Positions 1 to 64,000 of a stretch of 64,000 nt of DNA are shown here, one piece after another (position 1 is the first letter of the stretch; each line of letters starts with the position of its first letter). Source of the DNA: Dehalococcoidia bacterium. GTDB lineage: Bacteria > Chloroflexota > Dehalococcoidia > Lucifugimonadales > VXLM01. Made by a program: the position numbers and the translations under genes. The notes under the pieces are model-generated. The model was not told the origin of the DNA. It searched no databases and saw only the letters and a list, made by a program, of their open reading frames with translations. The DNA lies in NCBI GenBank assembly GCA_965232435.1, contig CBDDPU010000004.1, positions 240,974 through 304,973 on the forward strand. Direction: 5' to 3'.

Positions 1-924
1 GCCGCCATCGGACTGATCTCCGCCAGCCATGCCTTCATCGTCCTGCTGATCGCCTGGATGATCTTCTATCCCGCGAGCGGCGCGTTCGTCAGTCTCTCCC
101 AAGCGTCGCTCATGGACTTCAACCCCGCGCGACGAGAACAAAACATGGTGCGCTGGGAGTTCGTCGGGTGGATCGGATACGCGCTCGGCCCGCTCGCGTT
201 GACAGCGGCAATCGCCCCGGGCATCGGCTGGCGGATGGCCTTTCTGTTCCTTGCCGTCTTGACGATCCCCGCCATCATCGCCGTTGCCCGAATACCGCTC
301 GGACCGAAGAGAAGGCAAATCGACCGCAAAACTCCTTCTTTCGTCGAAGCGGCGCGCGCCGCCCTGAGGGCGCTCAAGCGATTCAGAGTAGTCAAGTGGC
401 TCGCACTGCTGCAGGCGTCCGACCTGATGCTGGACATATTCGCGAGCTTCTTGGCCCTCTACATGGTCGATATCGCCGGAACTTCCGAAGCGCATGCGGC
501 CCTCACACTCTCCGTGTGGATTGCCGCCGGCCTATTGGGGAACTTAATCCTCATACCGCTTTTGGAACGTGTGTGCGGCCTTACGTATCTGCGGATCAGT
601 GTGGTTGCCGTGCTGCTGCTATATCCCGCCTTTCTTCTTGCGCCCCTATTCGAAATGAAGCTCGTCATCGTTGGAGCGCTGGGACTCGCGGCAGCGGGAT
701 GGTACTCCATCCTGCAAGGGCAGGCCTATTCATCGCTGCCCGGGCGAAGCGGAACGATTGTCGCACTCGGAAATGTCTTTGGAATCGTCGCTGCTGTGAT
801 TCCGTTTGGGATCGGCCTCGTCTCCGCCGGCTGGGGACTCAATACCGCGATGTGGCTGCTTCTGGCCGGGCCGGTCGCGCTCCTCGTCGGTCTGCAAAAT
901 CGCCGAAGTGGCGCAAACGTCTGA
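1..924 (+). CDS. MFS-type transporter, C-terminal part (5' end outside window)
   Basis: Frame 1 is open from base 1 into the 58..924 ORF. The product is a series of hydrophobic helices (GWRMAFLFLAVLTIPAIIAV, VAVLLLYPAFLLAPLF, GIVAAVIPFGIGLV) typical of a permease. No family-specific motif was seen. Confidence 0.5.
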   Translation, partial: AAIGLISASHAFIVLLIAWMIFYPASGAFVSLSQASLMDFNPARREQNMVRWEFVGWIGYALGPLALTAAIAPGIGWRMAFLFLAVLTIPAIIAVARIPLGPKRRQIDRKTPSFVEAARAALRALKRFRVVKWLALLQASDLMLDIFASFLALYMVDIAGTSEAHAALTLSVWIAAGLLGNLILIPLLERVCGLTYLRISVVAVLLLYPAFLLAPLFEMKLVIVGALGLAAAGWYSILQGQAYSSLPGRSGTIVALGNVFGIVAAVIPFGIGLVSAGWGLNTAMWLLLAGPVALLVGLQNRRSGANV

Positions 925-1101
925 CGGTACTCAATCGGCGAGGGCAACAATCATCCAAGAAGACGGCCCTCGTGCGTCACGCCGGTTGATAGGATATTAT
1001 GACTGCCATTCTCGAACGACCCCCCACCGCAATCAAGAAAACTCTTCCCTGATCGCCCACTCATCCGGGAAGCATGAAAACCTTCAGCGAAGGAGCAACA
1101 C

Positions 1102-1947
1102 ATGGCGCGAGAACAGCTTCGGTTTCTGGTGGTGATGGCGCATCCGCATGACTTTACGCACTGTGCGGGGACATGCGGGGTACATACGGGACTGGGTGAC
1201 GAGGTAGTTTGGGTGTCGATGACGTCGGGGAGAATGACCCACAACGAGCGATTGGCCGACGAGCTCCAGAAGCCCGAGAACGAGCAGGACCCGGCCATCG
1301 TCAACCAGACGGCAGAAAGCTATGCCGCGGAGAAGGCCGCGGAACTAAAGCAGGTCGGGGCGCTGTTCGGAGTGACGGACGTTCGAGTCTTGCAGTTCAC
1401 GGACAAGCCGTTCGTGGTGGAGCGGCAGCCGGACTCCATAGAGGCGATGCGGGAGCTGATCCTGGAAATCCGCCCGCACGTCATACTCACTCAGAGTCCG
1501 TTCGTCGACCGGCATCACGGTATGGCGTCTACGACGAAGAACGACCATACGGAGACCGGCATGGCCGTGATGGAAGCCAAACTGCTGGCCCAACTGCCGC
1601 GTTACGGCCAGCGAACGGCTCCCCATACGACGCCGGCAACGTTCTTTCCTGGCATCTACTTCGCGCGGGAGTACTGGGACTTCGCCGTCGACGTGACCGA
1701 CCAGATCGACGCGCGCAAGAAGGCGGAGGCGCTCTACAAATCGCAGGGACACGATGAAGAGTACGCGGCCCGCCGAGTAGAAATATCCGTGGGCCATCAA
1801 GGAATGTCCTCAGGCGTGCCGTACGCCGAAGGGTTCGTGCAGGAGAGCGCGCCAACTCTCCCTCATATAGAACTGTCGCCGTATACCCTCCGCAAGGGCA
1901 CTGAGACGCGCGCCGACACCATGAGATCAATTGCCGGGAAGAAGTAG
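1102..1947 (+). CDS. PIG-L / LmbE-family deacetylase
   Basis: The N-terminal LRFLVVMAHPHDFTHCAG resembles the AHPDD metal-binding motif of the PIG-L family, and the 281-aa size is typical. Confidence 0.55.
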   Translation: MAREQLRFLVVMAHPHDFTHCAGTCGVHTGLGDEVVWVSMTSGRMTHNERLADELQKPENEQDPAIVNQTAESYAAEKAAELKQVGALFGVTDVRVLQFTDKPFVVERQPDSIEAMRELILEIRPHVILTQSPFVDRHHGMASTTKNDHTETGMAVMEAKLLAQLPRYGQRTAPHTTPATFFPGIYFAREYWDFAVDVTDQIDARKKAEALYKSQGHDEEYAARRVEISVGHQGMSSGVPYAEGFVQESAPTLPHIELSPYTLRKGTETRADTMRSIAGKK

Positions 1948-2039
1948 GATCGGCGCCCTCACTCCAGCCCGGTCCTGGGCTCCCTCCGGTCAAGGGTGAA
2001 AACGGCCTCTAACAACATCCCCGCAAAGAGAGGTGTAGG

Positions 2040-2402
2040 ATGCAAAAAGTTCAGGGATTCGGCGGGTTCTTCTTTCGGGCAAAGGACCCGGAAGGACTTG
2101 CGAAATGGTATCAGGATCACCTTGGCATCAATCCCACTCCGACGAACATGGAGATGGAACCCTGGGTGACCGGGTCCGGGGTCACGGTTTTCTCGCCCTT
2201 CGATGCTGACACGGACTATTTCGCGGCGGACAAGACTTTCATGCTGAATTTCCGAGTGGCCGATTTGGACGCGATGGTCGCACAGCTAAAGTCCGCGGAT
2301 ATCGAGGTCAGCCACGAAAGCGAGATGGAGGGCATAGGCCGCTTTGCCCGCATCCACGACCCCGAAGGAAACGCGCTAGAACTCTGGGAACCCACGTCGT
2401 GA
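2040..2402 (+). CDS. VOC (glyoxalase/bleomycin-resistance) family protein
   Basis: The 120-aa product has FFFRAKDPEGLAKWYQDHLG at the N-terminus and ARIHDPEGNALELWE at the C-terminus, the typical VOC beta-alpha-beta-beta-beta signature. Confidence 0.65.
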   Translation: MQKVQGFGGFFFRAKDPEGLAKWYQDHLGINPTPTNMEMEPWVTGSGVTVFSPFDADTDYFAADKTFMLNFRVADLDAMVAQLKSADIEVSHESEMEGIGRFARIHDPEGNALELWEPTS

Positions 2403-2495
2403 GATTCGACATTTCAAACTAAGGCACTACCAGGCTCCAAAACGGAGAGATGGCTGCTTTAGCCGGGGAGAGAATTTTATAAAGGGGCGGAAAAA

Positions 2496-2525
2496 CGTAG
2501 GGGCAGGTTTGAACCTGCCCCTACG
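2496..2525 (-). terminator. Rho-independent terminator at the end of leuA (end of the ilv-leu operon)
   Basis: Perfect 13-bp stem CGTAGGGGCAGGT / ACCTGCCCCTACG with a 4-nt loop. On the minus strand it is followed by TTTTTCC, and it lies 29 nt downstream of the leuA stop. Confidence 0.6.
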
Positions 2526-2553
2526 CCGTTGCGGACGATCACACCAGTCGACG

Positions 2554-4116
2554 CTAGCTCGTCGGTACCGGCTCCATCGGGAGCTTCTGGTCTTCCATCT
2601 CGGCGAGGGCGCGGTTGAGGGCGTTCATGTATGCCCTGGCGCTGGCGACGATGATGTCGGTGTCGGAGCCGCGACCGACGAAGGAGTTGCCGTTCTGCCG
2701 GATGCGAATCGTCACATCCCCGATGGCGTCGACGCCCTCCGTAACCGCGTCCACTCGAAACTCGGTCAGGGTGTTGGGCACGCCGACGATACGGTTGATT
2801 GCCTGGTATACGGCGTCAACGGGGCCGGTTCCGGTAGCCGCGTCGGTAACGGCCTCCCCGGCGGGATTGATGAGCTGCACGGTGGCCGTCGGAATCTCGC
2901 CGTTGCCGCAGGTGACCTGCACCCGCTCCATCTTGTAGACCTGCACGACATCCTGGCGACGACGCTGCATGGACATGAGGGACATGAGGTCGGCGTCGGT
3001 CACCTCGCGCTTTCGATCGGCCAGTTCCTTGAAGTTCTGGAATGCAAGATCGAGCTGCGCCTGGTCAAGATTGAACCCCAACTCCTCCAGGCGGGAGCGC
3101 AGCCCTGCCCGTCCGCTCAACTTCCCCAGCACGAGACTGCTGGTCGGCCACCCTACCGTATGGGGATCCATGATCTCAAACGTCGTGCGAGATTTGATGA
3201 CGCCGTCCTGGTGGATGCCGGAGGCGTGCCGGAAGGCGTTCGCTCCGACGATCGCCTTGTTCGGCTGAACCGGGAACCCCGTGATGTCGCTGACAAGACG
3301 ACTCGTACGATAGATCTGCCGAGTATCAATGTTGGTGGTCACCCCCAGAGCATCGCCGCGGGTCTCGATGGTCATAATGACTTCCTCAAGAGAGGCATTG
3401 CCCGCGCGCTCGCCTAGACCGTTGATGCAGCCCTCAATCTGGCGAGCGCCTTCAACGACGGCCGCGATACTGTTCGGCGCGGCGTTTCCGAGGTCGTTAT
3501 GACAGTGAACACTGATTATCGCCTTGTCGATATTCGGCACGTTTTCCTTGATCAGGCGGATGCGCTCAGCGAACTCAGAGGGCAGCGCGTACCCGACGGT
3601 GTCGGGAATGTTCACGGTAGTCGCCCCCGCGTTGATGCACGCCTCCAACATCCTGTACAGGTACTCGATATCTGTACGTGTGGCATCCATCGGCGAGAAC
3701 TCCACGTTGTCGCAGAGGTTTCGCGCGCGTTCGACGGAAGAGACCGCCTGGTCGAGCACCTCTTCCGGGTTCTTGCGCAGCAAGTCCATCAAGTGGCTGT
3801 CTGAGCTGGATATAAAGGTGTGAATGCGCGGACGATCAGCTCCCTTAATAGCCTCCCACGCGGCGTCGATGTCGCCAGGCACACAGCGGGCCAGCGACGC
3901 GATGGTGGGAGTCCGAACCTCCCTCGCAATAGTCGACACCGCCTCGAAGTCGCCGGACGAACTCGCCGCAAATCCCGCCTCGATAATATCCACGCCGAGA
4001 CGCTCGAGCTGCCTGGCGATCTCCATCTTTTCGTCGAGCGTCAGACCGATTCCCGCCGACTGCTCACCGTCTCGCAGCGTCGTATCGAAGATCAGTACGT
4101 TTTCTTTGGTTGTCAT
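2554..4116 (-). CDS. leuA: 2-isopropylmalate synthase
   Basis: LIFDTTLRDGEQSAG, HCHNDLG and GLGERAGNASLEE motifs, a 520-aa length and a C-terminal LeuA dimerisation/regulatory region. Confidence 0.93.
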   Translation of the reverse strand: MTTKENVLIFDTTLRDGEQSAGIGLTLDEKMEIARQLERLGVDIIEAGFAASSSGDFEAVSTIAREVRTPTIASLARCVPGDIDAAWEAIKGADRPRIHTFISSSDSHLMDLLRKNPEEVLDQAVSSVERARNLCDNVEFSPMDATRTDIEYLYRMLEACINAGATTVNIPDTVGYALPSEFAERIRLIKENVPNIDKAIISVHCHNDLGNAAPNSIAAVVEGARQIEGCINGLGERAGNASLEEVIMTIETRGDALGVTTNIDTRQIYRTSRLVSDITGFPVQPNKAIVGANAFRHASGIHQDGVIKSRTTFEIMDPHTVGWPTSSLVLGKLSGRAGLRSRLEELGFNLDQAQLDLAFQNFKELADRKREVTDADLMSLMSMQRRRQDVVQVYKMERVQVTCGNGEIPTATVQLINPAGEAVTDAATGTGPVDAVYQAINRIVGVPNTLTEFRVDAVTEGVDAIGDVTIRIRQNGNSFVGRGSDTDIIVASARAYMNALNRALAEMEDQKLPMEPVPTS

Positions 4117-4292
4117 TGTTGTTTCTCCCTTGTGCGGCAGGCTTATACGTGTCCGAACCCCTCGGTTGCTTAGTCAGGGGCCGTCACCTAAGGGCGCCGC
4201 AGTCCGCCATGTCGAGCCATACCAGGACCCAACAATGCCGGCGAACTACGTGGGCTTCCTCCGTTGTGCGCATTCGCTTTACCTCTTACCAA

Positions 4293-5156
4293 TCAGAGCT
4301 TGGACAGTATGCCTTCTTCAAACTCAGACAACGTCACGGGATATCCTCCCGTAAGGCCCTCCGTGGCCCTCTCCAAGGTTGTGACGTGAACCTTGTCGCG
4401 AACCAACTGGAACCGCTGGCCATCCTCCACCTCTTCAAAACCGACGGTGAACCAGGCAATGTCACCGCTGGAGAGGTCATCGACCTCTTCCATATGCCCA
4501 AGCGATGCGAAGAAGTGACTATCGATGACAACTGCCATCTTCTTTCCCCACCGCCGGAGCGTAGGTACCTTTATTTGCAACTGGGGCATCAATCGCTTAG
4601 GACCACTGCTTCGATAGTCCGGTCTGCGTGTCTCACTAGGAAATGGTAGTCCATCTCCTGCAAACGCTTCGATGTTACGAAACTCATCAGCCATGCTCTT
4701 ACCTGAAAAATAGACGGACTGTATCTCCAGAGCACACCAATCAAGCGCCGCCGGCGAAGCCGCTTTGTTCGCCAGAACCATGTCAATCCGCCCTACGTGA
4801 GTATTTCCTCCTTCCGACTTGAGAAAACCTATTTCAGTTGCTATTTCGGGTGTCGGAGTGCCAAGAATAGTCTCACCGACCCACTGAAATACCGTCATAT
4901 TCTCTTCAAATCGCCGAGGGCAAAGTACCCGCAATCCGTCTTCGTCATCCAGTGTCGGAACGGCGAACCCGTCAACGTTTCTATACACACGAAAGGAACA
5001 GACTCCGCCTTTCTTGGTACACGAACCTCCTTTGATCCTAAATGGGCATGGCTGAACTTCCGAGGAACGAGAATATGCTCGTCTCTCGTCAGAAGTCAGC
5101 CCTAAATAAGAGTGCCCGTACCATTCTCCTATTCCGAAGCGGCGTGTTTTGCTCAC
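4293..5156 (-). CDS. Type II restriction endonuclease, NotI-like family
   Basis: The N-terminal Cys cluster CPF..SC..K..GVC....VLCPRR parallels the Cys4 iron site I recall from NotI (CPF..SC..GVC..LVCPNR). The ALEIQSVYFSG block resembles NotI LEIQTMDFHGS. The GTG start overlaps the methylase stop (GTGA). Confidence 0.6.
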   Translation of the reverse strand: MSKTRRFGIGEWYGHSYLGLTSDERRAYSRSSEVQPCPFRIKGGSCTKKGGVCSFRVYRNVDGFAVPTLDDEDGLRVLCPRRFEENMTVFQWVGETILGTPTPEIATEIGFLKSEGGNTHVGRIDMVLANKAASPAALDWCALEIQSVYFSGKSMADEFRNIEAFAGDGLPFPSETRRPDYRSSGPKRLMPQLQIKVPTLRRWGKKMAVVIDSHFFASLGHMEEVDDLSSGDIAWFTVGFEEVEDGQRFQLVRDKVHVTTLERATEGLTGGYPVTLSEFEEGILSKL

Positions 5157-6115
5157 ACCGACAACTCACCCGAAGTGATGAGCAACTCGTACAAAAGATC
5201 GTGATGTGTATTTTTCATAGGCACCTTCGCTAGATTAAATCCGTGTTCTCGGGCCATTCGGATGATTTCATCGCTCTCATCGTATGTCATCATGAAAGGG
5301 CTTTTGACCGCCGCCATGCGCTTAAACAGGGCTTCGTGGTCAATCTCATTGTGATTATAAAGACGTCTTCCGGCGCGCTTGCCCGCGGCCGTGTACGGAG
5401 GGTCGATAAAGAACGCGGCCGTTGGCCTATCCTTACTCAAGTCGACGAGACTCATGCCGTCACCTTGGAAGAAATCGAACCGGTTGGAATAGCTCCCAAT
5501 GGCGCGGATGCGAGCGGCCAGAGTTTCGGGATACCACCGGGACGCGAGACCGCTCCCATTTTCTCCTTGCTTCATTATCGAGGCTCCCTTGGCAAGAATG
5601 CCGCCGCGACTGATTCTGTTTCTGAGCAGCGTTTTGAACGCGGCGTCAACTACGTCCCCATCGGTCTTTTGAAGCGCTTCACGCACGTTTTCACTGCCCG
5701 CCTCAAACATCTCAACCCGGCGCGCCAGTTCCTCGGAGTCGTTCATGATGCAGCGCCAAAGAGAAGCGATATCCGAGTCGACTTCACACAACACCGCCCG
5801 ATCCGTAAGTCCCTCCATTACTGCCGTGAGGGAGGCGATGCCACCCCCCGCAAACGGCTCTACAAATACCTCCGGGCGAGAGTCGAGACCGGTCAGCCAT
5901 CTCCGTATCTGTGGAACTAGCCAGGTCTTGCCGCCGGGATATCGCAAAGGGCTCCTCTGCGGCACCGATGCGACGTTAACAACGCTTTCCGATAGGATAG
6001 GGACGGAATCCGGGGAGAACTCAGACTCAATGCCATGATAATCCCCGCTTATCGAAACGACGATTTCATCACTGCCGGTCGCATGATCCATTTGGCGTGT
6101 TACGCTCATCACCAA
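5153..6115 (-). CDS. DNA adenine methyltransferase, D12/Dam class
   Basis: RYPGGK, EPFAGGG (SAM-binding FxGxG) and FFIDPPY (motif IV DPPY) occur in the order typical of alpha-group N6-adenine MTases. It is translationally coupled to the downstream nuclease. Confidence 0.85.
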   Translation of the reverse strand: MVMSVTRQMDHATGSDEIVVSISGDYHGIESEFSPDSVPILSESVVNVASVPQRSPLRYPGGKTWLVPQIRRWLTGLDSRPEVFVEPFAGGGIASLTAVMEGLTDRAVLCEVDSDIASLWRCIMNDSEELARRVEMFEAGSENVREALQKTDGDVVDAAFKTLLRNRISRGGILAKGASIMKQGENGSGLASRWYPETLAARIRAIGSYSNRFDFFQGDGMSLVDLSKDRPTAAFFIDPPYTAAGKRAGRRLYNHNEIDHEALFKRMAAVKSPFMMTYDESDEIIRMAREHGFNLAKVPMKNTHHDLLYELLITSGELSV

Positions 6116-6292
6116 TCAATTCCTCAATACAGTCGCTTGCGCGATTCAGCTAACCCACGGCCTCTACCTTGGCATCGGACAACTCGACATCCGGCCAACC
6201 TTGAACTCCCTTGAGTCCTTCGGCTCGAATTGGATGAAGAGAGTATCGACATCGGCAATGCAAGAACTACTCACAGTTGCCCGCCCCATCAT

Positions 6293-7294
6293 TTAGTCCG
6301 CGTCCTTGAGGAAGCTCATCATGCCGCGAAGCTCCGCTCCGACCTTTTCGATGGAGTGCTCGGCGGCCTCCTTGCGAAGTTGCGTGAAGCGGTGGCGTCC
6401 CTCATCGTTCTCGGCTATCCACTCGCGGGCGAAGGAGCCGTCCTGAACGGCCTCAAGCACCTTCTTCATGTTCTCCTTGACGTGTTCATCCACGACGACC
6501 GGGCCGCGCGTAAGGTCTCCGTACTCCGCCGTGTCGCTGACGGAGTAACGCATGTATTCCATGCCGCCCTGATAGAGCAGGTCGACGATGAGCTTGAGTT
6601 CGTGCATACACTCAAAATAGGCCGACTCCGGCTGATATCCCGCCTCAACCAAAGTCTCATAGCCCGCCTTTATCAGGGCCGTCACTCCGCCGCACAGGAT
6701 GGTCTGCTCGCCGAAGAGGTCGGTCTCGGTCTCTTCCTTGAAGGTGGTTGTGAGCACGCCGGCCCGAGTGCAGCCCACTCCCTTGGCATAGGCAAGCCCG
6801 ATTTCACGGGCGGTTCCCGAAGCGTCCTGGTGAATGGCCAGCAGACCCGGCACGCCGGAACCTCGCGTGAACACCTCGCGCATCCGATGCCCCGGCGCTT
6901 TGGGCGCAACCATCGACACGTCGATGTTTTCCGCGGGCAGGATGGTCTCATAGTGGATGTTGAATCCGTGGGCGAACATGAGCGTCTTGCCCGCGCCCAT
7001 GTGCGGCGCTATCTCCTGGTTGTATACATCCGCTTGGAGGTGGTCGGGAATGAGCACCATGACGATGTCGGACTCTTTCGCGGTCTCCTCGACGGCGCCG
7101 ACTCGCAGGCCGTCGGCCTCCGCCTTCTCACGGCTTCTGCTGCCCTCGTACAGCCCAACCATCACGTTCAGCCCGTTGTCCTTGCAATTGAGCGCGTGAG
7201 CGTGACCCTGGCTCCCGTATCCGATAATGCCGATTGTCTTGTCCTCCAAGAGGGACAGATCGGCGTCGTTGTCGTAGAACATCTCTGCTGGCAT
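6293..7294 (-). CDS. ilvC: Ketol-acid reductoisomerase
   Basis: [16 protein letters not shown] Rossmann motif, class I length (333 aa) and conserved C-terminal knotted-domain sequence. Confidence 0.95.
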
Positions 7295-7393
7295 TTCTTG
7301 AATTGGCTCCCGATTCTAGTATTCGATCCTCTTGTTTCTTACCGAGTTTCTAGCCCACCGCTCCCTGAGCATGGGAAGAAATCGAACCCGTGT

Positions 7394-7963
7394 TCATACC
7401 GAAGCAGCCTCGCCCCAATGGCGGCGTTTGATTTCCCCGCCCGATCGCTGTTCGTGCAAATGACCTAACCATCGCTCCATGACAATGGACCCGGTGCGCA
7501 TGACTTCCATGATGCCGAACCGCTTGACGAGGCCCAGAAGCGATTCGATTTTGTCCTGGTCGCCGGTGACCTCAACGATGAGGTGGTCCGGAGCGACGCC
7601 GGCGATCTTGGCGTTGAATACTTCGACGATCTGGATGATCTCCGGGCGAGTCTCGCTTGTGGCCCTGATCTTGATGAGGGCGAGTTCGCGAGAAACGACG
7701 TTCTTGCTCGACACCTTGGTAACTCGAATCACGTCGATGAGCTTGTGCAGGTGCTTATTGACTTGCTCGATGGTGCGCTTATCGCCCTCGACCACGAAGG
7801 TCATCCGGGACAGATCAGGTTCTTCACTGTGGCCGACGGCCAAGCTCACAATGTTAAACCCTCGCCGCCGGAACATGCTGGACACCCGGTTGAGAACTCC
7901 CGGTTTGTCCCGCACGAGGGCCGTAATGGTATGGTGTTCGATAGAGACGCCGTTCGTAGTCAT
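7394..7963 (-). CDS. ilvN: Acetolactate synthase small (regulatory) subunit
   Basis: ACT-domain start HTITALVRDKPGVLNRVSSMFRRRGFNIVSLAVG. It has a 4-bp overlap with ilvB. Confidence 0.9.
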   Translation of the reverse strand: MTTNGVSIEHHTITALVRDKPGVLNRVSSMFRRRGFNIVSLAVGHSEEPDLSRMTFVVEGDKRTIEQVNKHLHKLIDVIRVTKVSSKNVVSRELALIKIRATSETRPEIIQIVEVFNAKIAGVAPDHLIVEVTGDQDKIESLLGLVKRFGIMEVMRTGSIVMERWLGHLHEQRSGGEIKRRHWGEAASV

Positions 7964-9699
7964 CGGGCCGCCTCCCAGGGAGCGAACTCCGGCTCCTCGA
8001 CAAGATCCTCGATAGTGCCGCCCGCCTTGATCATGGGGTACACTCGCTCTTCCTCTTCGACGACGAAATCGATGATCACCGGGCCGTCATGGTCCATCGC
8101 CTCTTCAATGGCCCCGCGCACCTGAACCCTGTCGGTCACCCGCATAGCCTTGATTCCGAAGGCTTCGGCGAGCTTCACGAAGTCGGGATTCGCCGTGTAA
8201 GCCGTGGCAACGTAGCTCTTGTCGTAAAAGAACTCCTGCCACTGGTGCACCATCCCCAGCACATTGTTGTTGATGATGGCGAACTTAACCGGCAGCCGGT
8301 TCTCGACGATCGTGGCAAGCTCGCACATCGTCATTTGGAAACCGCCGTCGCCGGCCACGGACCAAACCGCCCTGTCCGGCGCCCCGACCTGTACGCCCAT
8401 AGCCCCGGGCACTTCATAACCCATCGCGCCTGAACCGCCCGACGTAATGAACGTGCATGGGTACTTGTACGTGAAGTGCTGCGCGGCCCACATCTGATGC
8501 TGACCAACACCGGTCACCACAATGGCGTCGCCCTTCGTAACCTCGGACAGCTCCTTCATGATGAACTGTGGGAGCAGCTGCTCGGCGTCGCGGACCACAT
8601 GCGAAGGATGCTCCTCTTTCAACTCCTCAATCCGACGGAGCCAATCGGGATGCGTGTTCTCCCGTACCTGAGGATTCAGCTTGTTGAGTACCCGTTTCAG
8701 GTCTCCCACGATAGGGACTTCAACCTCAATGTTCTTCCCGATCTCCGAGGGATCGATATCGACGTGAATCTTCTTGGATTTGCGAGCGAAGGCGCTCGTC
8801 TTGCCCGTGATCCGGTCATCGAACCGCATCCCCAAAGCAATCAGAAGGTCGGCCTCCTCAATGGCGATGCTCGCATATGCCATGCCGTGCATTCCCGGCA
8901 TCCCGACACACAGAATGTGGTCGTCCGGGAACGAACTTATGCCAAGCAAGGTCGTGATGACCGGGATCTGCGCCTTCTCGGCCAGCTCCCGGAGTTCGGC
9001 ATACGCGCCCGAAAAAATGATGCCATGACCGGCAAGGATAACCGGACGCTCGGCCTCGTTTATCAGCGCAACCGCCTTCTTGATCTGGCTGGTGTGCCCC
9101 CTCAATGTCGGCTTGTAGCCGGGCAAATCGATCTGCAAAGAGTCGTAATACTCGCCGAAGCTATCGAACGGAAGCTCTATCTCTTCAGTCTGCACATCTT
9201 TGGGCACGTCGATGACAACCGGGCCGGGTCTGCCGGTATTCGCGATGTGAAAAGCCTCTTTAACCACCTGCGGGATCTCTTCGGGCTCCATAACCAAGGT
9301 GTTGTGCTTCGTGATGGGAAGCGTTATCCCCGTGGTGTCGGTCTCCTGAAAGGCATCAGTCCCGATGGAGGCGCGGGCCACCTGCCCCACGACGGCAACC
9401 ACAGGAACGGAATCCATCTGGGCCGTCGCAATGCCGGTCACCAAGTTAGTCGCCCCCGGACCGGACGTCGCCCAGCACACGCCGACCCTGCCCGTCACTC
9501 GAGCATAACCGTCGGCGGCGTGGGCCGCACCCTGCTCGTGCCGAGTGAGAATGTGGCGAAGCTGAGGATACTGCGGAAGCGTCTGGTAAAGCGGCAGAAT
9601 CGCTCCACCCGGAAGACCGAAGAGTTCTACGACGCCCTCACGTACTAGGCTCTCGCACAGCAGCTGCGACCCATTCATTCGGATTCCCATGATCTTCAC
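7960..9699 (-). CDS. ilvB: Acetolactate synthase large subunit
   Basis: ThDP enzyme with GLPGGAILP, GPGATN and GDGGFQM motifs. The true start may be the ATG at 9690 (AGGAGG lies 10 nt upstream) rather than the GTG at 9699. Confidence 0.95.
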   Translation of the reverse strand: MKIMGIRMNGSQLLCESLVREGVVELFGLPGGAILPLYQTLPQYPQLRHILTRHEQGAAHAADGYARVTGRVGVCWATSGPGATNLVTGIATAQMDSVPVVAVVGQVARASIGTDAFQETDTTGITLPITKHNTLVMEPEEIPQVVKEAFHIANTGRPGPVVIDVPKDVQTEEIELPFDSFGEYYDSLQIDLPGYKPTLRGHTSQIKKAVALINEAERPVILAGHGIIFSGAYAELRELAEKAQIPVITTLLGISSFPDDHILCVGMPGMHGMAYASIAIEEADLLIALGMRFDDRITGKTSAFARKSKKIHVDIDPSEIGKNIEVEVPIVGDLKRVLNKLNPQVRENTHPDWLRRIEELKEEHPSHVVRDAEQLLPQFIMKELSEVTKGDAIVVTGVGQHQMWAAQHFTYKYPCTFITSGGSGAMGYEVPGAMGVQVGAPDRAVWSVAGDGGFQMTMCELATIVENRLPVKFAIINNNVLGMVHQWQEFFYDKSYVATAYTANPDFVKLAEAFGIKAMRVTDRVQVRGAIEEAMDHDGPVIIDFVVEEEERVYPMIKAGGTIEDLVEEPEFAPWEAAR

Positions 9700-9751
9700 A
9701 CCTCCTGTCTTCTCTTCGGAATTCGCTCTCTGCAGCCAAACTGCCCAATAA

Positions 9752-10075
9752 GAAAAAAGTCCCGCCCCTCCAAGAAGGGACGGGACAAGCTAAACCAAAA
9801 TATCCCGCGGTACCACCCTCGTTCCCTCTGTCTCAACCATGAGACGGAGGACACTCGTAGCTCCGTGGAGCGTGGCCTGTAACGGCGCCTAACCGCCCTG
9901 CCCTACGCCGCCCGCCAAGAAATGGCGCTGAAACCGGTCTCAGGCAAGATGCTCAGGGGCGAGTTCGCGATCGCCGGCACGCCGGGGATTCCACCGTGTA
10001 CCCCGTTCTCTATCGTACGCTTACCGCTACTACTCCCCTTCGACGCATACTCCGACTATTCGGTTGTTATACAAA
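9752..10075 (-). promoter_or_regulatory. T-box leader (tRNA-sensing riboswitch) upstream of ilvB, probable Leu (CUC) specifier
   Basis: Features read on the minus strand:
- The conserved T-box sequence GAGGGTGGTACCGCGGG (plus-strand coordinates 9804-9821).
- A terminator hairpin GTCCCGTCCCT..AGGGGCGGGAC followed by TTTTTT (9752-9786).
- Upstream stem I elements in the expected order: AGTA box (GGGGAGTAGTAG), AGAGA bulge, distal-loop GGTGGAA, then GAA-CUC-G in specifier-loop context (CUC at 9961-9963). Confidence 0.75.
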
Positions 10076-10404
10076 CTCAAGCGTACCACGCGCCCCCCTG
10101 CTTCGTCAATGAAAATTCTCGATACGTAACCGCTCCCTCCATGTCCCGCAGAACACTCTGCGTCCCTTAATGATACCCATTCGCACGCCGAAAAACGTCG
10201 ATCTCTCTTCCGGAGAACGGCATCCGTCCTTTCTCACGAAGGCAAAGACGTTTGAACACTTTCAGGAGTTTGGGCTATCATCGAATCAGCGAATTACCAT
10301 GTCCAACCCGGCGTTATGCTGATGTGAGTCACGACCGAGTTGGAGCAATGATCGGGGAGCGTTCCCCTTGGAAGATGTACATCATCCGACCCGGAGGCTA
10401 ATAG

Positions 10405-11535
10405 GTGAAACCTGACACCCGGCAGCGTCTGGACTCGCTTCAGCAGAAGTTCGATGACCTAAGCGCGCGACTCGTCGGCTATCCCTGCAACCAAAACTTC
10501 GACTACTCGGCCCTGCTGCCCTTCCTGAGCTATCTCGGCAACAACGTCGGCGACCCGTTCCATGACAGCAACCTTCAGTTGAACACTCACGAAATGGAGC
10601 GGGAGGTCGTCGAGTTTTTTGCCGAAATGATGCGCTTGCCTCGAGAACAAGCATGGGGATATGTAACGTCCGGCGGTACCGAGGGCAACATGTACGGACT
10701 CTACATGGGACGCGAGACGTACCCCGACGGCGTAGTGTACTTCTCCCAAGATACTCACTACAGCGTTGTGAAAATTCTCCGAGTGCTCAAGGCGCGGAAT
10801 ATCATGATCAAAAGCCAAGATAATGGCGAAATTGACTACGACGACCTCTACGAAACAATCAAGATCAACCGCGACGTGCCGGTCATCTTCATGGCGAACA
10901 TCGGGACGACCATGAAGGGCGCTGTGGACAACATCGGAAAAGTGCGAGATATCCTCGACGATCTGGCGGTCGCCAACTCTTACATACACGCGGACGCGGC
11001 TTTGAGCGGTATGATTCTTCCGTTCGTAAACGACCCGCAGCCCTACGGATTCGACGCCGGCTTCGACAGCGTGGCGGTCAGCGGGCATAAGATGGTCGGT
11101 TCTCCCCTCCCCTGCGGCATTGCCGTCACCAAGCAGGAATACGTCTCGCGAATCGCGCGGTCCATCGAGTACGTCGGCGTACTCGACACAACGCTAACCG
11201 GGTCGCGAAATGCGCTAACCCCGCTCATGATGTGGTACGCTTTGCGTGAGTATGGAATGGACGGCTATCGAGAAATAGTAGCCGAGTGCCTCGAAGTCGC
11301 CGAGTATGCCGTTGCCCGCTTCAACGACTCCGGCATCCCGGCGTGGAGGAACAAAAACTCCGTGACGGTGGTTTTCCCAAAGCCCTCGGCGCGAGTGATC
11401 CGCAAGTGGCAAATAGCCCCGTATGAAGAAATCGCCCATATTATCACCATGCCCCACGTGACGAGAGAAATGGTGGACGCGGTGGTCGACGACTGTCTGC
11501 AAGACCCGCAGGGAAATGGGAGATCACCAAAATGA
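10405..11535 (+). CDS. hdc: PLP-dependent histidine decarboxylase (group II, Gram-negative type)
   Basis: It is near full-length colinear with my recollection of enterobacterial Hdc: GYP...FDY, WGYVTSGGTEGNMYG, DTHYSV, HADAALSGMILPF and SGHKMVGSPLPCG (PLP lysine). It is 376 aa against roughly 378 aa. The GTG start has GGAGG 6 nt upstream. Confidence 0.85.
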   Translation: MKPDTRQRLDSLQQKFDDLSARLVGYPCNQNFDYSALLPFLSYLGNNVGDPFHDSNLQLNTHEMEREVVEFFAEMMRLPREQAWGYVTSGGTEGNMYGLYMGRETYPDGVVYFSQDTHYSVVKILRVLKARNIMIKSQDNGEIDYDDLYETIKINRDVPVIFMANIGTTMKGAVDNIGKVRDILDDLAVANSYIHADAALSGMILPFVNDPQPYGFDAGFDSVAVSGHKMVGSPLPCGIAVTKQEYVSRIARSIEYVGVLDTTLTGSRNALTPLMMWYALREYGMDGYREIVAECLEVAEYAVARFNDSGIPAWRNKNSVTVVFPKPSARVIRKWQIAPYEEIAHIITMPHVTREMVDAVVDDCLQDPQGNGRSPK

Positions 11536-11924
11536 ACAGAATCATCGTCTTGGCGAAGAATGAGGTCGGAGTCATCGCCGACATCAGCAGAGCATTGGCC
11601 GACGAGGGAATCAACATCGAGACGATCAGCGCCGAAGGCTTCCGTGAAAAGGGTGCAATCACGCTGACCACGGACGCGTACGACGACGCCCTCCGGGCCC
11701 TCACGAACGCAGGCTTCAAAACTCTCTCCGACGATTCCCTGGTCTTCAGGCTTCGCGACGAGCCCGGCGCACTCGCAATGGTGGCCGAAAGGTTCAAAGA
11801 CGCCGGCGTAAACATCCAGAGCCTCCACATCGTCGATCGCAAGAACGGACATACCATCGTAGCCCTTTCGGCCGATGACCGCGTGAAAGCCGAAACCCTA
11901 GTGGACAAGGCAGCCCTGCTCTAA
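11532..11924 (+). CDS. Stand-alone tandem ACT-domain protein
   Basis: Two repeats of about 65 aa each carry the ACT signature (NEVGVIADISRALADEGINI and DEPGALAMVAERFKDAGVNI). The start overlaps the hdc stop (ATGA). Confidence 0.7.
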   Translation: MNRIIVLAKNEVGVIADISRALADEGINIETISAEGFREKGAITLTTDAYDDALRALTNAGFKTLSDDSLVFRLRDEPGALAMVAERFKDAGVNIQSLHIVDRKNGHTIVALSADDRVKAETLVDKAALL

Positions 11925-12128
11925 TCTCGCGAATTCCTCCGACACCGCAGAGCATGAAAGTTTCGTTGTTCAGCCGATTCCACATCGCTACAATAAGACA
12001 ACAAGCCGACGGATCGCGTCTTGCGGCGCCCTTGATTTGCCAATCCCTCCTGCCCGCCTCTACGACTCGCGTCGCCGTGACCGTGTGGCTACAATCCGAA
12101 TCCCTTGGCGGACACAACATGAGGAAGC

Positions 12129-13220
12129 ATGAGTAAAGGAAGAGTGATAGTCGCAATGAGCGGGGGCGTGGACTCCTCCGTGGCCGCGCTGCTGCTGCAT
12201 CGGCAAGGCTATGAAGTCATTGGAGTCACTATGCGCCTCTGGACTGTGGAGCGTGACGACGTCCCCGCCCACAGCAAGCGATGCTGCTCGGTCGAAGACG
12301 TGCAGGACGCGCGACGAGTTTGCCAAACCATCGGCGTGCCGCACTATGTCCAGAACTTCGAGCGCGAGTTCCAAGCCCACGTTGTCGACTATTTCGTCGA
12401 AGAGTACGACCGCGGCAGAACGCCTCACCCCTGCCTGGCGTGTAATGATAAAATCAAGTTCGATTTCTTGCTCCGACGCGCCATTTTCCTAGACGCCGAC
12501 TACATCGCCACCGGCCACTACGCCCGCATCAGGAACGGCGGCGCGTCGTACCGGCTCCTGAAGGGCGCCGATTCCGCCAAAGACCAATCCTACGTCCTGT
12601 TTACCTTAACCCAGCCGGAGCTGAGCCGCCTGCTCTTCCCGGTTGGCGAGTACCCAAAGGCGCGAATACGAGAATTGGCCGCCGAGGCCGGACTGCCGGT
12701 CGCCGACAAACCCGACAGCCAAGAAATCTGCTTCATCCCCGACGACAACTACCGCGCCTTCCTCGCAGACCGGACACGCCCCCAGCCCGGGGATTTCATC
12801 GACACCGAAGGCGCAGTGCTGGGAAGGCATCCGGGCGTGCAGTTCTTCACCATCGGGCAGCGGCGGGGACTCGGCCTTGACGGCGGACCGAGCAAACCGA
12901 GATACGTCGTGAAGATCGACGCGCCGGCGAACCGCGTCACCCTGGGCGATCATGACGACCTGTATCGATCCCAAATGTGGGCATCCCGCATAAATTTCCC
13001 CTCGGAACTTGCCGTCGGGGAATCTCGAAAAGTAACCGCAAAGATCAGATACAAGGCTTCCGAATCGCCCGCCACTGTCACCCTTCACGACGGATACGCC
13101 GAAATCCGCTTCGACGAGCCACAGCGGGCGGTCACCCCGGGACAGGCGGTCGTGTTTTACAGCGGCGATGAACTGGTCGGCGGAGGAATCATCGAAATCG
13201 ACCCGCCGGGCTCCGCCTGA
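12129..13220 (+). CDS. mnmA: tRNA 2-thiouridine(34) synthase
   Basis: PP-loop VIVAMSGGVDSSVAA, catalytic Cys context RCCSVED and KDQSYVL. Confidence 0.95.
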   Translation: MSKGRVIVAMSGGVDSSVAALLLHRQGYEVIGVTMRLWTVERDDVPAHSKRCCSVEDVQDARRVCQTIGVPHYVQNFEREFQAHVVDYFVEEYDRGRTPHPCLACNDKIKFDFLLRRAIFLDADYIATGHYARIRNGGASYRLLKGADSAKDQSYVLFTLTQPELSRLLFPVGEYPKARIRELAAEAGLPVADKPDSQEICFIPDDNYRAFLADRTRPQPGDFIDTEGAVLGRHPGVQFFTIGQRRGLGLDGGPSKPRYVVKIDAPANRVTLGDHDDLYRSQMWASRINFPSELAVGESRKVTAKIRYKASESPATVTLHDGYAEIRFDEPQRAVTPGQAVVFYSGDELVGGGIIEIDPPGSA

Positions 13221-13305
13221 GCTCGCCCCACCCCGATCTCGCTCATTTCGGTATACTGCTTCCTGTTCCGCCATCCACTAACCGCCGGCAGCGACAGGTG
13301 CGAAT

Positions 13306-13965
13306 TTGCCATCCGGGACGTCGTTGAAAGAGAAAACGACATCGCACGCCCCCTACAACGAGGAGAGCGCTCTCTTGGATCTCGGGTATTCTTACGTGGC
13401 CGGCATCGACGAGGTCGGAAGAGGTCCGCTCGCGGGGCCCGTCGTGGCCGGTGTCGTGATTCTTCCTCCACACCCGAGCGGAGAATGGCTGCGCGGAATT
13501 CGAGACAGCAAGGCTATGACTGCCGCACAGCGCGAACGCTCATATGATGCGATAGTAGAAAACGCCTGGGCCGCCGCGACAGGGCAAGCATCCTCATCGG
13601 AAATCGACGACAACGGCATCGTGGCCGCGACAGCCCTCGCGATGACACGAGCACTGGACTCGCTCGCGCTCATGCCGCAGTACCTGCTCATCGATGCCTT
13701 CCCTCTTCCCAACGTCGATATACCCCAAAAGGCCATCGTCAAGGGCGATGCGCTGAGTCTCTCTATAGCCGCGGCTTCGGTCGTGGCAAAAGTCACCCGA
13801 GACCGCATCATGAAAAAAATCGACCTCGTCTATCCCGAGTACGGTTTTGCCAGTCACAAGGGCTACGGCAGCGCCGAGCACATCCGCATGATCGAAACCC
13901 TCGGGCCATGTCCCGCCCACCGATACTCGTTCTCGCCGATCCGAAATTCCGGCCACACGAGATGA
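13306..13965 (+). CDS. rnhB: Ribonuclease HII
   Basis: GIDEVGRGPLAGPVV active-site motif and DSK..SHKGYGSAEH. The TTG start at 13306 is uncertain. Confidence 0.9.
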   Translation: MPSGTSLKEKTTSHAPYNEESALLDLGYSYVAGIDEVGRGPLAGPVVAGVVILPPHPSGEWLRGIRDSKAMTAAQRERSYDAIVENAWAAATGQASSSEIDDNGIVAATALAMTRALDSLALMPQYLLIDAFPLPNVDIPQKAIVKGDALSLSIAAASVVAKVTRDRIMKKIDLVYPEYGFASHKGYGSAEHIRMIETLGPCPAHRYSFSPIRNSGHTR

Positions 13966-14333
13966 CGACGCGACGACAGCGCACAGGAGAACTGGGCGAA
14001 GAGATCGCAGCCCGTCGGCTGCGCCAGGCCGGATACCGCATCCTGGAACGGAGATACCGCACGCCCTACGGGGAAATCGATCTCGTATGCGAACGCCGCG
14101 GAATGCTTTCATTTGTCGAAGTCAGGACGCGGCGAACAGCCGGCTTCGGATCGCCCGAAGAATCGATCACACCCAACAAAGCCGCCCACATGACCGAATC
14201 CGCCCAGCACTACATACAATCAGCTGGCATGGAGCACAGAGACTGGCGCATCGATCTCGTCGCCGTTGAGCTTGGGCAAAACGGCAAACTGCTGCGCGTC
14301 GAAATTATCGAAAACGCCATAGAAATTCACTAA
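13962..14333 (+). CDS. yraN: YraN-family (UPF0102) endonuclease-like protein
   Basis: GELGEEIAARRLRQAGYRILERRYRTPYGEIDLV..FVEVRTRR is the classic YraN pattern. The ATG at 13962 overlaps the rnhB stop (ATGA), so the longer ORF from 13908 is rejected. Confidence 0.8.
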   Translation: MTTRRQRTGELGEEIAARRLRQAGYRILERRYRTPYGEIDLVCERRGMLSFVEVRTRRTAGFGSPEESITPNKAAHMTESAQHYIQSAGMEHRDWRIDLVAVELGQNGKLLRVEIIENAIEIH

Positions 14334-14376
14334 AGAAACAAGCCTATCGCCCGGAGAGTTGCTGAATACCCCCTCA

Positions 14377-14473
14377 CTCGTCATTCCACCGCCTTCACCC
14401 ATTACACCAACAACCCACAATCATAACTCCGACAACCTGCAATCATCAGTCCAGCTCTCTCAATCGTCACTCC
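14377..14473. repeat. Five phased copies (about 21-bp period) of a degenerate motif (C)AATCNTCANTCC
   Basis: Copies are ctcgtcattcc (14377), cccattacacc (14398), caatcataactcc (14418), caatcatcagtcc (14440) and caatcgtcactcc (14461). They lie at the GC-rich edge of a 460-bp AT-rich intergenic region. Confidence 0.4.
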
Positions 14474-14796
14474 GGCAAAAGCCAAAGTCAAGAAAAGAAG
14501 ATAAGAACATTCTCCATAACCGCCTATAAAGAAATGTAACTGTGATCAATTGGCGAATTAGCTATCTTGACATTCTCAAACATTCTTCTGTCATCGCTGC
14601 TACGTATCTCATTACCACAAAGGAACTATTTACATAACTGAAAAATTTACAGTGCAACCTTGCAAACTTCTCATTACCCAAATGATATTGTTATATACCT
14701 GTCATTACGACAAAGTAGACCATTTGATCCATCATCATTACAAACGTACCTTACTCGTAACTGCCAACACTCCCTAATCGAGCATAGGAGAATTTC

Positions 14797-15534
14797 ATGA
14801 CAATACCACTCGAACGGATCAAGTCCATGCCGGCCTTCTCGCCCTACTTTCCCATGCCGCCGGCGCGATACCGCGGCGTCAAGTCCCAAATCGTCTACTT
14901 CCGCGCCAAACCCTCCGCCATCGACCGTGTGCTCCCGGAATGCTTCGAGCTTCCAAACGATCCCGTCTGCATGGCGATCGGATTATCCGTGCCCTGGTCC
15001 GCAAACTACGGAGCGTTCGACGAGAGCGCGCTGTCAGTCGCCTGCGCGTTTGAGGGCGAGAACGGCTGGTTCACCCCGGTCGCGTTTCTGAACTCCAAAT
15101 CAAGCATTCCCGCCGGACGAGAAATATACGGCACGCCCAAAGTCTGGGCCGACTTTGAAATCGGATTCGCCGAACGGGTCATGTACACCGATACCCTGGT
15201 CGCAGGCACAGCAATAATGAGCATCCGCTCGACCATGCACCGCGAAGCCGCCCCCGATGACATGCCCCCCTCGAAACGCTCGTGGCGGCTCAAGGCGATC
15301 CCGCGCGTCGACGGAAACGGCCTGGACGTGCTGCAGCTCGTCGACGGCGCAGACGTAGCTTCCGACAGGGAAATACACGTTTGCCGAGCAGGAGACGGTG
15401 TCGTACAGTTCACACCCTCGCCCGTGTACGACCTCTCCGGCTTCACCCCCATAGAGTACCTGGGCGCTTATTATATAGAGTCCGACTTTACCGAAAACTG
15501 GGGGCGAATCGTCCGAGACTTCCTCAAAGACTGA
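14797..15534 (+). CDS. Acetoacetate decarboxylase (ADC) family protein
   Basis: The N-terminal MPAFSPYFPMPPARYRG...VYFRAKPSAIDRVLPECFE matches the ADC-family pattern, and the 245-aa size is typical. Confidence 0.7.
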   Translation: MTIPLERIKSMPAFSPYFPMPPARYRGVKSQIVYFRAKPSAIDRVLPECFELPNDPVCMAIGLSVPWSANYGAFDESALSVACAFEGENGWFTPVAFLNSKSSIPAGREIYGTPKVWADFEIGFAERVMYTDTLVAGTAIMSIRSTMHREAAPDDMPPSKRSWRLKAIPRVDGNGLDVLQLVDGADVASDREIHVCRAGDGVVQFTPSPVYDLSGFTPIEYLGAYYIESDFTENWGRIVRDFLKD

Positions 15535-15827
15535 TGCACGTCGCGACGGCCAAAATCATCCTGCAACTGCCGGAAAACGGTAGCCTAAAGGACAAGCGGC
15601 GCGTGATCTCATCCCTTGCCGCGCGGACCAGGACCAAGTTCAACGTCTCGATTGCGGAAGTCGATTTCAATGACTCTTGGCACATGGCTGCCCTTGGACT
15701 AACCTGCGTCTCCAACTCCGCCCGTCACGTGGACGAAATGATCCGAAACGTCACCGCCCACATCGAGACGAACCTTGAAGACGGCTACGTCTCCGGTGTC
15801 GAGATCGAAGTGCTCTCAGGGTTCTAA
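15534..15827 (+). CDS. DUF503 (YlxP-like) protein
   Basis: AKIILQLPENGSLKDKRRVISSLAARTRTKFNVSIAEVD is the DUF503 signature. The ATG at 15534 shares one base with the ADC stop. The longer 15282 ORF overlaps ADC out of frame and is rejected. Confidence 0.75.
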   Translation: MHVATAKIILQLPENGSLKDKRRVISSLAARTRTKFNVSIAEVDFNDSWHMAALGLTCVSNSARHVDEMIRNVTAHIETNLEDGYVSGVEIEVLSGF

Positions 15828-15906
15828 CTCGCCGATCAAAGGGTAGACCCCAGCCGCCGGCCCACTGTACCCTACATCTCGGAACCATGGCCGCGAGGTC
15901 TCTTGC

Positions 15907-17037
15907 ATGAAGCATCTCTCTATACTGGCGCCGCTCATATTCGCGCTAATCACCGCCTGCGACGAGCCCGAACAGGAACAGCCGGCCGAGTTTGCTCCAC
16001 GCAATCTCACTGTCCTCGTCGGAGGCGCCCGAGGCACGAGTTCCCTCAATGAGTTCTTCCCCCGCTCTATCGAGATCCGAGCCGGCGACACCGTAACTTG
16101 GCGCATGAACGGAAACGCCGACGATCCCCATACCGTCACTTTTGCCCACGACCTGGACGAGGTCATCGACATCGTGCCTCGCCCAAACGCCGAACCCGGC
16201 GAGTTCATCTTCGCCCCGACGCTTGTCGACCCAACTCGACGACCCGGAGCCGCCGTGGAGGAGTACCGCGGCGGAGGCTACTTCAACTCCGGAATCATGT
16301 TCGGATACCAAATCGGCGCAGACGTGCCCCTCATCGACACCTTTTCACTGAAATTCCCCGAACCCGGAATCTATCAGTACATCTGCGGCATCCATGAGTT
16401 CCATCGCGGCACGGTCGTGGTCAAAGACGCCACCGATCCGGACCTGCCAAACCAAGAAGACATCGACCGTGCCGCACGGCTCCAAATGGAATTCGGCATG
16501 GGCCTTGTCAACTCGCTTCAGAGCCTCGTCGCGCAGGAAACCACCGTGCTGGATGTGGAAGTGGGCCCGAACGACACGTCGCGGTACGTCGTGGCGGCCG
16601 GAATGGGAACGCCGGAAGCCGAAGTACTGGAATTCTTCCCCCGAAACCTGCAAATCAAAAAAGGCGACACGGTCACGTGGGTCTCCACCCGTTTCCATGC
16701 CGTCGTATTCGCCGCCGACGGCGGAGTGCCGGTCTTCTACCAAACGGAACCGCGCATCCGTGGCACGCCTTATATTGTCGCAAACCCATGTATTCTCTTC
16801 CCGTCCGACCAGGTGCCCGGCGACAGCTTCCCCGACAATCCATGCGCTCCCACGCCTGAAGGCCCGCCCTCACCGGAGTATGACGGCAGCGGCTTCCGCA
16901 GTTCCGGTCTCATCGGATACGGTCAGCGCCCCGGTGGGCTCGGCTATACGCTGACATTCACTGAGGCGGGTACATTCTCCTACTCCTGCCCCATACATCG
17001 CGGCATGGTTGGTCGCGTGACGGCCAGCGACGAGTAA
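15907..17037 (+). CDS. Lipoprotein with two cupredoxin (blue-copper-like) domains
   Basis: Signal peptide plus lipobox LITAC. Two C-terminal copper-loop-like motifs are present: YQYICGIHEFHRGTVVV, and FSYSCPIHRGMVGRV (C-x2-H-x2-M, as in amicyanin). Confidence 0.65.
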   Translation: MKHLSILAPLIFALITACDEPEQEQPAEFAPRNLTVLVGGARGTSSLNEFFPRSIEIRAGDTVTWRMNGNADDPHTVTFAHDLDEVIDIVPRPNAEPGEFIFAPTLVDPTRRPGAAVEEYRGGGYFNSGIMFGYQIGADVPLIDTFSLKFPEPGIYQYICGIHEFHRGTVVVKDATDPDLPNQEDIDRAARLQMEFGMGLVNSLQSLVAQETTVLDVEVGPNDTSRYVVAAGMGTPEAEVLEFFPRNLQIKKGDTVTWVSTRFHAVVFAADGGVPVFYQTEPRIRGTPYIVANPCILFPSDQVPGDSFPDNPCAPTPEGPPSPEYDGSGFRSSGLIGYGQRPGGLGYTLTFTEAGTFSYSCPIHRGMVGRVTASDE

Positions 17038-17053
17038 GGCCGGAAATTACGAC

Positions 17054-17824
17054 GTGCGAGTCAATGGCAAAGTCGCCCTTCTCACCGGGGCCGCCTCCGG
17101 CATCGAAGGTCGCCTCAATGGGCTGGGAGGCGCCGCCGCCCGCCTGCTGGCTCGTGAGGGCGCAAGGGTCGTCATCACCGACCTGAATGACGAACTCGGT
17201 GAGCAAACCGCCGCGGCAATTCGCGAGTCGGGAGGCCAAGCGACGTACCTCCATCTGGACGTTACGGATGAAACCGCGTGGAAGCGCGCGATCGCTCGAA
17301 CGGTCGAACTCTATGGGCGCCTCGATGTGCTGGTGCATTCCGCCGGAGTAACCTTCCGCACAACCGTCGAGGAGACCGGCGAAGAACTCTGGGACCTTCA
17401 AATGAACGTGCACGTCAAGGGAGCTTTCTTCGGCACGAAGCACGCCATCCCCGAAATGCGGAAAGTGAAAGGGGGATCAATCGTCCTCATCTCTTCGCTG
17501 GCAGGATTGGTCGGCAGCGCATCATCAACGGGCTACCATACCGCCAAGGGTGCAGTGCGCATATTCGCCAAGACCGCAGCCGTTCAGTACGCGGGCGAAA
17601 ACATCCGGGTGAACTCGATCCACCCCGGCTTCGTGCTCACGCCGATGTTCGAGCCGCTCATTCACGATCCCGCCCAGGTGGAAGAGCGGCTGGCGAAGGT
17701 CCCCATGGGACGGCTCGGCCAACCGGAAGAGATCGCCAACGTCATCCTGTTCCTTGCATCCGATGAGTCGTCGTTTATCACGGGCACAGAACTACCCGTC
17801 GACGGCGGATACACTGCCCTATAG
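17054..17824 (+). CDS. Short-chain dehydrogenase/reductase (SDR)
   Basis: TGAASGI...G dinucleotide loop (with an unusual insertion), NSAG-like HSAG, catalytic S..YHTAKGAV, and PG..TPM. GTG start. Confidence 0.85.
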   Translation: MRVNGKVALLTGAASGIEGRLNGLGGAAARLLAREGARVVITDLNDELGEQTAAAIRESGGQATYLHLDVTDETAWKRAIARTVELYGRLDVLVHSAGVTFRTTVEETGEELWDLQMNVHVKGAFFGTKHAIPEMRKVKGGSIVLISSLAGLVGSASSTGYHTAKGAVRIFAKTAAVQYAGENIRVNSIHPGFVLTPMFEPLIHDPAQVEERLAKVPMGRLGQPEEIANVILFLASDESSFITGTELPVDGGYTAL

Positions 17825-17827
17825 CGA

Positions 17828-20800
17828 TCACGGCTCCATTCGGGCAACCGCTCCGAGATCTACCCGGAGAGCGCGCAGGCTAACCACTACCAGGATAGAG
17901 AGAAAAACGGCAAACAGCGCCGCGTAAACCGGCGCCAGAAGTGTCCAGTCCGTTATGATCAGAATCGGCGGAACGATGCTGCCGCCCGCCTCACTCTCGG
18001 CCAGGGGTGACACGATGAGCAAGCTCATCCGAAAGCCCGCCCACGTGCCAAGTGCCAGGGCAGTCGCAATAATGGCTATCTGCTCAAAGGCGATCAGGGA
18101 AATCAACTGCCTGCCGGAAAGTCCGAAAGATCGAAGGAACGCCGCTTCGACCCGGCGGCGCCGGTCGGACAATATAAGGTAACTGACATACCCCGCCGCC
18201 GCCGCCGCTACCGAGACCACCAGAGCAAAGAACGCAAGCGCCCTCCAGCCCGCCGACATGGCCGGCGATACGTTTGTCTCCTCAATGAGAGTAACTCGGT
18301 CCATCGTCCGCACAAACAGATTCCGCCCCAGTTCCTCGGCCAACTCCTCCACCTGTCGATCATCGCCGGATGCCGTTCGGATGTACACCTCGTTCGGTTC
18401 CTCGGCGTACACCGAACTCAACACGTTGACGTGACCTAAGAGAAGCCCCACGTCGGTAATCACAAACCTGTCCGTGCGCTCGCTCATCGTCGGGAAATTC
18501 TTTACGGTATCCATGATGATCACCACGACCTCTCGTCCCGCCAGCTTCATCACCGTCGGTTCGCCGAGCCTCAACCCCGATTGCTCGAAAAGCCGCTCTG
18601 AGAATACAACCGGCAGAAACTGTCGCGTAGGGGCTTTGTAAAACCCGCGGACGCCGTGGTCGGTCTGCTGTCCAAAAGTAAATTTCGCCGAACTGCTGCC
18701 CCGATACGCGCCGTCAGTGAAATGGATCAGGGTGTCGGGCGCCAGTGGATCAGCGATGATGGGCAGCCACGTGAAGACTGAACTCTCAAAGTCCTCGAGG
18801 ACTACCGCGGGGTCGTCTTCGCCGACTCTCGCGTACATGTGATCGACCACGATGACACCGGCCGTGACTCCCCTTTGCCGAATGTCGCCGTAGTCCTGCA
18901 CGTGAACGGCAACCAAGGTAATCGGATGACGCAGCCAATCAGGAATTTCGGCGCTCAACCGCTTCCATTCGGAAGGGCCCACGTCGCCGAGGAACACGGT
19001 CGTAAGCTGATCATTCGCGTCGCGAAGAAGAACGTTGAGCATCAAACCCTGGTAGTGCTCTGCGGGGTAGGTCCACAAACCGACTTCGGTCGCGCTCTCC
19101 GGGAGAACGGCAAGCGAAGACCCCGCCTGAGGTCGCAATTGCGCGACAACCTGGTTGAGTGGACGCTCCGAGTAGTCGTCGCGATACCAAGAAATTCGGT
19201 CAAACCGCGCGGAATCGACTCCCAATACCTCAAAATTGAGCGGGCCGAACGATCCGTCAGCACGAAAAGCCTCGGCCGCGAGCGCAATGGAAGGGTGCTC
19301 GTTGAAGACGGATACCCCGCCGATGAACTGGCGCGACATGTTCACCCGAAGGTCGCCCGCCACACGGTGGTGGGCCCGGTCTTCCCTGCTGCGCTCCAGC
19401 GTTCCCCCTACGGTGGTGGCCAGCACACTCACCCCCGTCACCAGAATGACCAGCACCACGAGCCAAGTGTAATGCGTGGGCCTCCTGATAACGTGGCGCA
19501 GGGTTAAAGCCACCCACACAGGAGCACGTCGAGACAAGATGCGAAGCGCCATGTAGAGAAGCTGGCCGATAATTACGGCCGCAAGTCCGATAAACGGCCA
19601 GAACTGGAGGCTTCCGGGTTCGGGAGCGCTCATGCGATAAAAGGCCGCTGCGACCGCCGCCTGCGCTAGAACGCCCAACACGATCAACAACCTTCGCTTC
19701 GTCCTCGTCCCAGCCCAGTACAGCACGGCGAACGCTGCGAGCGCCGCCACGGCCCAAGGCCAGTCCGCGCCAATTCCTCGTATGCCGTCGAAAACGAGGC
19801 TCGGAATCAGAATAGCGAGCGACACGGCCGTGATCACATGCAGGGCCGCGGGCGATTCACCGGCGATATAGCTGACAAGCATGGGAAACAGTCGCATGAA
19901 CAGAAGCCCCACCACGATCAGGAACAATACCGGCGCGAGCAGCAGAACTTCGTTCACGTCCCCTTCACCGAAGAGCCCGCCCGATATCACCGTCCCACGT
20001 GCCTGAAGCTCCCAAAAGACCAGCCCGCCCAGAACCAGCGCGAGAATATCGAGATGATAACGCTGCAAGAAGGAAGCGCTTGGAGGGCGGGCCACCAAGA
20101 ATCGCTGGGAAAGCACGCCGCCTCGAGCGGAGAGAACGCTCGAAAGCACTATGACCGACAGACAGAGCATCCCCACGATGGCGGCCACGATGAAGGGTAT
20201 CGCCTCAAGGACGATGGGCAGGAAACCTCCGGTCGCAAGGCCGCTGAATGGGGGCGTCATGCCCGCTGCCGCCACGACCGCAATCGCCAACAGTGGCGCG
20301 ATCACCACCGCGCCGACCGCCAGCAGTATCCCTTCAAGAGAATACAGCCGCAGGAGAGCCTTGAGTCCGAACCCCCTAGTTCGTATCAGCGCATGATCCT
20401 CTTCCCTGCTGCGAACGAGATAACTCACCATCATTCCGAGATAGAACACGACGGTCACCGCCATGACGGCCAGCAGAAGAACCATCGGTACCCGCGCGAA
20501 GAACGCCCTCGCCTCAGCGCCGTTAATGACCCGATGAAGCGGCGACAGGACGTCCGTGCCGAACAATTCGGCGTTCAGTTCCCTCTCGAATTCATCGAGA
20601 TGCCCAGTGATTTCCGAACCGGTCCACTGCTTCAGCGCCTCCGGGTCCAACTGAATGAACCAGATGGCGTCCATAACCGTACCCGGCAAAGTGGGACTGA
20701 CCGCCTCATGCACCACCTCTTCCGTAATCAGCAGTGGCAGAGGAGGCGGACCCGACTCAGGGTCGAACATCACCGGCGGATTGACCATTCCCGCCGCAAT

Positions 20801-21433
20801 CGACACCAGCGAGCCTTCCAAACTGGTGTTGTCAATGACGCCCACGATCCGCACCGCGATCCGGCCGGGCGCTTCCCGTGACGCGCCGATACTCCACTCG
20901 TCCCCGACATCAACCCCGTACAACTCACGGGCATTCTCACTGACGACCGCCTCAATCACCGGCCCATTGGGGCCGTCCGTCACGGTGTCGCCGGCGTATC
21001 CGCCCGAGACCATCCGAAAGAACGACTGATCATTAGTCAGGCTTCGGATTATCGCCGATGGAGGAGCGAGTCCCGCCGGCGCCGAAACCCGGACGGGTTC
21101 GATCCAGAGGGCATGTGTGCTAATGATCCGTTCTCTGCGCTCATAAACGGGCAGAATATGCCGGCCGACGGCGTCATCGACGATCTGCTCGATTTCCTGA
21201 AAGCGAGACTCGGTGAGAACGAGGTTATTGGTGAATACGTGCGCACGCGACCCGCCCGGACCCAATTCATCAATCTCAATATTGATGCTCAACTGCGTCA
21301 AAGACGCCACGTACACGGGAACGGCCGTCACCAACGTCGCCGCGACAACGACCCCAGCCATGACGCTGGCAAGCATCCACCTGCTGTTTCCAATCCGCCT
21401 GCGCACAAGCACGGGGAAACTGAGAGATTGCAT
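17828..21433 (-). CDS. Very large ABC-type permease with two FtsX domains (MacB/YbbP-like)
   Basis: The 1201-aa product has two FtsX-type segments (REEDHALIRTRGFGLKALLRLYSLEGILLAVG and RRRRVEAAFLRSFGLSGRQLISLIAFEQIAII). Each is followed by TM helices, and large extracytoplasmic regions lie between TM1 and TM2 of each half. Confidence 0.7.
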   Translation of the reverse strand: MQSLSFPVLVRRRIGNSRWMLASVMAGVVVAATLVTAVPVYVASLTQLSINIEIDELGPGGSRAHVFTNNLVLTESRFQEIEQIVDDAVGRHILPVYERRERIISTHALWIEPVRVSAPAGLAPPSAIIRSLTNDQSFFRMVSGGYAGDTVTDGPNGPVIEAVVSENARELYGVDVGDEWSIGASREAPGRIAVRIVGVIDNTSLEGSLVSIAAGMVNPPVMFDPESGPPPLPLLITEEVVHEAVSPTLPGTVMDAIWFIQLDPEALKQWTGSEITGHLDEFERELNAELFGTDVLSPLHRVINGAEARAFFARVPMVLLLAVMAVTVVFYLGMMVSYLVRSREEDHALIRTRGFGLKALLRLYSLEGILLAVGAVVIAPLLAIAVVAAAGMTPPFSGLATGGFLPIVLEAIPFIVAAIVGMLCLSVIVLSSVLSARGGVLSQRFLVARPPSASFLQRYHLDILALVLGGLVFWELQARGTVISGGLFGEGDVNEVLLLAPVLFLIVVGLLFMRLFPMLVSYIAGESPAALHVITAVSLAILIPSLVFDGIRGIGADWPWAVAALAAFAVLYWAGTRTKRRLLIVLGVLAQAAVAAAFYRMSAPEPGSLQFWPFIGLAAVIIGQLLYMALRILSRRAPVWVALTLRHVIRRPTHYTWLVVLVILVTGVSVLATTVGGTLERSREDRAHHRVAGDLRVNMSRQFIGGVSVFNEHPSIALAAEAFRADGSFGPLNFEVLGVDSARFDRISWYRDDYSERPLNQVVAQLRPQAGSSLAVLPESATEVGLWTYPAEHYQGLMLNVLLRDANDQLTTVFLGDVGPSEWKRLSAEIPDWLRHPITLVAVHVQDYGDIRQRGVTAGVIVVDHMYARVGEDDPAVVLEDFESSVFTWLPIIADPLAPDTLIHFTDGAYRGSSSAKFTFGQQTDHGVRGFYKAPTRQFLPVVFSERLFEQSGLRLGEPTVMKLAGREVVVIIMDTVKNFPTMSERTDRFVITDVGLLLGHVNVLSSVYAEEPNEVYIRTASGDDRQVEELAEELGRNLFVRTMDRVTLIEETNVSPAMSAGWRALAFFALVVSVAAAAAGYVSYLILSDRRRRVEAAFLRSFGLSGRQLISLIAFEQIAIIATALALGTWAGFRMSLLIVSPLAESEAGGSIVPPILIITDWTLLAPVYAALFAVFLSILVVVSLRALRVDLGAVARMEP

Positions 21434-21513
21434 CGAAAGTCAGTTCCTAAGGTTACCGGAAGATTTGATGAACAATCATGACAAGAGGAGCAAGCACGTC
21501 AAAAGCGCCGAAA

Positions 21514-22254
21514 TCATCGCTCGCACGTGTCGCCGACGTGGTCGGGAATCCCGGTGAATCGTACAGCATCACCAATGCGGATACCACGTTTGTTTGCCTC
21601 CCCTGCGTTTATCTCTAAGTTATAGGCCGCAGGCGCGCTCGAACGGTAAGTCGGAAGCGATGACCCGGGCGTCCCGGAACTCGGGAAAGGTACGTCCGGT
21701 GTGATGTCAACGACTCGGCAGTCAACGGATATCCATACGAAATCGAGCGGGAACAGCATCTGCCACATCCAAAAGGAAGAGGCCGTCCTATCTTCAAAGA
21801 TAAACAACATCCCCGTACCGGATTCCAGCATCTGCCTGCCGGAAAGCCCCTTCGCGCGTTCCCCCGAACTCACAGCTAACTCCACCGGGAACACGTCGTC
21901 CCCGATAACGACGGCCGAGTTGAGTTCCAATGATGTATACGTCGGTGGCGGCATAGGACTCGGAAGCGGAGGCCGAGTCGGTGACGGTGTTGGAGATATG
22001 CCCAAAACTCCCACCGTGGAGGTCTCGTTCTGAGCGGGCAACCTTGCCGGCGTCGAAGTCTCGTTCGGGACCAACGGCAGGGGGAGGCGGGGCCATGTGC
22101 CTGTCGGACTGGGGACCGGGGTCGACGGATGCGGCAAACTCGTTGCGGATACTTCCGACGGCGACGGAGTAACCAATACAGGACGCGCTCCGCCTCCACA
22201 GCCCGCGCACAAAACGACTAAGACGACAACCAGCAGCATCACCGTCCAACTCAC
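21514..22254 (-). CDS. DUF192-domain lipoprotein with a Pro/Thr/Ser-rich linker
   Basis: Lipobox VLCAGCGG, a long P/S/T linker, and a C-terminal GMLFIFEDRTASSFWMWQMLFPLDFVWI typical of DUF192 (COG1430). The GTG start overlaps the mutS2 stop (GTGA). Confidence 0.65.
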   Translation of the reverse strand: MSWTVMLLVVVLVVLCAGCGGGARPVLVTPSPSEVSATSLPHPSTPVPSPTGTWPRLPLPLVPNETSTPARLPAQNETSTVGVLGISPTPSPTRPPLPSPMPPPTYTSLELNSAVVIGDDVFPVELAVSSGERAKGLSGRQMLESGTGMLFIFEDRTASSFWMWQMLFPLDFVWISVDCRVVDITPDVPFPSSGTPGSSLPTYRSSAPAAYNLEINAGEANKRGIRIGDAVRFTGIPDHVGDTCER

Positions 22255-24674
22255 GACAGATCAACCACCGTAACCCCGATCCCTCCCTCACGATGATCCG
22301 CGTACCGATACGACTTAACAAGGGAATTCCGGTCAAGGGTTTCTTGCACGCTCTGCCGCAGCACACCGCGCCCCTTGCCGTGCACGATTCGCACGGAGTC
22401 GGCCCCGTTTCGCAGCGCTCTATCCAAAAATTCCTCCACGGTAACCGCCGCTTCGTCGGCCCGCATCCCCCGAATGTGCAACTCGTTGCTCATCTGCGCC
22501 GGTTCCAAATCGTAGCTCACGCCCCTGCCGGATTGGTCCCGCAGCTCAACCGCCTCGCCCTCTTCCAACGGAGTCAATCGACTCACGTCCAGGGTAAACC
22601 GAGCGTCCCCTACAATAACGGTAGCCTCGCCGTCCGTCGAGTCCATGGACTGAACCGCGCCTTGCACATTGAGACCCCTGATCCGAACGTAATCCCCTAC
22701 TCGAATCGGACGAGAAGGCTCTGGGGCCTCGTCTACCGATGCCTGCTCCAAACTCTCAACTTCCATGCGGGCTCGTTCCAATTCCATACGAGCGCGTTTG
22801 ACAGCCTCGTAATCGACTGGCTCACCGCCCGGAGCATCCCACGAAATCGCCGCCTCGGCTCGCCGGATCTTCCGCCGGGCTTCCTCAAACTGTGCGGCCA
22901 GTTCCGAACGCATGGCCGCTACGGCATCTTCTCGACGCGATCGAAGGTCACGAAGCTCAGCCTCATAGACCTCTTGTGTAGACTCAGACTCGCGCTTCGC
23001 CTCCTCCGCCTCTTGAATCATGGTCTTAAGGTGCGTTCGCTGTTCCTGAAGCTCGTTGAGCCAATCCTCGAACTGCATATATTGCGGCTCCAGCAGGCGG
23101 GAGGCCTCTTCCATAATCTCCTCCGCCAAACCCAGACTGCGAGCAACCGACATGGCATAGCTCCGACCCGGAAGCCCCATCGTCAGATGATACGTCGGAC
23201 GGAGCGATTTCGGTTCAAGGTCGACGCTCGCGTTCATCATGCCGGTCGAGGCCTCCGCGAACGCTGCGACCGTGCGATGGTGGGTCGTAACCACGGTCTT
23301 GATGCCCGCTGTGGCCAGACGTCCCACTATTGCCTTCGCCAGGGCGGAACCCTCTTCAGGATCAGTGCTGGCTCCCAATTCGTCCAAAAGCACCAGGGAT
23401 CTGGGCGTGGCGTGCTCCAGTATCTCGATAACATTCAGCATATGCGAACTGAACGTCGAGACCGACCCCGCTATGCTCTGTCGGTCTCCAACGTCGGCGT
23501 ACACACCGTCGAATATAGGCAAAGTGCTCCCGCTCTCCGCTGGCACGTACAGCCCCGACTGATGCATGAGGGCAAGCAAACCGACGGTCTTCATCGAAAC
23601 GGTCTTCCCTCCGGTGTTTGGCCCGGTAATGACCAAGACGAACGACTCCTCGTCGACGCGAAGAGAAACCGGAACGGCCTCGTCCCCAAGAAGAGGATGT
23701 CGCGCCTTCACCAGGTGAATCACAGGCGGATCGCCGCCTTCGTCATCCTCGACTGTCACCTGAACGCCCTTCAGCCGCGCGCTGTACCTCGCGCGCGCCA
23801 TGATGAAATCAAGTCGCGCCGTCAAACGCATCCCCATTCGGATATCCGGCCCAGCCGCGCCGACAAGCTCCGACAACTCGATCAGCACTCGCCGCGTCTC
23901 CTGATCCTCTTCGAGCGACAACTCCCGCCAAGCATTGCAGGCGTCAACTGTCGCGAACGGCTCGATGTACAGCGTGGCGTCCGTCTTGGATACGTCGTGA
24001 ACGATGCCCGGAACTTTATGCCGCAGTTCAGTCCTCACCTGCAAAACCAGACGGTCGGATCGAACCGAAATCACCTGATCCTGAAGCACCTCCTCTCCCA
24101 CGGGCGAGCGCATCACTCGCTCCAAGGCCTCCACCGTCCGCTGATATGCCGCTCGAACGCTCCGGCGGAGCCCGCCGAGCGTCGGCGTCGCCCGGTCAAG
24201 CACTTCCCCGCGGATGCCGATCTTCAACCGCACCTGCCGTTGAATGTCGAGCAGATCGGGAATGTCGGACGCTATCTCCGCCAGCACGGGAGCGCTCATG
24301 ACATTGCGCGCGAAAGCCGACCTAGCACGGCCAAGCGCCTCCAGCGAATCGGCCACTTCATTCAGTTCCTTACCCGTCAGAACCCCGCCGAGATCCGCGC
24401 GATCGACCGACTCGGTCGCATCGACCCTCATGCTCAAATCAGGATCGCCGGACTCCTCAAGATAACGCACCCCGTCGCGAGTCTCACGCTGAAGCTCCTC
24501 AACCTCCCCCGCCGTGTACACCGGCTCGATACCCCTAGCAAGCTCCTCCGCCGGCGGGAACGTCGTATGAGCCGCAACCGCCGCCCGGACATCCGCATAA
24601 TCCAGCGCGTCAAGCGACTTGCGCCGAATCACGTCGATAGGGGATTTCTTCCCACCGGAGGTGGATTGGATCAT
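22251..24674 (-). CDS. mutS2: Endonuclease MutS2
   Basis: Walker A GPNTGGKT, the MutS ATPase core (DELGASTDPEEG) and a C-terminal Smr domain (IHGKGRGVLR). 807 aa. Confidence 0.9.
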   Translation of the reverse strand: MIQSTSGGKKSPIDVIRRKSLDALDYADVRAAVAAHTTFPPAEELARGIEPVYTAGEVEELQRETRDGVRYLEESGDPDLSMRVDATESVDRADLGGVLTGKELNEVADSLEALGRARSAFARNVMSAPVLAEIASDIPDLLDIQRQVRLKIGIRGEVLDRATPTLGGLRRSVRAAYQRTVEALERVMRSPVGEEVLQDQVISVRSDRLVLQVRTELRHKVPGIVHDVSKTDATLYIEPFATVDACNAWRELSLEEDQETRRVLIELSELVGAAGPDIRMGMRLTARLDFIMARARYSARLKGVQVTVEDDEGGDPPVIHLVKARHPLLGDEAVPVSLRVDEESFVLVITGPNTGGKTVSMKTVGLLALMHQSGLYVPAESGSTLPIFDGVYADVGDRQSIAGSVSTFSSHMLNVIEILEHATPRSLVLLDELGASTDPEEGSALAKAIVGRLATAGIKTVVTTHHRTVAAFAEASTGMMNASVDLEPKSLRPTYHLTMGLPGRSYAMSVARSLGLAEEIMEEASRLLEPQYMQFEDWLNELQEQRTHLKTMIQEAEEAKRESESTQEVYEAELRDLRSRREDAVAAMRSELAAQFEEARRKIRRAEAAISWDAPGGEPVDYEAVKRARMELERARMEVESLEQASVDEAPEPSRPIRVGDYVRIRGLNVQGAVQSMDSTDGEATVIVGDARFTLDVSRLTPLEEGEAVELRDQSGRGVSYDLEPAQMSNELHIRGMRADEAAVTVEEFLDRALRNGADSVRIVHGKGRGVLRQSVQETLDRNSLVKSYRYADHREGGIGVTVVDLS

Positions 24675-24777
24675 GACGAATGGAGTATGCGCGACATTGC
24701 GAGGCGAAGTAACGCCAATTCGTCAAGACTGTGCCGTATCCCCATAGGTCCAATGCCCATAGCAACAACCACCCACC

Positions 24778-24804
24778 GTCATTCCGGCGAAGGCCGGAAT
24801 CCAG
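24778..24804. repeat. Family-1 hairpin repeat GTCATTCCGGCGAAGGCCGGAATCCAG
   Basis: Perfect 8-bp stem ATTCCGGC/GCCGGAAT with a GAAG loop. The same element recurs at 25942, 26003 (inverted), 36454, 46392 and 49502. Confidence 0.8.
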
Positions 24805-24960
24805 AGAGTCCGATCAGGGAGAAACTGGCCGCATCAAAACGAATCGGAATAAGCCCCTATCGCAAGTCCGTTTCAAGTCTTCAACCACTCAATTATATCC
24901 GATTGGGGACATACCGGCGTGTATAATGACCTCCGCCCCTCTACCAAACGGAGAAACCAC

Positions 24961-25872
24961 ATGCCCCCCAGCGTAACCATCCAAGCGCCCGCAACCAGCG
25001 CGAACATGGGGCCGGGCTTCGACTGCCTCGGCATCGCCCTCGACATCTGGAACACCGTACACGTCGAAACCGACTCGACCGGTTTTGAAATACACGGCCT
25101 CGGTCGTGACGAACTCCCGGCCGGAAACGAAAACCTGATCGCGCGATCCTTCCGGCTTGCCTGCGAAGAGGCAGGGGAAATCCCGCCAAAAGTAAAATTC
25201 ACCTGCGAAAACAACATACCTCTAGGCCGTGGACTCGGAAGCAGCTCAGCCGCTGCCGTCGCCGGCATAGTCGCCGCAAACGAACTCATCGACAGACCCC
25301 TGATCGATTCGCAAATTCTCGCCCTGGCCGCCCGAATCGAGGGACACCCCGACAACTCCGCCGCCGCACTCTATGGAGGCTGCCAAGTTGTCGTGCGCGA
25401 CCAGGACCGGCTAATCACTTCGACCATCCCTATACCGCAGAGACTCCGCATCGTCCTCTTCGTACCGGAAAAGCCGATGCCGACCGCCGAAGCCCGATCA
25501 GTCCTCCCCTCGAAAATATCCATGCAAGACGCCGTCTTCAACATCGGCCGCGTCGGCCTCCTCGTCAACTCACTCGCAAACGACAGCCTCGACCATCTCG
25601 CAATCGCCACACAAGACCGACTCCACCAGCCCGCCCGTCAAACCATCTTCCACCCCATGAAAGTCATCATGCGCGCCGCCCTCGACGCCGGCGCCCACGC
25701 CGCATTCCTCTCAGGCGCCGGCTCCACCATCCTCGCCCTCGCATCAGACCACGAAATGACCATCGGCTACGAAATGGCCGAAGCCGCCTCAAAATCCGGC
25801 ATCGACGGCGACGTCATCATCACCAACCCAACACCCAAGGGCGCGCGCGGCGGGGTGAATTTCAATGGATAG
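24961..25872 (+). CDS. thrB: Homoserine kinase
   Basis: APATSANMGPGFD and GHP-kinase motif PLGRGLGSSSAAAVAG. The start is chosen at MPPSVTIQ (24961) because the longer 24919 ORF adds a non-homologous extension. Confidence 0.9.
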   Translation: MPPSVTIQAPATSANMGPGFDCLGIALDIWNTVHVETDSTGFEIHGLGRDELPAGNENLIARSFRLACEEAGEIPPKVKFTCENNIPLGRGLGSSSAAAVAGIVAANELIDRPLIDSQILALAARIEGHPDNSAAALYGGCQVVVRDQDRLITSTIPIPQRLRIVLFVPEKPMPTAEARSVLPSKISMQDAVFNIGRVGLLVNSLANDSLDHLAIATQDRLHQPARQTIFHPMKVIMRAALDAGAHAAFLSGAGSTILALASDHEMTIGYEMAEAASKSGIDGDVIITNPTPKGARGGVNFNG

Positions 25873-25920
25873 GAGAAATCTAGTGCCTAGGAATTTCTGC
25901 TTGCTACTCCCGAGTCGTAT

Positions 25921-26075
25921 TAGGTAGTGTTGACATTTCCCGTCATTCCCGCGAAAGCGGGAATCCAGATCGGGCGCTGCAAGCCATGTCCAAAGGGGAT
26001 CAGATTCCCGCTTTCGCGGGAATGACGTCTTTAGCAGGGTAACAGGGTGGTTTTTTAGAATGTCAACACTACCTA
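25921..26075. mobile_element. MITE-like element (155 bp) with a perfect 17-bp terminal inverted repeat
   Basis: TAGGTAGTGTTGACATT at 25921-25937 and its exact reverse complement at 26059-26075. The outermost TA on each side could be a TA target duplication. The interior holds two inverted copies of the family-1 hairpin (25942-25968 and 26003-26026). No ORF. Confidence 0.6.
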
Positions 26076-26136
26076 GTTGGTCTCAACTCGCGCCTGCACG
26101 GCACATAATTGCTTATCCGACTAATGGAGTGACCTG

Positions 26137-26472
26137 ATGCCTTCAGATTCTGATTTAGCCCTAAGGACGCTACACCTTACAAAGCGTTACTGCAAGCTAA
26201 CGGCTGTCCATGATGTTAGTTTAGAGGTTTACAGAAGCGAGATTTTCGGCCTTAGGGCCTTAGAGGGTGTCTAAAAACAACTCCGTTCGCCCTGAGCCTG
26301 CCGAAGGGTGAAAGCCTGGTTCATGGTTCGACAAGATCACCATAAACGGTTCCCGCTGACTTTTTAGACACCCTCTTATAGGCCCGAACGGACCAGGAAA
26401 GACTACGATTATCGGAATGGTCGTTGGCCTTATAAGACCAACTTCTTCAGGAGACGAGACATCCAGTTCTAG
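26137..26472 (+). pseudogene. Remnant of an ABC-transporter ATP-binding gene, interrupted in the Walker A codons and truncated after about 70 codons
   Basis: It reads MPSDSDLALRTLHLTKRYCKLTAVHDVSLEVYRSEIFGL, then the insertion, then (I)GPNGPGKTTIIGMVVGLIRPTS and a stop at 26470. The Q-loop, signature and Walker B regions are absent. Confidence 0.65.
26255..26378. mobile_element. MITE-like insertion (about 124 bp) inside the ABC remnant
   Basis: Inverted termini GAGGGTGTCTAAAAA (26263-26277) and TTTTTAGACACCCTC (26361-26375) enclose a family-2 repeat core. Removing about 124 nt restores IFGLIGPNGPGKTT. The exact ends are ambiguous because the target GGCCTTATAGGCC is itself palindromic. Confidence 0.6.
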
Positions 26473-27215
26473 ATTTCGATATGGACGCCGTACGAGCGCC
26501 ATATCTTCTCTATGCGCTTCTTGATCTGGGCAAGCAATCTTCGTTCCGCCGAATATATGCAGAATTGGTTGCGTTCACCCTCACTAGGGTCCTCGATAAT
26601 ATAGACGCTTTCAGTTCCCCAGTCCTGGACAACTTTGGCCTGCTCTTTGGTACGAGATCTAGTACGTGTTCGGGCCAAGCTCCGGGCCTCATCCAAGATC
26701 ATATCGAAGTGTGGCGGCTTCGGTACAAGTATGCGAAAGTCAACGAACGGCCAGATTGCCGTATGTCCATTCCAAAGCTTCATTACACTTTGTAAATGGG
26801 CCCTAGCGTACAGTGGTATCACAAACTCATCACCAGTGCGCTTTCCGCCGATGGCGATCAGTGCCAAACCATAGGTATCTAGGAAGTGTTCAACCTCTTG
26901 CACGTCCTCATTGAAGATAGCGCTACCAGGTGTGAAATACACAAATCCTTTTCCAGCCACGCAACTCAGTAACGCCCACATCATTTCCTCGACTGCTGGA
27001 CATACATCCCCTCCAGCCTGAGAAGTAATCATTTCTCCAAAGAACTTGCGCTCTGTAATGAAAGAGTCTCGCACGAAACTCCCTCGTATGATTATCGCGT
27101 CCCTCTTTCGAAGGTCGCCGTCTCGAACAGAATCGGTTTCTCTGATTAGTGAAATGCGATCAGGTACATAACGCCCTTCGTCAGGAATGGTGTTCATTTC
27201 AGCAATATCAGTCAT
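26469..27215 (-). CDS. Hypothetical cytosolic protein (248 aa) with no family recognised
   Basis: It is the longest ORF in a visibly AT-richer segment, where long spurious ORFs are unlikely. It has no TM segments. The central block GFVYFTPGS...ALIAIGGKRTGDEF is only vaguely Rossmann/SLOG-like. I could not assign a family. Confidence 0.5.
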   Translation of the reverse strand: MTDIAEMNTIPDEGRYVPDRISLIRETDSVRDGDLRKRDAIIIRGSFVRDSFITERKFFGEMITSQAGGDVCPAVEEMMWALLSCVAGKGFVYFTPGSAIFNEDVQEVEHFLDTYGLALIAIGGKRTGDEFVIPLYARAHLQSVMKLWNGHTAIWPFVDFRILVPKPPHFDMILDEARSLARTRTRSRTKEQAKVVQDWGTESVYIIEDPSEGERNQFCIYSAERRLLAQIKKRIEKIWRSYGVHIEI

Positions 27216-27290
27216 GATGTCCCAATATCAAGGCAAGTGTATCACCACGGAAGTAGACGTACTCGGTGGTCTTTCGCCTTAGCGTTTTTG

Positions 27291-27869
27291 TTAGCTTTGG
27301 TGGTCACCTGAATATGAGTCCCATGATTGTAATGATTTCGGGTGCAGGCCGATCGACTTCGACCACCCTTTTTGTTTCTGTTTCATACCTACTTGAAAGT
27401 AAGTCTGGCCCTTTTTAAGCCCACTCACAGACACCTGGATACCTTTAGCAGTGTTATATGTGCTCTTCGCCGTATTTATGGTTTTCTTTGCAGTAGCACT
27501 AACAACACGTGGAGTAGACTTCACTGCCTTGTATGCGGCTTTCGCAACCCGTGAAACGTGGGAACACATGGCAACACAGGTTCTAACCACCGCACAAGGG
27601 ATGCAGGCCTTCCTGATCTCAATTGACGAGACTCCAAAATGGGAGGACGAGTTGTAGCTCGTAGGGGATGTTGATTCATAGCCATAAGCATGAGCAACAT
27701 CGAAATTCTCTGAAACGTGAGACACTAAGGATGCCACTGCTAGGGTGAGTATCGGCATAACCAAGGAAAACATGATGACATTACGTATACGGAACAAACT
27801 AATGTACGCATGAGTTGATTGGGTTACTGGTTCGTTATGATTTGCAATCATAACTTCTCCCATTGGCAT
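27291..27869 (-). CDS. Hypothetical membrane-anchored or secreted protein (up to 192 aa), with a Cys cluster and a Lys-rich tail
   Basis: Hydrophobic segment MFSLVMPILTLAVASLVSHV with a possible AHA cleavage site, a CIPCAVVRTCVAMC cluster, and a basic repetitive tail (AKKTINTAKSTYNTAKG). The start codon is uncertain. It is co-oriented 75 bp upstream of the 248-aa ORF. Confidence 0.45.
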   Translation of the reverse strand: MPMGEVMIANHNEPVTQSTHAYISLFRIRNVIMFSLVMPILTLAVASLVSHVSENFDVAHAYGYESTSPTSYNSSSHFGVSSIEIRKACIPCAVVRTCVAMCSHVSRVAKAAYKAVKSTPRVVSATAKKTINTAKSTYNTAKGIQVSVSGLKKGQTYFQVGMKQKQKGWSKSIGLHPKSLQSWDSYSGDHQS

Positions 27870-28167
27870 TCAGGTTGACTGATATCCGGGCGAATCGCTG
27901 TCCGCGTGTCCAACGGGACTTCAGCAACTGAGTTCATCAAGAAACCGTTCTTCACGTACGTCAAAGAACAGTTGCATACATTCCGTCACTTGGCAACCCC
28001 TGGCTGACTTTATCCGGAATTCCTCAATACAGCATGGTAGAGAATATGCGCTGCTTGTGGACGCCGGATTGGTCGATCCGAGCGGTAAGACTCTCTACGG
28101 AAGAAGGCAGGAGGTTGCGGGAGCTATCAACTATATTGTTGAGAGGGCGAGAGAAACCGCGCTTTAG

Positions 28168-28386
28168 TCTCCCCCTCTCCCATGAGAGAACGAGCCTGCC
28201 CGGTATTTGACACAAGAGCTGGGGTGGGCGTGAAACTCCAGGCGTAGTAGAGTATGGGCAGGCGACCTCCACAAGGGCATCACTGCCCGCTTTCATCAAG
28301 ACGTTTCTTAACTCACCGGCCCCCTACCTGATACGGGGACGAACGGGATAATCACATTACGTTCGTGGTGAGCTTGTCGAACCACG
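28168..28386. repeat. Cluster of family-3 and family-2 dispersed repeats
   Basis: CCCCCTCTCCCATGAGAGA...CTGCCCGGTATTTGACA...GGGGTGGGCGTGA is a variant of the 45929 element. CGTTCGTGGTGAGCTTGTCGAACCACG (28360-28386) is the family-2 core. Confidence 0.65.
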
Positions 28387-28440
28387 AAAATCAGGTCTGA
28401 TGTATGTCACATCAATGGAAGGAACTCGCCATTCAGGACG

Positions 28441-28485
28441 CTAGTCGTCGACGCCGTGCGCCTGGAGGTAGTCGAGAGCCGCTTG
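28441..28485 (-). repeat. Displaced duplicate of the last 14 codons plus stop of acpP (att-like direct repeat)
   Basis: 42 of 45 nt are identical to 29292-29336 by manual alignment. It still reads [14 protein letters not shown]-stop on the minus strand, against [14 protein letters not shown]-stop in acpP. Two of the three differences are synonymous. Confidence 0.75.
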
Positions 28486-28565
28486 CCACTTTCATCAAGA
28501 CGTTTCTTGACTCACTGGCCCCATTGGCTTGATAATGGAGCGTAACTGCGGATGGAGCACGCCTG

Positions 28566-28793
28566 ATGGTTGCGTCAAGAGAGAAGTTTTCCAGCCAAGC
28601 TTCGCCGGACCTATTGGCCGCGATGCGAGAAGTTGCCCAGAATGAGGGGCGCCACTTTCAAGCTGTGCTGGAAGACGCCATGCGCGAGTACCTTGACAAC
28701 AAAAAACGACAGAACGTCCGTCCCGAGGTGATGGCCCATTTCCATGCCAGCCTCGAGAGAAACCAGCGCCTCTATGAGCTGCTCTCGCAGTGA
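28566..28793 (+). CDS. Antitoxin of the Doc module (ribbon-helix-helix-like, 75 aa)
   Basis: A small ORF immediately upstream of doc, overlapping it (GTGA). The segment SPDLLAAMREVAQNEGRHFQAVLEDAMREYL looks like an RHH/CopG DNA-binding fold. Confidence 0.6.
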   Translation: MVASREKFSSQASPDLLAAMREVAQNEGRHFQAVLEDAMREYLDNKKRQNVRPEVMAHFHASLERNQRLYELLSQ

Positions 28794-29176
28794 GTCGTGA
28801 ATTCCTCTCTGTTGAAGAGGTTGTCGCCATTCATGACGCCCTGATCCATGAGACCGGCGGCATGATGGGCTTACGTGAAGTGGGCGCGTTAGCCTCCGCC
28901 GTTATGCGTCCACAGATCGGCTACTATGACGGCATCATTGAGGAGGCTGCCGCCCTCCTGGAAAGCCTCACCGTGAATCATCCCTTCGTGGACGGCAACA
29001 AGCGTACCGCCTTCGCGGTCACCGACGCCTTCCTCCGCATGAACGGCAGCCTCATCGATTGTGACAGCGAAGAGACCTACCGATTCTTCATGCGGCTCTT
29101 CAAGAACAACGCATTCCGATTCGCTGAGCTTCGTGAGTGGCTGGAGAACCACGTCAGGCCACTGCCGACGCCCTGA
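28790..29176 (+). CDS. doc: Doc (death-on-curing) / Fic-family toxin
   Basis: Fic/Doc motif HPFVDGNKRTAF. The 128-aa size and the N-terminal LSVEEVVAIHD...GG..G.R are typical of Doc. Confidence 0.85.
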   Translation: MSREFLSVEEVVAIHDALIHETGGMMGLREVGALASAVMRPQIGYYDGIIEEAAALLESLTVNHPFVDGNKRTAFAVTDAFLRMNGSLIDCDSEETYRFFMRLFKNNAFRFAELREWLENHVRPLPTP

Positions 29177-29291
29177 CCACCTTGTCGCAGATGAGGAGGA
29201 AAGGGGATCCTCTCACGAAAACCAACGGGCAGGTCGCGTTCGACCCGCCCGTGTGAAAAGCGTCGGGTGATAAACCGTCGATGCGCCGTCT

Positions 29292-29549
29292 CTAGTCGCC
29301 GACGCCGTGGGCCTGGAGATAGTCGAGAGCCGCTTGGACGGTGGTTATAGACTCGGCGTCCTCATCGGAGATTTCAAGGGGGTTGTCATCGTCTCCGAAC
29401 TCCTCCTCGAATGCCATGATCAGTTCAACCAAGTCAAGCGAATCGGCATTCAGATCCTCGGTGAATGACGCGTCGGGAGTAACCTCCTCGGGGTCAACGC
29501 TCAGCTTGTCGGCGACGACTTCCTGAACTCGTTCCAAGAGACTTGCCAT
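29292..29549 (-). CDS. acpP: Acyl carrier protein
   Basis: [20 protein letters not shown] contains the phosphopantetheine-attachment DSLD motif. 85 aa. Confidence 0.9.
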
Positions 29550-29569
29550 AATCTATTCCTCCCTATTCG

Positions 29570-30046
29570 TCATTCGTCCGTTGATGCGGTCTTCGACGTG
29601 TCTTCCTGTTCTCTGTCGTTCATCACGGCCCCAAGGACGCCGTTGACGAACATCGGCGACCGGTCGGCCCCGTATATCTTACCAAGTTCCACGGCCTCGT
29701 TGATAACGACCTTCGGCGGGGTTTCACCCGCCTTCACAATCTCGTAAATGGCCACCCGCAATATATTGCGGTCCACCATCGCCATCTGCTCGATGGGCCA
29801 ATTCGGCGCGTGCGTCGATATTATCTTATCGATTTCCCGCCTGTTGGCAAGTACTCCATAGACCAGTTTCCGCGTAAAGCCCCCCGCCTCCGCCGCAACC
29901 GCCGCATCATCGAGCCGCGTCTGCAAGGCGTTTGCGACTTCATGATCCGAACCGTCGACCTCATACAGTGCCTGAACGGCGATTACGCGGGCCTTCCGGC
30001 GGTTGACGGCCTTGCTCGGCGCCTTTAGCCCAGCGTCGGAAATCAT
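29570..30046 (-). CDS. nusB: Transcription antitermination factor NusB
   Basis: RRKARVIAVQALYEVD...NWPIEQMAMVDRNILRVAIYEI...VVINEAVELGK. The start is taken at the ATG at 30046 because the longer ORF overlaps fabD. Confidence 0.85.
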   Translation of the reverse strand: MISDAGLKAPSKAVNRRKARVIAVQALYEVDGSDHEVANALQTRLDDAAVAAEAGGFTRKLVYGVLANRREIDKIISTHAPNWPIEQMAMVDRNILRVAIYEIVKAGETPPKVVINEAVELGKIYGADRSPMFVNGVLGAVMNDREQEDTSKTASTDE

Positions 30047-30051
30047 GGAAA

Positions 30052-31011
30052 TCAGTTGCGGCTGAGCCGCAGAATCGAATCCCAGTCTCCGACTGCCTGC
30101 ACGTCCGCCCGGCGATTGATCCGCTTGACCATCCCGCTCAATACCCGCCCCGGGCCAACCTCGATGAACCGGTTCACGCCGGAACCCATCATGTAATCGA
30201 CCGACCGGCTCCAGTGCACGCAGTTGCATATTCCGGCGATGAGCTCTCGCTTGACCTCTTCGCCCCTTGTCACCGGCTTAGCCGTGCAGTTGGCGACGAT
30301 GGGAATCGAAGGATCCTTGAATTTGAGGCTCTCGACGGCGTCAATCAACCCCGCCTGCGCCGGCTCCATCAGAGGCGAATGAAACGCCCCCGCCACGCGC
30401 AGCGGCACGGCCTTCTTGGCCCCGCGCGCGTTTGCCAGGTCAAGCGCGTTCGCCAAAGCGCGACGCTCACCGGCAATGACGATCTGATCGGGCGTGTTCA
30501 CCGTGGAGATCACGGCGCCGGTCTCGCGGCATATCTGCTCAAGCGTCATCGCATCCAGTCCCATGACAGCCGCCATAGCGCCGGACTGCTTTTCGCACGC
30601 CTCCTGCATCAGACGCCCGCGCTCCTGCACGAGCCATGCCGTCTCGCCAATGTCCAGGACGCCCGCGACTGCCAGGGCCGTATACTCGCCGAGACTGTGC
30701 CCCGCCACTAATGCCGGGCGAGGCGTCGCATCCGCCCCCAAGTGGTCCTGCATGGCCCGCATGGTCGCCAAACTCACCGTCATAATCGCAGGCTGCGCGT
30801 TCACCGTCTGACGCAGCGTGTCGTCAGGCCCCTCGAACAGAAGCCGCGTGAGCGAACGACCGAGCGCCATGTCAACCTCGTGGAAAACTGAGCGCGCCGC
30901 GCCGGAGTTGTTGTACAACTCCTCGCCCATGCCAACGCTCTGCGTCCCCTGTCCCGGAAACAAGAACGCTGTATCAGTCCCCCTTCTCGGAGGAGAAAAT
31001 CGCAAGGTCAA
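30052..31011 (-). CDS. fabD: Malonyl CoA-ACP transacylase
   Basis: FLFPGQGTQ and GHSLGEY (active-site Ser) motifs. There is no ATG near the N-terminus. A TTG at 31011 with AGGAG 7 nt upstream is proposed, so the 404-aa ORF is an over-extension across rpmF. Confidence 0.88.
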   Translation of the reverse strand: MTLRFSPPRRGTDTAFLFPGQGTQSVGMGEELYNNSGAARSVFHEVDMALGRSLTRLLFEGPDDTLRQTVNAQPAIMTVSLATMRAMQDHLGADATPRPALVAGHSLGEYTALAVAGVLDIGETAWLVQERGRLMQEACEKQSGAMAAVMGLDAMTLEQICRETGAVISTVNTPDQIVIAGERRALANALDLANARGAKKAVPLRVAGAFHSPLMEPAQAGLIDAVESLKFKDPSIPIVANCTAKPVTRGEEVKRELIAGICNCVHWSRSVDYMMGSGVNRFIEVGPGRVLSGMVKRINRRADVQAVGDWDSILRLSRN

Positions 31012-31021
31012 CCGCCGTCTC

Positions 31022-31222
31022 CTATTCGACTTCGCTCTCCTCGCTTGGGATAATCTCCCGCCCGTTATAATACCCGCACGCGCCGCAAACGTGATGCGGA
31101 CGCACTTTACTCGGGCATTCGGGGCAATCCACCATCGTCGGAACGCTGAGGAACAAATGCGCCCCCCGCTTCCCACGACGGGAACGTGAATGTTTCTTCT
31201 TCGGTACCGGTCCGCCTGGCAT
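31022..31222 (-). CDS. rpmF: 50S ribosomal protein L32
   Basis: PKKKHSRSRRGKRGAH and a zinc-ribbon CPEC...CGAC. 66 aa. Confidence 0.9.
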   Translation of the reverse strand: MPGGPVPKKKHSRSRRGKRGAHLFLSVPTMVDCPECPSKVRPHHVCGACGYYNGREIIPSEESEVE

Positions 31223-31304
31223 AGCTGTTCAGTCCTTCTCGGCCCCACCAGCCGACGTACCCTCAAAAGGTTCGCCCGCAGAGCCGATATCGGTCAAGGT
31301 GTTC

Positions 31305-31844
31305 TTAGTTCTTCCTTAAGTTCGTTGTTCCAATCGAAGGCATCGCATCCAACAAAGGCCCCCATCGGCTGTCCCGCTGTAACTGGTCACACCCGCAAGA
31401 CTCATTGTTTCGGTTGACGCCGCACCCCGCGCACAGACCGGCGCAGTCTTTCCGACACAATGGAAGCATGGGCAGACCGAGCGATATGTACTGGCGGACC
31501 GTCTCCGCCAAATCGAGAACGTGCTCCTCGTCAATCACGAGGTTCTCCTCCGGATCCAGGTCATCGAGCAGCCTTTCCCCGCTCACCAGGTCGAACTGCG
31601 GAATCGCCTCCTCATCGATGGTTATCTCCACCGGCTGCACATAGGATCCAAGACACCGTCCACACTCCGATTCAACCTGCGTGTCCAGAAACGCGGTAGC
31701 CCAAACCCCTTTATCGGTTCTGATAAACCGCGCGCTGCCTCGAACCTCCACCAATTCGCCGCGAAACGTCAGGCGATCTTCAACCGCGTGCTGCCGCGTC
31801 GAACCGCCGGCCTCTCGGACAAGCTGTGAAACGTTAAAGCGCAT
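31305..31844 (-). CDS. yceD: YceD/DUF177 family protein
   Basis: Conserved position upstream of rpmF. C-terminal Cys motifs CRKDCAGLCAGCG..C.C. Confidence 0.8.
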   Translation of the reverse strand: MRFNVSQLVREAGGSTRQHAVEDRLTFRGELVEVRGSARFIRTDKGVWATAFLDTQVESECGRCLGSYVQPVEITIDEEAIPQFDLVSGERLLDDLDPEENLVIDEEHVLDLAETVRQYISLGLPMLPLCRKDCAGLCAGCGVNRNNESCGCDQLQRDSRWGPLLDAMPSIGTTNLRKN

Positions 31845-31892
31845 AATCCCCTTACGAAATCAAGCAGGCCCGTATAGCCCGGAAGCTGTGCT

Positions 31893-31922
31893 ATTGTAGG
31901 GATAACCGCTTCACGGCGTCAA
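31893..31922 (-). promoter_or_regulatory. Candidate sigma70-type promoter for yceD-rpmF-fabD
   Basis: The minus strand reads TTGACG, an 18-nt spacer, then TACAAT. The -10 box ends about 48 nt upstream of the yceD ATG. Confidence 0.4.
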
Positions 31923-31956
31923 GATTTTCAAGGCTGCCCCACGAACTGCGCTGACC

Positions 31957-32295
31957 CTACGCGCAGCCTGTAGCAATTGCGACCGCCGGGCAGACTTCGA
32001 CCATCTTCGATTCGCTTATTGACCCTATGTAGCGACGCAACTGTTGCTTCTGAACGGACTGGATATGGTCGCAGTTGATCGGCGAGTCGTTCTTGAGGCC
32101 CTCGTCCACACCGACAATGACCTCGCTTGGCAGACCGCGAATCGTGGAGTTTATCGGCGCCACAATCGCGGCGCTGAGCAGCGGGAGCACTTCCGAGCGC
32201 GTCAACACCACAACCGGCCGACGCTTGTCGGGCGGGTTGAACCGGTAGAGCCAGACCTCTCCCCGGCGCGGCCCAGTGTCTAATCCTCCAACCAT
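31957..32295 (-). CDS. mazF: MazF/PemK-family toxin (endoribonuclease)
   Basis: RRGEVWLYRFNPPDKRRPVVVLT...VAPINST...SPINCDHIQSV is the typical PemK/MazF pattern. 112 aa and apparently intact. Confidence 0.8.
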   Translation of the reverse strand: MVGGLDTGPRRGEVWLYRFNPPDKRRPVVVLTRSEVLPLLSAAIVAPINSTIRGLPSEVIVGVDEGLKNDSPINCDHIQSVQKQQLRRYIGSISESKMVEVCPAVAIATGCA

Positions 32296-32360
32296 ACGGC
32301 TTGGTCAGCCCAGCCCTTAAGTTCGTCGTCTATGGCAGGGTCGCTCCGATATCCTGATCG
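32280..32360 (-). pseudogene. C-terminal remnant of an RHH antitoxin (toxin-binding tail), overlapping the mazF start
   Basis: The minus-strand frame reads RSGYRSDPAIDDELKGWADQAVWLED-stop, preceded by an in-frame TAG. The acidic, Trp-containing tail and 16-nt overlap with the toxin start are typical of antitoxin 3' ends. Confidence 0.45.
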
Positions 32361-32613
32361 CTAACATCTTGCGCAGCATGGCTATTAGCTTCCATGAGAT
32401 AAGCCCCAATATGGTTCGTATATGCGCCGCGCAATTTCCGTCACACGAAAACCCATAGCCATTAGGGTATCTAGTAGCATTCTAAACTCTACGGACTGGG
32501 GAAATGTCCCTAACATTTGCACTTCGTTTTTGTCATCCATTGAAAGCGCTTCTTTGGCTTCTAACTACGAAAACGCCCGACACTAGTGGAACGCCGGGCA
32601 TCAATGCAAAATA

Positions 32614-32964
32614 CTACAAATTGTTTCTGTAATTTGGCCGTTTGCGATAGGCCTGCTGTAGTTGCAACCGTAGGTTCTTTGCCGTGTTGGATTCTATTGC
32701 AGCCTGAAAATCAACAACTGCCTCATCAAGGCGTTCAATCCATTCAACAATCGCAATGCTCACATCTTCAATATCCGAAAAGTACTCCATTAGATCATCG
32801 TAAAAGTCCCATATTTCTTCTATTGTGGTACATGTAAGATCTAAAACCTCATGCGGATCATTGGAAGCATCATTAACATTCTTTCCAATACTCTCAATCA
32901 TTTGCATGTACTTATTGTGTAGCTTGATGTTATTTGGCATTATATCTACTTTCCTAGCGTTCAA
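32614..32964 (-). CDS. Hypothetical acidic helical protein (116 aa) in strongly AT-rich DNA
   Basis: It is the only sizeable ORF in the AT-rich block of about 32361-33030. It is very acidic (DDLMEYFSDIEDVSIAIVEWIERLDEAVVDF). No family recognised. Confidence 0.45.
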   Translation of the reverse strand: MNARKVDIMPNNIKLHNKYMQMIESIGKNVNDASNDPHEVLDLTCTTIEEIWDFYDDLMEYFSDIEDVSIAIVEWIERLDEAVVDFQAAIESNTAKNLRLQLQQAYRKRPNYRNNL

Positions 32965-32972
32965 TTACCGCA

Positions 32973-33155
32973 TTAAGTGTATTTACAATTTCTTGCTGTG
33001 TACAATCCTCTGTATCGTACCACAACAGTAGTGACTCTTTGCCAATAACCTACCGCCTCCTGCAGCACTGCGGAACGACCTCGCTCACGGACGGCGGGAT
33101 GCCGGTCGAACCTCTCCAAAATCGACTGGTCGAACTCGACGCGGATGGTCTTCAT
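32973..33155 (-). CDS. Ribbon-helix-helix (CopG-like) antitoxin N-terminal domain with a foreign C-terminus
   Basis: MKTIRVEFDQSILERFDRHPAVRERGRSAVLQEAVGYW is a canonical RHH pattern. The last 20 or so codons run into AT-rich sequence of different composition. Confidence 0.55.
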   Translation of the reverse strand: MKTIRVEFDQSILERFDRHPAVRERGRSAVLQEAVGYWQRVTTVVVRYRGLYTARNCKYT

Positions 33156-33260
33156 GCGCCAACACTACCACACCGGAAACACCCCCAGCATATCCGACCC
33201 AATCGCTCGACGGCTCATCCACAACCGCACTCACCCAAACCGGACGCCAACGCGATGCCC

Positions 33261-34337
33261 CTACCCGCTCCCATCGAGATACGCCTTCACGATATTGATC
33301 ACGAGGGCCACGTCCTCCCCCGCGGCGAGCAGCGGAGACCTCGGCGTCCTTCCGTTCACGATGCAGTCATGAAAATGGCGCAGTTCCCGGCGGAATGGAC
33401 TCTCCCAGTCCAAGGCCGGCTCCTTCGCAATCGTCGCCCCGTTTGGATCGATCTCGTGGATCCTCACCCGCGCCACCTCACGCGAAAAGCCCGTCGGGTA
33501 CGACACGATAACCCGCTTCCGGCTTCCGTACACCTCAAGCGTCTCGTAGAAATCCCACAGATCGGGCAGATCGATCCACGACGCCACACAGCGAAAACCG
33601 TGCGTATATTCCAACGTCGTCGATATAGCCCCGCCATCCTGCCATATCTCCGCACTCACAACCCTGACCGGCGGCCCGAACAGATCGCGCAGCCCGTACA
33701 GATCATGAATCATGCTCCCCGCAATCGTGCCGAACGCGCGGACGGCCTCAGGCGGCGCGTCACCTATCGCCTGGCGAACTGCCACGCGACGGGCCTCAAC
33801 CGCCCTTTCTCTCACTTCTGCCGGTATGTCGGAAAATGACCTCGTCCTAAACTGGCCAACGTGCAGGTCGTTATCCGGGTGCAAATGATTCACCTGCACG
33901 AACCGAATATCGGACATCCCCTCGATCTCCCGTTTGGCCGTTTCGTATGCCGGCTCATACAGCTTCATATAGCCCGCCTGCGCCACCGTGCCCGAACGAC
34001 GCGCCGCCTCTTCGATCTCAGCGAACTCCTCCTTCGAGTAGCAAACCGGCTTCTCGACAAATACGTGCTTCCCCGCCTCAAGCGAAGCAACCACAGCCTC
34101 CGTCTTCGGATCGTAGTGGCAGAGCAGCACGGCATCGACATCGGCCTCCAGCATAGCCCGATAGTCGGTGAATCCGCGCGGCACGTGAAACAGCCTCGAC
34201 GCATACTCGACCGCCGACGGCGACGCGTCGCAAACGGCCACAACCTCGAACTCCTCCGCCAACTCCGTCAAAAAAGGCAAGTGGTGAATCTGGGCAATCG
34301 CCCCGCACCCAACAACGCCTATACGAACTCGCTCCAT
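33261..34337 (-). CDS. Gfo/Idh/MocA-family oxidoreductase
   Basis: The N-terminal Rossmann segment RIGVVGCGAIAQIHHLP and the EKP motif (VFVEKPV). Confidence 0.85.
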   Translation of the reverse strand: MERVRIGVVGCGAIAQIHHLPFLTELAEEFEVVAVCDASPSAVEYASRLFHVPRGFTDYRAMLEADVDAVLLCHYDPKTEAVVASLEAGKHVFVEKPVCYSKEEFAEIEEAARRSGTVAQAGYMKLYEPAYETAKREIEGMSDIRFVQVNHLHPDNDLHVGQFRTRSFSDIPAEVRERAVEARRVAVRQAIGDAPPEAVRAFGTIAGSMIHDLYGLRDLFGPPVRVVSAEIWQDGGAISTTLEYTHGFRCVASWIDLPDLWDFYETLEVYGSRKRVIVSYPTGFSREVARVRIHEIDPNGATIAKEPALDWESPFRRELRHFHDCIVNGRTPRSPLLAAGEDVALVINIVKAYLDGSG

Positions 34338-34346
34338 CTCACTCCC

Positions 34347-34982
34347 CTACGTCCGTCCCACGCGCGGCGCGATATCGTTCCAAAGATCCGCCAATTCCGC
34401 CGACCGCCGATAAACCTCGAACAGCGCATCCCAAATATCACTCCGCGCCGCGGACGCCGAACCGATATCACCCCGTGCCACGGCCTCCGTCAGCGCCTCC
34501 GCTTCATCTCGTTGCCGAACGCCCGCAAGTTCCGCCGCCTCTCGAACCGAATCAGTCGCCGCCGTCAACCGACCGAGCATCTCCGCCAACGAAGTCGTCG
34601 TATCCGTCTCTTCATCATAAGCCGATGCAGGGGCGAAGCGATGCGGCAGCCGCTCCCCTTCCGGCGTCCACATCGTATGAGTCGGCTGAATATGCGGCGT
34701 CACCGAAAGATACATCGTCATCGGCTGATCACCCAGCACGCGCAGCGAATGCAGCTGATCCACCAACGCGACGCACATCTGACCCGGCCCCACCTCACCC
34801 GTCTCGCCGGCAATCGTGAACTCCGCCCGACCTTCCAGCACCAAAAAGATCTCATGCCCCAAATCGTGCGAATGCGGCTCTGCCGCCTCCCCGAGCTCCA
34901 GCCGCATAAACCGCGACCGAATCTGCGGCGTCACCAACACATTCCGCACATCCGCCCGATAATCATAAACCCGCAGCGCCAT
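34347..34982 (-). CDS. Cupin-domain protein
   Basis: Cupin motifs HSHDLGHEIFLVLEG and GPGQMCVALVDQLHSL, followed by a helical C-terminal extension. Confidence 0.7.
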   Translation of the reverse strand: MALRVYDYRADVRNVLVTPQIRSRFMRLELGEAAEPHSHDLGHEIFLVLEGRAEFTIAGETGEVGPGQMCVALVDQLHSLRVLGDQPMTMYLSVTPHIQPTHTMWTPEGERLPHRFAPASAYDEETDTTTSLAEMLGRLTAATDSVREAAELAGVRQRDEAEALTEAVARGDIGSASAARSDIWDALFEVYRRSAELADLWNDIAPRVGRT

Positions 34983-35043
34983 ACATCCACCCTCCAGTCA
35001 AATGCTCTCATCGTCGTTTCGGCGAAGGGAAATCTTTGCATAC

Positions 35044-35147
35044 CCATGGTCAGGCTGTCCAACCCGTTCATGGTTCGACAAGCTCACCATGAACGGCGCT
35101 TGGGCGCTATCCCCTCTCCCGTCGTGAGAGAGGGTGAGGGTGAGGGC
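35044..35147. repeat. Adjacent family-2 and family-3 dispersed repeats
   Basis: CCATGGTCAGGCTGTCCAACCCGTTCATGGTTCGACAAGCTCACCATGAACGG is followed by ATCCCCTCTCCCGTCGTGAGAGAGGGTGAGGGTGAGGGC. Confidence 0.75.
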
Positions 35148-35191
35148 GAACGAGTGACGGATGACAGGTAGGGGCGGTTCGCGAACCGCCC

Positions 35192-36439
35192 CTACTCGCG
35201 AAGGAGCGCCAGACGCCCAAGAAACTCCTCATACGACGAAACCCCGTTCAATCCCCGGATAAAATCCCCCACACTCGCAAAATACCCGCGAAACTCGTCC
35301 ATTTGATCGCCGATCGGACTGACCGAAGTCGGGCTCTCGCCGTAAATGCCGTGCATCGCAAAATACGCCTGATTCAGCTTGCGCAGTCCATAGCCTCCAA
35401 GCCGCATGAGCCACCAGCGCTCCTTCATATACTCTTCCGCCTCAATCACTCTGCCCTCCGCTAAAAGTTCTTCCACCCGCTCGCGAGTCTCGCGCATCAT
35501 CCGAGTGAATCGCGGATCGCGCTCTTCCTGCGGCAAATACCGCTGCGCGTTCTCCTCAAGGTCGCCGTCCATTCGCGCGAATGTCTCGTCCCCCAATTCG
35601 CGCCCCGCAATGTCCGCCGCCGTCTCGTTCAGCGTCGCCATCTCCTCCGACGTCCAAAACGACTGCCCGAACGGACGGAAGAACCAGTACACGTGCAACC
35701 ATTCATGTGCCGCCGTACGCAGCGCCGAGCGTAGCGAGTCGGTGTCACGAACCAGCGTCGGGTAGGTCGACAGCCCAGCCAAATTGCCCACAATGGCCGA
35801 AAGATCATGCTCCGCCAACAACGTATCTTCCAGCCTTCCGCGTTCTATATACTCCAAGTCCGGGACGAGCAGCCGCCGCTCGACCCGCGCTATCTTGTCC
35901 CGCCGCGACGTGACGATGATCGTCGGCATCCGACCGAACCGAATGTCCACCGGCGGGAAGACAACGTCTCCCCACAACCCAAACCCTTGATCGCGCAGGA
36001 CGGCGCTCAACTCCGACTCGACCGACTCCTCAGCTCTCGGACGCAGCCCCCGCTGACGCGCCAACAGCTCGTCCAAGTAGTCCCGAGAAACACTCGCCCC
36101 CTTCGCGCTGTTCGCCCCGCCCGCCCTCGCAATCCGCCCCTCAATCAGCCGCTCTTCCTTCTCCGCCAGCTTCGACGTCTGCAAATACTCCCGCACAATC
36201 GAGATTCGCGCATCCCGCGTAGGTCTCTGCCCGGGAATCGACTCCCAAAGCAAATATGCCCACTTGCCGAAAAAGTTCGTGATGTGCCACTGCACCAGGG
36301 AGAAGGCGTGCTCGGAAGTGACCTCCAGCGCGGGAGAAATATAGAGCCGATCCCCACTCGGCAACACCAACAGCGCCGCCAGAAAAAAGGAAACCACCCA
36401 TCGGGCAATATGAAGCCTGCGACCAGTTCGCCCCATCAC
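35192..36439 (-). CDS. Hypothetical N-terminally membrane-anchored protein with an HExxH motif (possible metalloprotease)
   Basis: N-terminal TM WVVSFFLAALLVL and AAHEWLHVYWF (HExxH). No family recognised. Confidence 0.45.
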   Translation of the reverse strand: MMGRTGRRLHIARWVVSFFLAALLVLPSGDRLYISPALEVTSEHAFSLVQWHITNFFGKWAYLLWESIPGQRPTRDARISIVREYLQTSKLAEKEERLIEGRIARAGGANSAKGASVSRDYLDELLARQRGLRPRAEESVESELSAVLRDQGFGLWGDVVFPPVDIRFGRMPTIIVTSRRDKIARVERRLLVPDLEYIERGRLEDTLLAEHDLSAIVGNLAGLSTYPTLVRDTDSLRSALRTAAHEWLHVYWFFRPFGQSFWTSEEMATLNETAADIAGRELGDETFARMDGDLEENAQRYLPQEERDPRFTRMMRETRERVEELLAEGRVIEAEEYMKERWWLMRLGGYGLRKLNQAYFAMHGIYGESPTSVSPIGDQMDEFRGYFASVGDFIRGLNGVSSYEEFLGRLALLRE

Positions 36440-36453
36440 GCTCCCACCGTCCC

Positions 36454-36480
36454 GTCATCCCGGCGTAGGCCGGCATCCAT
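36454..36480. repeat. Family-1 hairpin repeat, variant GTCATCCCGGCGTAGGCCGGCATCCAT
   Basis: It has the same architecture as 24778 and 49502, with substitutions that preserve the stem CCGGC/GCCGG. Confidence 0.6.
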
Positions 36481-38051
36481 CAGGCTGACAGCGGCGAAAC
36501 TCGCTCCACGTCAAAACCTTCGGGGCGCTCCATGTCCTTATACCGCATCAGCACTTCAACCCCATTGATGCTGCGCGTAAACCCCGCTCGCGGCTCGAAC
36601 TTGAACATCTCCACCTCGACGAGGTTGTCCCCTCGCCTGACAAGATGAAGCGGCAGCGAAAATCGGAACCAGTGAGCCGACATCCCCAGAGGGGCCTGCA
36701 AGTTCATCCCGCCGCGAAGCCTCGTCTGCATCTCAAGCCCACGCTCGTCGCTAATCTCCGCCCCGTCCAACGACAGCGCCTCCCCGTTGAACCTGATCTC
36801 GTACTCGTCCTCAATGCAGAAAAAGGAAAACCTCATCGTCAAAATCGGCTTGCGCATCTCCCCGTCCGCCTTTGCGCTGTCAATGTCGTCTTCAATCCGA
36901 ATGCGCACCGACACCGTCTCCCCCTCCTTGAGTTCCACCGGACACTCGCGATGCGGCGTCGTTGTCGACTCCCCTTCCACGCCCTCCCGCGGCTGCGTGA
37001 TGTATCGCTTGCGACTGCGAACATGCGCCTCGGGATGGGCCAATTCGCGCAAGATCTGGTACTCGCGCTGCGCGAACGGCCAGAGGAGATATCCATGATA
37101 CTGTCCCGCCCAGCCATCGGATACCAGCGTCTGGTTCAACGCTCGGTACATCTCGATGCTCGGCAGCCCCACTCGCTCATCGTAAACCCGCCGCGGCGGA
37201 CGATAGTACGCCCCGGCTCCGTTCGCGTTCGCCGCATCCGGCAGCCACGTCTGGCAAACCCCCGTTTCCGACACGACGTACGGATCCTGACCGACGATAT
37301 AGTCGAGCGAGCCGTCCCGAAGCCATTGCTCGACATCGAGCGCATTCGACAGATTGTCATCCCGCAGCAAATCGACCCGCGCCATCACCCCAACATCCCT
37401 TCCCTGCCTCTGACCCACTTGAACGGCAAGCTCCCGAACATCCGCAACGAATTCATTCATGGTCTTCGCGCCCTCGTCGAGTGCGTCACTCTTGAAATAC
37501 TGGCTCCCAAACATAAAGTCCAACTCAATGCCGTCAGCCTCATAGTCCTCCAGCACTTCCCGAATCAGCGAGAGCTTGTAGTCGCGAACCTCCTTGATCG
37601 CGTAATCGTAAGCCCACTCACTGCGCCCCGGCTCCCCGATGCACACCTCAAGTCCTCGCTCCCACTTGAGCCGACCGAATCGCTCGCCATAAGGCCGCGA
37701 CCCGTCCTGCAACTTAATGCTCGGAAAAACCCTAATGCCCGTTTCACGACCACGACGAACCACTTCCCGCAGCTGGTCGGTGCCCTTCTTCGCCGCCTCT
37801 TCAACCATCCGCATGATCCGCCAGTCGATGTAGTTCTCCCACACCTCTTTCTGCTGCCCCACGACTCGACCCACCTTGGTCTGGTGAAAGTACACGTCCC
37901 CATAGCCAAGCCCAAACGCCAACAGATCAACCCCCGTGCCCGCCACCTCGTTTACCGGCCACTCCAGCATGTGAATGCTGGCTGGCGGTTCAAGGCGCTT
38001 CCCATGAAAATGATGCGCGTCGTTGTAGTAAATCAGGCGTGGTCGCTTCAT
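36480..38051 (-). CDS. Hypothetical protein, possibly a TIM-barrel glycoside-hydrolase-like enzyme
   Basis: The start is taken at MKRPRLIYYNDAHHF (ATG at 38051, GGGAGG upstream). The alternating pattern with IELDFMF is reminiscent of GH-like (GHL) barrels. The functional assignment is weak. Confidence 0.4.
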   Translation of the reverse strand: MKRPRLIYYNDAHHFHGKRLEPPASIHMLEWPVNEVAGTGVDLLAFGLGYGDVYFHQTKVGRVVGQQKEVWENYIDWRIMRMVEEAAKKGTDQLREVVRRGRETGIRVFPSIKLQDGSRPYGERFGRLKWERGLEVCIGEPGRSEWAYDYAIKEVRDYKLSLIREVLEDYEADGIELDFMFGSQYFKSDALDEGAKTMNEFVADVRELAVQVGQRQGRDVGVMARVDLLRDDNLSNALDVEQWLRDGSLDYIVGQDPYVVSETGVCQTWLPDAANANGAGAYYRPPRRVYDERVGLPSIEMYRALNQTLVSDGWAGQYHGYLLWPFAQREYQILRELAHPEAHVRSRKRYITQPREGVEGESTTTPHRECPVELKEGETVSVRIRIEDDIDSAKADGEMRKPILTMRFSFFCIEDEYEIRFNGEALSLDGAEISDERGLEMQTRLRGGMNLQAPLGMSAHWFRFSLPLHLVRRGDNLVEVEMFKFEPRAGFTRSINGVEVLMRYKDMERPEGFDVERVSPLSA

Positions 38052-38197
38052 GGCTTTCCTCCCGCGCTCCAGGGCGCTCCAACGGTCCACTCGAACGGCG
38101 GGCAAAGGATACCACACTCGAACCCTCCCCACTTCCCCCACCCCACCCCGTTACCGCGTATAATCTCCTCCGAGACGATACCGCAGGGAGAAAAACC

Positions 38198-40336
38198 ATG
38201 AGCGCATTCCCACGACCCGTTGAGGGCGGCAACCTTGGAGACGGATCCCCGCTCGTACTCGGCGACGAAAACGTCATCGGCGATCTCCACGCCCCATGCG
38301 ACCCCTCGTCTACCATCCATGTCCTCGACTGGGACGGCGACGGCGAACCCGAGCTCGTTACATCGGGAAACGACATCTACGCGCACAAATTCGTCGACAC
38401 CCTCCCGGACGGCACACCCATCGTCGACCGCGGCCGAAGATGGGGCGTTATATCTCGATCAGCGCAGAGAGACGAAAGCGACGAGGGCCTCACGGGATTC
38501 CTACTCGCCGCCGCCGATTTCACCGGCGACGGCGCGACCGAGGCCATCATCGGACTGCGCTACTACTCGCGCAAACCCGTCGTCACTCTCTCCCTCACCA
38601 GCGGAGCGCCCACGAACCGAGACGAAGGCCTCCCCGTCCATGTCCACGGCGACAACCGCGACGCAAGCTCATGGGCCAAAGGCTCCACCGCCGCCATCGA
38701 CTGGAACGGCGACGGGCGCATCGACCTCGCAGTCGTAAAGCAAGAAGAGCGCGACGAATACCATATCGACCCAAAGACCGGAATATCCCCCGAAGACCAA
38801 CGCCACCGATACCATCGCGACGGACGCTGGATCGGCCGAGTCGCCAAGCCGACTCTCCACCTCTTCGAGAACACCACATCTTACCCTCCGCCATCCCCGC
38901 GAACGCTGGAAGCCATCCCGGGCGCGGATGACGGAATAGAATTCACCCACAGAGGCACGGCGTCCATCGACCTCCCGCGTCATACCATGTGGGTGTCACC
39001 CGTCGACCCCACCAACCCAAACGCCGGCCTCCTCATAGCTACGTACTACGGCAGGGTCTACCACCTTCCTTTAACAACAGACGGAGACTCCCCGCAGTGG
39101 GGCCCAATCGCCGAACTTCTCACACTGCACAACGAACCCTTCAACCGAACTACCAACTTCGACATCAACATCGGCGTATCCGACGCCCTCGAACCCGGCA
39201 GATTCGACATCTTCGCCGGCGACCGTTCACAGTCACCCTCATGGTCGCGCTTCAGGGGCCGCGACGCCGACGGCCGCCCCGTCTACGACCCGCCCAGAAA
39301 GATCAAACAGCGCAACCCCCACGTGGGAAACAGCTTCTTCAGCGTCCCGACCGTCGGCGACTGGCGAGGCATCGGAACCCCCGATCTCGTCGTCGGCGGC
39401 GTGGAAGGATACGTACTCTGGTACAAGACACTCTCCACTGATCCCCTGCGCTTCGCGCTCCCTGAGCGAGTGCGATACGGTTCCACCGAAATACGCCGCC
39501 TGGCCGCTCCCAACCCCGCGGGCGGACACCATTGGGGCGGCTCCCAAGGCCCCTATGACGGCGACACCGGCGGGTACAGCAACCCCGTCCTCGCGGACTG
39601 GAACGGCAACGGCCTCCTCGACCTCCTCATCAGCGACATGATCGGCCTCTATGACTGGTACCCCAACTGGGGAACCAAGTCCGAACCCGAGCTCGGCCCT
39701 CCGCAGCGCCTGCACGTCACCGACGGACGACCGCTCCGAGGGCCGTGGAGACAGCAGGCAGGCGTAGGCGACTTCTCAGGCAACGGCCTCCCCGACATCG
39801 TAATCCAAGACATGGACCTCGATCTCGCGCTCTTCAAAAGGGTCGGAACCGACCAACCCTCCCTCCTCCACCCCGGTGAAAAGCTGCGCTATGAAGACGG
39901 CGAAACGATCAAGACCCACGGCATTTATACACCAGGAGGCGGTGACGGACGCGGCAGAACCAAAATAAACGTCGTCGATTGGGACGGAGACGGCAAACTC
40001 GACCTCCTGCTCGGCGTCGGCCCCCAGCACGGCAGCCCCTACCGCGGAAGCTATGTCCTCTTCGCAAAAAACGTCGGAACCAACCAAAACCCCATCTTCA
40101 GCCGACCCGAAGTCATCCTCTGGAACCAAGAAGGGAAACCCCTGGAGTTCTGGCGACACGGCGTCCATCCCGCCCCGGTCGACTGGGACGGAGACGGCAA
40201 GTTCGAACTCGTCGCCGGAGCCGATCAAGGACGTATCTGGTACTGGAAGCCTGAATACTTCGGCGCCGGCGCGACCGGTGACCCCACCGCGCCTCGACGC
40301 CCTGAGGACGAACAAGGCCTCGGAAGAGACGACTAA
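38198..40336 (+). CDS. FG-GAP / VCBS repeat protein (beta-propeller), no obvious signal peptide
   Basis: Repeated Ca-binding-type motifs DWDGDGEPEL, DWNGDGRIDL, DWNGNGLLDL, DWDGDGKLDL and DWDGDGKFEL. The start is taken at the ATG at 38198 (GGGAG upstream), so the longer ORF from 38039 is rejected. Confidence 0.75.
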   Translation: MSAFPRPVEGGNLGDGSPLVLGDENVIGDLHAPCDPSSTIHVLDWDGDGEPELVTSGNDIYAHKFVDTLPDGTPIVDRGRRWGVISRSAQRDESDEGLTGFLLAAADFTGDGATEAIIGLRYYSRKPVVTLSLTSGAPTNRDEGLPVHVHGDNRDASSWAKGSTAAIDWNGDGRIDLAVVKQEERDEYHIDPKTGISPEDQRHRYHRDGRWIGRVAKPTLHLFENTTSYPPPSPRTLEAIPGADDGIEFTHRGTASIDLPRHTMWVSPVDPTNPNAGLLIATYYGRVYHLPLTTDGDSPQWGPIAELLTLHNEPFNRTTNFDINIGVSDALEPGRFDIFAGDRSQSPSWSRFRGRDADGRPVYDPPRKIKQRNPHVGNSFFSVPTVGDWRGIGTPDLVVGGVEGYVLWYKTLSTDPLRFALPERVRYGSTEIRRLAAPNPAGGHHWGGSQGPYDGDTGGYSNPVLADWNGNGLLDLLISDMIGLYDWYPNWGTKSEPELGPPQRLHVTDGRPLRGPWRQQAGVGDFSGNGLPDIVIQDMDLDLALFKRVGTDQPSLLHPGEKLRYEDGETIKTHGIYTPGGGDGRGRTKINVVDWDGDGKLDLLLGVGPQHGSPYRGSYVLFAKNVGTNQNPIFSRPEVILWNQEGKPLEFWRHGVHPAPVDWDGDGKFELVAGADQGRIWYWKPEYFGAGATGDPTAPRRPEDEQGLGRDD

Positions 40337-40339
40337 ATA

Positions 40340-40592
40340 TCCCCTCTCCCGGCGTGGGAGAGGCCCAGGGTGAGGGTAACGTCCCCTCTCCCGGCGTGGG
40401 AGAGGCCCAGGGCGAGGGTAACGTCCCCCTCCCGTTCGTGGTAAGCTGCCCACTCTCCCGTTCGTGGTGAGCTTGTCGAACCACCTCGCCCGTTCGTGGG
40501 AGAGGCCCAGCGCTAGGGCAACGTCCCCCCTCCCGTTCGTGGTAAGCCGCCCACTCTCCCGTTCGTGGTGAGCTTGTCGAACCACCTCGCCC
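40340..40592. repeat. Tandem repeat array built from family-3 and family-2 units
   Basis: Two 42-nt units (40340-40381 and 40382-40423, TCCCCTCTCCCGGCGTGGGAGAGGCCCAGGG(T/C)GAGGGTAACG) are followed by a 100-nt unit (40424-40523) and a truncated 69-nt second copy (40524-40592). It lies between the FG-GAP stop and ftsH. Confidence 0.85.
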
Positions 40593-40717
40593 AAGTTTGG
40601 CAAAAGAACCCTAATTCACCCTTTGAACTGGAACCGCCAACGGTGATACCATAAGAGAACTTGAAGGGCTCTCGTGGCTCACTCCCTAAATGCGCGGGAG
40701 AGTCCGCCGGAGGGGCA

Positions 40718-42577
40718 ATGAATTCCCGGTTTATGCGTAATGGCTTCATATATCTGCTTATCGTTGTCGCCGTCTTGGCGATCTTCTTCACACTCTTTTC
40801 CGATGTCCCCGGCGGTGGGAACAAAGACCTCGCAATTAACGAAGTCGTCACTATGGCAAAGCGAGGCGACATCGAAACCATAGAAGTGCAGGGCGACCGA
40901 CTGACGATCATAACGCCCATGCAGGAATCCTACTCTTCCCGAATCGAGCAAAACGCCAGCATCGTCGATATCCTCGTCGATGCCGGCATAGACCCATACT
41001 CCGGGGGCAGACCGAATATCGTCGTCGTCGGATCCAGCGGACTCGGAAACCTCTTCGGGATTCTCATCAATTTCCTCCCGCTCATCTTCTTCGGCGCGGT
41101 CCTCTTATTCATGATGCGCCAGGCGCAGGGCAGCACCAACCAAACCTTCAGCTTCGGACGGAGCCGCGCCCGAATGCTCGTCGGCAATCAGCCAAATGTT
41201 ACTTTTCAAGACGTCGCAGGCGCCGACGAAGCAAAAGAAGAACTCGAAGAAGTCGTCGACTTTCTCCGATACCCCGAACGCTTCGAAACACTCGGCGCGC
41301 GAGTTCCACGCGGCGTTCTCCTAGTAGGTCCGCCCGGCACCGGCAAAACCCTGCTCGCCCGTGCAGTCGCCGGCGAGGCCGGCGTACCGTTCTTCTCCAT
41401 CAGCGGTTCCGAATTCGTAGAAATGTTCGTCGGCGTCGGCGCTTCTCGCGTCCGTGACCTCTTTGAACAAGCCAAGCGCAACTCCCCCTGCATCGTCTTT
41501 ATCGATGAAATCGACGCCGTCGGAAGACACCGCGGAGCCGGTCTCGGCGGCGGACACGACGAACGCGAACAAACTCTGAACCAAATCCTCGTCGAAATGG
41601 ACGGCTTCGATACCAGCGTTAACGTCATCGTCCTCTCTTCGACCAACCGCCCCGACATCCTTGATCCGGCGCTCCTCAGGCCGGGCCGCTTCGACCGTCG
41701 GGTCACCCTCGACAACCCCGACGTCCGCGGACGCGAAGCCATCCTCAAAGTTCATATGAAGGGCAAGCCCATCGACGAGACCATCGACGTCGAGAGCGTC
41801 GCAAAACAGACCCCAGGCTTCAGCGGCGCCGACCTCGCGAACCTGGTGAACGAATCCGCCATCCTCGCCGCCCGCAACAACCGCACAACCGTACTCTACG
41901 AAGACTTCGCCGAGTCAATCGACCGTGTCATAGCCGGCCCCGCCCGTAAATCGCGAGTCATCAGCGCCCGCGACAAAGAAGTCACCGCCTACCACGAAGC
42001 GGGACACACCATCGTCGGCCATCTCCTCGACGATGCCGACCCCGTTGCCAAAGTTACCATCGTCTCTCGCGGACACGCCGGCGGCTACACCAAGTCGATA
42101 CCCGACGAAGAAAGCTACTACATGACGCTCAAACAGGTAAAAGCCCGCCTCGCGACACTCATGGGCGGACGCGCCGCCGAGGAAGAAATCTTCGGCGCCG
42201 AGCAAGTGACCACCGGCGCCAGCAACGACATTGAACAAGCCACGAACCTCGCCCGCCAAATGGTCATGCGCTACGGCATGAGCCAAAAACTCGGCCCCCG
42301 CACCTTCGGCAAACGTGAAGAACTCGTCTTCCTCGGAAGGGAAATCTCCGAACAGGCCGACTACAGCGACCACATAGCCGAAACCATCGACGAGGAAGTC
42401 CACAACCTCATCCAAGGCGCGTACCAAACCGCCAAAAAACTCATCGTCGCCCACAGGGCAAAGCTAAACGAGGTTTCCACCTACCTCATCGAGCACGAAA
42501 CCCTTGAAGGCAAAGCCCTAACCGACATGCTCAACGCCCCGCCACCGCCCCTGCCGGAACCCAGCGGCGGCGACTAA
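40718..42577 (+). CDS. ftsH: ATP-dependent zinc metalloprotease FtsH
   Basis: Walker A GPPGTGKT, the SRH region, the zinc site HEAGH and an N-terminal TM pair. The start is taken at the ATG at 40718 (GGAGGGG upstream). Confidence 0.95.
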
Positions 42578-42596
42578 GCGCGACCAAGTAGACGTG

Positions 42597-43742
42597 TCAC
42601 TTGGTCGACTCTCGAAGCCGCTCCCTTACATCGTCCGACACGTCACCGAGCCGCGACGGAGCGTCTTCCCATTCCCCCTGCAGCATAGCCGCCTCCGCAA
42701 GCAGTTCCACACCACCGAGAAAGTCGGACACTTTGATGTACTCCTCCGCAACATCGCCCGCGACGTCCGGAATAGTCGTTGTCGCGTTGTGATAATTCCC
42801 CAGCGGGAACGCAAGACCCGTAACCGAATATCCCGCCAAAGAAAAAGCCGTCCCCTCGCACACACCCCCCGACATAAGCTGTCGCTGAGCGCGGAAGCTC
42901 GGCTCACGGCGGCGAATCGACTCGACCGCCGCGGTCAACACTCCCTCGGCGTCGGAATCGAACGTGGTCAGCGCGTCACCCGTGCGGATCACCGGCCCCG
43001 CCCCCTGCTCAACTCCCGGTATGACCGCGCTGGATTCGACCGAGACTATCACGCATTCTCTCGGGAGGGCGCCCGCCTCCGCCATGAGACGCGCGCCGAA
43101 CAGTCCACCTTCCTCCGCCCGCGTGAAGACTCCGTACACGTCCGACGCCGCCCCGGCACGCGCAGCTCGCTCCAACACGGCGAGAATCGCGGCGCATCCT
43201 GCAAGATCGTCAACCGCACGCATCCGAATGGTGTCGCCGTCCAACTCGAAGTCCGCGAGGTCGAACATGACAGACAGAAGCGGCCTGAACTCAATCGGAG
43301 CGTCCAACCTCACCCGCACAAGACGGTCCGACGCGCGGTCGTTCGGATCAGCTGTGTCTTCGTGAGGCTCGATTACGCCCGAAACCCTCCCGCCGTCGGG
43401 TGTCAGTAAAAAGACGGGAACCGACTTGACGAGGGACGCCGCCGGAATCCCGCCCATCGCGCGCGCAACCGCTTCGGCTCCATTGATCTCAACGGCCTCG
43501 AAACCCGGATGATCCATGTGCGCCACAAAAGCAACCGAACGACCCGACGAATTGGATTCCGGGTGAACACGCGCAATGATGTTGCCGAACTCGTCCACCC
43601 GATAATCGACGCCCGCCGCCTGGAGTCTCTCCGCAATGTACATCGCGGGCAGACCTTCAAAGAACGGAGTCGCCGGACAGGAACCGAGACCGCGAAGAAC
43701 AGCTAAGGCGGTGTCTGCGAAGGTTCCGTCATGCAATGTCAT
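42597..43742 (-). CDS. M42-family metallopeptidase (aminopeptidase/endoglucanase-like)
   Basis: DEFGNIIARV...VAFVAHMDHPGF matches the M42 pattern D.GN....AHMDE.G. 381 aa. Confidence 0.6.
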   Translation of the reverse strand: MTLHDGTFADTALAVLRGLGSCPATPFFEGLPAMYIAERLQAAGVDYRVDEFGNIIARVHPESNSSGRSVAFVAHMDHPGFEAVEINGAEAVARAMGGIPAASLVKSVPVFLLTPDGGRVSGVIEPHEDTADPNDRASDRLVRVRLDAPIEFRPLLSVMFDLADFELDGDTIRMRAVDDLAGCAAILAVLERAARAGAASDVYGVFTRAEEGGLFGARLMAEAGALPRECVIVSVESSAVIPGVEQGAGPVIRTGDALTTFDSDAEGVLTAAVESIRRREPSFRAQRQLMSGGVCEGTAFSLAGYSVTGLAFPLGNYHNATTTIPDVAGDVAEEYIKVSDFLGGVELLAEAAMLQGEWEDAPSRLGDVSDDVRERLRESTK

Positions 43743-43771
43743 ACATTCGCCTTGAGCCTGCCCTCACACTT

Positions 43772-43813
43772 CACCCGTTCGCCCTGAGCCTGTCGAAGGG
43801 TTCGCCATAAACG
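43772..43813. repeat. Family-2 dispersed repeat
   Basis: CACCCGTTCGCCCTGAGCCTGTCGAAGGGTTCGCCATAAACG lies in the M42/dppC intergenic region. Confidence 0.7.
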
Positions 43814-43844
43814 ATTTTCCAGACTTGCAAACTCCCCTCCGGTG

Positions 43845-44858
43845 TCAGCGAGTGCGTGGATTCAAAACGTCGTTGAGCGCGTCGCCCAACAGGTTCCACG
43901 CCAACACCATCGACCACGCAATGACTCCCGGAGCCAAAAGCAGCCATGGCATCACGAGCAGAACGCTGATCGACCCGCCTTCCAAGAGCATCACGCCGAG
44001 GCTGGGCCGCGGAGGCTGTATGCCGAGTCCCAGCCAGCTCAACACGATCTCCGTGCCCACCATGCTGCCCATGCCCATCGAGACGCTGACGACTATCGGA
44101 CTGATGGCGTTCGGAAGCAGATGCCGAAACAGAATGCCCGGCGTTGAAACGCCGATGGCACGGGCGCTCTCGACGTACTGCGTTTCCTTGAGATACAAGA
44201 TCTGACCGCGCACCAGTCTCGCCATGCTGATCCACCCGAAGCTCACCAGGGCGACGGATATCACCACGTAGTCAACTACTCCGGAGCGGACCAGTCCGTC
44301 AAGGAAAGTGTTGTCCTCCAGCCAGCGCACCGTTTCAAGTATTCGCGGGCGCAGCGTCGCGGCGATGATGATGACGAACAGGATGCCGGGGAAGGACGCG
44401 GCAATCTCGCCGATCCGCATGATAAACTCGTCCACCTTCCCGCCGAAATACCCCGATACGAGGCCGAGCGTGACACCGATGACCAGTCCGCCGGAGAACA
44501 TGCCGACGAACGTAAGGATTACGGTGTTCTGGATCCCCCAGAGTAGCCGGGTGAAGACGTCCCTTCCCGCCCGGTCGGTGCCCGCCCAGTGTTCGAGGCT
44601 CGGCGGCTCGCGAAATGCCGTGTAATCTTGCGCCGTGTACTCGTAGCCCGTCACGAATGCCGACAGCGGCGCGGCAAGTATCCCGGCCAGCCAGACCACG
44701 GCGATGACCACCATCGCCATGACCGCGATCTTCTTGCGCATGAGCCGAGAAAACGCGCGAGCGAAATGTCCCCGGCGCTGCCGCTGGCTCTCTTCCGTGA
44801 GCTCGTCGACCTCGGCGCGCTCAATCTCAAACGGCTGGGACTGTGGTTGAAACGCCAC
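43845..44858 (-). CDS. ABC peptide/nickel-type transporter permease (DppC/OppC-like)
   Basis: N-terminal anchor helix, GTD..GRDV motif and the EAA-loop region ESARAIGVS. It lies directly adjacent to the DppB-like gene. Confidence 0.85.
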   Translation of the reverse strand: MAFQPQSQPFEIERAEVDELTEESQRQRRGHFARAFSRLMRKKIAVMAMVVIAVVWLAGILAAPLSAFVTGYEYTAQDYTAFREPPSLEHWAGTDRAGRDVFTRLLWGIQNTVILTFVGMFSGGLVIGVTLGLVSGYFGGKVDEFIMRIGEIAASFPGILFVIIIAATLRPRILETVRWLEDNTFLDGLVRSGVVDYVVISVALVSFGWISMARLVRGQILYLKETQYVESARAIGVSTPGILFRHLLPNAISPIVVSVSMGMGSMVGTEIVLSWLGLGIQPPRPSLGVMLLEGGSISVLLVMPWLLLAPGVIAWSMVLAWNLLGDALNDVLNPRTR

Positions 44859-45788
44859 CTAACTGTACCTAATGCGAGGATCGATATAGGCGTACAGCAC
44901 GTCCGCCAACAGATTCGCCAGCACAAACGCCATAGCGCCGATCAGTGTTATCGCCAAAATGATCGGGTAGTCACGGTTGAAGATAGACTCCACGCTGAAG
45001 CGACCAACGCCGGGAATGCCCATGATCGTCTCCATAATGAACGACCCCTCTATCAGCCCAGCCAGAGAGAAGGCGAGGATCGTGATAATGGGAATCACCG
45101 CGTTCCGCAGGACGTGACCTGCGTCGATGCGCACGGTGCCAAGCCCCTTCGAATGGGCCGTGCGAATGAAGTCCTGTCCCATGACGTCAAGCGTGCTCGC
45201 TCGCATCTGGCGCATGAGTCCCGCGACGCCCGGCACGCCCATCGTTATCGCCGGAACGACGATACGCGGATCAAAAAACCCGCCCCAGCCGGAGCACGGT
45301 ATCAGGTTAGTCTTGAGACACCCGACCCACAGCAGGACGGGCACCGTCACCATGATAGGTATCGACGCCAAGACGAGTGAAAGCGCCACCGCAGTCGGGT
45401 CTTGCCAACTTCCCTGCTTGTGCGCGATGTAGAACCCTAATGGCAAACCGATGCTCAAGCTAATGATCATCGCAGCGATCGAAAGCTGCGCGGAAACCCA
45501 CATCTTCGGCACGATCAGATCGCGGACGGGCTGGCCGATGAATCGCAGGCTCTCCCCGAAGTCCCCTCGGAAGAAGCCGTACATATAGTCGGCATACTGC
45601 ACGAAGAAGGGCCGGTTCAAACCAAGCTCGTCCCGAATGCGCTCCGCGGCCGCCTCGTTGTACTTATTGCCCATCATCACCCGGACGGGGTCGCCCGGAC
45701 CGTAATGTCCGAGAGTGAAAGTAATCAGCGACACGGCCACGAGCGTGACCGGCAAAAAGAGCAGCCGCCGGATGATGTATGCCCACAT
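44859..45788 (-). CDS. ABC peptide/nickel-type transporter permease (DppB/OppB-like)
   Basis: The N-terminal MWAYIIRRLLFLPVTLVAVSLITF is the classic DppB/OppB start. The EAA-loop region is FIRTAHSKGL. Confidence 0.85.
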   Translation of the reverse strand: MWAYIIRRLLFLPVTLVAVSLITFTLGHYGPGDPVRVMMGNKYNEAAAERIRDELGLNRPFFVQYADYMYGFFRGDFGESLRFIGQPVRDLIVPKMWVSAQLSIAAMIISLSIGLPLGFYIAHKQGSWQDPTAVALSLVLASIPIMVTVPVLLWVGCLKTNLIPCSGWGGFFDPRIVVPAITMGVPGVAGLMRQMRASTLDVMGQDFIRTAHSKGLGTVRIDAGHVLRNAVIPIITILAFSLAGLIEGSFIMETIMGIPGVGRFSVESIFNRDYPIILAITLIGAMAFVLANLLADVLYAYIDPRIRYS

Positions 45789-45928
45789 GCGCCTATGCTA
45801 CCTCGCGTGGCGGGACGCCGGAATACGGCCCCGCCGCCCATTCCCGCCGGACAAGCGCAAGGCCCTCATCACTCGCCAAAAGATACCCTATCCCACCTCA
45901 AACAACAACGCGAAACAACACCCATCGA

Positions 45929-46419
45929 TATCCCCTCTCCCGTCGTGGGAGAGGATTAGGGCCTGCCCCGTACTTGATACGGGGGTGAGGGTGACTCCCC
46001 AACGCTAGGTGGCAAACTTCACCCGTCTCTCATAACTACGGGCGGTTTCGATATACAACGCCGACAACCCAACCCTGTTAGGTGTGGAGCGGAGGGAGCA
46101 GGCGCATAGTCCACTTTGGCTCCGATGATTCAGCGGGTGGATCACTTTGGATACACTCGTCCGAGGCAAATGAGAACCCGTCAACATACCGCCACGTAGA
46201 GAGCATTCCGTTCACCCTGAGCCTGTCGAAGGGTCGAACCGCCTTGCCTCATCTTTGCGTCCTCTCTGCGCCTTGTGGCGAATCCTCTTATCCCCTCTCC
46301 CGTCGTGGGAGAGGGCTAGGGTGAGGGCGTTTTGAGCACACTCCCGAAATCATATAGGAGAACAGGTACGAGGCAGTGCGACACTGCCCTTCACCATTCC
46401 AGCGAAAGCGGGAATTCAG
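45929..46419. repeat. Intergenic cluster of dispersed repeats (families 3, 2, 3, 1) around about 190 bp of unique sequence
   Basis: Family 3 at 45929-45994, family 2 at 46208-46240, family 3 at 46289-46328, and a family-1 variant at 46392-46419. Confidence 0.75.
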
Positions 46420-46431
46420 CGCCCAGACCAC

Positions 46432-47280
46432 TCACCCGTCACCCGTCCACCCACGACAGTTCGGCGTCGTCCCGCCGCCTCCCGTTGGTATGCACTTGCG
46501 GTTCTTGAGGTCGCTCTTGCCGGACTCTATTGCCGCCTTCACCTTTTCGACAACCTCCGCCGGAATCCACTGCGTCCACAGGTCTTCATGGTTCTTGAGG
46601 ACAATCAGCGTCGCCACGTTCGGATTTATCCCCAGCCTGCCCCCGGTGATCCGGGCCGCCGCCGAGTCGAATACCTCGTCGTGCGCCGTAATCGACCCCA
46701 GAAAGTCCACGATCTCCGGAGCGCGTTCCATCAGCCGCCCGTGCACGACAATCCGCGCGCCCGACTCCGACTCAACCATCGCCCCCATGTCTATCACAAC
46801 GCCATCCTCCGACCGCTCGGCCAGCCAGTCACCCAGGTCGGGGCTTGTCTGAAGCACAATATCCAACTCCCCCGTCTCTAGCAGCCCCGGATACTCATCA
46901 ACGCTCGTCTCCACCATCTCCACTGTGTAGTCGTAGCCGTACACGATGATGTACCCCGCCAGATGGTTGTCCAACTGAACTCGCTTGTCGTCCCATATCC
47001 CCATCCGCACCGTCCCCTCCGTCGGCTCGTACAACGCCTCGAGGTACGTGTCCGAGCGCTCCCGCGCGACCCGTTCCATCTCCTCAGCGGGTATTGGAGT
47101 CGGAGTCGGCTCATCGGGTGGGGGAGTCGGCGTCGGCGTAGCTGCCCGGGCGGTCGCCCGAGCTCCGAACACCAACGGGTCTTCCTGCTCCGGCGCGCAC
47201 GCGCTCAGGATGACAAACGCCGCGCCCGCTGCGGCTATGAAAAGAATCGCACTGCAAACCTTCGACTTACCCATGTTCAT
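46432..47280 (-). CDS. Lipoprotein, possibly an OpuAC/ProX-like substrate-binding domain
   Basis: Lipobox ILSAC and a Pro/Thr linker. The segment VRMGIWDD...GYDYTVEMVE...GELDIVLQ resembles the glycine-betaine-binding fold pattern. The assignment is tentative. Confidence 0.45.
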   Translation of the reverse strand: MNMGKSKVCSAILFIAAAGAAFVILSACAPEQEDPLVFGARATARAATPTPTPPPDEPTPTPIPAEEMERVARERSDTYLEALYEPTEGTVRMGIWDDKRVQLDNHLAGYIIVYGYDYTVEMVETSVDEYPGLLETGELDIVLQTSPDLGDWLAERSEDGVVIDMGAMVESESGARIVVHGRLMERAPEIVDFLGSITAHDEVFDSAAARITGGRLGINPNVATLIVLKNHEDLWTQWIPAEVVEKVKAAIESGKSDLKNRKCIPTGGGGTTPNCRGWTGDG

Positions 47281-47398
47281 CCTCCTCTCGCCATGCGACG
47301 ACTCGGTTTAGGATGACGGCTGTCCGTTGCCGACAGTCTAGGAACCATTGCCCGCAGGTGTCAACCGTCGCCGCCCCATCATCCCGCCCTGAGCTAAG

Positions 47399-47452
47399 CC
47401 CGTTCGTGCCGAGCATCACTCCCCTGAGCCGGTGGAAGGGTCGAACCACAAG
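47399..47452. repeat. Family-2 dispersed repeat
   Basis: CCCGTTCGTGCCGAGCATCACTCCCCTGAGCCGGTGGAAGGGTCGAACC. Confidence 0.6.
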
Positions 47453-47477
47453 TATCCCCTCGACAGGCCCCAGACCC

Positions 47478-48734
47478 TCATCTTTGCTCGCGCAAGTTCA
47501 CCGGCGACCCAATCCGCCGAAGCCCGACAATCGCCACCGCCGCCAGCGCTCCCAGAGCCGAAAACGCGAACACCCACCCATAGTCCCCTCCCCCCGCATC
47601 AAGGATACCCCCGAAGAGTATCGGGCCCATCACTCCTCCGAAAAGTCCGAGCGAGGCCTGAAGCGCCATCGTCGACCCTAGTCTCGACGGATCCGCAACC
47701 TCCGTGATGCCCGTTTGATATATCGCCGAATCCGCCGAGGCCGCCCATCCGAAAACCACGCAAAGCGCCACGATTAACCCCCATGGCCAGTGCCCGATCC
47801 AGGCCATCCCAAAAGCGCACACTGCCGACAGCCCCAGTATCACCGACGCCGCCGTCGCGCGCCCCAGACGATCCGATATCGCCCCTCCCATCACCGGCCC
47901 CAACGCACCGAACGCCAGCGCCACCCCCCCAACCTCAGCCGCCGCTACTATCGCCCTGTCCTCACCCATACCCCTCGCGATCAAGATCGTCGCCAAAAAC
48001 ACCGGCAGCCAGACTCGAAGCGCATACAAATTTAGCGCGTGAACCGTATACCCCAGTATCACGAAGCGCACCGACCCACGCTTCAACACCGTCAGATCCA
48101 TGCTCCCACGAGATTCTCCCGACGGCGCGTCGCTCACCGATCGGGTCAATAAGAAGATTAACGGCAAACCCACCGCCGACAATCCCGCCACAAGACCGTA
48201 TGCCTCCCGCCATTCCATCGACGCCAACAGCCACCCCGTCAGCGCAAGCGATCCACTGTGAGAAGCATACTGCGCCGTTACGAACAACCCCATCGCCGAG
48301 CCTCTTCCGCTCTTCGTAAACCGCCGAGCAACCAGCCGAAGCCCGGGTATATACACTCCCAGGAATCCCACGCCGGCAAGCGCGCGAAGAACCGCTCCCA
48401 CAACCACGTCGTGCGCCGCCAGGGGAAACAGCAAGTTCGCCCCCACCGACAGAACCGCCGACACGTATATGATCCGCTTCAGCCCGAACCGATCGCTCAA
48501 CGGAACCAAATACAGCGCCGACGCCGCATACCCCGCCAAGTACGCTGAAAACAGCGCGCCCGCCCCCGCATTGCTCAGCCCAAGTTCGTCCCTGATCGAC
48601 GACAGCGCCGCAACGTAGCTCGCTATCGGAAGCAGCAGCGCAAAAAGTGATATCGAGAACAGGGCGAGCCATACAACACCGCCCGATCCCGCCTCATCCG
48701 CCGTCTCAATCCCCTCGGGCGTAGTTGCCGGCAA
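47478..48734 (-). CDS. MFS transporter
   Basis: About 12 predicted hydrophobic helices and the MFS motif-A-like PLSDRFGLKR. Confidence 0.75.
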   Translation of the reverse strand: MPATTPEGIETADEAGSGGVVWLALFSISLFALLLPIASYVAALSSIRDELGLSNAGAGALFSAYLAGYAASALYLVPLSDRFGLKRIIYVSAVLSVGANLLFPLAAHDVVVGAVLRALAGVGFLGVYIPGLRLVARRFTKSGRGSAMGLFVTAQYASHSGSLALTGWLLASMEWREAYGLVAGLSAVGLPLIFLLTRSVSDAPSGESRGSMDLTVLKRGSVRFVILGYTVHALNLYALRVWLPVFLATILIARGMGEDRAIVAAAEVGGVALAFGALGPVMGGAISDRLGRATAASVILGLSAVCAFGMAWIGHWPWGLIVALCVVFGWAASADSAIYQTGITEVADPSRLGSTMALQASLGLFGGVMGPILFGGILDAGGGDYGWVFAFSALGALAAVAIVGLRRIGSPVNLREQR

Positions 48735-48808
48735 GAGCCGCGTCCTTTCTCCAACCCAGCCGAAACGTGAATTGTCCGGCCTTCATTTCACTACGGCAAA
48801 CCGCCACG

Positions 48809-49453
48809 TCAATTCCCCGCGCGGATCTCCTCCATCAGGCGACGCGCTATCGATAAATACTCCTCATCCTGCGTCACCTCCAGCGACCGTTCCAAATCGC
48901 GCAAAGCCCGCTCCGTCTCACCGATAACATCGAACAGCCGCGCCCGCTCTATATAATGCCGCGCTTCAAACGGCCGAATCTCGATCAAATCCGACAAGTC
49001 CTCTAACGCCGATTCAACGTTCCCGTCCTGAATGTTCACCTGCGCACGATAATAATATGCCTCCGCAAGCTCCGGATCGAGCCGAACGGCCTCCGTGAAG
49101 CTCAAAATCGCCGCCTCCACCTCGCCCAGCGACATGAACGCTTGTCCTCGCAAGCTATGCGCCTCGGGGTGAACGTCCACCAGACGCAACGCCAGGTCAA
49201 CACTCGTCATCGCCGCCCGAGGACTCCCTGTCTGCAATAGCATCCGCCCATGCGCCACATACGCATCGGTAAACAATCGATCCAATCGGATCGCCTTTGA
49301 ATACTCATCCAGCGCCCGTCGATAACTCGCATTCGCCTCATACTCCCGCCCGCGCTCATAGTGCCCACGCGCAAGCTCCGCCTCCGTCGCGCCAAAGCAC
49401 CCAACCAGCGCCACAACCACCATGAACCCAAGAATTGTCCTAACCGGTTTCAT
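48809..49453 (-). CDS. TPR-repeat lipoprotein
   Basis: Lipobox LVGCFG. Repeated 34-aa TPR units (YRRALDEYSKAIRLD, AILSFTEAVRLDPELAEAYYYRA). Confidence 0.75.
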   Translation of the reverse strand: MKPVRTILGFMVVVALVGCFGATEAELARGHYERGREYEANASYRRALDEYSKAIRLDRLFTDAYVAHGRMLLQTGSPRAAMTSVDLALRLVDVHPEAHSLRGQAFMSLGEVEAAILSFTEAVRLDPELAEAYYYRAQVNIQDGNVESALEDLSDLIEIRPFEARHYIERARLFDVIGETERALRDLERSLEVTQDEEYLSIARRLMEEIRAGN

Positions 49454-49501
49454 ACTCCTCGCCCACTGTCATGCCCACGAAACGGAGACCTTTCCAAAAC
49501 C

Positions 49502-49528
49502 GTCATTCCGGCGAAGGCCGGAATCCAG
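49502..49528. repeat. Family-1 hairpin repeat GTCATTCCGGCGAAGGCCGGAATCCAG
   Basis: It is identical over 27 nt to the copy at 24778-24804. Confidence 0.8.
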
Positions 49529-49617
49529 AATTGTCGAGCACGGCTTCGATTCTGCCCGTAGTTCGCAACTTGCTAGGCGTGCTAATGAGTTATGCAAAGG
49601 TCTGCGAAACGCGGGAA

Positions 49618-50769
49618 CTACTCACGCCCCAGCCCCGCCAGCGCCGCTGCCAGATTATCCACCTCCTCCTCAAGGGCAAAATACGGAATCGAAACTCGCA
49701 GTTCATCATCTCGGCCACTGACCAGGATGCGATGCTCCTCCCAGAGCCGATTCGTCAAGTCGCGCGCGTCAATGCCAACGTCAAACGTCGATATCCCCGT
49801 GCTCCGGACCGGATCCATCGGTGTCCTGAGCGCAAACCCCGGCATGTCGGTCACCCGCCGGCGAAGCATGTCAGCCAACTTCCAACTGCGCGCCGCTATG
49901 TTCTCGATGCCAACTTCCTCCGCCATGGATATCGCCGTAGAAAGTGCACCGAAAACCGCCTTGTCCCGCGTCCCAAACTCAAACTTCGCCGCCGTCGTCA
50001 GCGCCTCGAACTCATACGTATCGTGATCCCAAGTCGGCGCGCTGCTCGCCCCGATCCAAGTAATCTCAAGATTGTCCAACTGCTCGGCATCCACATACAA
50101 AAACCCCGTTCCCTGCGGAGCCAGCAGCCACTTGTGCCCACACCCTGAATAAAAGTCGCAGCCCAGCTCCTTCACGTCGACGGGTATGAGTCCCACCGCG
50201 TGCGCCCCATCCAGCAGGACGGGAACGTCTCGCTCATGAGCCGCGTCGGCAACCTCGCGCGCAGGCAGCACAAACCCCGTCCGCGTCGAAACATGGCTCA
50301 TGCATAGCAACTTCGTCCGCGACGTGATCAGTTCGCCAAGCCGCTCCACAATCCCGCCCGTCTCATACGGCGCAAGCGTCAGCTGCCGGACGACAACTCC
50401 CCGACGTCTCGCTAAATTCATCCACGGCAGCGACCCTGCCGGATGCTCTTCGTCCGTCACGATCACTTCGTCCCCCGGCTCCCAGTCAATCCCCGTAGCC
50501 ACGATATTGATACCCTCCGACACATGCCGCGTCAGAGCGATCTCCTCCGCGCACGCCCCCAACAGCCGCGCAACATCCACCCGCGCCCACTCATACACCC
50601 GCTCAATCTCCTCCATGACTTCCTTCGACAGCGTCCCACGCTCCTCAATGAATCGCGCCATCCGCACGACCTCATCAGTCACCGGCGTCGACTTCGGGCC
50701 ATAGCTCATGTTCAAGTAGCTGCAATGCTTCAGTCCCGGAATTTGGTTGCGTATCTCGTCAATATTCAC
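49618..50769 (-). CDS. Class V aminotransferase-fold PLP enzyme (cysteine desulfurase / epimerase-like)
   Basis: DGAHAVG and the PLP-lysine context SGCGHKWLLAPQGTGFLY. 383 aa. Confidence 0.8.
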   Translation of the reverse strand: MNIDEIRNQIPGLKHCSYLNMSYGPKSTPVTDEVVRMARFIEERGTLSKEVMEEIERVYEWARVDVARLLGACAEEIALTRHVSEGINIVATGIDWEPGDEVIVTDEEHPAGSLPWMNLARRRGVVVRQLTLAPYETGGIVERLGELITSRTKLLCMSHVSTRTGFVLPAREVADAAHERDVPVLLDGAHAVGLIPVDVKELGCDFYSGCGHKWLLAPQGTGFLYVDAEQLDNLEITWIGASSAPTWDHDTYEFEALTTAAKFEFGTRDKAVFGALSTAISMAEEVGIENIAARSWKLADMLRRRVTDMPGFALRTPMDPVRSTGISTFDVGIDARDLTNRLWEEHRILVSGRDDELRVSIPYFALEEEVDNLAAALAGLGRE

Positions 50770-50860
50770 GTGAATCTCCAGCGTTCAGGATGCCCAATCT
50801 CGGCGGCGCATATTGAAACATACGCGCGCGGGCGTCGCAATCCAAGCATCACCCAACACC

Positions 50861-50889
50861 GTGACCTCCGCCCGTTCCTCACGTATAAT
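50861..50889 (+). promoter_or_regulatory. Candidate sigma70-type promoter for the downstream MFS gene
   Basis: GTGACC, a 17-nt spacer, then TATAAT. The -10 box ends 37 nt upstream of the ATG at 50926. Confidence 0.35.
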
Positions 50890-50925
50890 GCCTGTGCCTT
50901 CTCAACAACCCTCGTCAACCGGCCT

Positions 50926-52167
50926 ATGAACCCCGATCAACCCAACCACGACATAACTCGCGGACGCGCGTACATGGCTGCCGCCATCATGGTTGGGCAC
51001 ATGATGAAGCACCTTTACAACTCCGGCTTCTCCAAGCTCATCCTCCCCGAAATCAAAGTCGAACTGAACCTCAGCTTCGCCCGGTTCGGATGGCTAGGGA
51101 CGGCACAAGCTCTCGCGTGGTGGCTCGCAACCATGCTCGGAGGATACCTCGGCGACCGCTTCACCGGACGGACCGCCATCTTCCTGGGACTCACGCTCGC
51201 CCTCATCGGCTTCTCGCAGGTTGTCGTCGGATTCGTGAACAACTACTGGATCCTGCTTGCCGCCATGCTGCTCATCGGCGGCGCGCCGGCCATGTTCCAC
51301 CCCTTCGCCATCGGGGAACTCTCCCGACGCTTCCCCGACCGTCGCGGTTTCGCCGTATCCCTCCACGGCATGGGCGGAATGACCGGCGAAGTACTCGGCC
51401 CCCTCGCCATCGCCGCCGTGTTGAGTTTCCTCATGTGGCGCGACGTCCTGAAGCTCAGCTTCTTCCCCGCCATCCTCATTGGCTTCACTATCTGGATCGT
51501 CCTCCGTTCCCTCCCCCGCATGAAGCCGCAAGCCGGATCACGCAAGGAGTACTTCGCTTCCATGGGCGCGCTCCTCCGCAACCCCATGCTGATGCTCCTA
51601 GTCGCCTCGACCGCAATCCGCGGAGTCGGCGAGAGCGCCGTAGAGGCCTTCCTCCCCGTCTACCTCAAGGAAACACTCGAGTTCAGCGACCGAAACATCG
51701 CACTGGTGTTTTCCGGAGCGCAGGTCGTCGGCCTAATCTCCCAACCGGTGATGGGCTTCCTCTCCGACCGAGTCGGGCGCAAAGTTGTCCTCATGACCGC
51801 CACCGCAAGCCTCGGAATCCTTTCGCTGCTGCTCAGCGTCGCCGATCCCGTCATCCAAGTCGTACTCATCATCCTTGCAAAGGGCGCCTTTAAATTCTCT
51901 CTGCACCACATCTTCATCGCGGCGGCCATCGACACGTCGAAGGGCGAGGCTCAGTCCACCGTCACCTCATTCATGTACGGCGCGGGACTGCTCGGAATAT
52001 TTTCGCCCGCCGTCGCCGGCGCCATATCCGACGCCTACGGCATCCACGCCGCATTCACCTTCGGCGGCGTGCTAACGCTCTTCGCCCTAGCCGTACTGGT
52101 CCGCTACCGGGCGCCGGCGCCCGGCTCGCTGGAGGAGGCAGCCGAGTCCGTTAACGACCGATCATGA
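50926..52167 (+). CDS. MFS transporter
   Basis: Motif A GGYLGDRFTGRTAIF and 12 hydrophobic helices. The first 160 codons of the 50443 ORF are antisense to the aminotransferase and are rejected. Confidence 0.75.
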   Translation: MNPDQPNHDITRGRAYMAAAIMVGHMMKHLYNSGFSKLILPEIKVELNLSFARFGWLGTAQALAWWLATMLGGYLGDRFTGRTAIFLGLTLALIGFSQVVVGFVNNYWILLAAMLLIGGAPAMFHPFAIGELSRRFPDRRGFAVSLHGMGGMTGEVLGPLAIAAVLSFLMWRDVLKLSFFPAILIGFTIWIVLRSLPRMKPQAGSRKEYFASMGALLRNPMLMLLVASTAIRGVGESAVEAFLPVYLKETLEFSDRNIALVFSGAQVVGLISQPVMGFLSDRVGRKVVLMTATASLGILSLLLSVADPVIQVVLIILAKGAFKFSLHHIFIAAAIDTSKGEAQSTVTSFMYGAGLLGIFSPAVAGAISDAYGIHAAFTFGGVLTLFALAVLVRYRAPAPGSLEEAAESVNDRS

Positions 52168-53368
52168 CCGGCTCGCGCTGGATAGCAGTCGTCACCACTG
52201 GCCCGTCCTCCGAGATGTAGACGTCGATCTCCGACCGGACTCCGAACTCGCCCGGCAGATAAATGCCCGGCTCGATTGACGTCGCTATGCCGGGTATGAG
52301 TCTCCGTGTGTCGTGAGTCTCCCAACTGTCGAGATTGACCGCGTTGCCGTGCACCTCCCGCCCGATGCTGTGGCCCAGCCGGTGGCTGAATCGCTCCCCG
52401 TATCCAGCCCTGGCAATGTGCTCCCGAGCCACCTTGTCGATCTCCCAGCCCCGCGGCCTGCGACCGCGCTCGAAATGCTCCGCGATCGCCGCCACGGCGG
52501 CGTCACGCGCCCCGACGACCACCCCGAACACTTCCCGATGCTGGGACGGCGCGACATCGCCCACGTACCCCGTCCACGTGATGTCCGCGTACATGTTCTC
52601 CTCGCCTTCCATCCGCGCCCACAGGTCGATGAGCACCCAGTCACCCGGCCCAATAACGCGCGTATTCTCCGGTGTCGGGTCGAAATGCGGGTCGGCCCCG
52701 TGCTCGTTCACTGCCACGATAGGCCCGTCCGGCGCTTCCATCCCCTCTTCCCGAAACCTCGAGCGAATAAACTCCGCCACGTTGTACTCCGTCGGACGAA
52801 CCGAGAGTCGTTCACCAATGTGGCGGAAGGCTTCTTGGACGATGCAGTCGAGCCTGCCGGCGGCTTCCCGGTGCGACGCAAGATCGACCGCACCCCATCG
52901 CTGGGTTGCGTATTGCACGGTGTCCGCCGAGGAGACGACCTCGACCCCAAAGCTTCTCACCATCTCCACCGTTCCCGCGTCGACCCACGATACTCGGGGC
53001 AACGCTCCGTCCGGCGAATACTCCATAGCCACAACCCGCGCCCCGCGCAGCAGTTCGCGAAGTCGGTCTGTCATCTGAGACCGGCTCACCCACAATCGAG
53101 TCTCCAGGCCGAGCCGACCAAAACGCCCCTGGTCCACGTAGGACACCAGCAGTTTCGGCTCGCCTGACGCCGGCGCCCAAAGCCAGCAAGGCCGCGTGAC
53201 GTTCGCAATCGCGCCGACGGTATCGGCAAAAATGGGATTCATCCCCCGATAGTCGTACAACAGCCACCCGTCGATCTCCTCCGACGACAGATGTTCACGA
53301 GCGTCTCGGAGCTTGGTTTCGAGGGAGTGTGGGGAGGTCATTGCGGCAGTGGTTGTGCGGTGCATCAT
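52151..53368 (-). CDS. M24-family Xaa-Pro aminopeptidase
   Basis: Pita-bread metal ligands in context (DITWTG, HRLGHSIG, SIEPGIY, RSEIDV). The start is uncertain (53368, 53365 or 53341), and the ORF upstream of 53415 overlaps hepT. Confidence 0.8.
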   Translation of the reverse strand: MMHRTTTAAMTSPHSLETKLRDAREHLSSEEIDGWLLYDYRGMNPIFADTVGAIANVTRPCWLWAPASGEPKLLVSYVDQGRFGRLGLETRLWVSRSQMTDRLRELLRGARVVAMEYSPDGALPRVSWVDAGTVEMVRSFGVEVVSSADTVQYATQRWGAVDLASHREAAGRLDCIVQEAFRHIGERLSVRPTEYNVAEFIRSRFREEGMEAPDGPIVAVNEHGADPHFDPTPENTRVIGPGDWVLIDLWARMEGEENMYADITWTGYVGDVAPSQHREVFGVVVGARDAAVAAIAEHFERGRRPRGWEIDKVAREHIARAGYGERFSHRLGHSIGREVHGNAVNLDSWETHDTRRLIPGIATSIEPGIYLPGEFGVRSEIDVYISEDGPVVTTAIQREPVMIGR

Positions 53369-53414
53369 GCCGGGTCGAGGCAGATTGATCGCGGACTGAA
53401 TATGGTGAATATGA

Positions 53415-53726
53415 TCATGTCCGTTCAGAGTCAAGCAGGCGTTGCAGTTTGGAAAGCAGGCCGGGAACATCGGTCTGAATAATGTCCCACAGAACGTCAT
53501 CGTCTAAGCCCATGTATCCATGAGCTACGCGGTTCCTTGCTCCAACGATGCTCCGCCATTCAATCTCAGGGTGGGACTCGCACACATCGCCCGGAACGTG
53601 TGTCGCCGCTTCTTCAATCAGTTCGATATTTCGCAGGGTAGCGTCGTAAGTGAGACCATCGGCTATGAACTCATTCTGATCCAGGCCTTTCGTATAGGAC
53701 AAAACCTTTTCTCCGAACTCGATCAT
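53415..53726 (-). CDS. hepT: HepT (DUF86) toxin, HEPN ribonuclease
   Basis: The Rx4HxY HEPN motif RNRVAHGY sits in a typical DUF86 context. It lies immediately downstream of mntA. Confidence 0.8.
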   Translation of the reverse strand: MIEFGEKVLSYTKGLDQNEFIADGLTYDATLRNIELIEEAATHVPGDVCESHPEIEWRSIVGARNRVAHGYMGLDDDVLWDIIQTDVPGLLSKLQRLLDSERT

Positions 53727-53769
53727 ATCTCCGACATAGAAGCGCCAATGCCGAGTCTCATCGCAGAAA

Positions 53770-54060
53770 TCACACCTTGACTGCCTCGCGCTCCACGTAT
53801 GGACGCAATTCCGACCGCAACGCCTTGTGAGTCACGAGATCGACCCTGCGGCGGAGCAGGTCTTCTAGATAGAACTGCACTCCGAAGTACGACTTTGACG
53901 TAGCTGGCCCATCGTATCGAACCAAAACATCCACGTCGCTCCGCTCGGTAGCCTGGTCCCGGGCGAAAGAGCCAAACAGGGCGAGTTCAGTCACGCCAAA
54001 TCGCTCAGCGAGCGTTGGCTTGTGCGTTCGGAGTATCTCAATGACTTCGGCTCGGTTCAT
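53770..54060 (-). CDS. mntA: MntA nucleotidyltransferase antitoxin
   Basis: The minimal NTase motifs are LFGSFARD (GSxxR) and SDVDVLV (DxD). The start is taken at MNRAEVIE. Confidence 0.8.
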   Translation of the reverse strand: MNRAEVIEILRTHKPTLAERFGVTELALFGSFARDQATERSDVDVLVRYDGPATSKSYFGVQFYLEDLLRRRVDLVTHKALRSELRPYVEREAVKV

Positions 54061-54174
54061 TTCCCCCCTCCGTGCCTCATTCCTTGAGTCCAGCATATGC
54101 CACGACACTCCTCCACACCCACCCCGCCCCGTAATCCTAATTCAGTAGCCGCTTTGATACAATGCACCCTCACC

Positions 54175-55725
54175 ATGTCAATTCCCATCGTCGAACGGGC
54201 CGAGTCCTTCACCACGCGACGGGCAATCGTCGCGCCTGAAGGGACGTTCTCCTACGGTGACTTGCTTACCGCGTCGGAACGAGTGGCGGCGAAGCTGCTG
54301 GACGGAAGGGATGACCTCCAAGCCGCGCGGGTCGTGTTCCTCGTGCCGGGAGGCTTCCAATACGTTGCTATGCAGTGGGCTATCTGGCGGGCGGGCGGTA
54401 TCGCCGTGCCGCTCGCCCTCTCCGAAACCGACCGCGAAATCCGGTACAAAATCGACGATACCGAGCCCGCTATCCTGATCGCGCATACCGACTATGCCGA
54501 CACGCTCCGACCCGTCGCCGAGGAGAGAGGGGCTCGTTTCTTTATCACGACCCAGTTGCTCGACGACAACCGGAAGGCCCCCTTGCCTAAAGTCGACCCC
54601 GAACGAGCAGCAATGATCCTCTACACGAGCGGCACAACGTCCGACCCAAAGGGCGTGGTTACGACTCACCGAAACGTCACAGCCCAAATTACGAGCCTTG
54701 TCGCGGCGTGGGACTGGTCACCCGACGACTACATCCTCAATCATCTCCCACTCCATCACGTGCACGGCATCATCAACGCCATGTCCTGCGCCCTCTGGGT
54801 CGGGGCCACGTGCGAGCTTCTCCCCCGATTCGACGCCGATCTGGTCTGGTCACACATCATCAACCGAGAACTCACCTTATACATGGCCGTACCGACGGTC
54901 TACAAGGCGCTCATCGCTGCATGGGAGTCGGCTCCCCGCGAGTGGCGCGATGAGGCGACGGCGGCTTGTTCCGGCCTGCGTCTCATGGTGTCCGGCTCCG
55001 ATGCTCTACCGGTCGACACGTTTGAACGTTGGGAAGAGATATCGGGACACCGCCTCCTCGAACGCTACGGAATGACCGAGATCGGGATGGCGCTGTCTAA
55101 TCCACTCCATGACGAGCGCATTCCCGGTCATGTCGGCGCCCCCCTTCCGGGTGTCGAAGTAAGGCTGGCAGATCTCAATATCGCCGACTTTGAGGAAACC
55201 GGCGAGCGTCGCTACGGAGACGCCGATATCAGACTAAACCGCCCCGGCGAGTTGCAGGTGAAAGGCCCCGGAGTCTTTCGGGAGTATTGGCGGAAACCCC
55301 AAGCCACTCGCGAAACTTTCTCTGATGACGGATGGTTCCTGACCGGCGATATCGCGTCCGTGAACGAAGACGGGGCCTACCGCATCTGGGGACGCGCATC
55401 GCAAGACCTCATCATCTCCGGTGGCGAGAACGTCTCCGCTCTCGAAGTCCAGCGCGAACTGCTCATGCATCCCGAAATCGATGAGTGCGCGGTCGTTGGC
55501 GTCAAGGACCCGTTCTGGGGCGCCGCCGTCTCCGCGGCGGTTATCAGGCGAAATGGGAGCGCGTTGGATAGGGAAACTCTCCGCGAGTGGGCAAAAGGAC
55601 GACTCGCCCCCTACAAAGCTCCCCAGCGAGTGCTCTTCGTCAACGAACTGCCCCGCAACGCCATGGGCAAGACAGTAAAGCCAAAGGTCCGCGCCCTGTT
55701 CAAGCAAGCGCCCATTAGACCATGA
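54175..55725 (+). CDS. AMP-forming acyl-CoA synthetase/ligase
   Basis: AMP-binding motif ILYTSGTTSDPKGV, TGD (FLTGDIA) and a C-terminal lysine context (NAMGKTVK). The start is taken at the ATG at 54175. Confidence 0.85.
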   Translation: MSIPIVERAESFTTRRAIVAPEGTFSYGDLLTASERVAAKLLDGRDDLQAARVVFLVPGGFQYVAMQWAIWRAGGIAVPLALSETDREIRYKIDDTEPAILIAHTDYADTLRPVAEERGARFFITTQLLDDNRKAPLPKVDPERAAMILYTSGTTSDPKGVVTTHRNVTAQITSLVAAWDWSPDDYILNHLPLHHVHGIINAMSCALWVGATCELLPRFDADLVWSHIINRELTLYMAVPTVYKALIAAWESAPREWRDEATAACSGLRLMVSGSDALPVDTFERWEEISGHRLLERYGMTEIGMALSNPLHDERIPGHVGAPLPGVEVRLADLNIADFEETGERRYGDADIRLNRPGELQVKGPGVFREYWRKPQATRETFSDDGWFLTGDIASVNEDGAYRIWGRASQDLIISGGENVSALEVQRELLMHPEIDECAVVGVKDPFWGAAVSAAVIRRNGSALDRETLREWAKGRLAPYKAPQRVLFVNELPRNAMGKTVKPKVRALFKQAPIRP

Positions 55726-55761
55726 AAGAACTGCCGCCTAACCCATTCCCGTAGAAACACT

Positions 55762-55977
55762 ATGAGTAAGAACCACATCGACGAGATTGACATCGACCTT
55801 CGGATCGCCATGCTAAAACACTGGTACGGCGACCTACTCTCGGAAGAACAGTGGCGAGAGGTCCGCCAAGGCGTGCGAGAGGAACTCATAGAAGTCGCGG
55901 ACGCCCTCCGTGAAGTGGATCTGGCGTACGACGACGAACCTTTCCCGCTCTTTACGCCCTATCGGGGCGAGGACTAG
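55762..55977 (+). CDS. Small (71 aa) helical protein, possibly an AtzG/GatC-like partner of the downstream amidase
   Basis: The stop lies 3 nt before the amidase start. The size and the C-terminal L.YDDEPFPLFTP resemble my recollection of the AtzG-like (DUF4089) family. Confidence 0.4.
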   Translation: MSKNHIDEIDIDLRIAMLKHWYGDLLSEEQWREVRQGVREELIEVADALREVDLAYDDEPFPLFTPYRGED

Positions 55978-55980
55978 CCG

Positions 55981-57390
55981 ATGAACGCACATGACGTCGC
56001 ATACCTGCCCGTACGCCGGTTAGCCGAACTCGTGCGCGAGAGGCAAGTCTCGCCCGTCGAGTTGGCGGAAGTGTTCCTTGAACGGCTGGAGCGTATCGGC
56101 CCGCGATACAACGCTCTCGTCACCCTCATGCCCGACCGCGCCAGGGAAGAGGCCGAGCGAGCCGAGCGAGAACTTGCGGCCGGCAAATACCGAGGTCCGC
56201 TGCACGGCATACCGTATGGTCTCAAGGACCTCTTCGCGGCCGTCGGCGCTCCGACTTCGTGGGGCGCGACGCCGTTCAAAAACCAAGTCTTCCGCAATGA
56301 TTCGACCGTCGCCCGAAAGCTCGAAGAAGCTGGAGCGGTGCTGCTCGGAAAACTTGCCCTAGTCGAAATCGCCGGCGGCATACGTTATAAGCAGCCAAAC
56401 GCCACCTTCACCGGGCCCGGCATCAATCCATGGGGCGGGACGACCTGGGCGGGTGGTTCGTCCAGCGGTTCCGGCTCCGCCGTCAGCGCAGGGCTTGCCC
56501 CTTTCGCGATCGGTTCAGAAACTTGGGGATCGATCATCACGCCCGCATCAAACTGCGGCATAGCCGGTCTCAGACCGACCTACGGCCTCGTCAGCCGGGC
56601 GGGCGCGATGCCTCTCTCGTGGACGCTCGACAAGCCGGGCCCCATGTGCCTAACCGCGGACGACTGCGGTCTCGTGGTCGAGGCCATCGCCGGCCCTGAT
56701 CCAAACGACCTCGCCGCCAGCCATCGCCCCTTCTCCGACTCACCCACTCGAGGCGACCGCCGATTCAAACTTGGCGTGCCCGTCGGAGCGACTGAGGGAG
56801 TCGAACCCACAGTAAAGAAGAATTTCGAGTCCGCCTTATCCACCCTGGAACAAATCGCCGACATTGATGAAGTCGAATTGCCGGACTATCCGTACTGGGC
56901 CGTGATTACCGCGATATTCATGGGCGAGTCCGCCACCATATACGCCGAGTTCACCAAAAGTGGAAAATCGGCAGAATTGACCGCGCCGGAAGACCGCTAT
57001 GGCATCTACGCTCGCAGCGCCTCGCTCGCCACCGATTACCTTCGCGCCATGCGAATCCGCAAGAAGATCGCTCGCGAGGTGGATCAAATCATGTCCCGCT
57101 ATGACGCTCTCGCAGGTCCTGGCCGCACCGGCGTCGCCATTCCCCTCGACCTCCCCTTTGTGAAAGGCTTCAAAGAGCGGGCTAGTGAAGTAATGGGCAC
57201 GCTGGGCAACCTAATCGGTCTTCCGGCCGTTACCGTGCCGTCCGGCTTCTCGGAGGACGATCTGCCAACGTCCATTCAGTTCATGGGCAGACCATACGAT
57301 GACAACATCATCCTCTCAGTCGCCGACGCATATCAAGCAATGACGGAATGGCACGAACGCCATCCGCCCGACCCGGAACCGCATTTATAA
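55981..57390 (+). CDS. Amidase-signature (AS) family amidase (GatA-like)
   Basis: AS signature GGSSSGSGSAVSAGLAPFAIGSETWGSI and the catalytic Lys context YGLKD. Confidence 0.9.
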   Translation: MNAHDVAYLPVRRLAELVRERQVSPVELAEVFLERLERIGPRYNALVTLMPDRAREEAERAERELAAGKYRGPLHGIPYGLKDLFAAVGAPTSWGATPFKNQVFRNDSTVARKLEEAGAVLLGKLALVEIAGGIRYKQPNATFTGPGINPWGGTTWAGGSSSGSGSAVSAGLAPFAIGSETWGSIITPASNCGIAGLRPTYGLVSRAGAMPLSWTLDKPGPMCLTADDCGLVVEAIAGPDPNDLAASHRPFSDSPTRGDRRFKLGVPVGATEGVEPTVKKNFESALSTLEQIADIDEVELPDYPYWAVITAIFMGESATIYAEFTKSGKSAELTAPEDRYGIYARSASLATDYLRAMRIRKKIAREVDQIMSRYDALAGPGRTGVAIPLDLPFVKGFKERASEVMGTLGNLIGLPAVTVPSGFSEDDLPTSIQFMGRPYDDNIILSVADAYQAMTEWHERHPPDPEPHL

Positions 57391-57398
57391 GGAGTCCA

Positions 57399-59327
57399 AT
57401 GAACCAGCCAATAACTTCCGACTACATCTTCGACACCCCGTCGGTCTCACAGCCAAGCCCATCGGACGATGGCTCCACGCTGGCGTTCGTCAAGACCGTC
57501 ATAGACCGCAGGACGATGGAACGCGACTCGCGGATCGTCCTTTCGCAAAACCCCTTCAGTCGGCTGTCCACCCTAACCGACGGCCCGTCCGACACCTCGC
57601 CAATCATCGCAGGAGGACGAGTCCTCCTCTTGCGTCCCGACGAGAAAGGCAGGAAACAGGTCTGGACGATTTCCTTGGACGGAGGAGACCCGGATCGGAT
57701 AACCAATCTTGCCGGCGGTGTGGAAGAGTTCACCGTATCACCGAATGGAGACCGCCTCGCCGTGGTCTCGTCCGTCGATCCCGATTCACTCGACGACGAA
57801 CACGACGATCTGCCTAGGGTAAAAGTCGTCCGCCGCGTTCGGTACAGACATGACTTCCACGGGTTCACCGGCGACGCCTTTCGGCAGGTCTTCGTCGTGG
57901 ATGCCGTGTCGGGCCACGCCCGCCAGGTCACGAAAGGCGAAGGGGACAACTGGTCGCCAACATGGTCGCCCGACGGCACATCTCTCGCCTTCGTTTCCGA
58001 CGACATCCCGGGACGGGATTTCACCACTCACACCCAAGCCAAGGTCGTGACTCTGCCCAACGGCAGGCCGGTCTCGTGGTCCGAAGCCCTGCCCTACGTG
58101 TGGGCAGTCGCATGGTCCCCGGACAGCCGATCGCTCGCGGCCATCGGGTGCCACGACCCCGATATGTGGGACCCGCGATCCGCATGGCTGTATGTTCTCA
58201 ATTCCGGCGGGAGCGTTCGCCGAATAACGGACGGCCTCCACACTCCCGTGCCTGAATGCGGGATGCGCTGGACTGACGAGCGCGGCATTGTCTTCGTCGG
58301 CGCGCATCGTGGAGAGTATTTCGTGTGCGCCATCCGGCCCGACGGCAGCGAATTCAAGACCATCACAAGCGGCGGCATAAACATCGATGGTGCCGCCATC
58401 GACCGGACCGTTTCTCATGCGGTCGTCGTGACTGAGTCACCCGCTTCACCGGGTGAATTGGAGCGCGTAGACCTCCACACCGGCGCATCGCAAGCGATCA
58501 CGAAGTACGCCGCCGGGTACCTTGAGGATCACCCGCCGGCCCGCATGGAAAAGTTCGTCATCAGTCGCGGCGACTTCGAGATTGAGTCGCGCGTGCTTCT
58601 TCCGCCCGACTTCGATGACGCGAAGCGGCATCCGCTGGTGCTGGATATCCACGGCGGCCCGAACGGCCGGTTTTCGGATAACTTCGATCCGGTACATCAA
58701 ATTCTCGCCACGAACGGCTACATCGTCCTTTCAGTGAATCCCCGCGGTTCCTCAACCTATAGCCCCGAATTCACCAAGTCCGTCCTCGGCGACTGGGGCG
58801 GAGAGGACTGCCTCGACATCCTCGCGTCGGTGGATGAACTGGCCCGGCGGCCTTACGTGGACGAGGAACGAATGGCCGTTCACGGGTTCAGCTACGGCGG
58901 CTTCATGAGCGGATGGATTGTGGGCCACGACCACCGCTTCAAAGCCGCCATCGTCGGCGCGATGTGCGCAAACCTGCACAGCATGTACGGCACGTCGGAT
59001 ATTGGAACCAGCTTCGGCGAAATCAACTGGGGAGGCCCCTACACCGGAGCACGGGATAAGTTCCTCTACCACTCGCCCATCACCTACGCGCCAAACGTCC
59101 GTACGCCCGTCCTTCTATTGCACGGCGAAGACGACCTTCGATGCCCTATCGAGCAGAGCGAACAGTACTTCGTCGCGCTGAAACGGCTCGGCAAGACGGT
59201 CGAGTTCGTCCGATTTCCAAACTCCACCCACCGCTTCCGAAAGATAGGCCATCCGAGCATGATTGTCGAATACTACCGCCTTCTCCTCGACTGGCTCGAA
59301 CGGTACATCGGCAGCGGCCCCTCGTGA
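57399..59327 (+). CDS. S9-family serine peptidase (beta-propeller plus alpha/beta hydrolase)
   Basis: Nucleophile elbow GFSYGG, catalytic Asp/His context (HGEDDLRCP, STHRF) and an N-terminal propeller with WSPDG repeats. The ATG at 57399 has AAGGAG upstream. Confidence 0.85.
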   Translation: MNQPITSDYIFDTPSVSQPSPSDDGSTLAFVKTVIDRRTMERDSRIVLSQNPFSRLSTLTDGPSDTSPIIAGGRVLLLRPDEKGRKQVWTISLDGGDPDRITNLAGGVEEFTVSPNGDRLAVVSSVDPDSLDDEHDDLPRVKVVRRVRYRHDFHGFTGDAFRQVFVVDAVSGHARQVTKGEGDNWSPTWSPDGTSLAFVSDDIPGRDFTTHTQAKVVTLPNGRPVSWSEALPYVWAVAWSPDSRSLAAIGCHDPDMWDPRSAWLYVLNSGGSVRRITDGLHTPVPECGMRWTDERGIVFVGAHRGEYFVCAIRPDGSEFKTITSGGINIDGAAIDRTVSHAVVVTESPASPGELERVDLHTGASQAITKYAAGYLEDHPPARMEKFVISRGDFEIESRVLLPPDFDDAKRHPLVLDIHGGPNGRFSDNFDPVHQILATNGYIVLSVNPRGSSTYSPEFTKSVLGDWGGEDCLDILASVDELARRPYVDEERMAVHGFSYGGFMSGWIVGHDHRFKAAIVGAMCANLHSMYGTSDIGTSFGEINWGGPYTGARDKFLYHSPITYAPNVRTPVLLLHGEDDLRCPIEQSEQYFVALKRLGKTVEFVRFPNSTHRFRKIGHPSMIVEYYRLLLDWLERYIGSGPS

Positions 59328-59399
59328 TCCGAATGACCGCCATTCGCGCCGTCAGATAAAATCCTGACCGATACGTCTCGCGGCGTTCTCCGAACCGCC

Positions 59400-61271
59400 A
59401 TGTCACTCATAACCGCGTCCAACCTATCCGTCAGCTTCGCCGAACTCGATACCTTCGAGAACATCTCCCTTGAGATTGGCGAACGCTCCCGTGTCGGCAT
59501 CGTCGGCCCGAACGGCCAGGGCAAAACGACCCTGTTGGAAACGCTGGTCGGCGGCATCACGCCTCAATCAGGCTCCGTCCGTCTCAGACGCGGGATCAAC
59601 ATCGGCTACGTCCCCCAAACAACTCGGAATATGGACGCATTGACGCTTGGAGAGGAAGTGATGAAAGCCTTCGCCGACATAACCCGGATCGAGGCCGAAA
59701 TCGCCTTGAGCGCAGCTGCCATCCAGAACGGCGGCGAAGTCGGAAGAAGGGACGCCGAACGACGGTACTCGGATATGCTCGAAGCCTATGAAGCCGCCGG
59801 CGGCTACGACTACGAGAACCGCTTGGAGCGCGTGATTGCGGGCGTGGGACTCAAGATGGAAACGCTCGATGTGCCCGTCAACGAGGCCAGCGGCGGCCAG
59901 CGCACCCGCGCGTCACTGGCGAAGGCCCTCCTGGCAGAACCGCAACTCCTCGTCCTCGATGAGCCGACCAACTACCTCGACTTCGACGGACTCAGTTGGC
60001 TGGAGAAATTCCTCCGCCGAACGTCCCACGCCTTCGTCGTCGTTTCGCATGACCGCTATTTCCTCGATCAAGTCGCAAGCGAAATATGGGAGATCAACCA
60101 CGGCACACTCACCGCATACAAGGGGAACTACAGCAAGTACCGACACCTCAAGGCTGAACGCGAACGTCGACGGCAGACCGAGTACACCCGACAGCAGCAG
60201 TTCATCAGAAAGCAGGAAGACTTCATCGAGCGTTACCGCGCCGGACAGCGCTCACGAGAAGCGCTGGGGAGGGAAAAGCGACTCAACCGAATGGAACGTA
60301 TCGAGGCGGTCAGAAACGACAGAACCGTTAGCATTGGAACGCTAAGCGCGTCCCGTACCGGTCGAGTTGTCCTGACAACTCAAGGCCTCGAAGTCGGATT
60401 TCACGAGCACGGCAGGGCGATCAAGCTGCTGGACATTGAGGACATAACACTCGAACGGTATTCCCGTACCGCCGTCATCGGCCCGAACGGTATCGGCAAG
60501 ACTTCCTTCCTCCATACCATCCTCGGCTACGAACCCGCCCTCGCAGGGAACGCCTCTCTTGGCCACAACGTCAAGGTAGGCTTCCAACGCCAGGGTACGT
60601 ACGACCTTCCGGATCGCCGCTCCGTGCTCGACGCGATCATCGACGTGAAGAACCTCAGCCCCGAGGATGCCCGTACACACCTCGGACGCTTTCTGTTTAG
60701 CGGCGATGACGTGGAGAAGACCGTCTCGGTGCTGAGCGGAGGAGAACGCACACGCCTGGCCCTCGCGCGACTCCTCCTTGAGGAGCCGAACTTTCTCGTG
60801 CTCGACGAGCCGACCACTCACCTAGACATCTCCAGCCGCGAGGCCCTTGAACAGGTGCTCCTGCAATACGAGGGCGCTCTCTTATTCGTCTCACACGACC
60901 GCGCGCTTATATCCCTCCTCGCCACCCGGCTCCTCATCGTCGAGAATGGACGGATGAGCCTCTTCAATGGCACATTCGAGGAGTGGGCGAAGACCAGAGA
61001 CGAGTCCGCGGTCAGGGTCGTCGTCCGTCCCAAGAAAAAGGGCAAATCGAAGAGGTCGAGCGCCTCGCCGCCCACAGCGACCGCGCCGCAACCGACTCCG
61101 ATTTCCTACGAGGAGATCATTGCCGAGCTCGAAGGCCGTCTCGCGCGAATCGAGTCACGACTCGAGGACGCGACACGGCGCCAGGACGTGGATGCCATAA
61201 CCAAGCTCGGTAAAGAGTACAATATGGTACAGAGCAAGCTCGAGACCATGTGGGAGCGGTGGACGGGGTAG
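59400..61271 (+). CDS. ABC-F family ATPase (translation-associated, Uup/EttA-like)
   Basis: Two ABC cassettes (GPNGQGKTT / LSGGQRTR / LVLDEPTN, and GPNGIGKTS / LSGGERTR / LVLDEPTTHLD) with an interdomain linker. There are no TM domains, and the C-terminus is basic and coiled. Confidence 0.9.
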   Translation: MSLITASNLSVSFAELDTFENISLEIGERSRVGIVGPNGQGKTTLLETLVGGITPQSGSVRLRRGINIGYVPQTTRNMDALTLGEEVMKAFADITRIEAEIALSAAAIQNGGEVGRRDAERRYSDMLEAYEAAGGYDYENRLERVIAGVGLKMETLDVPVNEASGGQRTRASLAKALLAEPQLLVLDEPTNYLDFDGLSWLEKFLRRTSHAFVVVSHDRYFLDQVASEIWEINHGTLTAYKGNYSKYRHLKAERERRRQTEYTRQQQFIRKQEDFIERYRAGQRSREALGREKRLNRMERIEAVRNDRTVSIGTLSASRTGRVVLTTQGLEVGFHEHGRAIKLLDIEDITLERYSRTAVIGPNGIGKTSFLHTILGYEPALAGNASLGHNVKVGFQRQGTYDLPDRRSVLDAIIDVKNLSPEDARTHLGRFLFSGDDVEKTVSVLSGGERTRLALARLLLEEPNFLVLDEPTTHLDISSREALEQVLLQYEGALLFVSHDRALISLLATRLLIVENGRMSLFNGTFEEWAKTRDESAVRVVVRPKKKGKSKRSSASPPTATAPQPTPISYEEIIAELEGRLARIESRLEDATRRQDVDAITKLGKEYNMVQSKLETMWERWTG

Positions 61272-61318
61272 CGCGCGACCACGTTAGACCGATACGGAAC
61301 TCGTCAAGGAGGCGACCA

Positions 61319-62647
61319 ATGCCCTACAACTCCTGGTTCCAGTGCATCGACGCCGAATGCTCCGAGCGGATGACTCTAACCGAAATCGTCTACACCTGCC
61401 CAAGGTGCGACGGCCTGCTCATGGTCGCGCACGATGTCGAGGCGCTGAAGAACCGTAGCGGCGCGGCATGGATGAGGCTCTTCGACGACCGCTACATGAC
61501 CACACAGTTCCCCTACGGCAGCGGTGTCTGGGGCAAGAAGGAATGGGTATACCCGCAGATCGACGACGCGAACATCGTTTCCACCTACGAGGGCGGCTCC
61601 AACCTGTTCCGGGCCATCCGCTTTGGAGAGATGATCGGCGTCCAGGACCTCTGGATCAAGCAGTCCGGCAACAGCCACACGGGATCGTTCAAGGACCTCG
61701 GCATGACGGTACTCGTTTCCGCCGTACAGCAGATGATCCACGAAGGCTCGGACATCCGCGCGGTTATATGCGCCTCAACAGGCGACACATCCGCCGCCGT
61801 CGCAGCGTACTGCGCCACCGCGGGAATTCCCTCGGTCGTCCTCCTTCCGAAGGACAAGGTCACCACATCGCAGCTTGTCCAACCCCTTGCCAACAACGCG
61901 CTCACGCTCGCCCTCGATACCGACTTCGACGGCTGCATGGAGGTCGTCAGACTCCTCAGCGAGGACAAGCGCTTCTACCTTGCAAACTCGATCAACCCGC
62001 TCCGAATCGAGGGGCAGAAGACGATCAGCATCGAGATCGTTCAGCAGGACGACTGGCAAACGCCCGACTGGGTAATCGTTCCCAGCGGCAACCTCGGCAA
62101 TATAACGGCCATCGGCCTCGGCTTCCAGATGATGCTGGAGCTTGGCCTCATCAATAAACTGCCTCGCCTCGTCGCAGCGCAGGCCGCGGCGGCCGCCCCC
62201 CTGTATGACAGCTTCACGACGGGTTTCAAAGAGTTCAGCCCGGTTCACGCGCAGGCCACCCAGGCGACCGCCATCCAGATCGGCAACCCCGTCAGCGCTT
62301 CGCGCGCCATTCCCATCCTCCAGGAGTTCGACGGCGTGGTCGAGCGGGCGACCGAAAACGAACTTTCGCAGGCGGCCGCCCTTGCAGACAGCACCGGCCT
62401 GTTCGCCTGTCCCCAAACCGGCGTGGCTCTCGCCGTCCTCATGAAACTCGCCGATACCCGAATCATCTCGCCCGAAGAGCGTGTCGTCGTCATTTCCACC
62501 GCAAACGGCCTGAAGTTCCCCGACTTCAAGACGGGCTACCACAGCAAAACACTCCCCGAAGTCACTGCCACGCTCGCCAACAAACCCGTCGAACTCCCCG
62601 GCGACTACCACGCCGTCGCAGAAGCGATCAGCAAGCACGCGGAGTGA
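61319..62647 (+). CDS. thrC: Threonine synthase
   Basis: N-terminal zinc-ribbon-type CIDAEC...CPRC, the PLP lysine context HTGSFKDLG and SSGNLG-like PSGNLGN. The ATG at 61319 has AAGGAGG upstream. Confidence 0.9.
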   Translation: MPYNSWFQCIDAECSERMTLTEIVYTCPRCDGLLMVAHDVEALKNRSGAAWMRLFDDRYMTTQFPYGSGVWGKKEWVYPQIDDANIVSTYEGGSNLFRAIRFGEMIGVQDLWIKQSGNSHTGSFKDLGMTVLVSAVQQMIHEGSDIRAVICASTGDTSAAVAAYCATAGIPSVVLLPKDKVTTSQLVQPLANNALTLALDTDFDGCMEVVRLLSEDKRFYLANSINPLRIEGQKTISIEIVQQDDWQTPDWVIVPSGNLGNITAIGLGFQMMLELGLINKLPRLVAAQAAAAAPLYDSFTTGFKEFSPVHAQATQATAIQIGNPVSASRAIPILQEFDGVVERATENELSQAAALADSTGLFACPQTGVALAVLMKLADTRIISPEERVVVISTANGLKFPDFKTGYHSKTLPEVTATLANKPVELPGDYHAVAEAISKHAE

Positions 62648-62770
62648 TTCGCCCGCCGATCTGTCACGTCTGTGATACCATCACGGTCGTTCCGGATTGA
62701 GAAGGCTATCTAGGATAAGAAAGCAAGTTAGACGAACTGTCCACCCCATAGCGAAACGAGCGAGGATGAC

Positions 62771-63166
62771 ATGAGCTCCTACAAGGCCGGCGGGTCAGCC
62801 AACGCAACCGAAACGACCCAAGACCCACCTCCCCACGTGCCGAACCACCTTGTGTGGGCTATCCTCGTCACGATCTTCTGCTGTCTGCCCTTCGGCATCG
62901 TGTCTATCGTCTACGCCGCTCAGGTCAATGGGAAACTATTAGCGGGTGATGTCGCCGCCGCGCGTGACTCGTCCGAGAAAGCCAAGACTTGGGCGTGGGT
63001 GTCCTTCGGCGTTGGCATAGTACTCAGCGTACCCGGCTGGATTGGACTCTATGCAGTTTTAGGATTTCTGGGGATAGTACTTATCGGCTTGGTAGCCGCT
63101 TTAGGGGCAGGGGTGGCGGTTTTGATCATCAAGCTGACCTCCGCAAACTCAGCTAATGGAGAATAG
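62771..63166 (+). CDS. CD225/dispanin-family membrane protein
   Basis: VPNHLVWAILVTIFCCLPFGIVSIVYAAQV...GD...A is the CD225 signature. Additional C-terminal TM helices are present. Confidence 0.7.
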   Translation: MSSYKAGGSANATETTQDPPPHVPNHLVWAILVTIFCCLPFGIVSIVYAAQVNGKLLAGDVAAARDSSEKAKTWAWVSFGVGIVLSVPGWIGLYAVLGFLGIVLIGLVAALGAGVAVLIIKLTSANSANGE

Positions 63167-63169
63167 AAC

Positions 63170-63610
63170 GTGCTGCCTTCAGTCGGCGTTCAAAGGCTCC
63201 GGGGATTCCCACTCGCGCCGAGAGTGGGCTATATCGCCCTAGCCGCGCTGGGCATCGTTGGCGTCGCCATGCTGTACATGTTCGATCCACGCAATCCGGG
63301 CACATACCCCATTTGCCCATTCCTCGGCCTCACCGGGTACCACTGCCCCGGCTGCGGGACGCTCCGCGCGCTGCATCAGCTCCTGCATGGCAATGTCATC
63401 GCCGCGCTGGGCTACAACCCGTTGACCATCCTTTCCCTGCCCTTCGTCGCGTACTCCTTCACCGACGGCATGATGAGGGCATTTCGATTGAGGGGCTTGC
63501 CAAGAGTATTCATCTCGCACAGGTACATCTGGGCGCTCTTCGCAGGAATCATCGCGTTCTGGGTCCTCCGCAACGTACCTGTCGATCCCCTTACCGTTCT
63601 CGCGCCGTGA
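63170..63610 (+). CDS. DUF2752-domain membrane protein
   Basis: CPFLGLTGYHCPGCGTLRALHQLLHGN is the DUF2752 CxxxxxxxxCPGCG motif. GTG start 4 nt after the CD225 stop. Confidence 0.7.
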   Translation: MLPSVGVQRLRGFPLAPRVGYIALAALGIVGVAMLYMFDPRNPGTYPICPFLGLTGYHCPGCGTLRALHQLLHGNVIAALGYNPLTILSLPFVAYSFTDGMMRAFRLRGLPRVFISHRYIWALFAGIIAFWVLRNVPVDPLTVLAP

Positions 63611-63617
63611 GCCACTC

Positions 63618-63641
63618 TTCGACAAGCTCAGAGTGAACGGG
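63618..63641. repeat. Family-2 dispersed repeat (half element)
   Basis: TTCGACAAGCTCAGAGTGAACGGG matches the FDKL..NG arm seen at 26329, 35072 and 40470. Confidence 0.55.
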
Positions 63642-63665
63642 ACACATCCGAGCGAGGACAGGGGT

Positions 63666-64000
63666 TTACGTGTCGTACTTCGCCCGCGCGGCTTCGTATT
63701 CCTCCGGCGTGTTCAGGTCAAGACGTACGATAGGGTCATCGAATTCCACTTCGTTGACTTCCCCACGATGAACGTCGAACACCTCGCGCACACCCTGACC
63801 TTCATCGGTTATCGACTCCAACTCGCCCCGAAGGATGGCAGAGAATAGAAGCGGGTGGCCGCCTCGTCCTCGGTACCTCGGCGAAGTGATAAGGGCATCC
63901 GCCCCAACGTGCGATTCGATAATCCGCTTCACTACCCACGCCGGTCGTGGCTGATCGACGGCAAGCAGCAAGAGATCGGTCGCGTCCGGGGCGGCGGATA
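63666..64000 (-). CDS. MobA/MocA-like nucleotidyltransferase, C-terminal part (5' end outside window)
   Basis: LLLAVDQPRP...RGGHPLLF...LDLNTPEEY resembles the C-terminal half of molybdenum-cofactor cytidylyl/guanylyl-transferases. The frame is open to the window edge. Confidence 0.6.
   Translation of the reverse strand, partial: SAAPDATDLLLLAVDQPRPAWVVKRIIESHVGADALITSPRYRGRGGHPLLFSAILRGELESITDEGQGVREVFDVHRGEVNEVEFDDPIVRLDLNTPEEYEAARAKYDT

Follow-up and report, generated by a model that had tools for sequence, protein, structure and literature searches.

How a DNA methylase gene (M) and a restriction nuclease gene (R) came to lie inside a leucine-responsive biosynthetic operon, and whether they still function there and are transcribed with their neighbours, are the questions raised by this locus in a Dehalococcoidia bacterium. 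The protein families, the empty sites in relatives, the polymorphism of the site, the base composition and the occurrence of homologous pairs in other contexts together argue, with good confidence, that M and R are a horizontally acquired and functional two-gene Type II restriction-modification (R-M) unit, placed in a slot between ilvC and leuA of a T-box operon. This is in essence what the first-pass annotation, made from the letters of the DNA, had proposed when it described a Type II module wedged into the ilvBNC-leuA operon.

The ilvBNC-leuA operon and its T-box leader

The window, by which we mean the whole stretch of DNA that was analysed, consists of 64,000 nt of assembly GCA_965232435.1 (contig CBDDPU010000004.1, positions 240,974-304,973). 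A run of six genes on its minus strand, ilvB, ilvN, ilvC, M, R and leuA, has a T-box leader before it and a terminator after it. The six genes had been described as co-oriented, and all were found at or near the positions assigned to them. The features of the operon itself are as follows.

9773-10052, minus strand: T-box leader (Rfam RF00230; specifier CUC, Leu)
9759-9786, minus strand: terminator/antiterminator hairpin of the T-box (terminator-like site in the scan)
7960-9699, minus strand: ilvB (Pfam domains; synteny in 80 loci)
7394-7963, minus strand: ilvN (Pfam domains; synteny in 80 loci)
6293-7294, minus strand: ilvC (Pfam domains; synteny in 80 loci)
2554-4116, minus strand: leuA, 2-isopropylmalate synthase, the last gene of the operon (Pfam HMGL-like, HCS_D2 and LeuA_dimer)
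2491-2524, minus strand: intrinsic terminator 3′ of leuA (direct reading of the sequence)

The leader, previously placed at about 9752-10075, matches RF00230 over the full model (positions 1-219) with 86.3 bits and an E-value of 5.5e-18, a score 7 bits below the gathering score of 93. Orthologous leaders are present in the related loci L007, L183 and L181, and those of L007 (109.4 bits) and L183 (99.2 bits) exceed the gathering score. In the covariance-model alignment the specifier reads GAA-CUC-G, that is, Leu. A leucine-specific T-box controlling ilvBNC-leuA is the ancestral state. At the other end of the operon, the strong terminator that had been reported at 2496-2525 was found again as a GC-rich stem of 12-13 bp, GTAGGGGCAGGTT..AACCTGCCCCTAC, followed by GTTTTT; this site was recognised by eye, a simple terminator scan having overlooked it.

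A NotI-family nuclease and an adenine methylase

The two genes that do not belong to branched-chain amino acid synthesis encode the following proteins.

5153-6115, minus strand: M, a D12-class (alpha-group) N6-adenine DNA methyltransferase (PF02086, motifs, PDB 7m6b)
4293-5156, minus strand: R, a NotI-family, putatively PD-(D/E)XK-type, restriction endonuclease of 287 aa (PF12183, Foldseek)

The assignment of the 287-aa protein to the NotI family, made at first sight of its translation, holds. R matches PF12183 over profile positions 11-238 of 238 with 226.5 bits (cut-off 22, E-value 3.8e-67), and its AlphaFold2 model (pLDDT 88.5, pTM 0.85) finds as its sole significant Foldseek matches in the PDB the two NotI chains 3c25_A and 3c25_B (E-value 3.4e-8, probability 1.00). 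The distance between the two proteins is nonetheless very large: the TM-score of the model against NotI 3C25 is 0.64 when normalised by the query, identity in the structural alignment is about 15%, and among PDB sequences neither phmmer with R nor hmmsearch with two family profiles (A3 and A8) matched the NotI chain. R is connected to NotI by two lines only, the Pfam match and the fold search. Four cysteines in the N-terminal part of R (C37, C46, C53 and C79) are invariant across family members that are 36-88% identical to it, as are D125 (in GRIDMVL) and E144-x-Q146 (in ALEIQAVY), which fit a D...ExQ/K pattern. NotI reportedly carries an Fe-Cys4 site. The cysteines and the D/E/Q residues of R may be the equivalents of the metal and catalytic sites of NotI.

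M scores 49.6 bits against PF02086, the D12 class (cut-off 22), contains the motifs EPFAGGG (motif I, FxGxG) and FFIDPPY (motif IV, DPPY), and aligns with the adenine methyltransferase of PDB 7m6b across residues 55-287. Its start is probably the ATG at 6109, giving 318 aa; a database protein of 318 aa that begins there (P0121) is 100% identical to it. The label "Dam-class methylase" that M had been given is correct in the broad D12 sense, that of an N6-adenine enzyme with a DPPY motif, and fails in the narrow one. The scores of M against the Dam (GATC) subfamily models TIGR00571 and PRK10904 are 42.6 and 23.3, below the cut-offs of 114.85 and 441, so that GATC specificity is not to be assumed.

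Transcription of the cassette

The pair lies within a longer stretch of foreign DNA that includes what is left of two other genes.

4274-6292, minus strand: entire non-native insert, islet remnants plus M and R (homology to the related locus L181 stops at 6293 and restarts at 4273)
6150-6274, minus strand: remnant of a DUF2283 pseudogene (aligns to the intact DUF2283 gene, 70-75 aa, of the related locus L001)
6124-6140, minus strand: tail of a GNAT acetyltransferase gene, the last four codons and stop, K R L Y * (homology to L001)

The gaps on either side of the pair, 6116-6292 and 4117-4292, had been described as free of obvious terminators. That much stands, although they are not plain spacers, since they hold the DUF2283 and GNAT remnants and a structured RNA. 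The scan found no sense-strand terminator-like site in the two gaps or the cassette, and none between the T-box and the terminator 3′ of leuA. Promoter-like sites occur at chance level (4 seen, 3.2 expected) in a scan that covers sigma-70-type consensus only and that an internal promoter, for example in the 177-nt DUF2283/GNAT remnant, would escape. Nor is there a portable promoter in the form of a conserved sequence 5′ of M across the six contexts compared. The picture of a cassette set apart from the ilv-leu transcript by neither a promoter nor a terminator therefore agrees with the scan. It is plausible that M and R are transcribed at least partly by read-through from ilvC; the pair would come without a recognisable promoter or terminator, transcription would enter from ilvC, and transcription of leuA would then have to traverse the cassette.

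The strongest competing explanation treats the cassette as a transcription unit of its own, with a promoter in the DUF2283/GNAT remnant or in M that acts independently of the T-box. We consider this possible but on balance unlikely. A steady supply of methylase is a general requirement of R-M systems, and if expression depended solely on an attenuated T-box operon, methylase and nuclease could fall out of balance, which argues for some constitutive transcription. There would be room for a promoter in the 177 nt of non-coding remnant 5′ of M, the scan picked up one weak promoter-like site within M itself (5290-5262), and in other contexts M is preceded by gaps of 118 to about 700 nt. Against this stand the chance-level count of promoter-like sites and the lack of conserved sequence 5′ of M, together with the observation that the unit exchanged between close relatives begins at the M start codon itself. 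M is moreover tightly packed behind its upstream neighbour in some contexts, lying 11 nt behind GNAT in L001 and overlapping a HicB-like gene by 4 nt in L187, and with no terminator after ilvC the cassette would be read through in any case. If the unit were autonomous, its promoter might drive leuA as well, and location in the operon would be without regulatory consequence. The gene upstream of M is co-oriented with it in 6/6 contexts; this was considered as a test of hitch-hiking and rejected, the figure being not significant against the ordinary background of gene co-orientation.

Evidence for a working pair

The start of R is a GTG that runs into the TGA stop codon of M, so that the two genes overlap by GTGA at 5153-5156, as had been noted when translational coupling was first suggested, and an RTGA overlap is kept in 5/5 Chloroflexi copies of the pair. 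Both genes are intact in all five of these copies, and comparison of the window with L001 gives dN/dS values of 0.10 for M and 0.15 for R; both are under purifying selection. An apparent orphan R in L002 was set aside, because the M of that locus is intact and had merely been called short. More widely, 46 loci have a homologue of M linked to R, the genes being arranged in three different orders. M and R form a genuine, apparently functional R-M system of an already known kind. From what is known of the two families, M would mark the host DNA by N6-adenine methylation and R, a NotI-fold nuclease, would cut the site of M when unmethylated; through the GTGA overlap, R may be translated only in the wake of M.

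That the pair is instead a decaying or domesticated remnant, with R inactive and M an orphan (epigenetic) methylase or with neither gene functional, seems to us quite improbable. The idea draws on the fate of the other cargo of the slot, of which a DUF2283 pseudogene and a GNAT tail are all that is left, on the many database homologues of R that are called at just ~200-230 aa, and on the absence of the exact 287-aa R sequence from the protein collection. It is opposed by the full length of both open reading frames, by the low dN/dS at dS values of about 0.6-1.1, by the retention of the invariant Cys4 and D/E/Q residues and of the 4-nt coupling overlap in five copies, and by the seemingly truncated M of L002, which is in fact intact. 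A compact "RM+Abi" defence system of the PD-lambda-5 type in place of a classical Type II system is highly improbable: the best PADLOC match of M is PD-Lambda-5_B (E-value 3.6e-44), but M also matches generic Type II MTase profiles (MTase_II), whereas R, a NotI-fold nuclease, matches no PADLOC profile, PD-Lambda-5_A included. Membership in that system was accordingly rejected, the methylase component matching and the nuclease component not.

Origin of the insert

The comparison of the ilvC-leuA junction among related genomes, proposed at the outset as the way to find an empty site, shows that relatives do not universally carry the pair. In a comparison of 80 species-level loci, about 20 Dehalococcoidia species have leuA immediately after ilvC, and M and R are absent from this junction in all 80. 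The slot is polymorphic even among relatives whose ilvC is at least 90% identical, the pair being present in L183 and L001 and absent in L181 and L182, which carry a DUF952 segment in its place. M-R and DUF952 alternate at fixed, clean breakpoints; relative to L181, the exchanged unit begins at the M start codon and ends 6 nt past the R stop. In close relatives the slot may hold M-R, DUF952, GNAT, DUF2283 or nothing, and in L010 it holds a PIN/VapC-like gene.

Base composition also sets the pair apart. M and R had been called visibly AT-richer than their neighbours, and the numbers agree: the GC content of the cassette is 0.534, in the lowest 5.5% of equal-length windows (window mean 0.592, SD 0.029), and GC3 falls to 0.62 in M and 0.52 in R compared with 0.74-0.80 for ilvN, ilvC and leuA. 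In both the window and L001, the GC3 of the pair lies 0.15-0.35 below that of its neighbours. On the evidence of the empty sites, the atypical composition and the other contexts in which the pair occurs, M and R are best read as inserted horizontally. The dS values between the window and L001 (1.14 for M, 0.63 for R) bracket those of the flanking genes (0.72-0.89), which indicates that the pair has been inherited since insertion. Those similar dS values, and the position common to three genomes (the window, L001 and L183), could also be expected if the lineage had possessed the pair in its ilv-leu operon from the start and other lineages had lost it, a view that deserves almost no credence and is already disfavoured, given the empty and DUF952-filled junctions, the low GC3 in both genomes, and the presence of the pair in unrelated contexts and on plasmids.

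The DUF2283 pseudogene has suffered an internal deletion of ~90 nt and a frameshift, the frame break being visible in translation, and homology between the window and L001 resumes at window position 6140 (L001 position 7014), within the 3′ end of the L001 GNAT gene. These alignments indicate that the GNAT gene has been deleted in the window and that the insert is what is left of a larger islet, of which DUF2283 and GNAT genes were part. No flanking repeat or target-site duplication above chance surrounds M-R in the window. In L001, the 3′ end of ilvC is repeated over 50 nt, and this repeat flanks the DUF2283 cargo and not M-R. The slot is short and repeatedly used, lying between the ilvC stop and a hairpin 5′ of leuA, and its older cargo in this genome has decayed while M-R stayed intact.

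A structured RNA upstream of leuA

The boundary of the slot on the leuA side is marked by an RNA element.

4185-4267, minus strand: conserved structured RNA, a two-helix hairpin of 19 pairs (RNAalifold, pair counts, covariance model)

This hairpin is native, being found in both empty and filled ilvC-leuA sites. Between 97 and 97.5% of the cells in the pair counts are paired, 9-11 pairs are changed on both sides, and 0/500 shuffles reach the observed pair values. Its covariance model matches 16 loci, 4 of them distant sequences outside the training set, and a search of Rfam gave no match to 4185-4267. All cargo insertions lie upstream of the hairpin, and leuA retains it 3′ of the cassette. We regard the hairpin as a candidate for a new cis-acting RNA element in Dehalococcoidia.

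One may go further and propose that the spacer between the ilvC stop and the leuA hairpin is a recombinase-free capture slot in Dehalococcoidia, in which promoterless cargo is expressed as a passenger of the T-box operon. We hesitate to press this reading, which is tentative and, on present sequence comparisons, rather improbable. The cargo seen includes R-M, the PIN/VapC-like gene of L010, DUF952, GNAT and DUF2283. Were it true, levels of restriction and modification would track leucine starvation through the tRNA-Leu-sensing T-box, and leuA expression would depend on transcription across the cassette.

The recognition site

The adenine specificity of M argues against GCGGCCGC as the site of R. 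This had been reasoned from the sequence alone; the reasoning is logically sound and is strengthened by an exchange of partners within the family. The R proteins of L119 and L106 are 91% identical, yet the partner in L119 is an m5C methyltransferase (PF00145) and that in L106 a D12 methyltransferase (PF02086), and across the family 37 loci are m5C-linked and 46 D12-linked. Because near-identical nucleases occur with an m6A methylase in one locus and an m5C methylase in another, their site probably contains both A and C. For M-R, then, the site probably includes A.T and C.G pairs and differs from the GCGGCCGC of NotI, although the A-plus-C argument comes from a plasmid-type clade ~52% identical to the window R and may not transfer to it.

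Motif-depletion screens of the window, of the Chloroflexi carriers and of pooled plasmid-type carriers, the last dominated by repeated plasmid backbones, yielded no site that could be named. GCATGC is scarce in the window (1 observed, 14 expected), but is not depleted in other carriers (12 against 14.4 expected) and was rejected; a different system is the probable cause of its scarcity in the window. Counts of AAGCTT are low in Chloroflexi carriers (4 against 22.6 expected), but non-carriers are also low (observed/expected 0.60) and the depletion is not significant after multiple testing. PsaI (AAGCTT) was likewise rejected as a characterised relative, being a HindIII-family enzyme with a beta-class methylase.

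Significance and comparison with known systems

As an R-M system M-R is ordinary, NotI-family nucleases with adenine methylases being already annotated on plasmids, and insertion or substitution of R-M units without mobility genes is already catalogued. What the locus adds is a clean, datable case of an R-M unit inside an essential biosynthetic operon under riboswitch-like (T-box) regulation, and it opens to testing the idea that defence genes may ride along on the regulation of metabolism. The 91%-identical nucleases with m6A or m5C partners, in turn, constrain the recognition site and offer a natural experiment in methylase replacement.

It is informative to set the operon beside that of Bacillus subtilis, a T-box-controlled ilvBHC-leuABCD with a leucine specifier, transcribed as a single unit. 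A Leu-specifier T-box ahead of ilvB, and ilvC followed by leuA, are common to both. Unlike its counterpart, the window operon stops after leuA, is interrupted by foreign cargo at the ilvC-leuA junction, and has, 5′ of leuA, a hairpin specific to the lineage.

Among characterised nucleases, R.NotI (PDB 3C25/3BVQ, PF12183) shares Pfam family and fold with R. R is shorter, 287 aa against ~354 aa for the solved NotI chain, and its partner is an N6-adenine methylase, which speaks against the GCGGCCGC specificity of NotI. The PD-lambda-5 system, a compacted, prophage-borne RM+Abi-like system (Vassallo et al. 2022, PMC9519451), has a B methylase that resembles M and a nuclease partner unrelated to R.

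The modes by which R-M units insert or substitute were catalogued by Furuta, Abe & Kobayashi 2010 (PMC2853133), and as in their cases, the window has a low-GC R-M unit without a linked mobility gene, present, absent or substituted according to strain. Target duplications of ~45-50 bp overlapping the 3′ end of a gene, described in that work, recall the 50-nt ilvC repeat of L001. Unlike the units bracketed by long duplications there, the window M-R has no flanking repeat, and the L001 duplication brackets the DUF2283 cargo.

Homologous M-R pairs turn up in other settings: at unrelated chromosomal loci, between serine recombinases, on plasmids of the conjugative and the small kind, and on viral contigs. 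Phage carriage was considered and rejected, since the GenBank phage collection gave no match and just 15 contigs matched in IMG/VR, mostly with distant relatives of R. M and R are a co-evolving pair, 50% and 52% identical respectively to their counterparts on an Aeromonas plasmid. A literature search found no published recognition site for these plasmid pairs or for M-R, and no usable account of a characterised member of this NotI-like group.

The closest parallel to the pair is with those of pEST4011 (NC_005793), pIJB1 (NC_019378), Variovorax plasmids and the Aeromonas 4-kb plasmid (NZ_CP121823), whose R proteins are 52-53% and M proteins ~50% identical to those of the window. They are annotated by NCBI as "NotI family restriction endonuclease" and "DNA adenine methylase", so that the pairing is already recognised. 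On the plasmids R precedes M, with a spacer between the annotated genes of ~130 nt (Aeromonas) or ~50 nt (pEST4011), whereas in the window M precedes R with a 4-nt overlap; and where those pairs ride on conjugative or small plasmids, that of the window is chromosomal and lies within an operon.

A restriction-modification pair within the ilv-leu operon

The first-pass annotation read the D12-class methylase gene M and the NotI-family nuclease gene R as a horizontally acquired restriction-modification (R-M) module inside a biosynthetic operon. The analysis supports this interpretation, and the cassette is real. All six co-oriented genes appear in the ORF list, with the biosynthetic four confirmed by Pfam, and M and R overlap by GTGA, which joins the M stop to the GTG start of R (5153-5156).

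Features of the operon in the window
9773-10052, minus strand: T-box leader (Rfam), with its own terminator at 9786-9759
7960-9699, minus strand: ilvB (ORF list, Pfam)
7394-7963, minus strand: ilvN (ORF list, Pfam)
6293-7294, minus strand: ilvC (ORF list, Pfam)
5153-6115, minus strand: M, 320 aa (ORF list, Pfam PF02086)
4293-5156, minus strand: R, 287 aa (ORF list, Pfam PF12183)
2554-4116, minus strand: leuA (ORF list, Pfam)
2491-2524, minus strand: 3′ terminator after leuA, a 12-13 bp GC-rich stem followed by GTTTTT

The single T-box match is full-length (86.3 bits, E 5.5e-18, 7 bits under the gathering score), and the Rfam alignment places CUC (Leu) at the specifier position. T-box leaders also lie ahead of ilvB in a relative that carries the cassette (L183, 99.2 bits) and in two that are free of it (L181, 91.5 bits; L007, 109.4 bits); the leader is ancestral. 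The cassette is AT-richer than its surroundings: its GC content of 0.534 (window mean 0.592, SD 0.029) is within the lowest 5.5% of equal-length windows, and GC3 is 0.62 in M and 0.52 in R as compared with 0.74-0.80 in the neighbouring genes. The layout and composition that had been described are thus confirmed.

A recurrent insertion slot between ilvC and leuA

A species-level scan with ilvC, taking one genome per species, gave 80 loci onto which the six window proteins were mapped. In about 20 species of Dehalococcoidia and Chloroflexota leuA follows ilvC directly, at 30-300 nt, and M-R occupies this gap in none of the 80 loci. Elsewhere the gap holds other DNA.

Contents of the ilvC-leuA gap in comparison loci (cargo names in L004, L010, L023, L059 and L062 rest on reading translations, not on Pfam)
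L004, 10994-12478: putative HAD-type hydrolase ORF of 232 aa and an ORF of 133 aa
L005, 10994-11865: small low-GC ORFs
L010, 10985-12228: PIN/VapC-like gene
L019, 10976-13113: 2.1 kb of low-GC DNA
L023, 10985-12522: Uma2-like gene and carbonic anhydrase gene
L059, 5820-6629: spacer with cargo
L062, 3246-3973: spacer with cargo
L181, 7991-8795: GNAT and DUF952, without M-R
L182, 7991-9439: DUF2283 and DUF952, without M-R
L183: M-R
L001: DUF2283, GNAT and M-R

The spacer is a recurrent insertion slot across Chloroflexota, with cargo that is unrelated between loci and often lower in GC than its flanks, and it is polymorphic even among genomes whose ilvC is at least 90% identical. A four-helix-bundle protein, read from its translation, is also among the cargo types. 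Comparing L181 with L001, homology extends up to the M start codon and resumes 6 nt past the R stop; therefore, one slot is filled either by M-R (1.8 kb) or by a DUF952 segment (339 nt). Between the window and L181, homology stops at the ilvC stop (6293) and restarts at 4273. The empty and alternative sites in relatives, the low GC3, and the presence of the same unit elsewhere together bear out horizontal acquisition.

The 6116-6292 "gap" upstream of M consists of gene remnants, both aligned to genes that are intact in L001.

Remnants upstream of M in the window
6150-6274, minus strand: DUF2283 pseudogene, with an internal deletion and a frameshift
6124-6140, minus strand: tail of the GNAT gene, its last four codons and stop

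The window locus has therefore arisen by deletion from a larger islet. IS elements (DDE transposases) also lie in or beside the same operon, between ilvN and ilvC in L001 (3446-4648) and just past leuA in L182 (11384-12715); the region tolerates insertions repeatedly. Elsewhere in the window, two low-GC patches are probably other accessory insertions: 25400-27900, where GC falls to 0.47 and two ORFs (26469-27215 and 27291-27869, minus strand) have no Pfam match, and 31200-32300, beside a MazF/PemK toxin gene (31957-32295, minus strand).

As to the age of the cassette, M and R were already present in the common ancestor of the window genome and L001, because their dS values bracket those of the flanking genes.

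Divergence between the window and L001
M: dS 1.14, dN/dS 0.10
R: dS 0.63, dN/dS 0.15
Flanking genes: dS 0.72-0.89, dN/dS 0.025-0.077

By the same dN/dS values both genes are under purifying selection, and their low GC3 is kept in both genomes. M-R is intact in all five Chloroflexi copies, each with an RTGA start/stop overlap, and the unit is best read as functional.

The nuclease, its methylase partners and specificity

The assignment of R to the NotI family holds (Pfam NotI PF12183, 226.5 bits, E 3.8e-67). A phmmer search of R against PDB chains gave no match, and two family profiles searched against the NotI chain did not reach it. Modelled with confidence by AlphaFold2 from 26 homologs (pLDDT 88.5, pTM 0.85), R has DNA-bound NotI, 3C25, as its sole significant Foldseek match in the PDB (E 3.4e-8, probability 1.00, TM 0.64, ~15% identity). 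Furthermore, C37, C46, C53 and C79, together with D125, E144, Q146 and a long RRPDYRSSGPKRLMPQL block, are invariant among homologs down to 36% identity. R is therefore a genuine though distant NotI-fold nuclease; by inference rather than residue alignment to NotI, its cysteines and acidic residues would correspond to the NotI metal and catalytic sites.

M is a D12-class N6-adenine methyltransferase (Pfam PF02086, 49.6 bits) whose translation contains EPFAGGG and FFIDPPY, and the adenine methyltransferase 7m6b aligns to residues 55-287. The earlier label "Dam-class" is apt in the broad sense but not for the Dam (GATC) subfamily, as M scores far below its cut-offs. The top PADLOC match of M is PD-Lambda-5_B, from a system described as a compacted RM+Abi system (Vassallo et al. 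2022, PMC9519451); R matches no PADLOC profile, and identity of M-R with PD-lambda-5 is therefore ruled out.

Detectable R homologs number about 2,500, many of them 70-88% identical and in Chloroflexi and Dehalococcoidia MAGs. The M-then-R unit occurs among luciferase-like genes (L002), between helicase and Rieske genes (L003), and behind MFS and protease-like genes (L184, L186). In L187 (623-8870) it lies directly behind a HicB-like antitoxin gene, with a 4-nt overlap, in a stretch that has a large serine recombinase gene at either end and may represent the unit in mobile form. A remnant of the HicB-like gene appears to be kept upstream of M in L184 and L185. In L186 a second restriction enzyme gene, of the RE_XamI family (8327-8870), lies 3.5 kb from M-R, which suggests a small defence neighbourhood. 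Homologs of ~52% identity are carried by conjugative plasmids of the IncP type and by Aeromonas plasmids of 4-8 kb, already annotated as "NotI family restriction endonuclease" and "DNA adenine methylase"; M and R of the plasmids have diverged to the same degree from those of the window (M 50%, R 52% identical).

Among 100 R-bearing loci, a D12 methylase homologous to M is linked to R in 46, in three gene orders, whereas in 37 R has a C-5 cytosine methylase as its partner. Methylases have been swapped between close relatives: the nucleases of L119 (2867-5296, m5C partner) and L106 (10001-12124, D12 partner) are 91% identical. Both loci adjoin ParA-like plasmid genes. These two nucleases almost certainly share one site, which in this clade should therefore include both an adenine and a cytosine at positions where methylation prevents cutting. 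This pairing supports the proposal of a specificity different from GCGGCCGC, which we infer also for the window R at ~52% identity.

As a separate observation, GCATGC occurs once in the 64-kb window, where a Markov model predicts ~14 and base composition ~20 occurrences; the depletion is not seen in other cassette carriers, so that another restriction system of the window genome may account for it. ACGCGT, AAGCTT and TTCGAA stand at 0.2-0.26 of expectation in the window.

Transcription of the cassette

M-R would be transcribed at least partly through read-through from ilvC, and leuA would be reached only via the cassette; we consider such read-through fairly probable. A simple sense-strand scan found no terminator-like site in the two gaps, as had been claimed, and none within the cassette; likewise none separates ilvC from M or R from leuA in the window or L183, although its blanks need some caution given that it overlooked the strongest intrinsic terminator of the region, at 2491-2524. 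The exchanged unit begins at the M start codon, M sits tightly against the gene before it in L001 and L187, and no conserved sequence lies upstream of M across contexts. An internal promoter may also drive M-R, as a steady methylase supply would favour; the 4 promoter-like matches are at the level expected by chance (3.2). Sole dependence of M-R on the T-box is much less probable than read-through.

A conserved hairpin upstream of leuA

Between the R stop and leuA lies a two-helix RNA hairpin of 19 pairs.

Positions of the hairpin
Window, 4185-4267, minus strand
L001, 8888-8970
L007, 11022-11098
L008, 2430-2512
L012, 11033-11115
L018, 11075-11157
L019, 12921-13003
L024, 11092-11173
L181, 8802-8884

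In Dehalococcoidia it precedes leuA by ~70-190 nt, in empty and filled sites alike, and it occurs once in the window. An alignment of nine sequences has 97% of its cells paired, with two-sided changes at 9 of the 19 pairs; no shuffle out of 500 attains the observed values, and slid controls pair at only 29-41%. A covariance model found matches in four more distant non-training loci, always between ilvC and leuA, and across 15 distinct sequences 97.5% of cells are paired and 11 of 19 pairs covary (0 of 500 shuffles equal this). G.U pairs are confined to the sense strand, in keeping with an RNA element. The hairpin is flanked by an invariant GGAG on its 5′ side and by GYCCU on its 3′ side; an Rfam search gave no match. 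Every cargo insertion lies upstream of the hairpin where this is present, as in L004, L005, L010, L019, L181 and L182. The hairpin may serve in processing or stability, or as a leader of leuA.

Relation to known systems

A "long target duplication" is a signature of R-M unit insertion (Furuta et al. 2010, PMC2853133). No repeat flanking M-R was found. L001 carries a 50-nt direct repeat (6237-6286 and 6529-6578, 96% identical) consisting of the ilvC 3′ end with its stop codon, which matches that scar but flanks the DUF2283 gene, not M-R. The R-M family and its nuclease/methylase pairing were already annotated, and R-M insertion or substitution without mobility genes has been documented as well; modest further interest comes from the operon context, the swap of methylases and the hairpin ahead of leuA.

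Follow-up and report, generated by a model that had tools for sequence, protein, structure and literature searches.

A chromosomal mazEF module, consisting of an RHH antitoxin gene and a gene for a MazF/PemK endoribonuclease, is probably in advanced decay in the Dehalococcoidia bacterium studied here, and the locus is probably not a new immunity system. The antitoxin gene was found to be split by AT-rich DNA and damaged at two further sites, and the toxin gene was found to lack the codon for a catalytic threonine. All positions given refer to the window, i.e., the whole 64-kb stretch of DNA that was analyzed, and the features of the locus are collected in Table 1.

Four syntenic loci from Dehalococcoidia (L001–L004) were shown to carry an intact 77-aa RHH antitoxin gene overlapping mazF, and an uninterrupted antitoxin ORF of this length was present in all of L001–L009. 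In these relatives the operon is flanked by a Gfo/Idh/MocA oxidoreductase gene and by yceD-rpmF-fabD, and the same neighbors were found in the window. The native antitoxin is composed of an N-terminal RHH DNA-binding domain and an acidic, Trp-containing toxin-binding tail, and the 3′ end of its gene overlaps the start of mazF by 16 nt. The mazF gene of the window was 77–86% identical to the orthologs in L001–L004, and genome and metagenome collections yielded no relative above 86% identity. Besides, the window was placed as the outgroup, and its branch was long for the flanking genes as well. The ortholog from L006 scored 28.5 bits against RHH_1 (PF01402; E = 1.3e-6, profile positions 2–39; cut-off 20.5 bits). 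Both the window fragment (13.1 bits) and the intact L001 antitoxin (13.7 bits) scored below this cut-off, and thus their assignment to the RHH family rests on orthology.

Table 1. Features of the mazEF locus, with positions in the window.
Feature	Position	Strand	Basis
mazF/PemK-family toxin ORF, 112 aa, open; T49N, T42A, A72P, R103P	31957..32295	-	Pfam PF02452
MazF codon 49, AAC (Asn); ACG/ACC (Thr) in every ortholog; catalytic Thr position	32149..32151	-	Alignment to 5uct T36 and B. subtilis T48
Native 3′ part of antitoxin gene, untranslatable	32280..32405	-	MAFFT alignment A1 with orthologs, frames
51-aa ORF in 3′ part of insert, crossing the right junction, stop in host DNA	32385..32540	-	ORF list/frames
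Foreign AT-rich insert, 643 bp (or 641 bp plus duplicated GG), after codon 36	32406..33048	-	MAFFT alignment A1, blastn break points, GC
G+C-rich hairpin followed by UUUUCG, just 3′ of the orphan ORF; terminator-like	32572..32602	-	RNAfold, -17.7 kcal/mol, 61-nt context
Orphan acidic helical ORF, 116 aa from TTG or 108 aa from ATG at 32940	32614..32964	-	ORF list; pI 4.4
Present 60-aa ORF, 36 native and 24 insert-encoded residues (YWQRVTTVVVRYRGLYTARNCKYT)	32973..33155	-	ORF list/frame translation
Native 5′ part of RHH antitoxin gene, codons 1–36, MKTIRVEFDQSILERFDRHPAVRERGRSAVLQEAVG	33049..33155	-	Codon-for-codon alignment with 77-aa antitoxins of L001–L004

A sequence-only reading of the region had proposed that an RHH N-terminus beginning at 33155 runs into AT-rich DNA, and that this domain and an acidic, Trp-bearing tail encoded at the mazF start belonged to one antitoxin. 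Both proposals were borne out. The N-terminal frame contains 36 native codons, followed by 24 unrelated codons and a stop at 32973. The junction with the AT-rich DNA does exist, but it lies at 33048/33049 and not at about 33030, where it had been placed. Aligned with intact antitoxins, the N-terminal part and the C-terminal remnant reconstituted one 77-aa protein, which is encoded by an uninterrupted gene at the same syntenic position in the orthologs. No 60-aa RHH protein was found as the native form in the orthologous loci, and the remnant did align to an antitoxin. On these alignments the pieces represent opposite ends of a single 77-aa antitoxin gene, and their resemblance to it is not due to chance.

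Alignment of the DNA with the four orthologous loci (MAFFT) showed a single gap within the antitoxin gene, which was clean and spanned about 643 columns. Between the insert and the C-terminal remnant, native antitoxin sequence persists over about 45 nt in damaged form, and its first stretch (AYLMEANSHA) is still in the original frame. Compared to all four orthologs, the 3′ part was shown to contain a 1-nt deletion near 32373/32374 (alignment A1) and a TAC to TAG nonsense codon at 32363–32361. The toxin-binding tail, RSGYRSDPAIDDELKGWADQAVWLED, is located at 32360–32283, just after the in-frame TAG, and is followed by a stop at 32282–32280, so that the out-of-context frame noted earlier was recovered at 32360–32280 with its 16-nt overlap of the mazF ATG. 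Residues 52–77 of the L001 antitoxin matched 32360–32283 at 81% identity (tblastn). Because of the frameshift and the nonsense codon, the tail cannot be translated, and with the insert in addition, no continuous ORF leads from the DNA-binding domain to the tail in the window. The insert also removes the last five or so positions of the RHH_1 profile, as mapped from the L006 profile alignment. The truncated RHH protein had been thought possibly still to work; with its toxin-binding tail untranslatable, this could apply at most to DNA binding. Within the 64-kb window no paralogous MazE-like sequence was found. A tblastn hint that the first codons of the insert (..RYRGLY) were a copy of the native ..RYRAGY was rejected, as local alignment of the DNA scored like shuffles (p = 0.47–0.89).

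The proposed AT-rich insertion of about 0.7 kb was delimited by alignment as a clean block of 641–643 bp. The blastn break points corresponded to L001 position 2889 (window 33049) and L001 position 2888 (window 32407). The GC content of the insert was 0.41 compared to 0.59 for the whole window, and windowed GC, which had been suggested for defining the ends, dropped to 0.34–0.45 across 32400–33050. The only target duplication was a 2-nt GG, and both ends of the insert carry TATTGG, a terminal 6-nt repeat with a chance probability of about 0.004. No match was obtained in phage and plasmid collections searched in distant mode, usual spike-in genomes included, and protein-guided scans of viral and metagenome contigs gave neither a donor nor related loci. 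The insert looks like a captured fragment that would have been joined by 2-nt (GG) microhomology, and not like a discrete mobile element. Illegitimate, microhomology-mediated integration of foreign DNA is known from horizontal DNA uptake. The junction in the window is similar to such events in that its microhomology is limited to the 2-nt GG, inverted repeats are lacking and the target duplication extends no further, and the insert is similar in its strongly foreign, unameliorated composition, whereas the terminal TATTGG direct repeat is left unexplained by this mechanism.

The very acidic, helical ORF of 116 aa that had been noted in the insert was confirmed, with predicted structure helical throughout. 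An AGGA is located 11 nt upstream of its ATG, and its base composition at the three codon positions (GC1/2/3) was 0.50/0.26/0.41. ORFs of its length were found in about 3–5% of dinucleotide shuffles (at least 116 aa in 2.65%). Word-indexed and phmmer searches of 5.8 billion clusters and 1.84 billion representatives returned only the protein itself (P0001), and no related loci were found; thus, there is no evidence of conservation or of association with a toxin. Comparison with Pfam, NCBIfam and PADLOC gave sub-threshold matches only. Two weak PHROG matches (E = 0.003), both to families of unknown function, were not counted as evidence. A single-sequence AF2 model (pLDDT 64) showed four helices and an all-helical fold, and a Foldseek search of the PDB with this model returned generic helical bundles only (E > 0.7).

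The hairpin downstream of the orphan ORF has a loop of more than 8 nt and was for this reason not listed by the consensus scan. It resembles an intrinsic terminator, which would be polar on mazF. The 51-aa ORF showed no family match and no homolog, and is probably no gene, or a gene fragment; an HTH protein, as hinted at by its HTH-looking stretch GFRVTEIARRI, is for the same reason unsupported.

The toxin matched PemK_toxin (PF02452) with 60.9 bits (cut-off 23.1; E = 1.5e-16) over profile positions 1–107 of 109. The nearest solved structure was that of M. tuberculosis MazF3 (5uct), and MazF7, MazF9 and MazF4 in the PDB also matched. The gene had been described as intact, and its 112-codon frame is indeed open. 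The catalytic Arg is kept (R26, aligned to R13 of 5uct and R25 of B. subtilis MazF; Arg in 117 of 119 homolog clusters), and so is the equivalent of the catalytic Asp23. The catalytic Thr/Ser (T48 in B. subtilis, T52 in E. coli, T36 in M. tuberculosis MazF3) is not present, but is replaced by N49. Among the 119 closest homolog clusters, this column contains Thr in 116, Ser in one and Met in two, and never Asn; Thr is also present in L001–L010. Together with Arg, this Thr is key for catalysis, where it stabilizes the transition state of RNA cleavage, and mutants lose activity or toxicity (PMC7354611, PMC8634880, PMC11394972). Ser is tolerated at this position in M. tuberculosis MazF7 (PMC7354611), so that residual activity of the window MazF is possible.

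Comparison with the orthologs for inactivating substitutions, as proposed in the sequence-only reading, revealed besides T49N three window-only changes at columns that are nearly invariant in the 119 clusters: T42A (Thr in 119 of 119), A72P (Ala in 113, Val in 6) and R103P (Arg in 111). At least four such unique changes were found in only three of 120 sequences, the window included; the other two sequences were longer than usual and had their changes clustered C-terminally. Judged from its sequence, the mazF gene of the window is intact as a reading frame only, and the toxin activity of MazF has probably been lost. The toxin had been suggested to be unguarded or inactive, and the inactive state is the one favored by T49N and the three additional changes.

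Pairwise dN/dS of mazF was 0.13–0.17 between the window and the orthologs and 0.10–0.14 among the orthologs. Because of the long branch of the window, the raw count of private mazF substitutions is not excessive. Relaxed selection across the gene was rejected, since neither dN/dS nor private-substitution rates were raised given this branch. If selection has been relaxed, this must have happened recently, and the argument for decay depends on the identity of the changed positions. In addition, all four natural homologs with a replaced catalytic Arg or Thr (P0036, P0111, P0026, and P0011) keep an intact upstream RHH gene; these intact antitoxins beside active-site-mutant toxins indicate that toxin-first decay occurs in the family.

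Other explanations of the locus were weighed against decay. A MazF that is still active, and either silenced by the insert through the hairpin and lost coupling or neutralized by a non-cognate antitoxin elsewhere in the 3.07-Mb genome, is unlikely. Such a toxin would be in keeping with the open frame, the retained Asp23 and Arg26 equivalents, the low dN/dS of the whole gene and the Ser tolerated in MazF7, and the hairpin and the missing Shine-Dalgarno sequence would lower its expression. However, Asn at the catalytic Thr position was never seen in the closest homologs, two proline substitutions and T42A affect near-invariant columns, and neutralization in trans found no paralogous MazE-like candidate in the window. 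It is very unlikely that the insert is functional in one of two further ways. The orphan four-helix protein might be a foreign, perhaps phage-derived, MazF-neutralizing or anti-defense protein, which would have made the native antitoxin dispensable; alternatively, the block might be an over-unit copy of a circular element of about 636 nt and of an undescribed kind, in which case the terminal TATTGG redundancy would mark a slightly longer-than-unit copy. The idea of the sequence-only reading that the inserted acidic protein had become a new antitoxin fared poorly, and we consider it highly improbable that the 108/116-aa protein is a functional foreign gene, whether as an antitoxin or immunity protein against MazF or with another selected function. 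In its favor, the ORF is longer than in 95–97% of dinucleotide shuffles, shows a coding-like order of GC1 > GC3 > GC2, lies between an AGGA and a terminator-like hairpin, is acidic and aromatic-rich like MazE tails, and has the two weak PHROG matches. Yet an ORF of this length still arises in about 3–5% of shuffles, the large protein collections contained no homolog and no related locus, the low-confidence model matched generic helix bundles, and a toxin without the catalytic Thr needs no antitoxin.

Least probable of all is an origin of the insert as a distinct element, mobile or self-splicing (a MITE or IS derivative, an IS200/IS605-type element, or a group I/II intron), which would have targeted the gene and whose excision or splicing may yield a working antitoxin. 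The TATTGG hexamer at both ends is rarely expected by chance, and one possible reading of the junctions places a U last in the 5′ flank and a G last in the insert, the arrangement of group I introns. As evidence against an insertion sequence or MITE, inverted repeats were lacking at the termini, target duplication stayed below 3 nt, and the insert contained no transposase or endonuclease gene (both ORFs being without family match). Further copies, for which a search had been proposed, were absent by blastn from the window and 10 related loci, and also from the phage and plasmid collections. An IS200/IS605-type element was rejected because subterminal hairpins beyond those of shuffles were absent at both ends (ssDNA folds of both ends and strands, z from -0.48 to +1.25). 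As for introns, Rfam gave no intron or ribozyme in the whole window at the gathering threshold, and within 32100–33300 at E ≤ 10 it gave only noise, namely snoRNA and miRNA models at 16–18 bits; precise splicing would moreover still leave the frameshift and the TAG. It is likewise scarcely probable that the 643-bp block arose as an artefact of sequencing or assembly, from a chimeric read or a contaminant, and that the real genome contains an intact antitoxin gene. The abrupt shift in composition and the single known copy on one metagenome-assembled contig could be read in this way, but each junction is sharp at the single-base level, with microhomology of 2 nt, the block has no match among plasmids or among phage records that include the usual spike-in genomes, and the independent lesions in the operon (frameshift, nonsense codon, and catalytic substitution) fit real decay. 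If only long reads went into the assembly, sequencing errors could account for the single-base lesions, but not for the 643-bp insert.

Decay of the module would have proceeded as follows. In the lineage of the window, the catalytic Thr of the toxin would have been changed to Asn, and T42A, A72P and R103P would have been gained. The toxin was probably disabled first, after which the antitoxin would have been dispensable; the data would also allow another order of events. The antitoxin gene would then have been broken three times, by the insert after codon 36, by the 1-nt deletion and by the TAC to TAG change. The insert, captured as a foreign fragment by GG microhomology joining, would have brought in the orphan ORF and the terminator-like hairpin. 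No Shine-Dalgarno sequence was found before the mazF ATG, and mazF is therefore expected to depend on translational coupling, which the insert would have removed; any leftover MazF is probably poorly expressed.

The toxin of the window shares the MazF fold with M. tuberculosis MazEF3 (MazF-mt6, Rv1102c; PDB 5uct/5cca; Pfam E = 1.5e-16, 5uct E = 2.5e-13), and its D-K-x-R and A-P-I-T motifs are laid out as in MazEF3 and the wider MazF/PemK (PF02452) type II TA family. Family members with an RHH-type MazE show the operon organization of the window's orthologs, with the RHH antitoxin gene upstream and its 3′ end over the toxin start, and their antitoxins have an acidic, Trp-bearing C-terminal tail, as does the native antitoxin of this locus. 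Unlike MazEF3 and PemK modules, the window has an antitoxin gene split by 643 bp of foreign DNA with a frameshift and a nonsense codon in addition, and a toxin with Asn at the catalytic Thr position and two prolines at conserved positions. The split antitoxin and the damaged toxin thus point to a degenerate remnant and not to a working module.

Toxin-first pseudogenization and degenerate or orphan TA loci are generally described for chromosomal type II addiction modules. The window is similar to such loci in combining a putatively inactivating toxin change with loss of a now dispensable antitoxin, and the four homologs with catalytic Arg/Thr changes and intact antitoxins represent the expected earlier stage. 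It differs in that disruption was caused by an orphan AT-rich fragment bearing no recognizable sign of mobility, instead of an IS element or a simple deletion. Greater importance would attach to the locus only if MazF were neutralized by the orphan ORF or if the insert were mobile, and no support for either was found here. In annotation, the toxin gene of this locus would be called an "intact MazF" and the 60-aa RHH ORF its "antitoxin," which is a warning for the reading of such calls. The insert also illustrates, on a small scale, how unameliorated orphan DNA enters a Dehalococcoidia chromosome in the absence of a recognizable mobile element, and the locus as a whole would provide a base-resolved snapshot of the death of a chromosomal TA module.

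A MazF protein scan of 185,579 species-representative genomes gave ten loci (L001–L010), four of which (L001–L004) were located in Dehalococcoidia MAGs and showed 77–86% MazF identity. Both flanks of the window locus were collinear with these four (window 34952–33049 corresponds to L001 1027–2889, and window 32407–28958 to L001 2888–6336), and the locus is therefore at the same genomic position in all of them. It lies between an upstream Gfo/Idh/MocA oxidoreductase gene and a downstream yceD, beyond which the ORFs presumably encode ribosomal protein L32 and FabD.

All elements listed in the sequence-only reading (mazF, the RHH start, the tail frame, the drop in GC and the 116-aa ORF) were found to be present (see table), with a GC content of 0.34–0.45 between the two antitoxin pieces compared to 0.59 for the whole window. 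L001–L009 each carry a single antitoxin ORF without interruption that reaches or overlaps the start of mazF; in L001–L006 it was 77 aa long (e.g., MKTIRVEFDEVMLERFDRHPAVRERGRSVVLQEAVGAYLTEVDNDDVAERYRAGYRSAPPIDDELEGWADQAVWPED), so that a native 60-aa RHH protein with the same spacing was not the state of the orthologues. In a MAFFT alignment with L001–L004, the window differed by one clean gap, host DNA running to GTAGG (33049) and resuming from GGGGCTTATCTC (32407 onward). The comparison shows that the proposed split of the antitoxin gene is real and derived. The insert comprises 641 bp plus a duplicated GG, equivalently 643 bp (32406–33048), and entered behind the second base of antitoxin codon 36.

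Features of the mazF locus and of other parts of the window
Feature	Position	Strand	Description
Antitoxin 5′ ORF	33155 (start) to 32973 (stop)	-	Opens MKTIRVEFDQSILERFDRHPAVRERGRSAVLQEAVG, then 24 unrelated codons
Orphan ORF	32614–32964	-	116 aa; 108 aa from ATG
Hairpin	32572–32602	-	G+C-rich, followed by UUUUCG; directly 3′ of orphan ORF; -17.7 kcal/mol in context
Antitoxin tail frame	32360–32280	-	Reads RSGYRSDPAIDDELKGWADQAVWLED-stop; in-frame TAG just before
mazF	31957–32295	-	112-aa ORF; Pfam PemK_toxin, 60.9 bits, E=1.5e-16
Second TA-like pair	28566–29176	+	75-aa ORF and 128-aa Fic/Doc-family protein
Lower-GC island	26469–27869		GC 0.44–0.48; two ORFs on the minus strand (248 and 192 aa), neither with a Pfam match
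AT-rich patch	14300–14900		GC 0.36–0.43, lowest of the window
tRNA-Ser(CGA)	56785–56859	-	Sole tRNA of the window

3′ of the insert the original antitoxin frame restarts with AYLMEANSHA, but compared to all four orthologues it carries a 1-nt deletion near 32373/32374, and the conserved AERYRAGY has become ARC-stop-RSGY (TAC to TAG at 32363–32361). Between this TAG and the last five antitoxin codons there is no ATG, GTG or TTG start codon, and thus the toxin-binding tail, which shares 16 nt with the mazF ATG region in a different frame, is not translatable. The RHH assignment would hold at family level through the L006 orthologue (RHH_1, 28.5 bits, E=1.3e-6, profile positions 2–39), while both the window fragment and even the intact L001 protein, at 13.1 and 13.7 bits, fall below the 20.5 cut-off. 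Mapped from the L006 alignment, the insert removes the last ~5 domain positions. Of the suggestion that the truncated RHH still works, DNA binding at most is left: the 60-aa product may have retained this capacity and is predicted to be unable to neutralise the toxin.

The acidic 108-aa orphan protein matched only itself, both in a search of 5.8 billion clusters and when 1.84 billion representatives were compared in full by phmmer. Viral and metagenome contigs, scanned with the protein as guide, gave no relatives. Its codon-position GC (GC1/2/3 = 0.50/0.26/0.41) is coding-like, and dinucleotide shuffling of the insert yielded an ORF of at least 116 aa in 2.65% of cases; this is modest evidence that it may be a genuine foreign gene. 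A single-sequence AF2 model gave a four-helix arrangement (pLDDT 64) with only generic fold matches, and a 51-aa ORF spanning the right junction had neither homologue nor family. Having no conservation, relatives or toxin association, the orphan protein is hardly credible as the new antitoxin that had been considered, and none would be needed if the toxin is dead. That it is functional, or that the insert is an undescribed small element, is very improbable.

No second copy of the insert was found in the window or the ten related loci, and a distant-mode search of 50,697 phage and 72,556 plasmid records gave no match, which also counts against common spike-in or vector contamination. Rfam gave nothing at E≤10 around the insert, nor at gathering score across the 64 kb. 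The ends carry no inverted repeats or unusual ssDNA hairpins. The insert opens and closes with TATTGG in direct orientation (33047–33042 and 32411–32406), implying a unit of 636 nt (simulated chance probability ~0.004); none of the mechanisms considered accounts for this repeat. The simplest mechanism to agree with the 2-nt junction homology and the lack of a mobility signature would be that a piece of foreign DNA was captured illegitimately.

The closest solved structure to the window MazF was M. tuberculosis MazF3 (5uct/5cca, E=2.5e-13). In alignments, R26 corresponds to the catalytic Arg and N49 to T36 of MazF3 and T48 of B. subtilis MazF; compared with L001–L010, only the window has Asn in the otherwise invariant A-P-[IV]-T motif. 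In the literature the Arg/Thr pair is described as the key catalytic residues, with transition-state stabilisation proposed for Thr and loss of ribonuclease activity or toxicity on mutation (PMC7354611, PMC8634880, PMC11394972). Among the 119 closest homologue clusters (61–86% identity), position 49 was T in 116, M in two, S in one and N in none, position 42 (A in the window) was T in all 119, position 72 (P) was A in 113 and V in six, and position 103 (P) was R in 111. Four or more unique changes at columns at least 80% conserved were seen in three of 120 sequences including the window MazF, the other two being longer than usual with C-terminal clustering that resembles frameshifting. The close homologues P0020 (129 aa) and P0024 (125 aa) had unique substitutions clustered solely at the C-terminus, a pattern suggestive of frameshifting or some other degeneration. 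Of the "intact mazF" the open frame stands, but N49 together with T42A, A72P and R103P favours a toxin damaged at a key catalytic position; where an unguarded or inactive toxin had been proposed, the identity of the changed residues favours an inactive or attenuated one.

The argument for inactivation lies in the identity of these residues and not in their number. The window is an outgroup to L001–L004, private amino-acid changes amount to 7–11% in yceD and the oxidoreductase gene too, and mazF dN/dS was 0.13–0.17 for the window against the others and 0.10–0.14 among the others. Gene-wide relaxed constraint on mazF thus gave no signal by either measure against L001–L004. These values indicate a branch mostly under purifying selection and a recent decay, which agrees with the unameliorated composition of the insert.

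Catalytic residues are also replaced in four MazF homologues, Thr by Met in P0036 (L015) and P0111 (L016/L017), and Arg by Cys in P0026 (L018) and by Trp in P0011 (L021, with an upstream Gfo/Idh/MocA oxidoreductase gene as in the window). Since an intact gene of 77–103 aa is present at the antitoxin position upstream of all four (RHH_1 match recorded for three; no Pfam match on record for the P0011 neighbour), toxin-first inactivation apparently recurs in this family. Because of these parallels, and since such a path avoids self-poisoning, T49N, with or without the prolines, would have come first in the window and the antitoxin lesions afterwards, although the data do not fix this order. It is possible that the insertion was the earlier event and shut mazF down by a polar effect, with which the hairpin 3′ of the orphan ORF is compatible. 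mazF also has no Shine-Dalgarno within 35 nt of its ATG, and its translation probably depended on coupling to that of the antitoxin, now broken; the toxin is thus probably poorly expressed in addition.

A second, seemingly intact TA-like pair lies 3 kb from mazF. Its first ORF has an RHH-like N-terminus without Pfam match and overlaps the start of its partner (PF02661, E=7e-16, motif HPFVDGNKRTAF). The adjoining lower-GC island may be further acquired DNA. The AT-rich patch, flanked by convergently oriented plus-strand ORFs (13908–14333 and 14797–15534), contained no long ORF, Rfam or tRNA match, or similarity to the mazE insert.

The window locus is derived from an unremarkable RHH-MazE/MazF module belonging to the M. 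tuberculosis MazEF3-like branch. Two features that define a working module are missing, the catalytic Thr and an unbroken antitoxin ORF. It is best classed as a degenerate representative of a known TA family, and it represents a clean case of TA decay, with no new mechanism.
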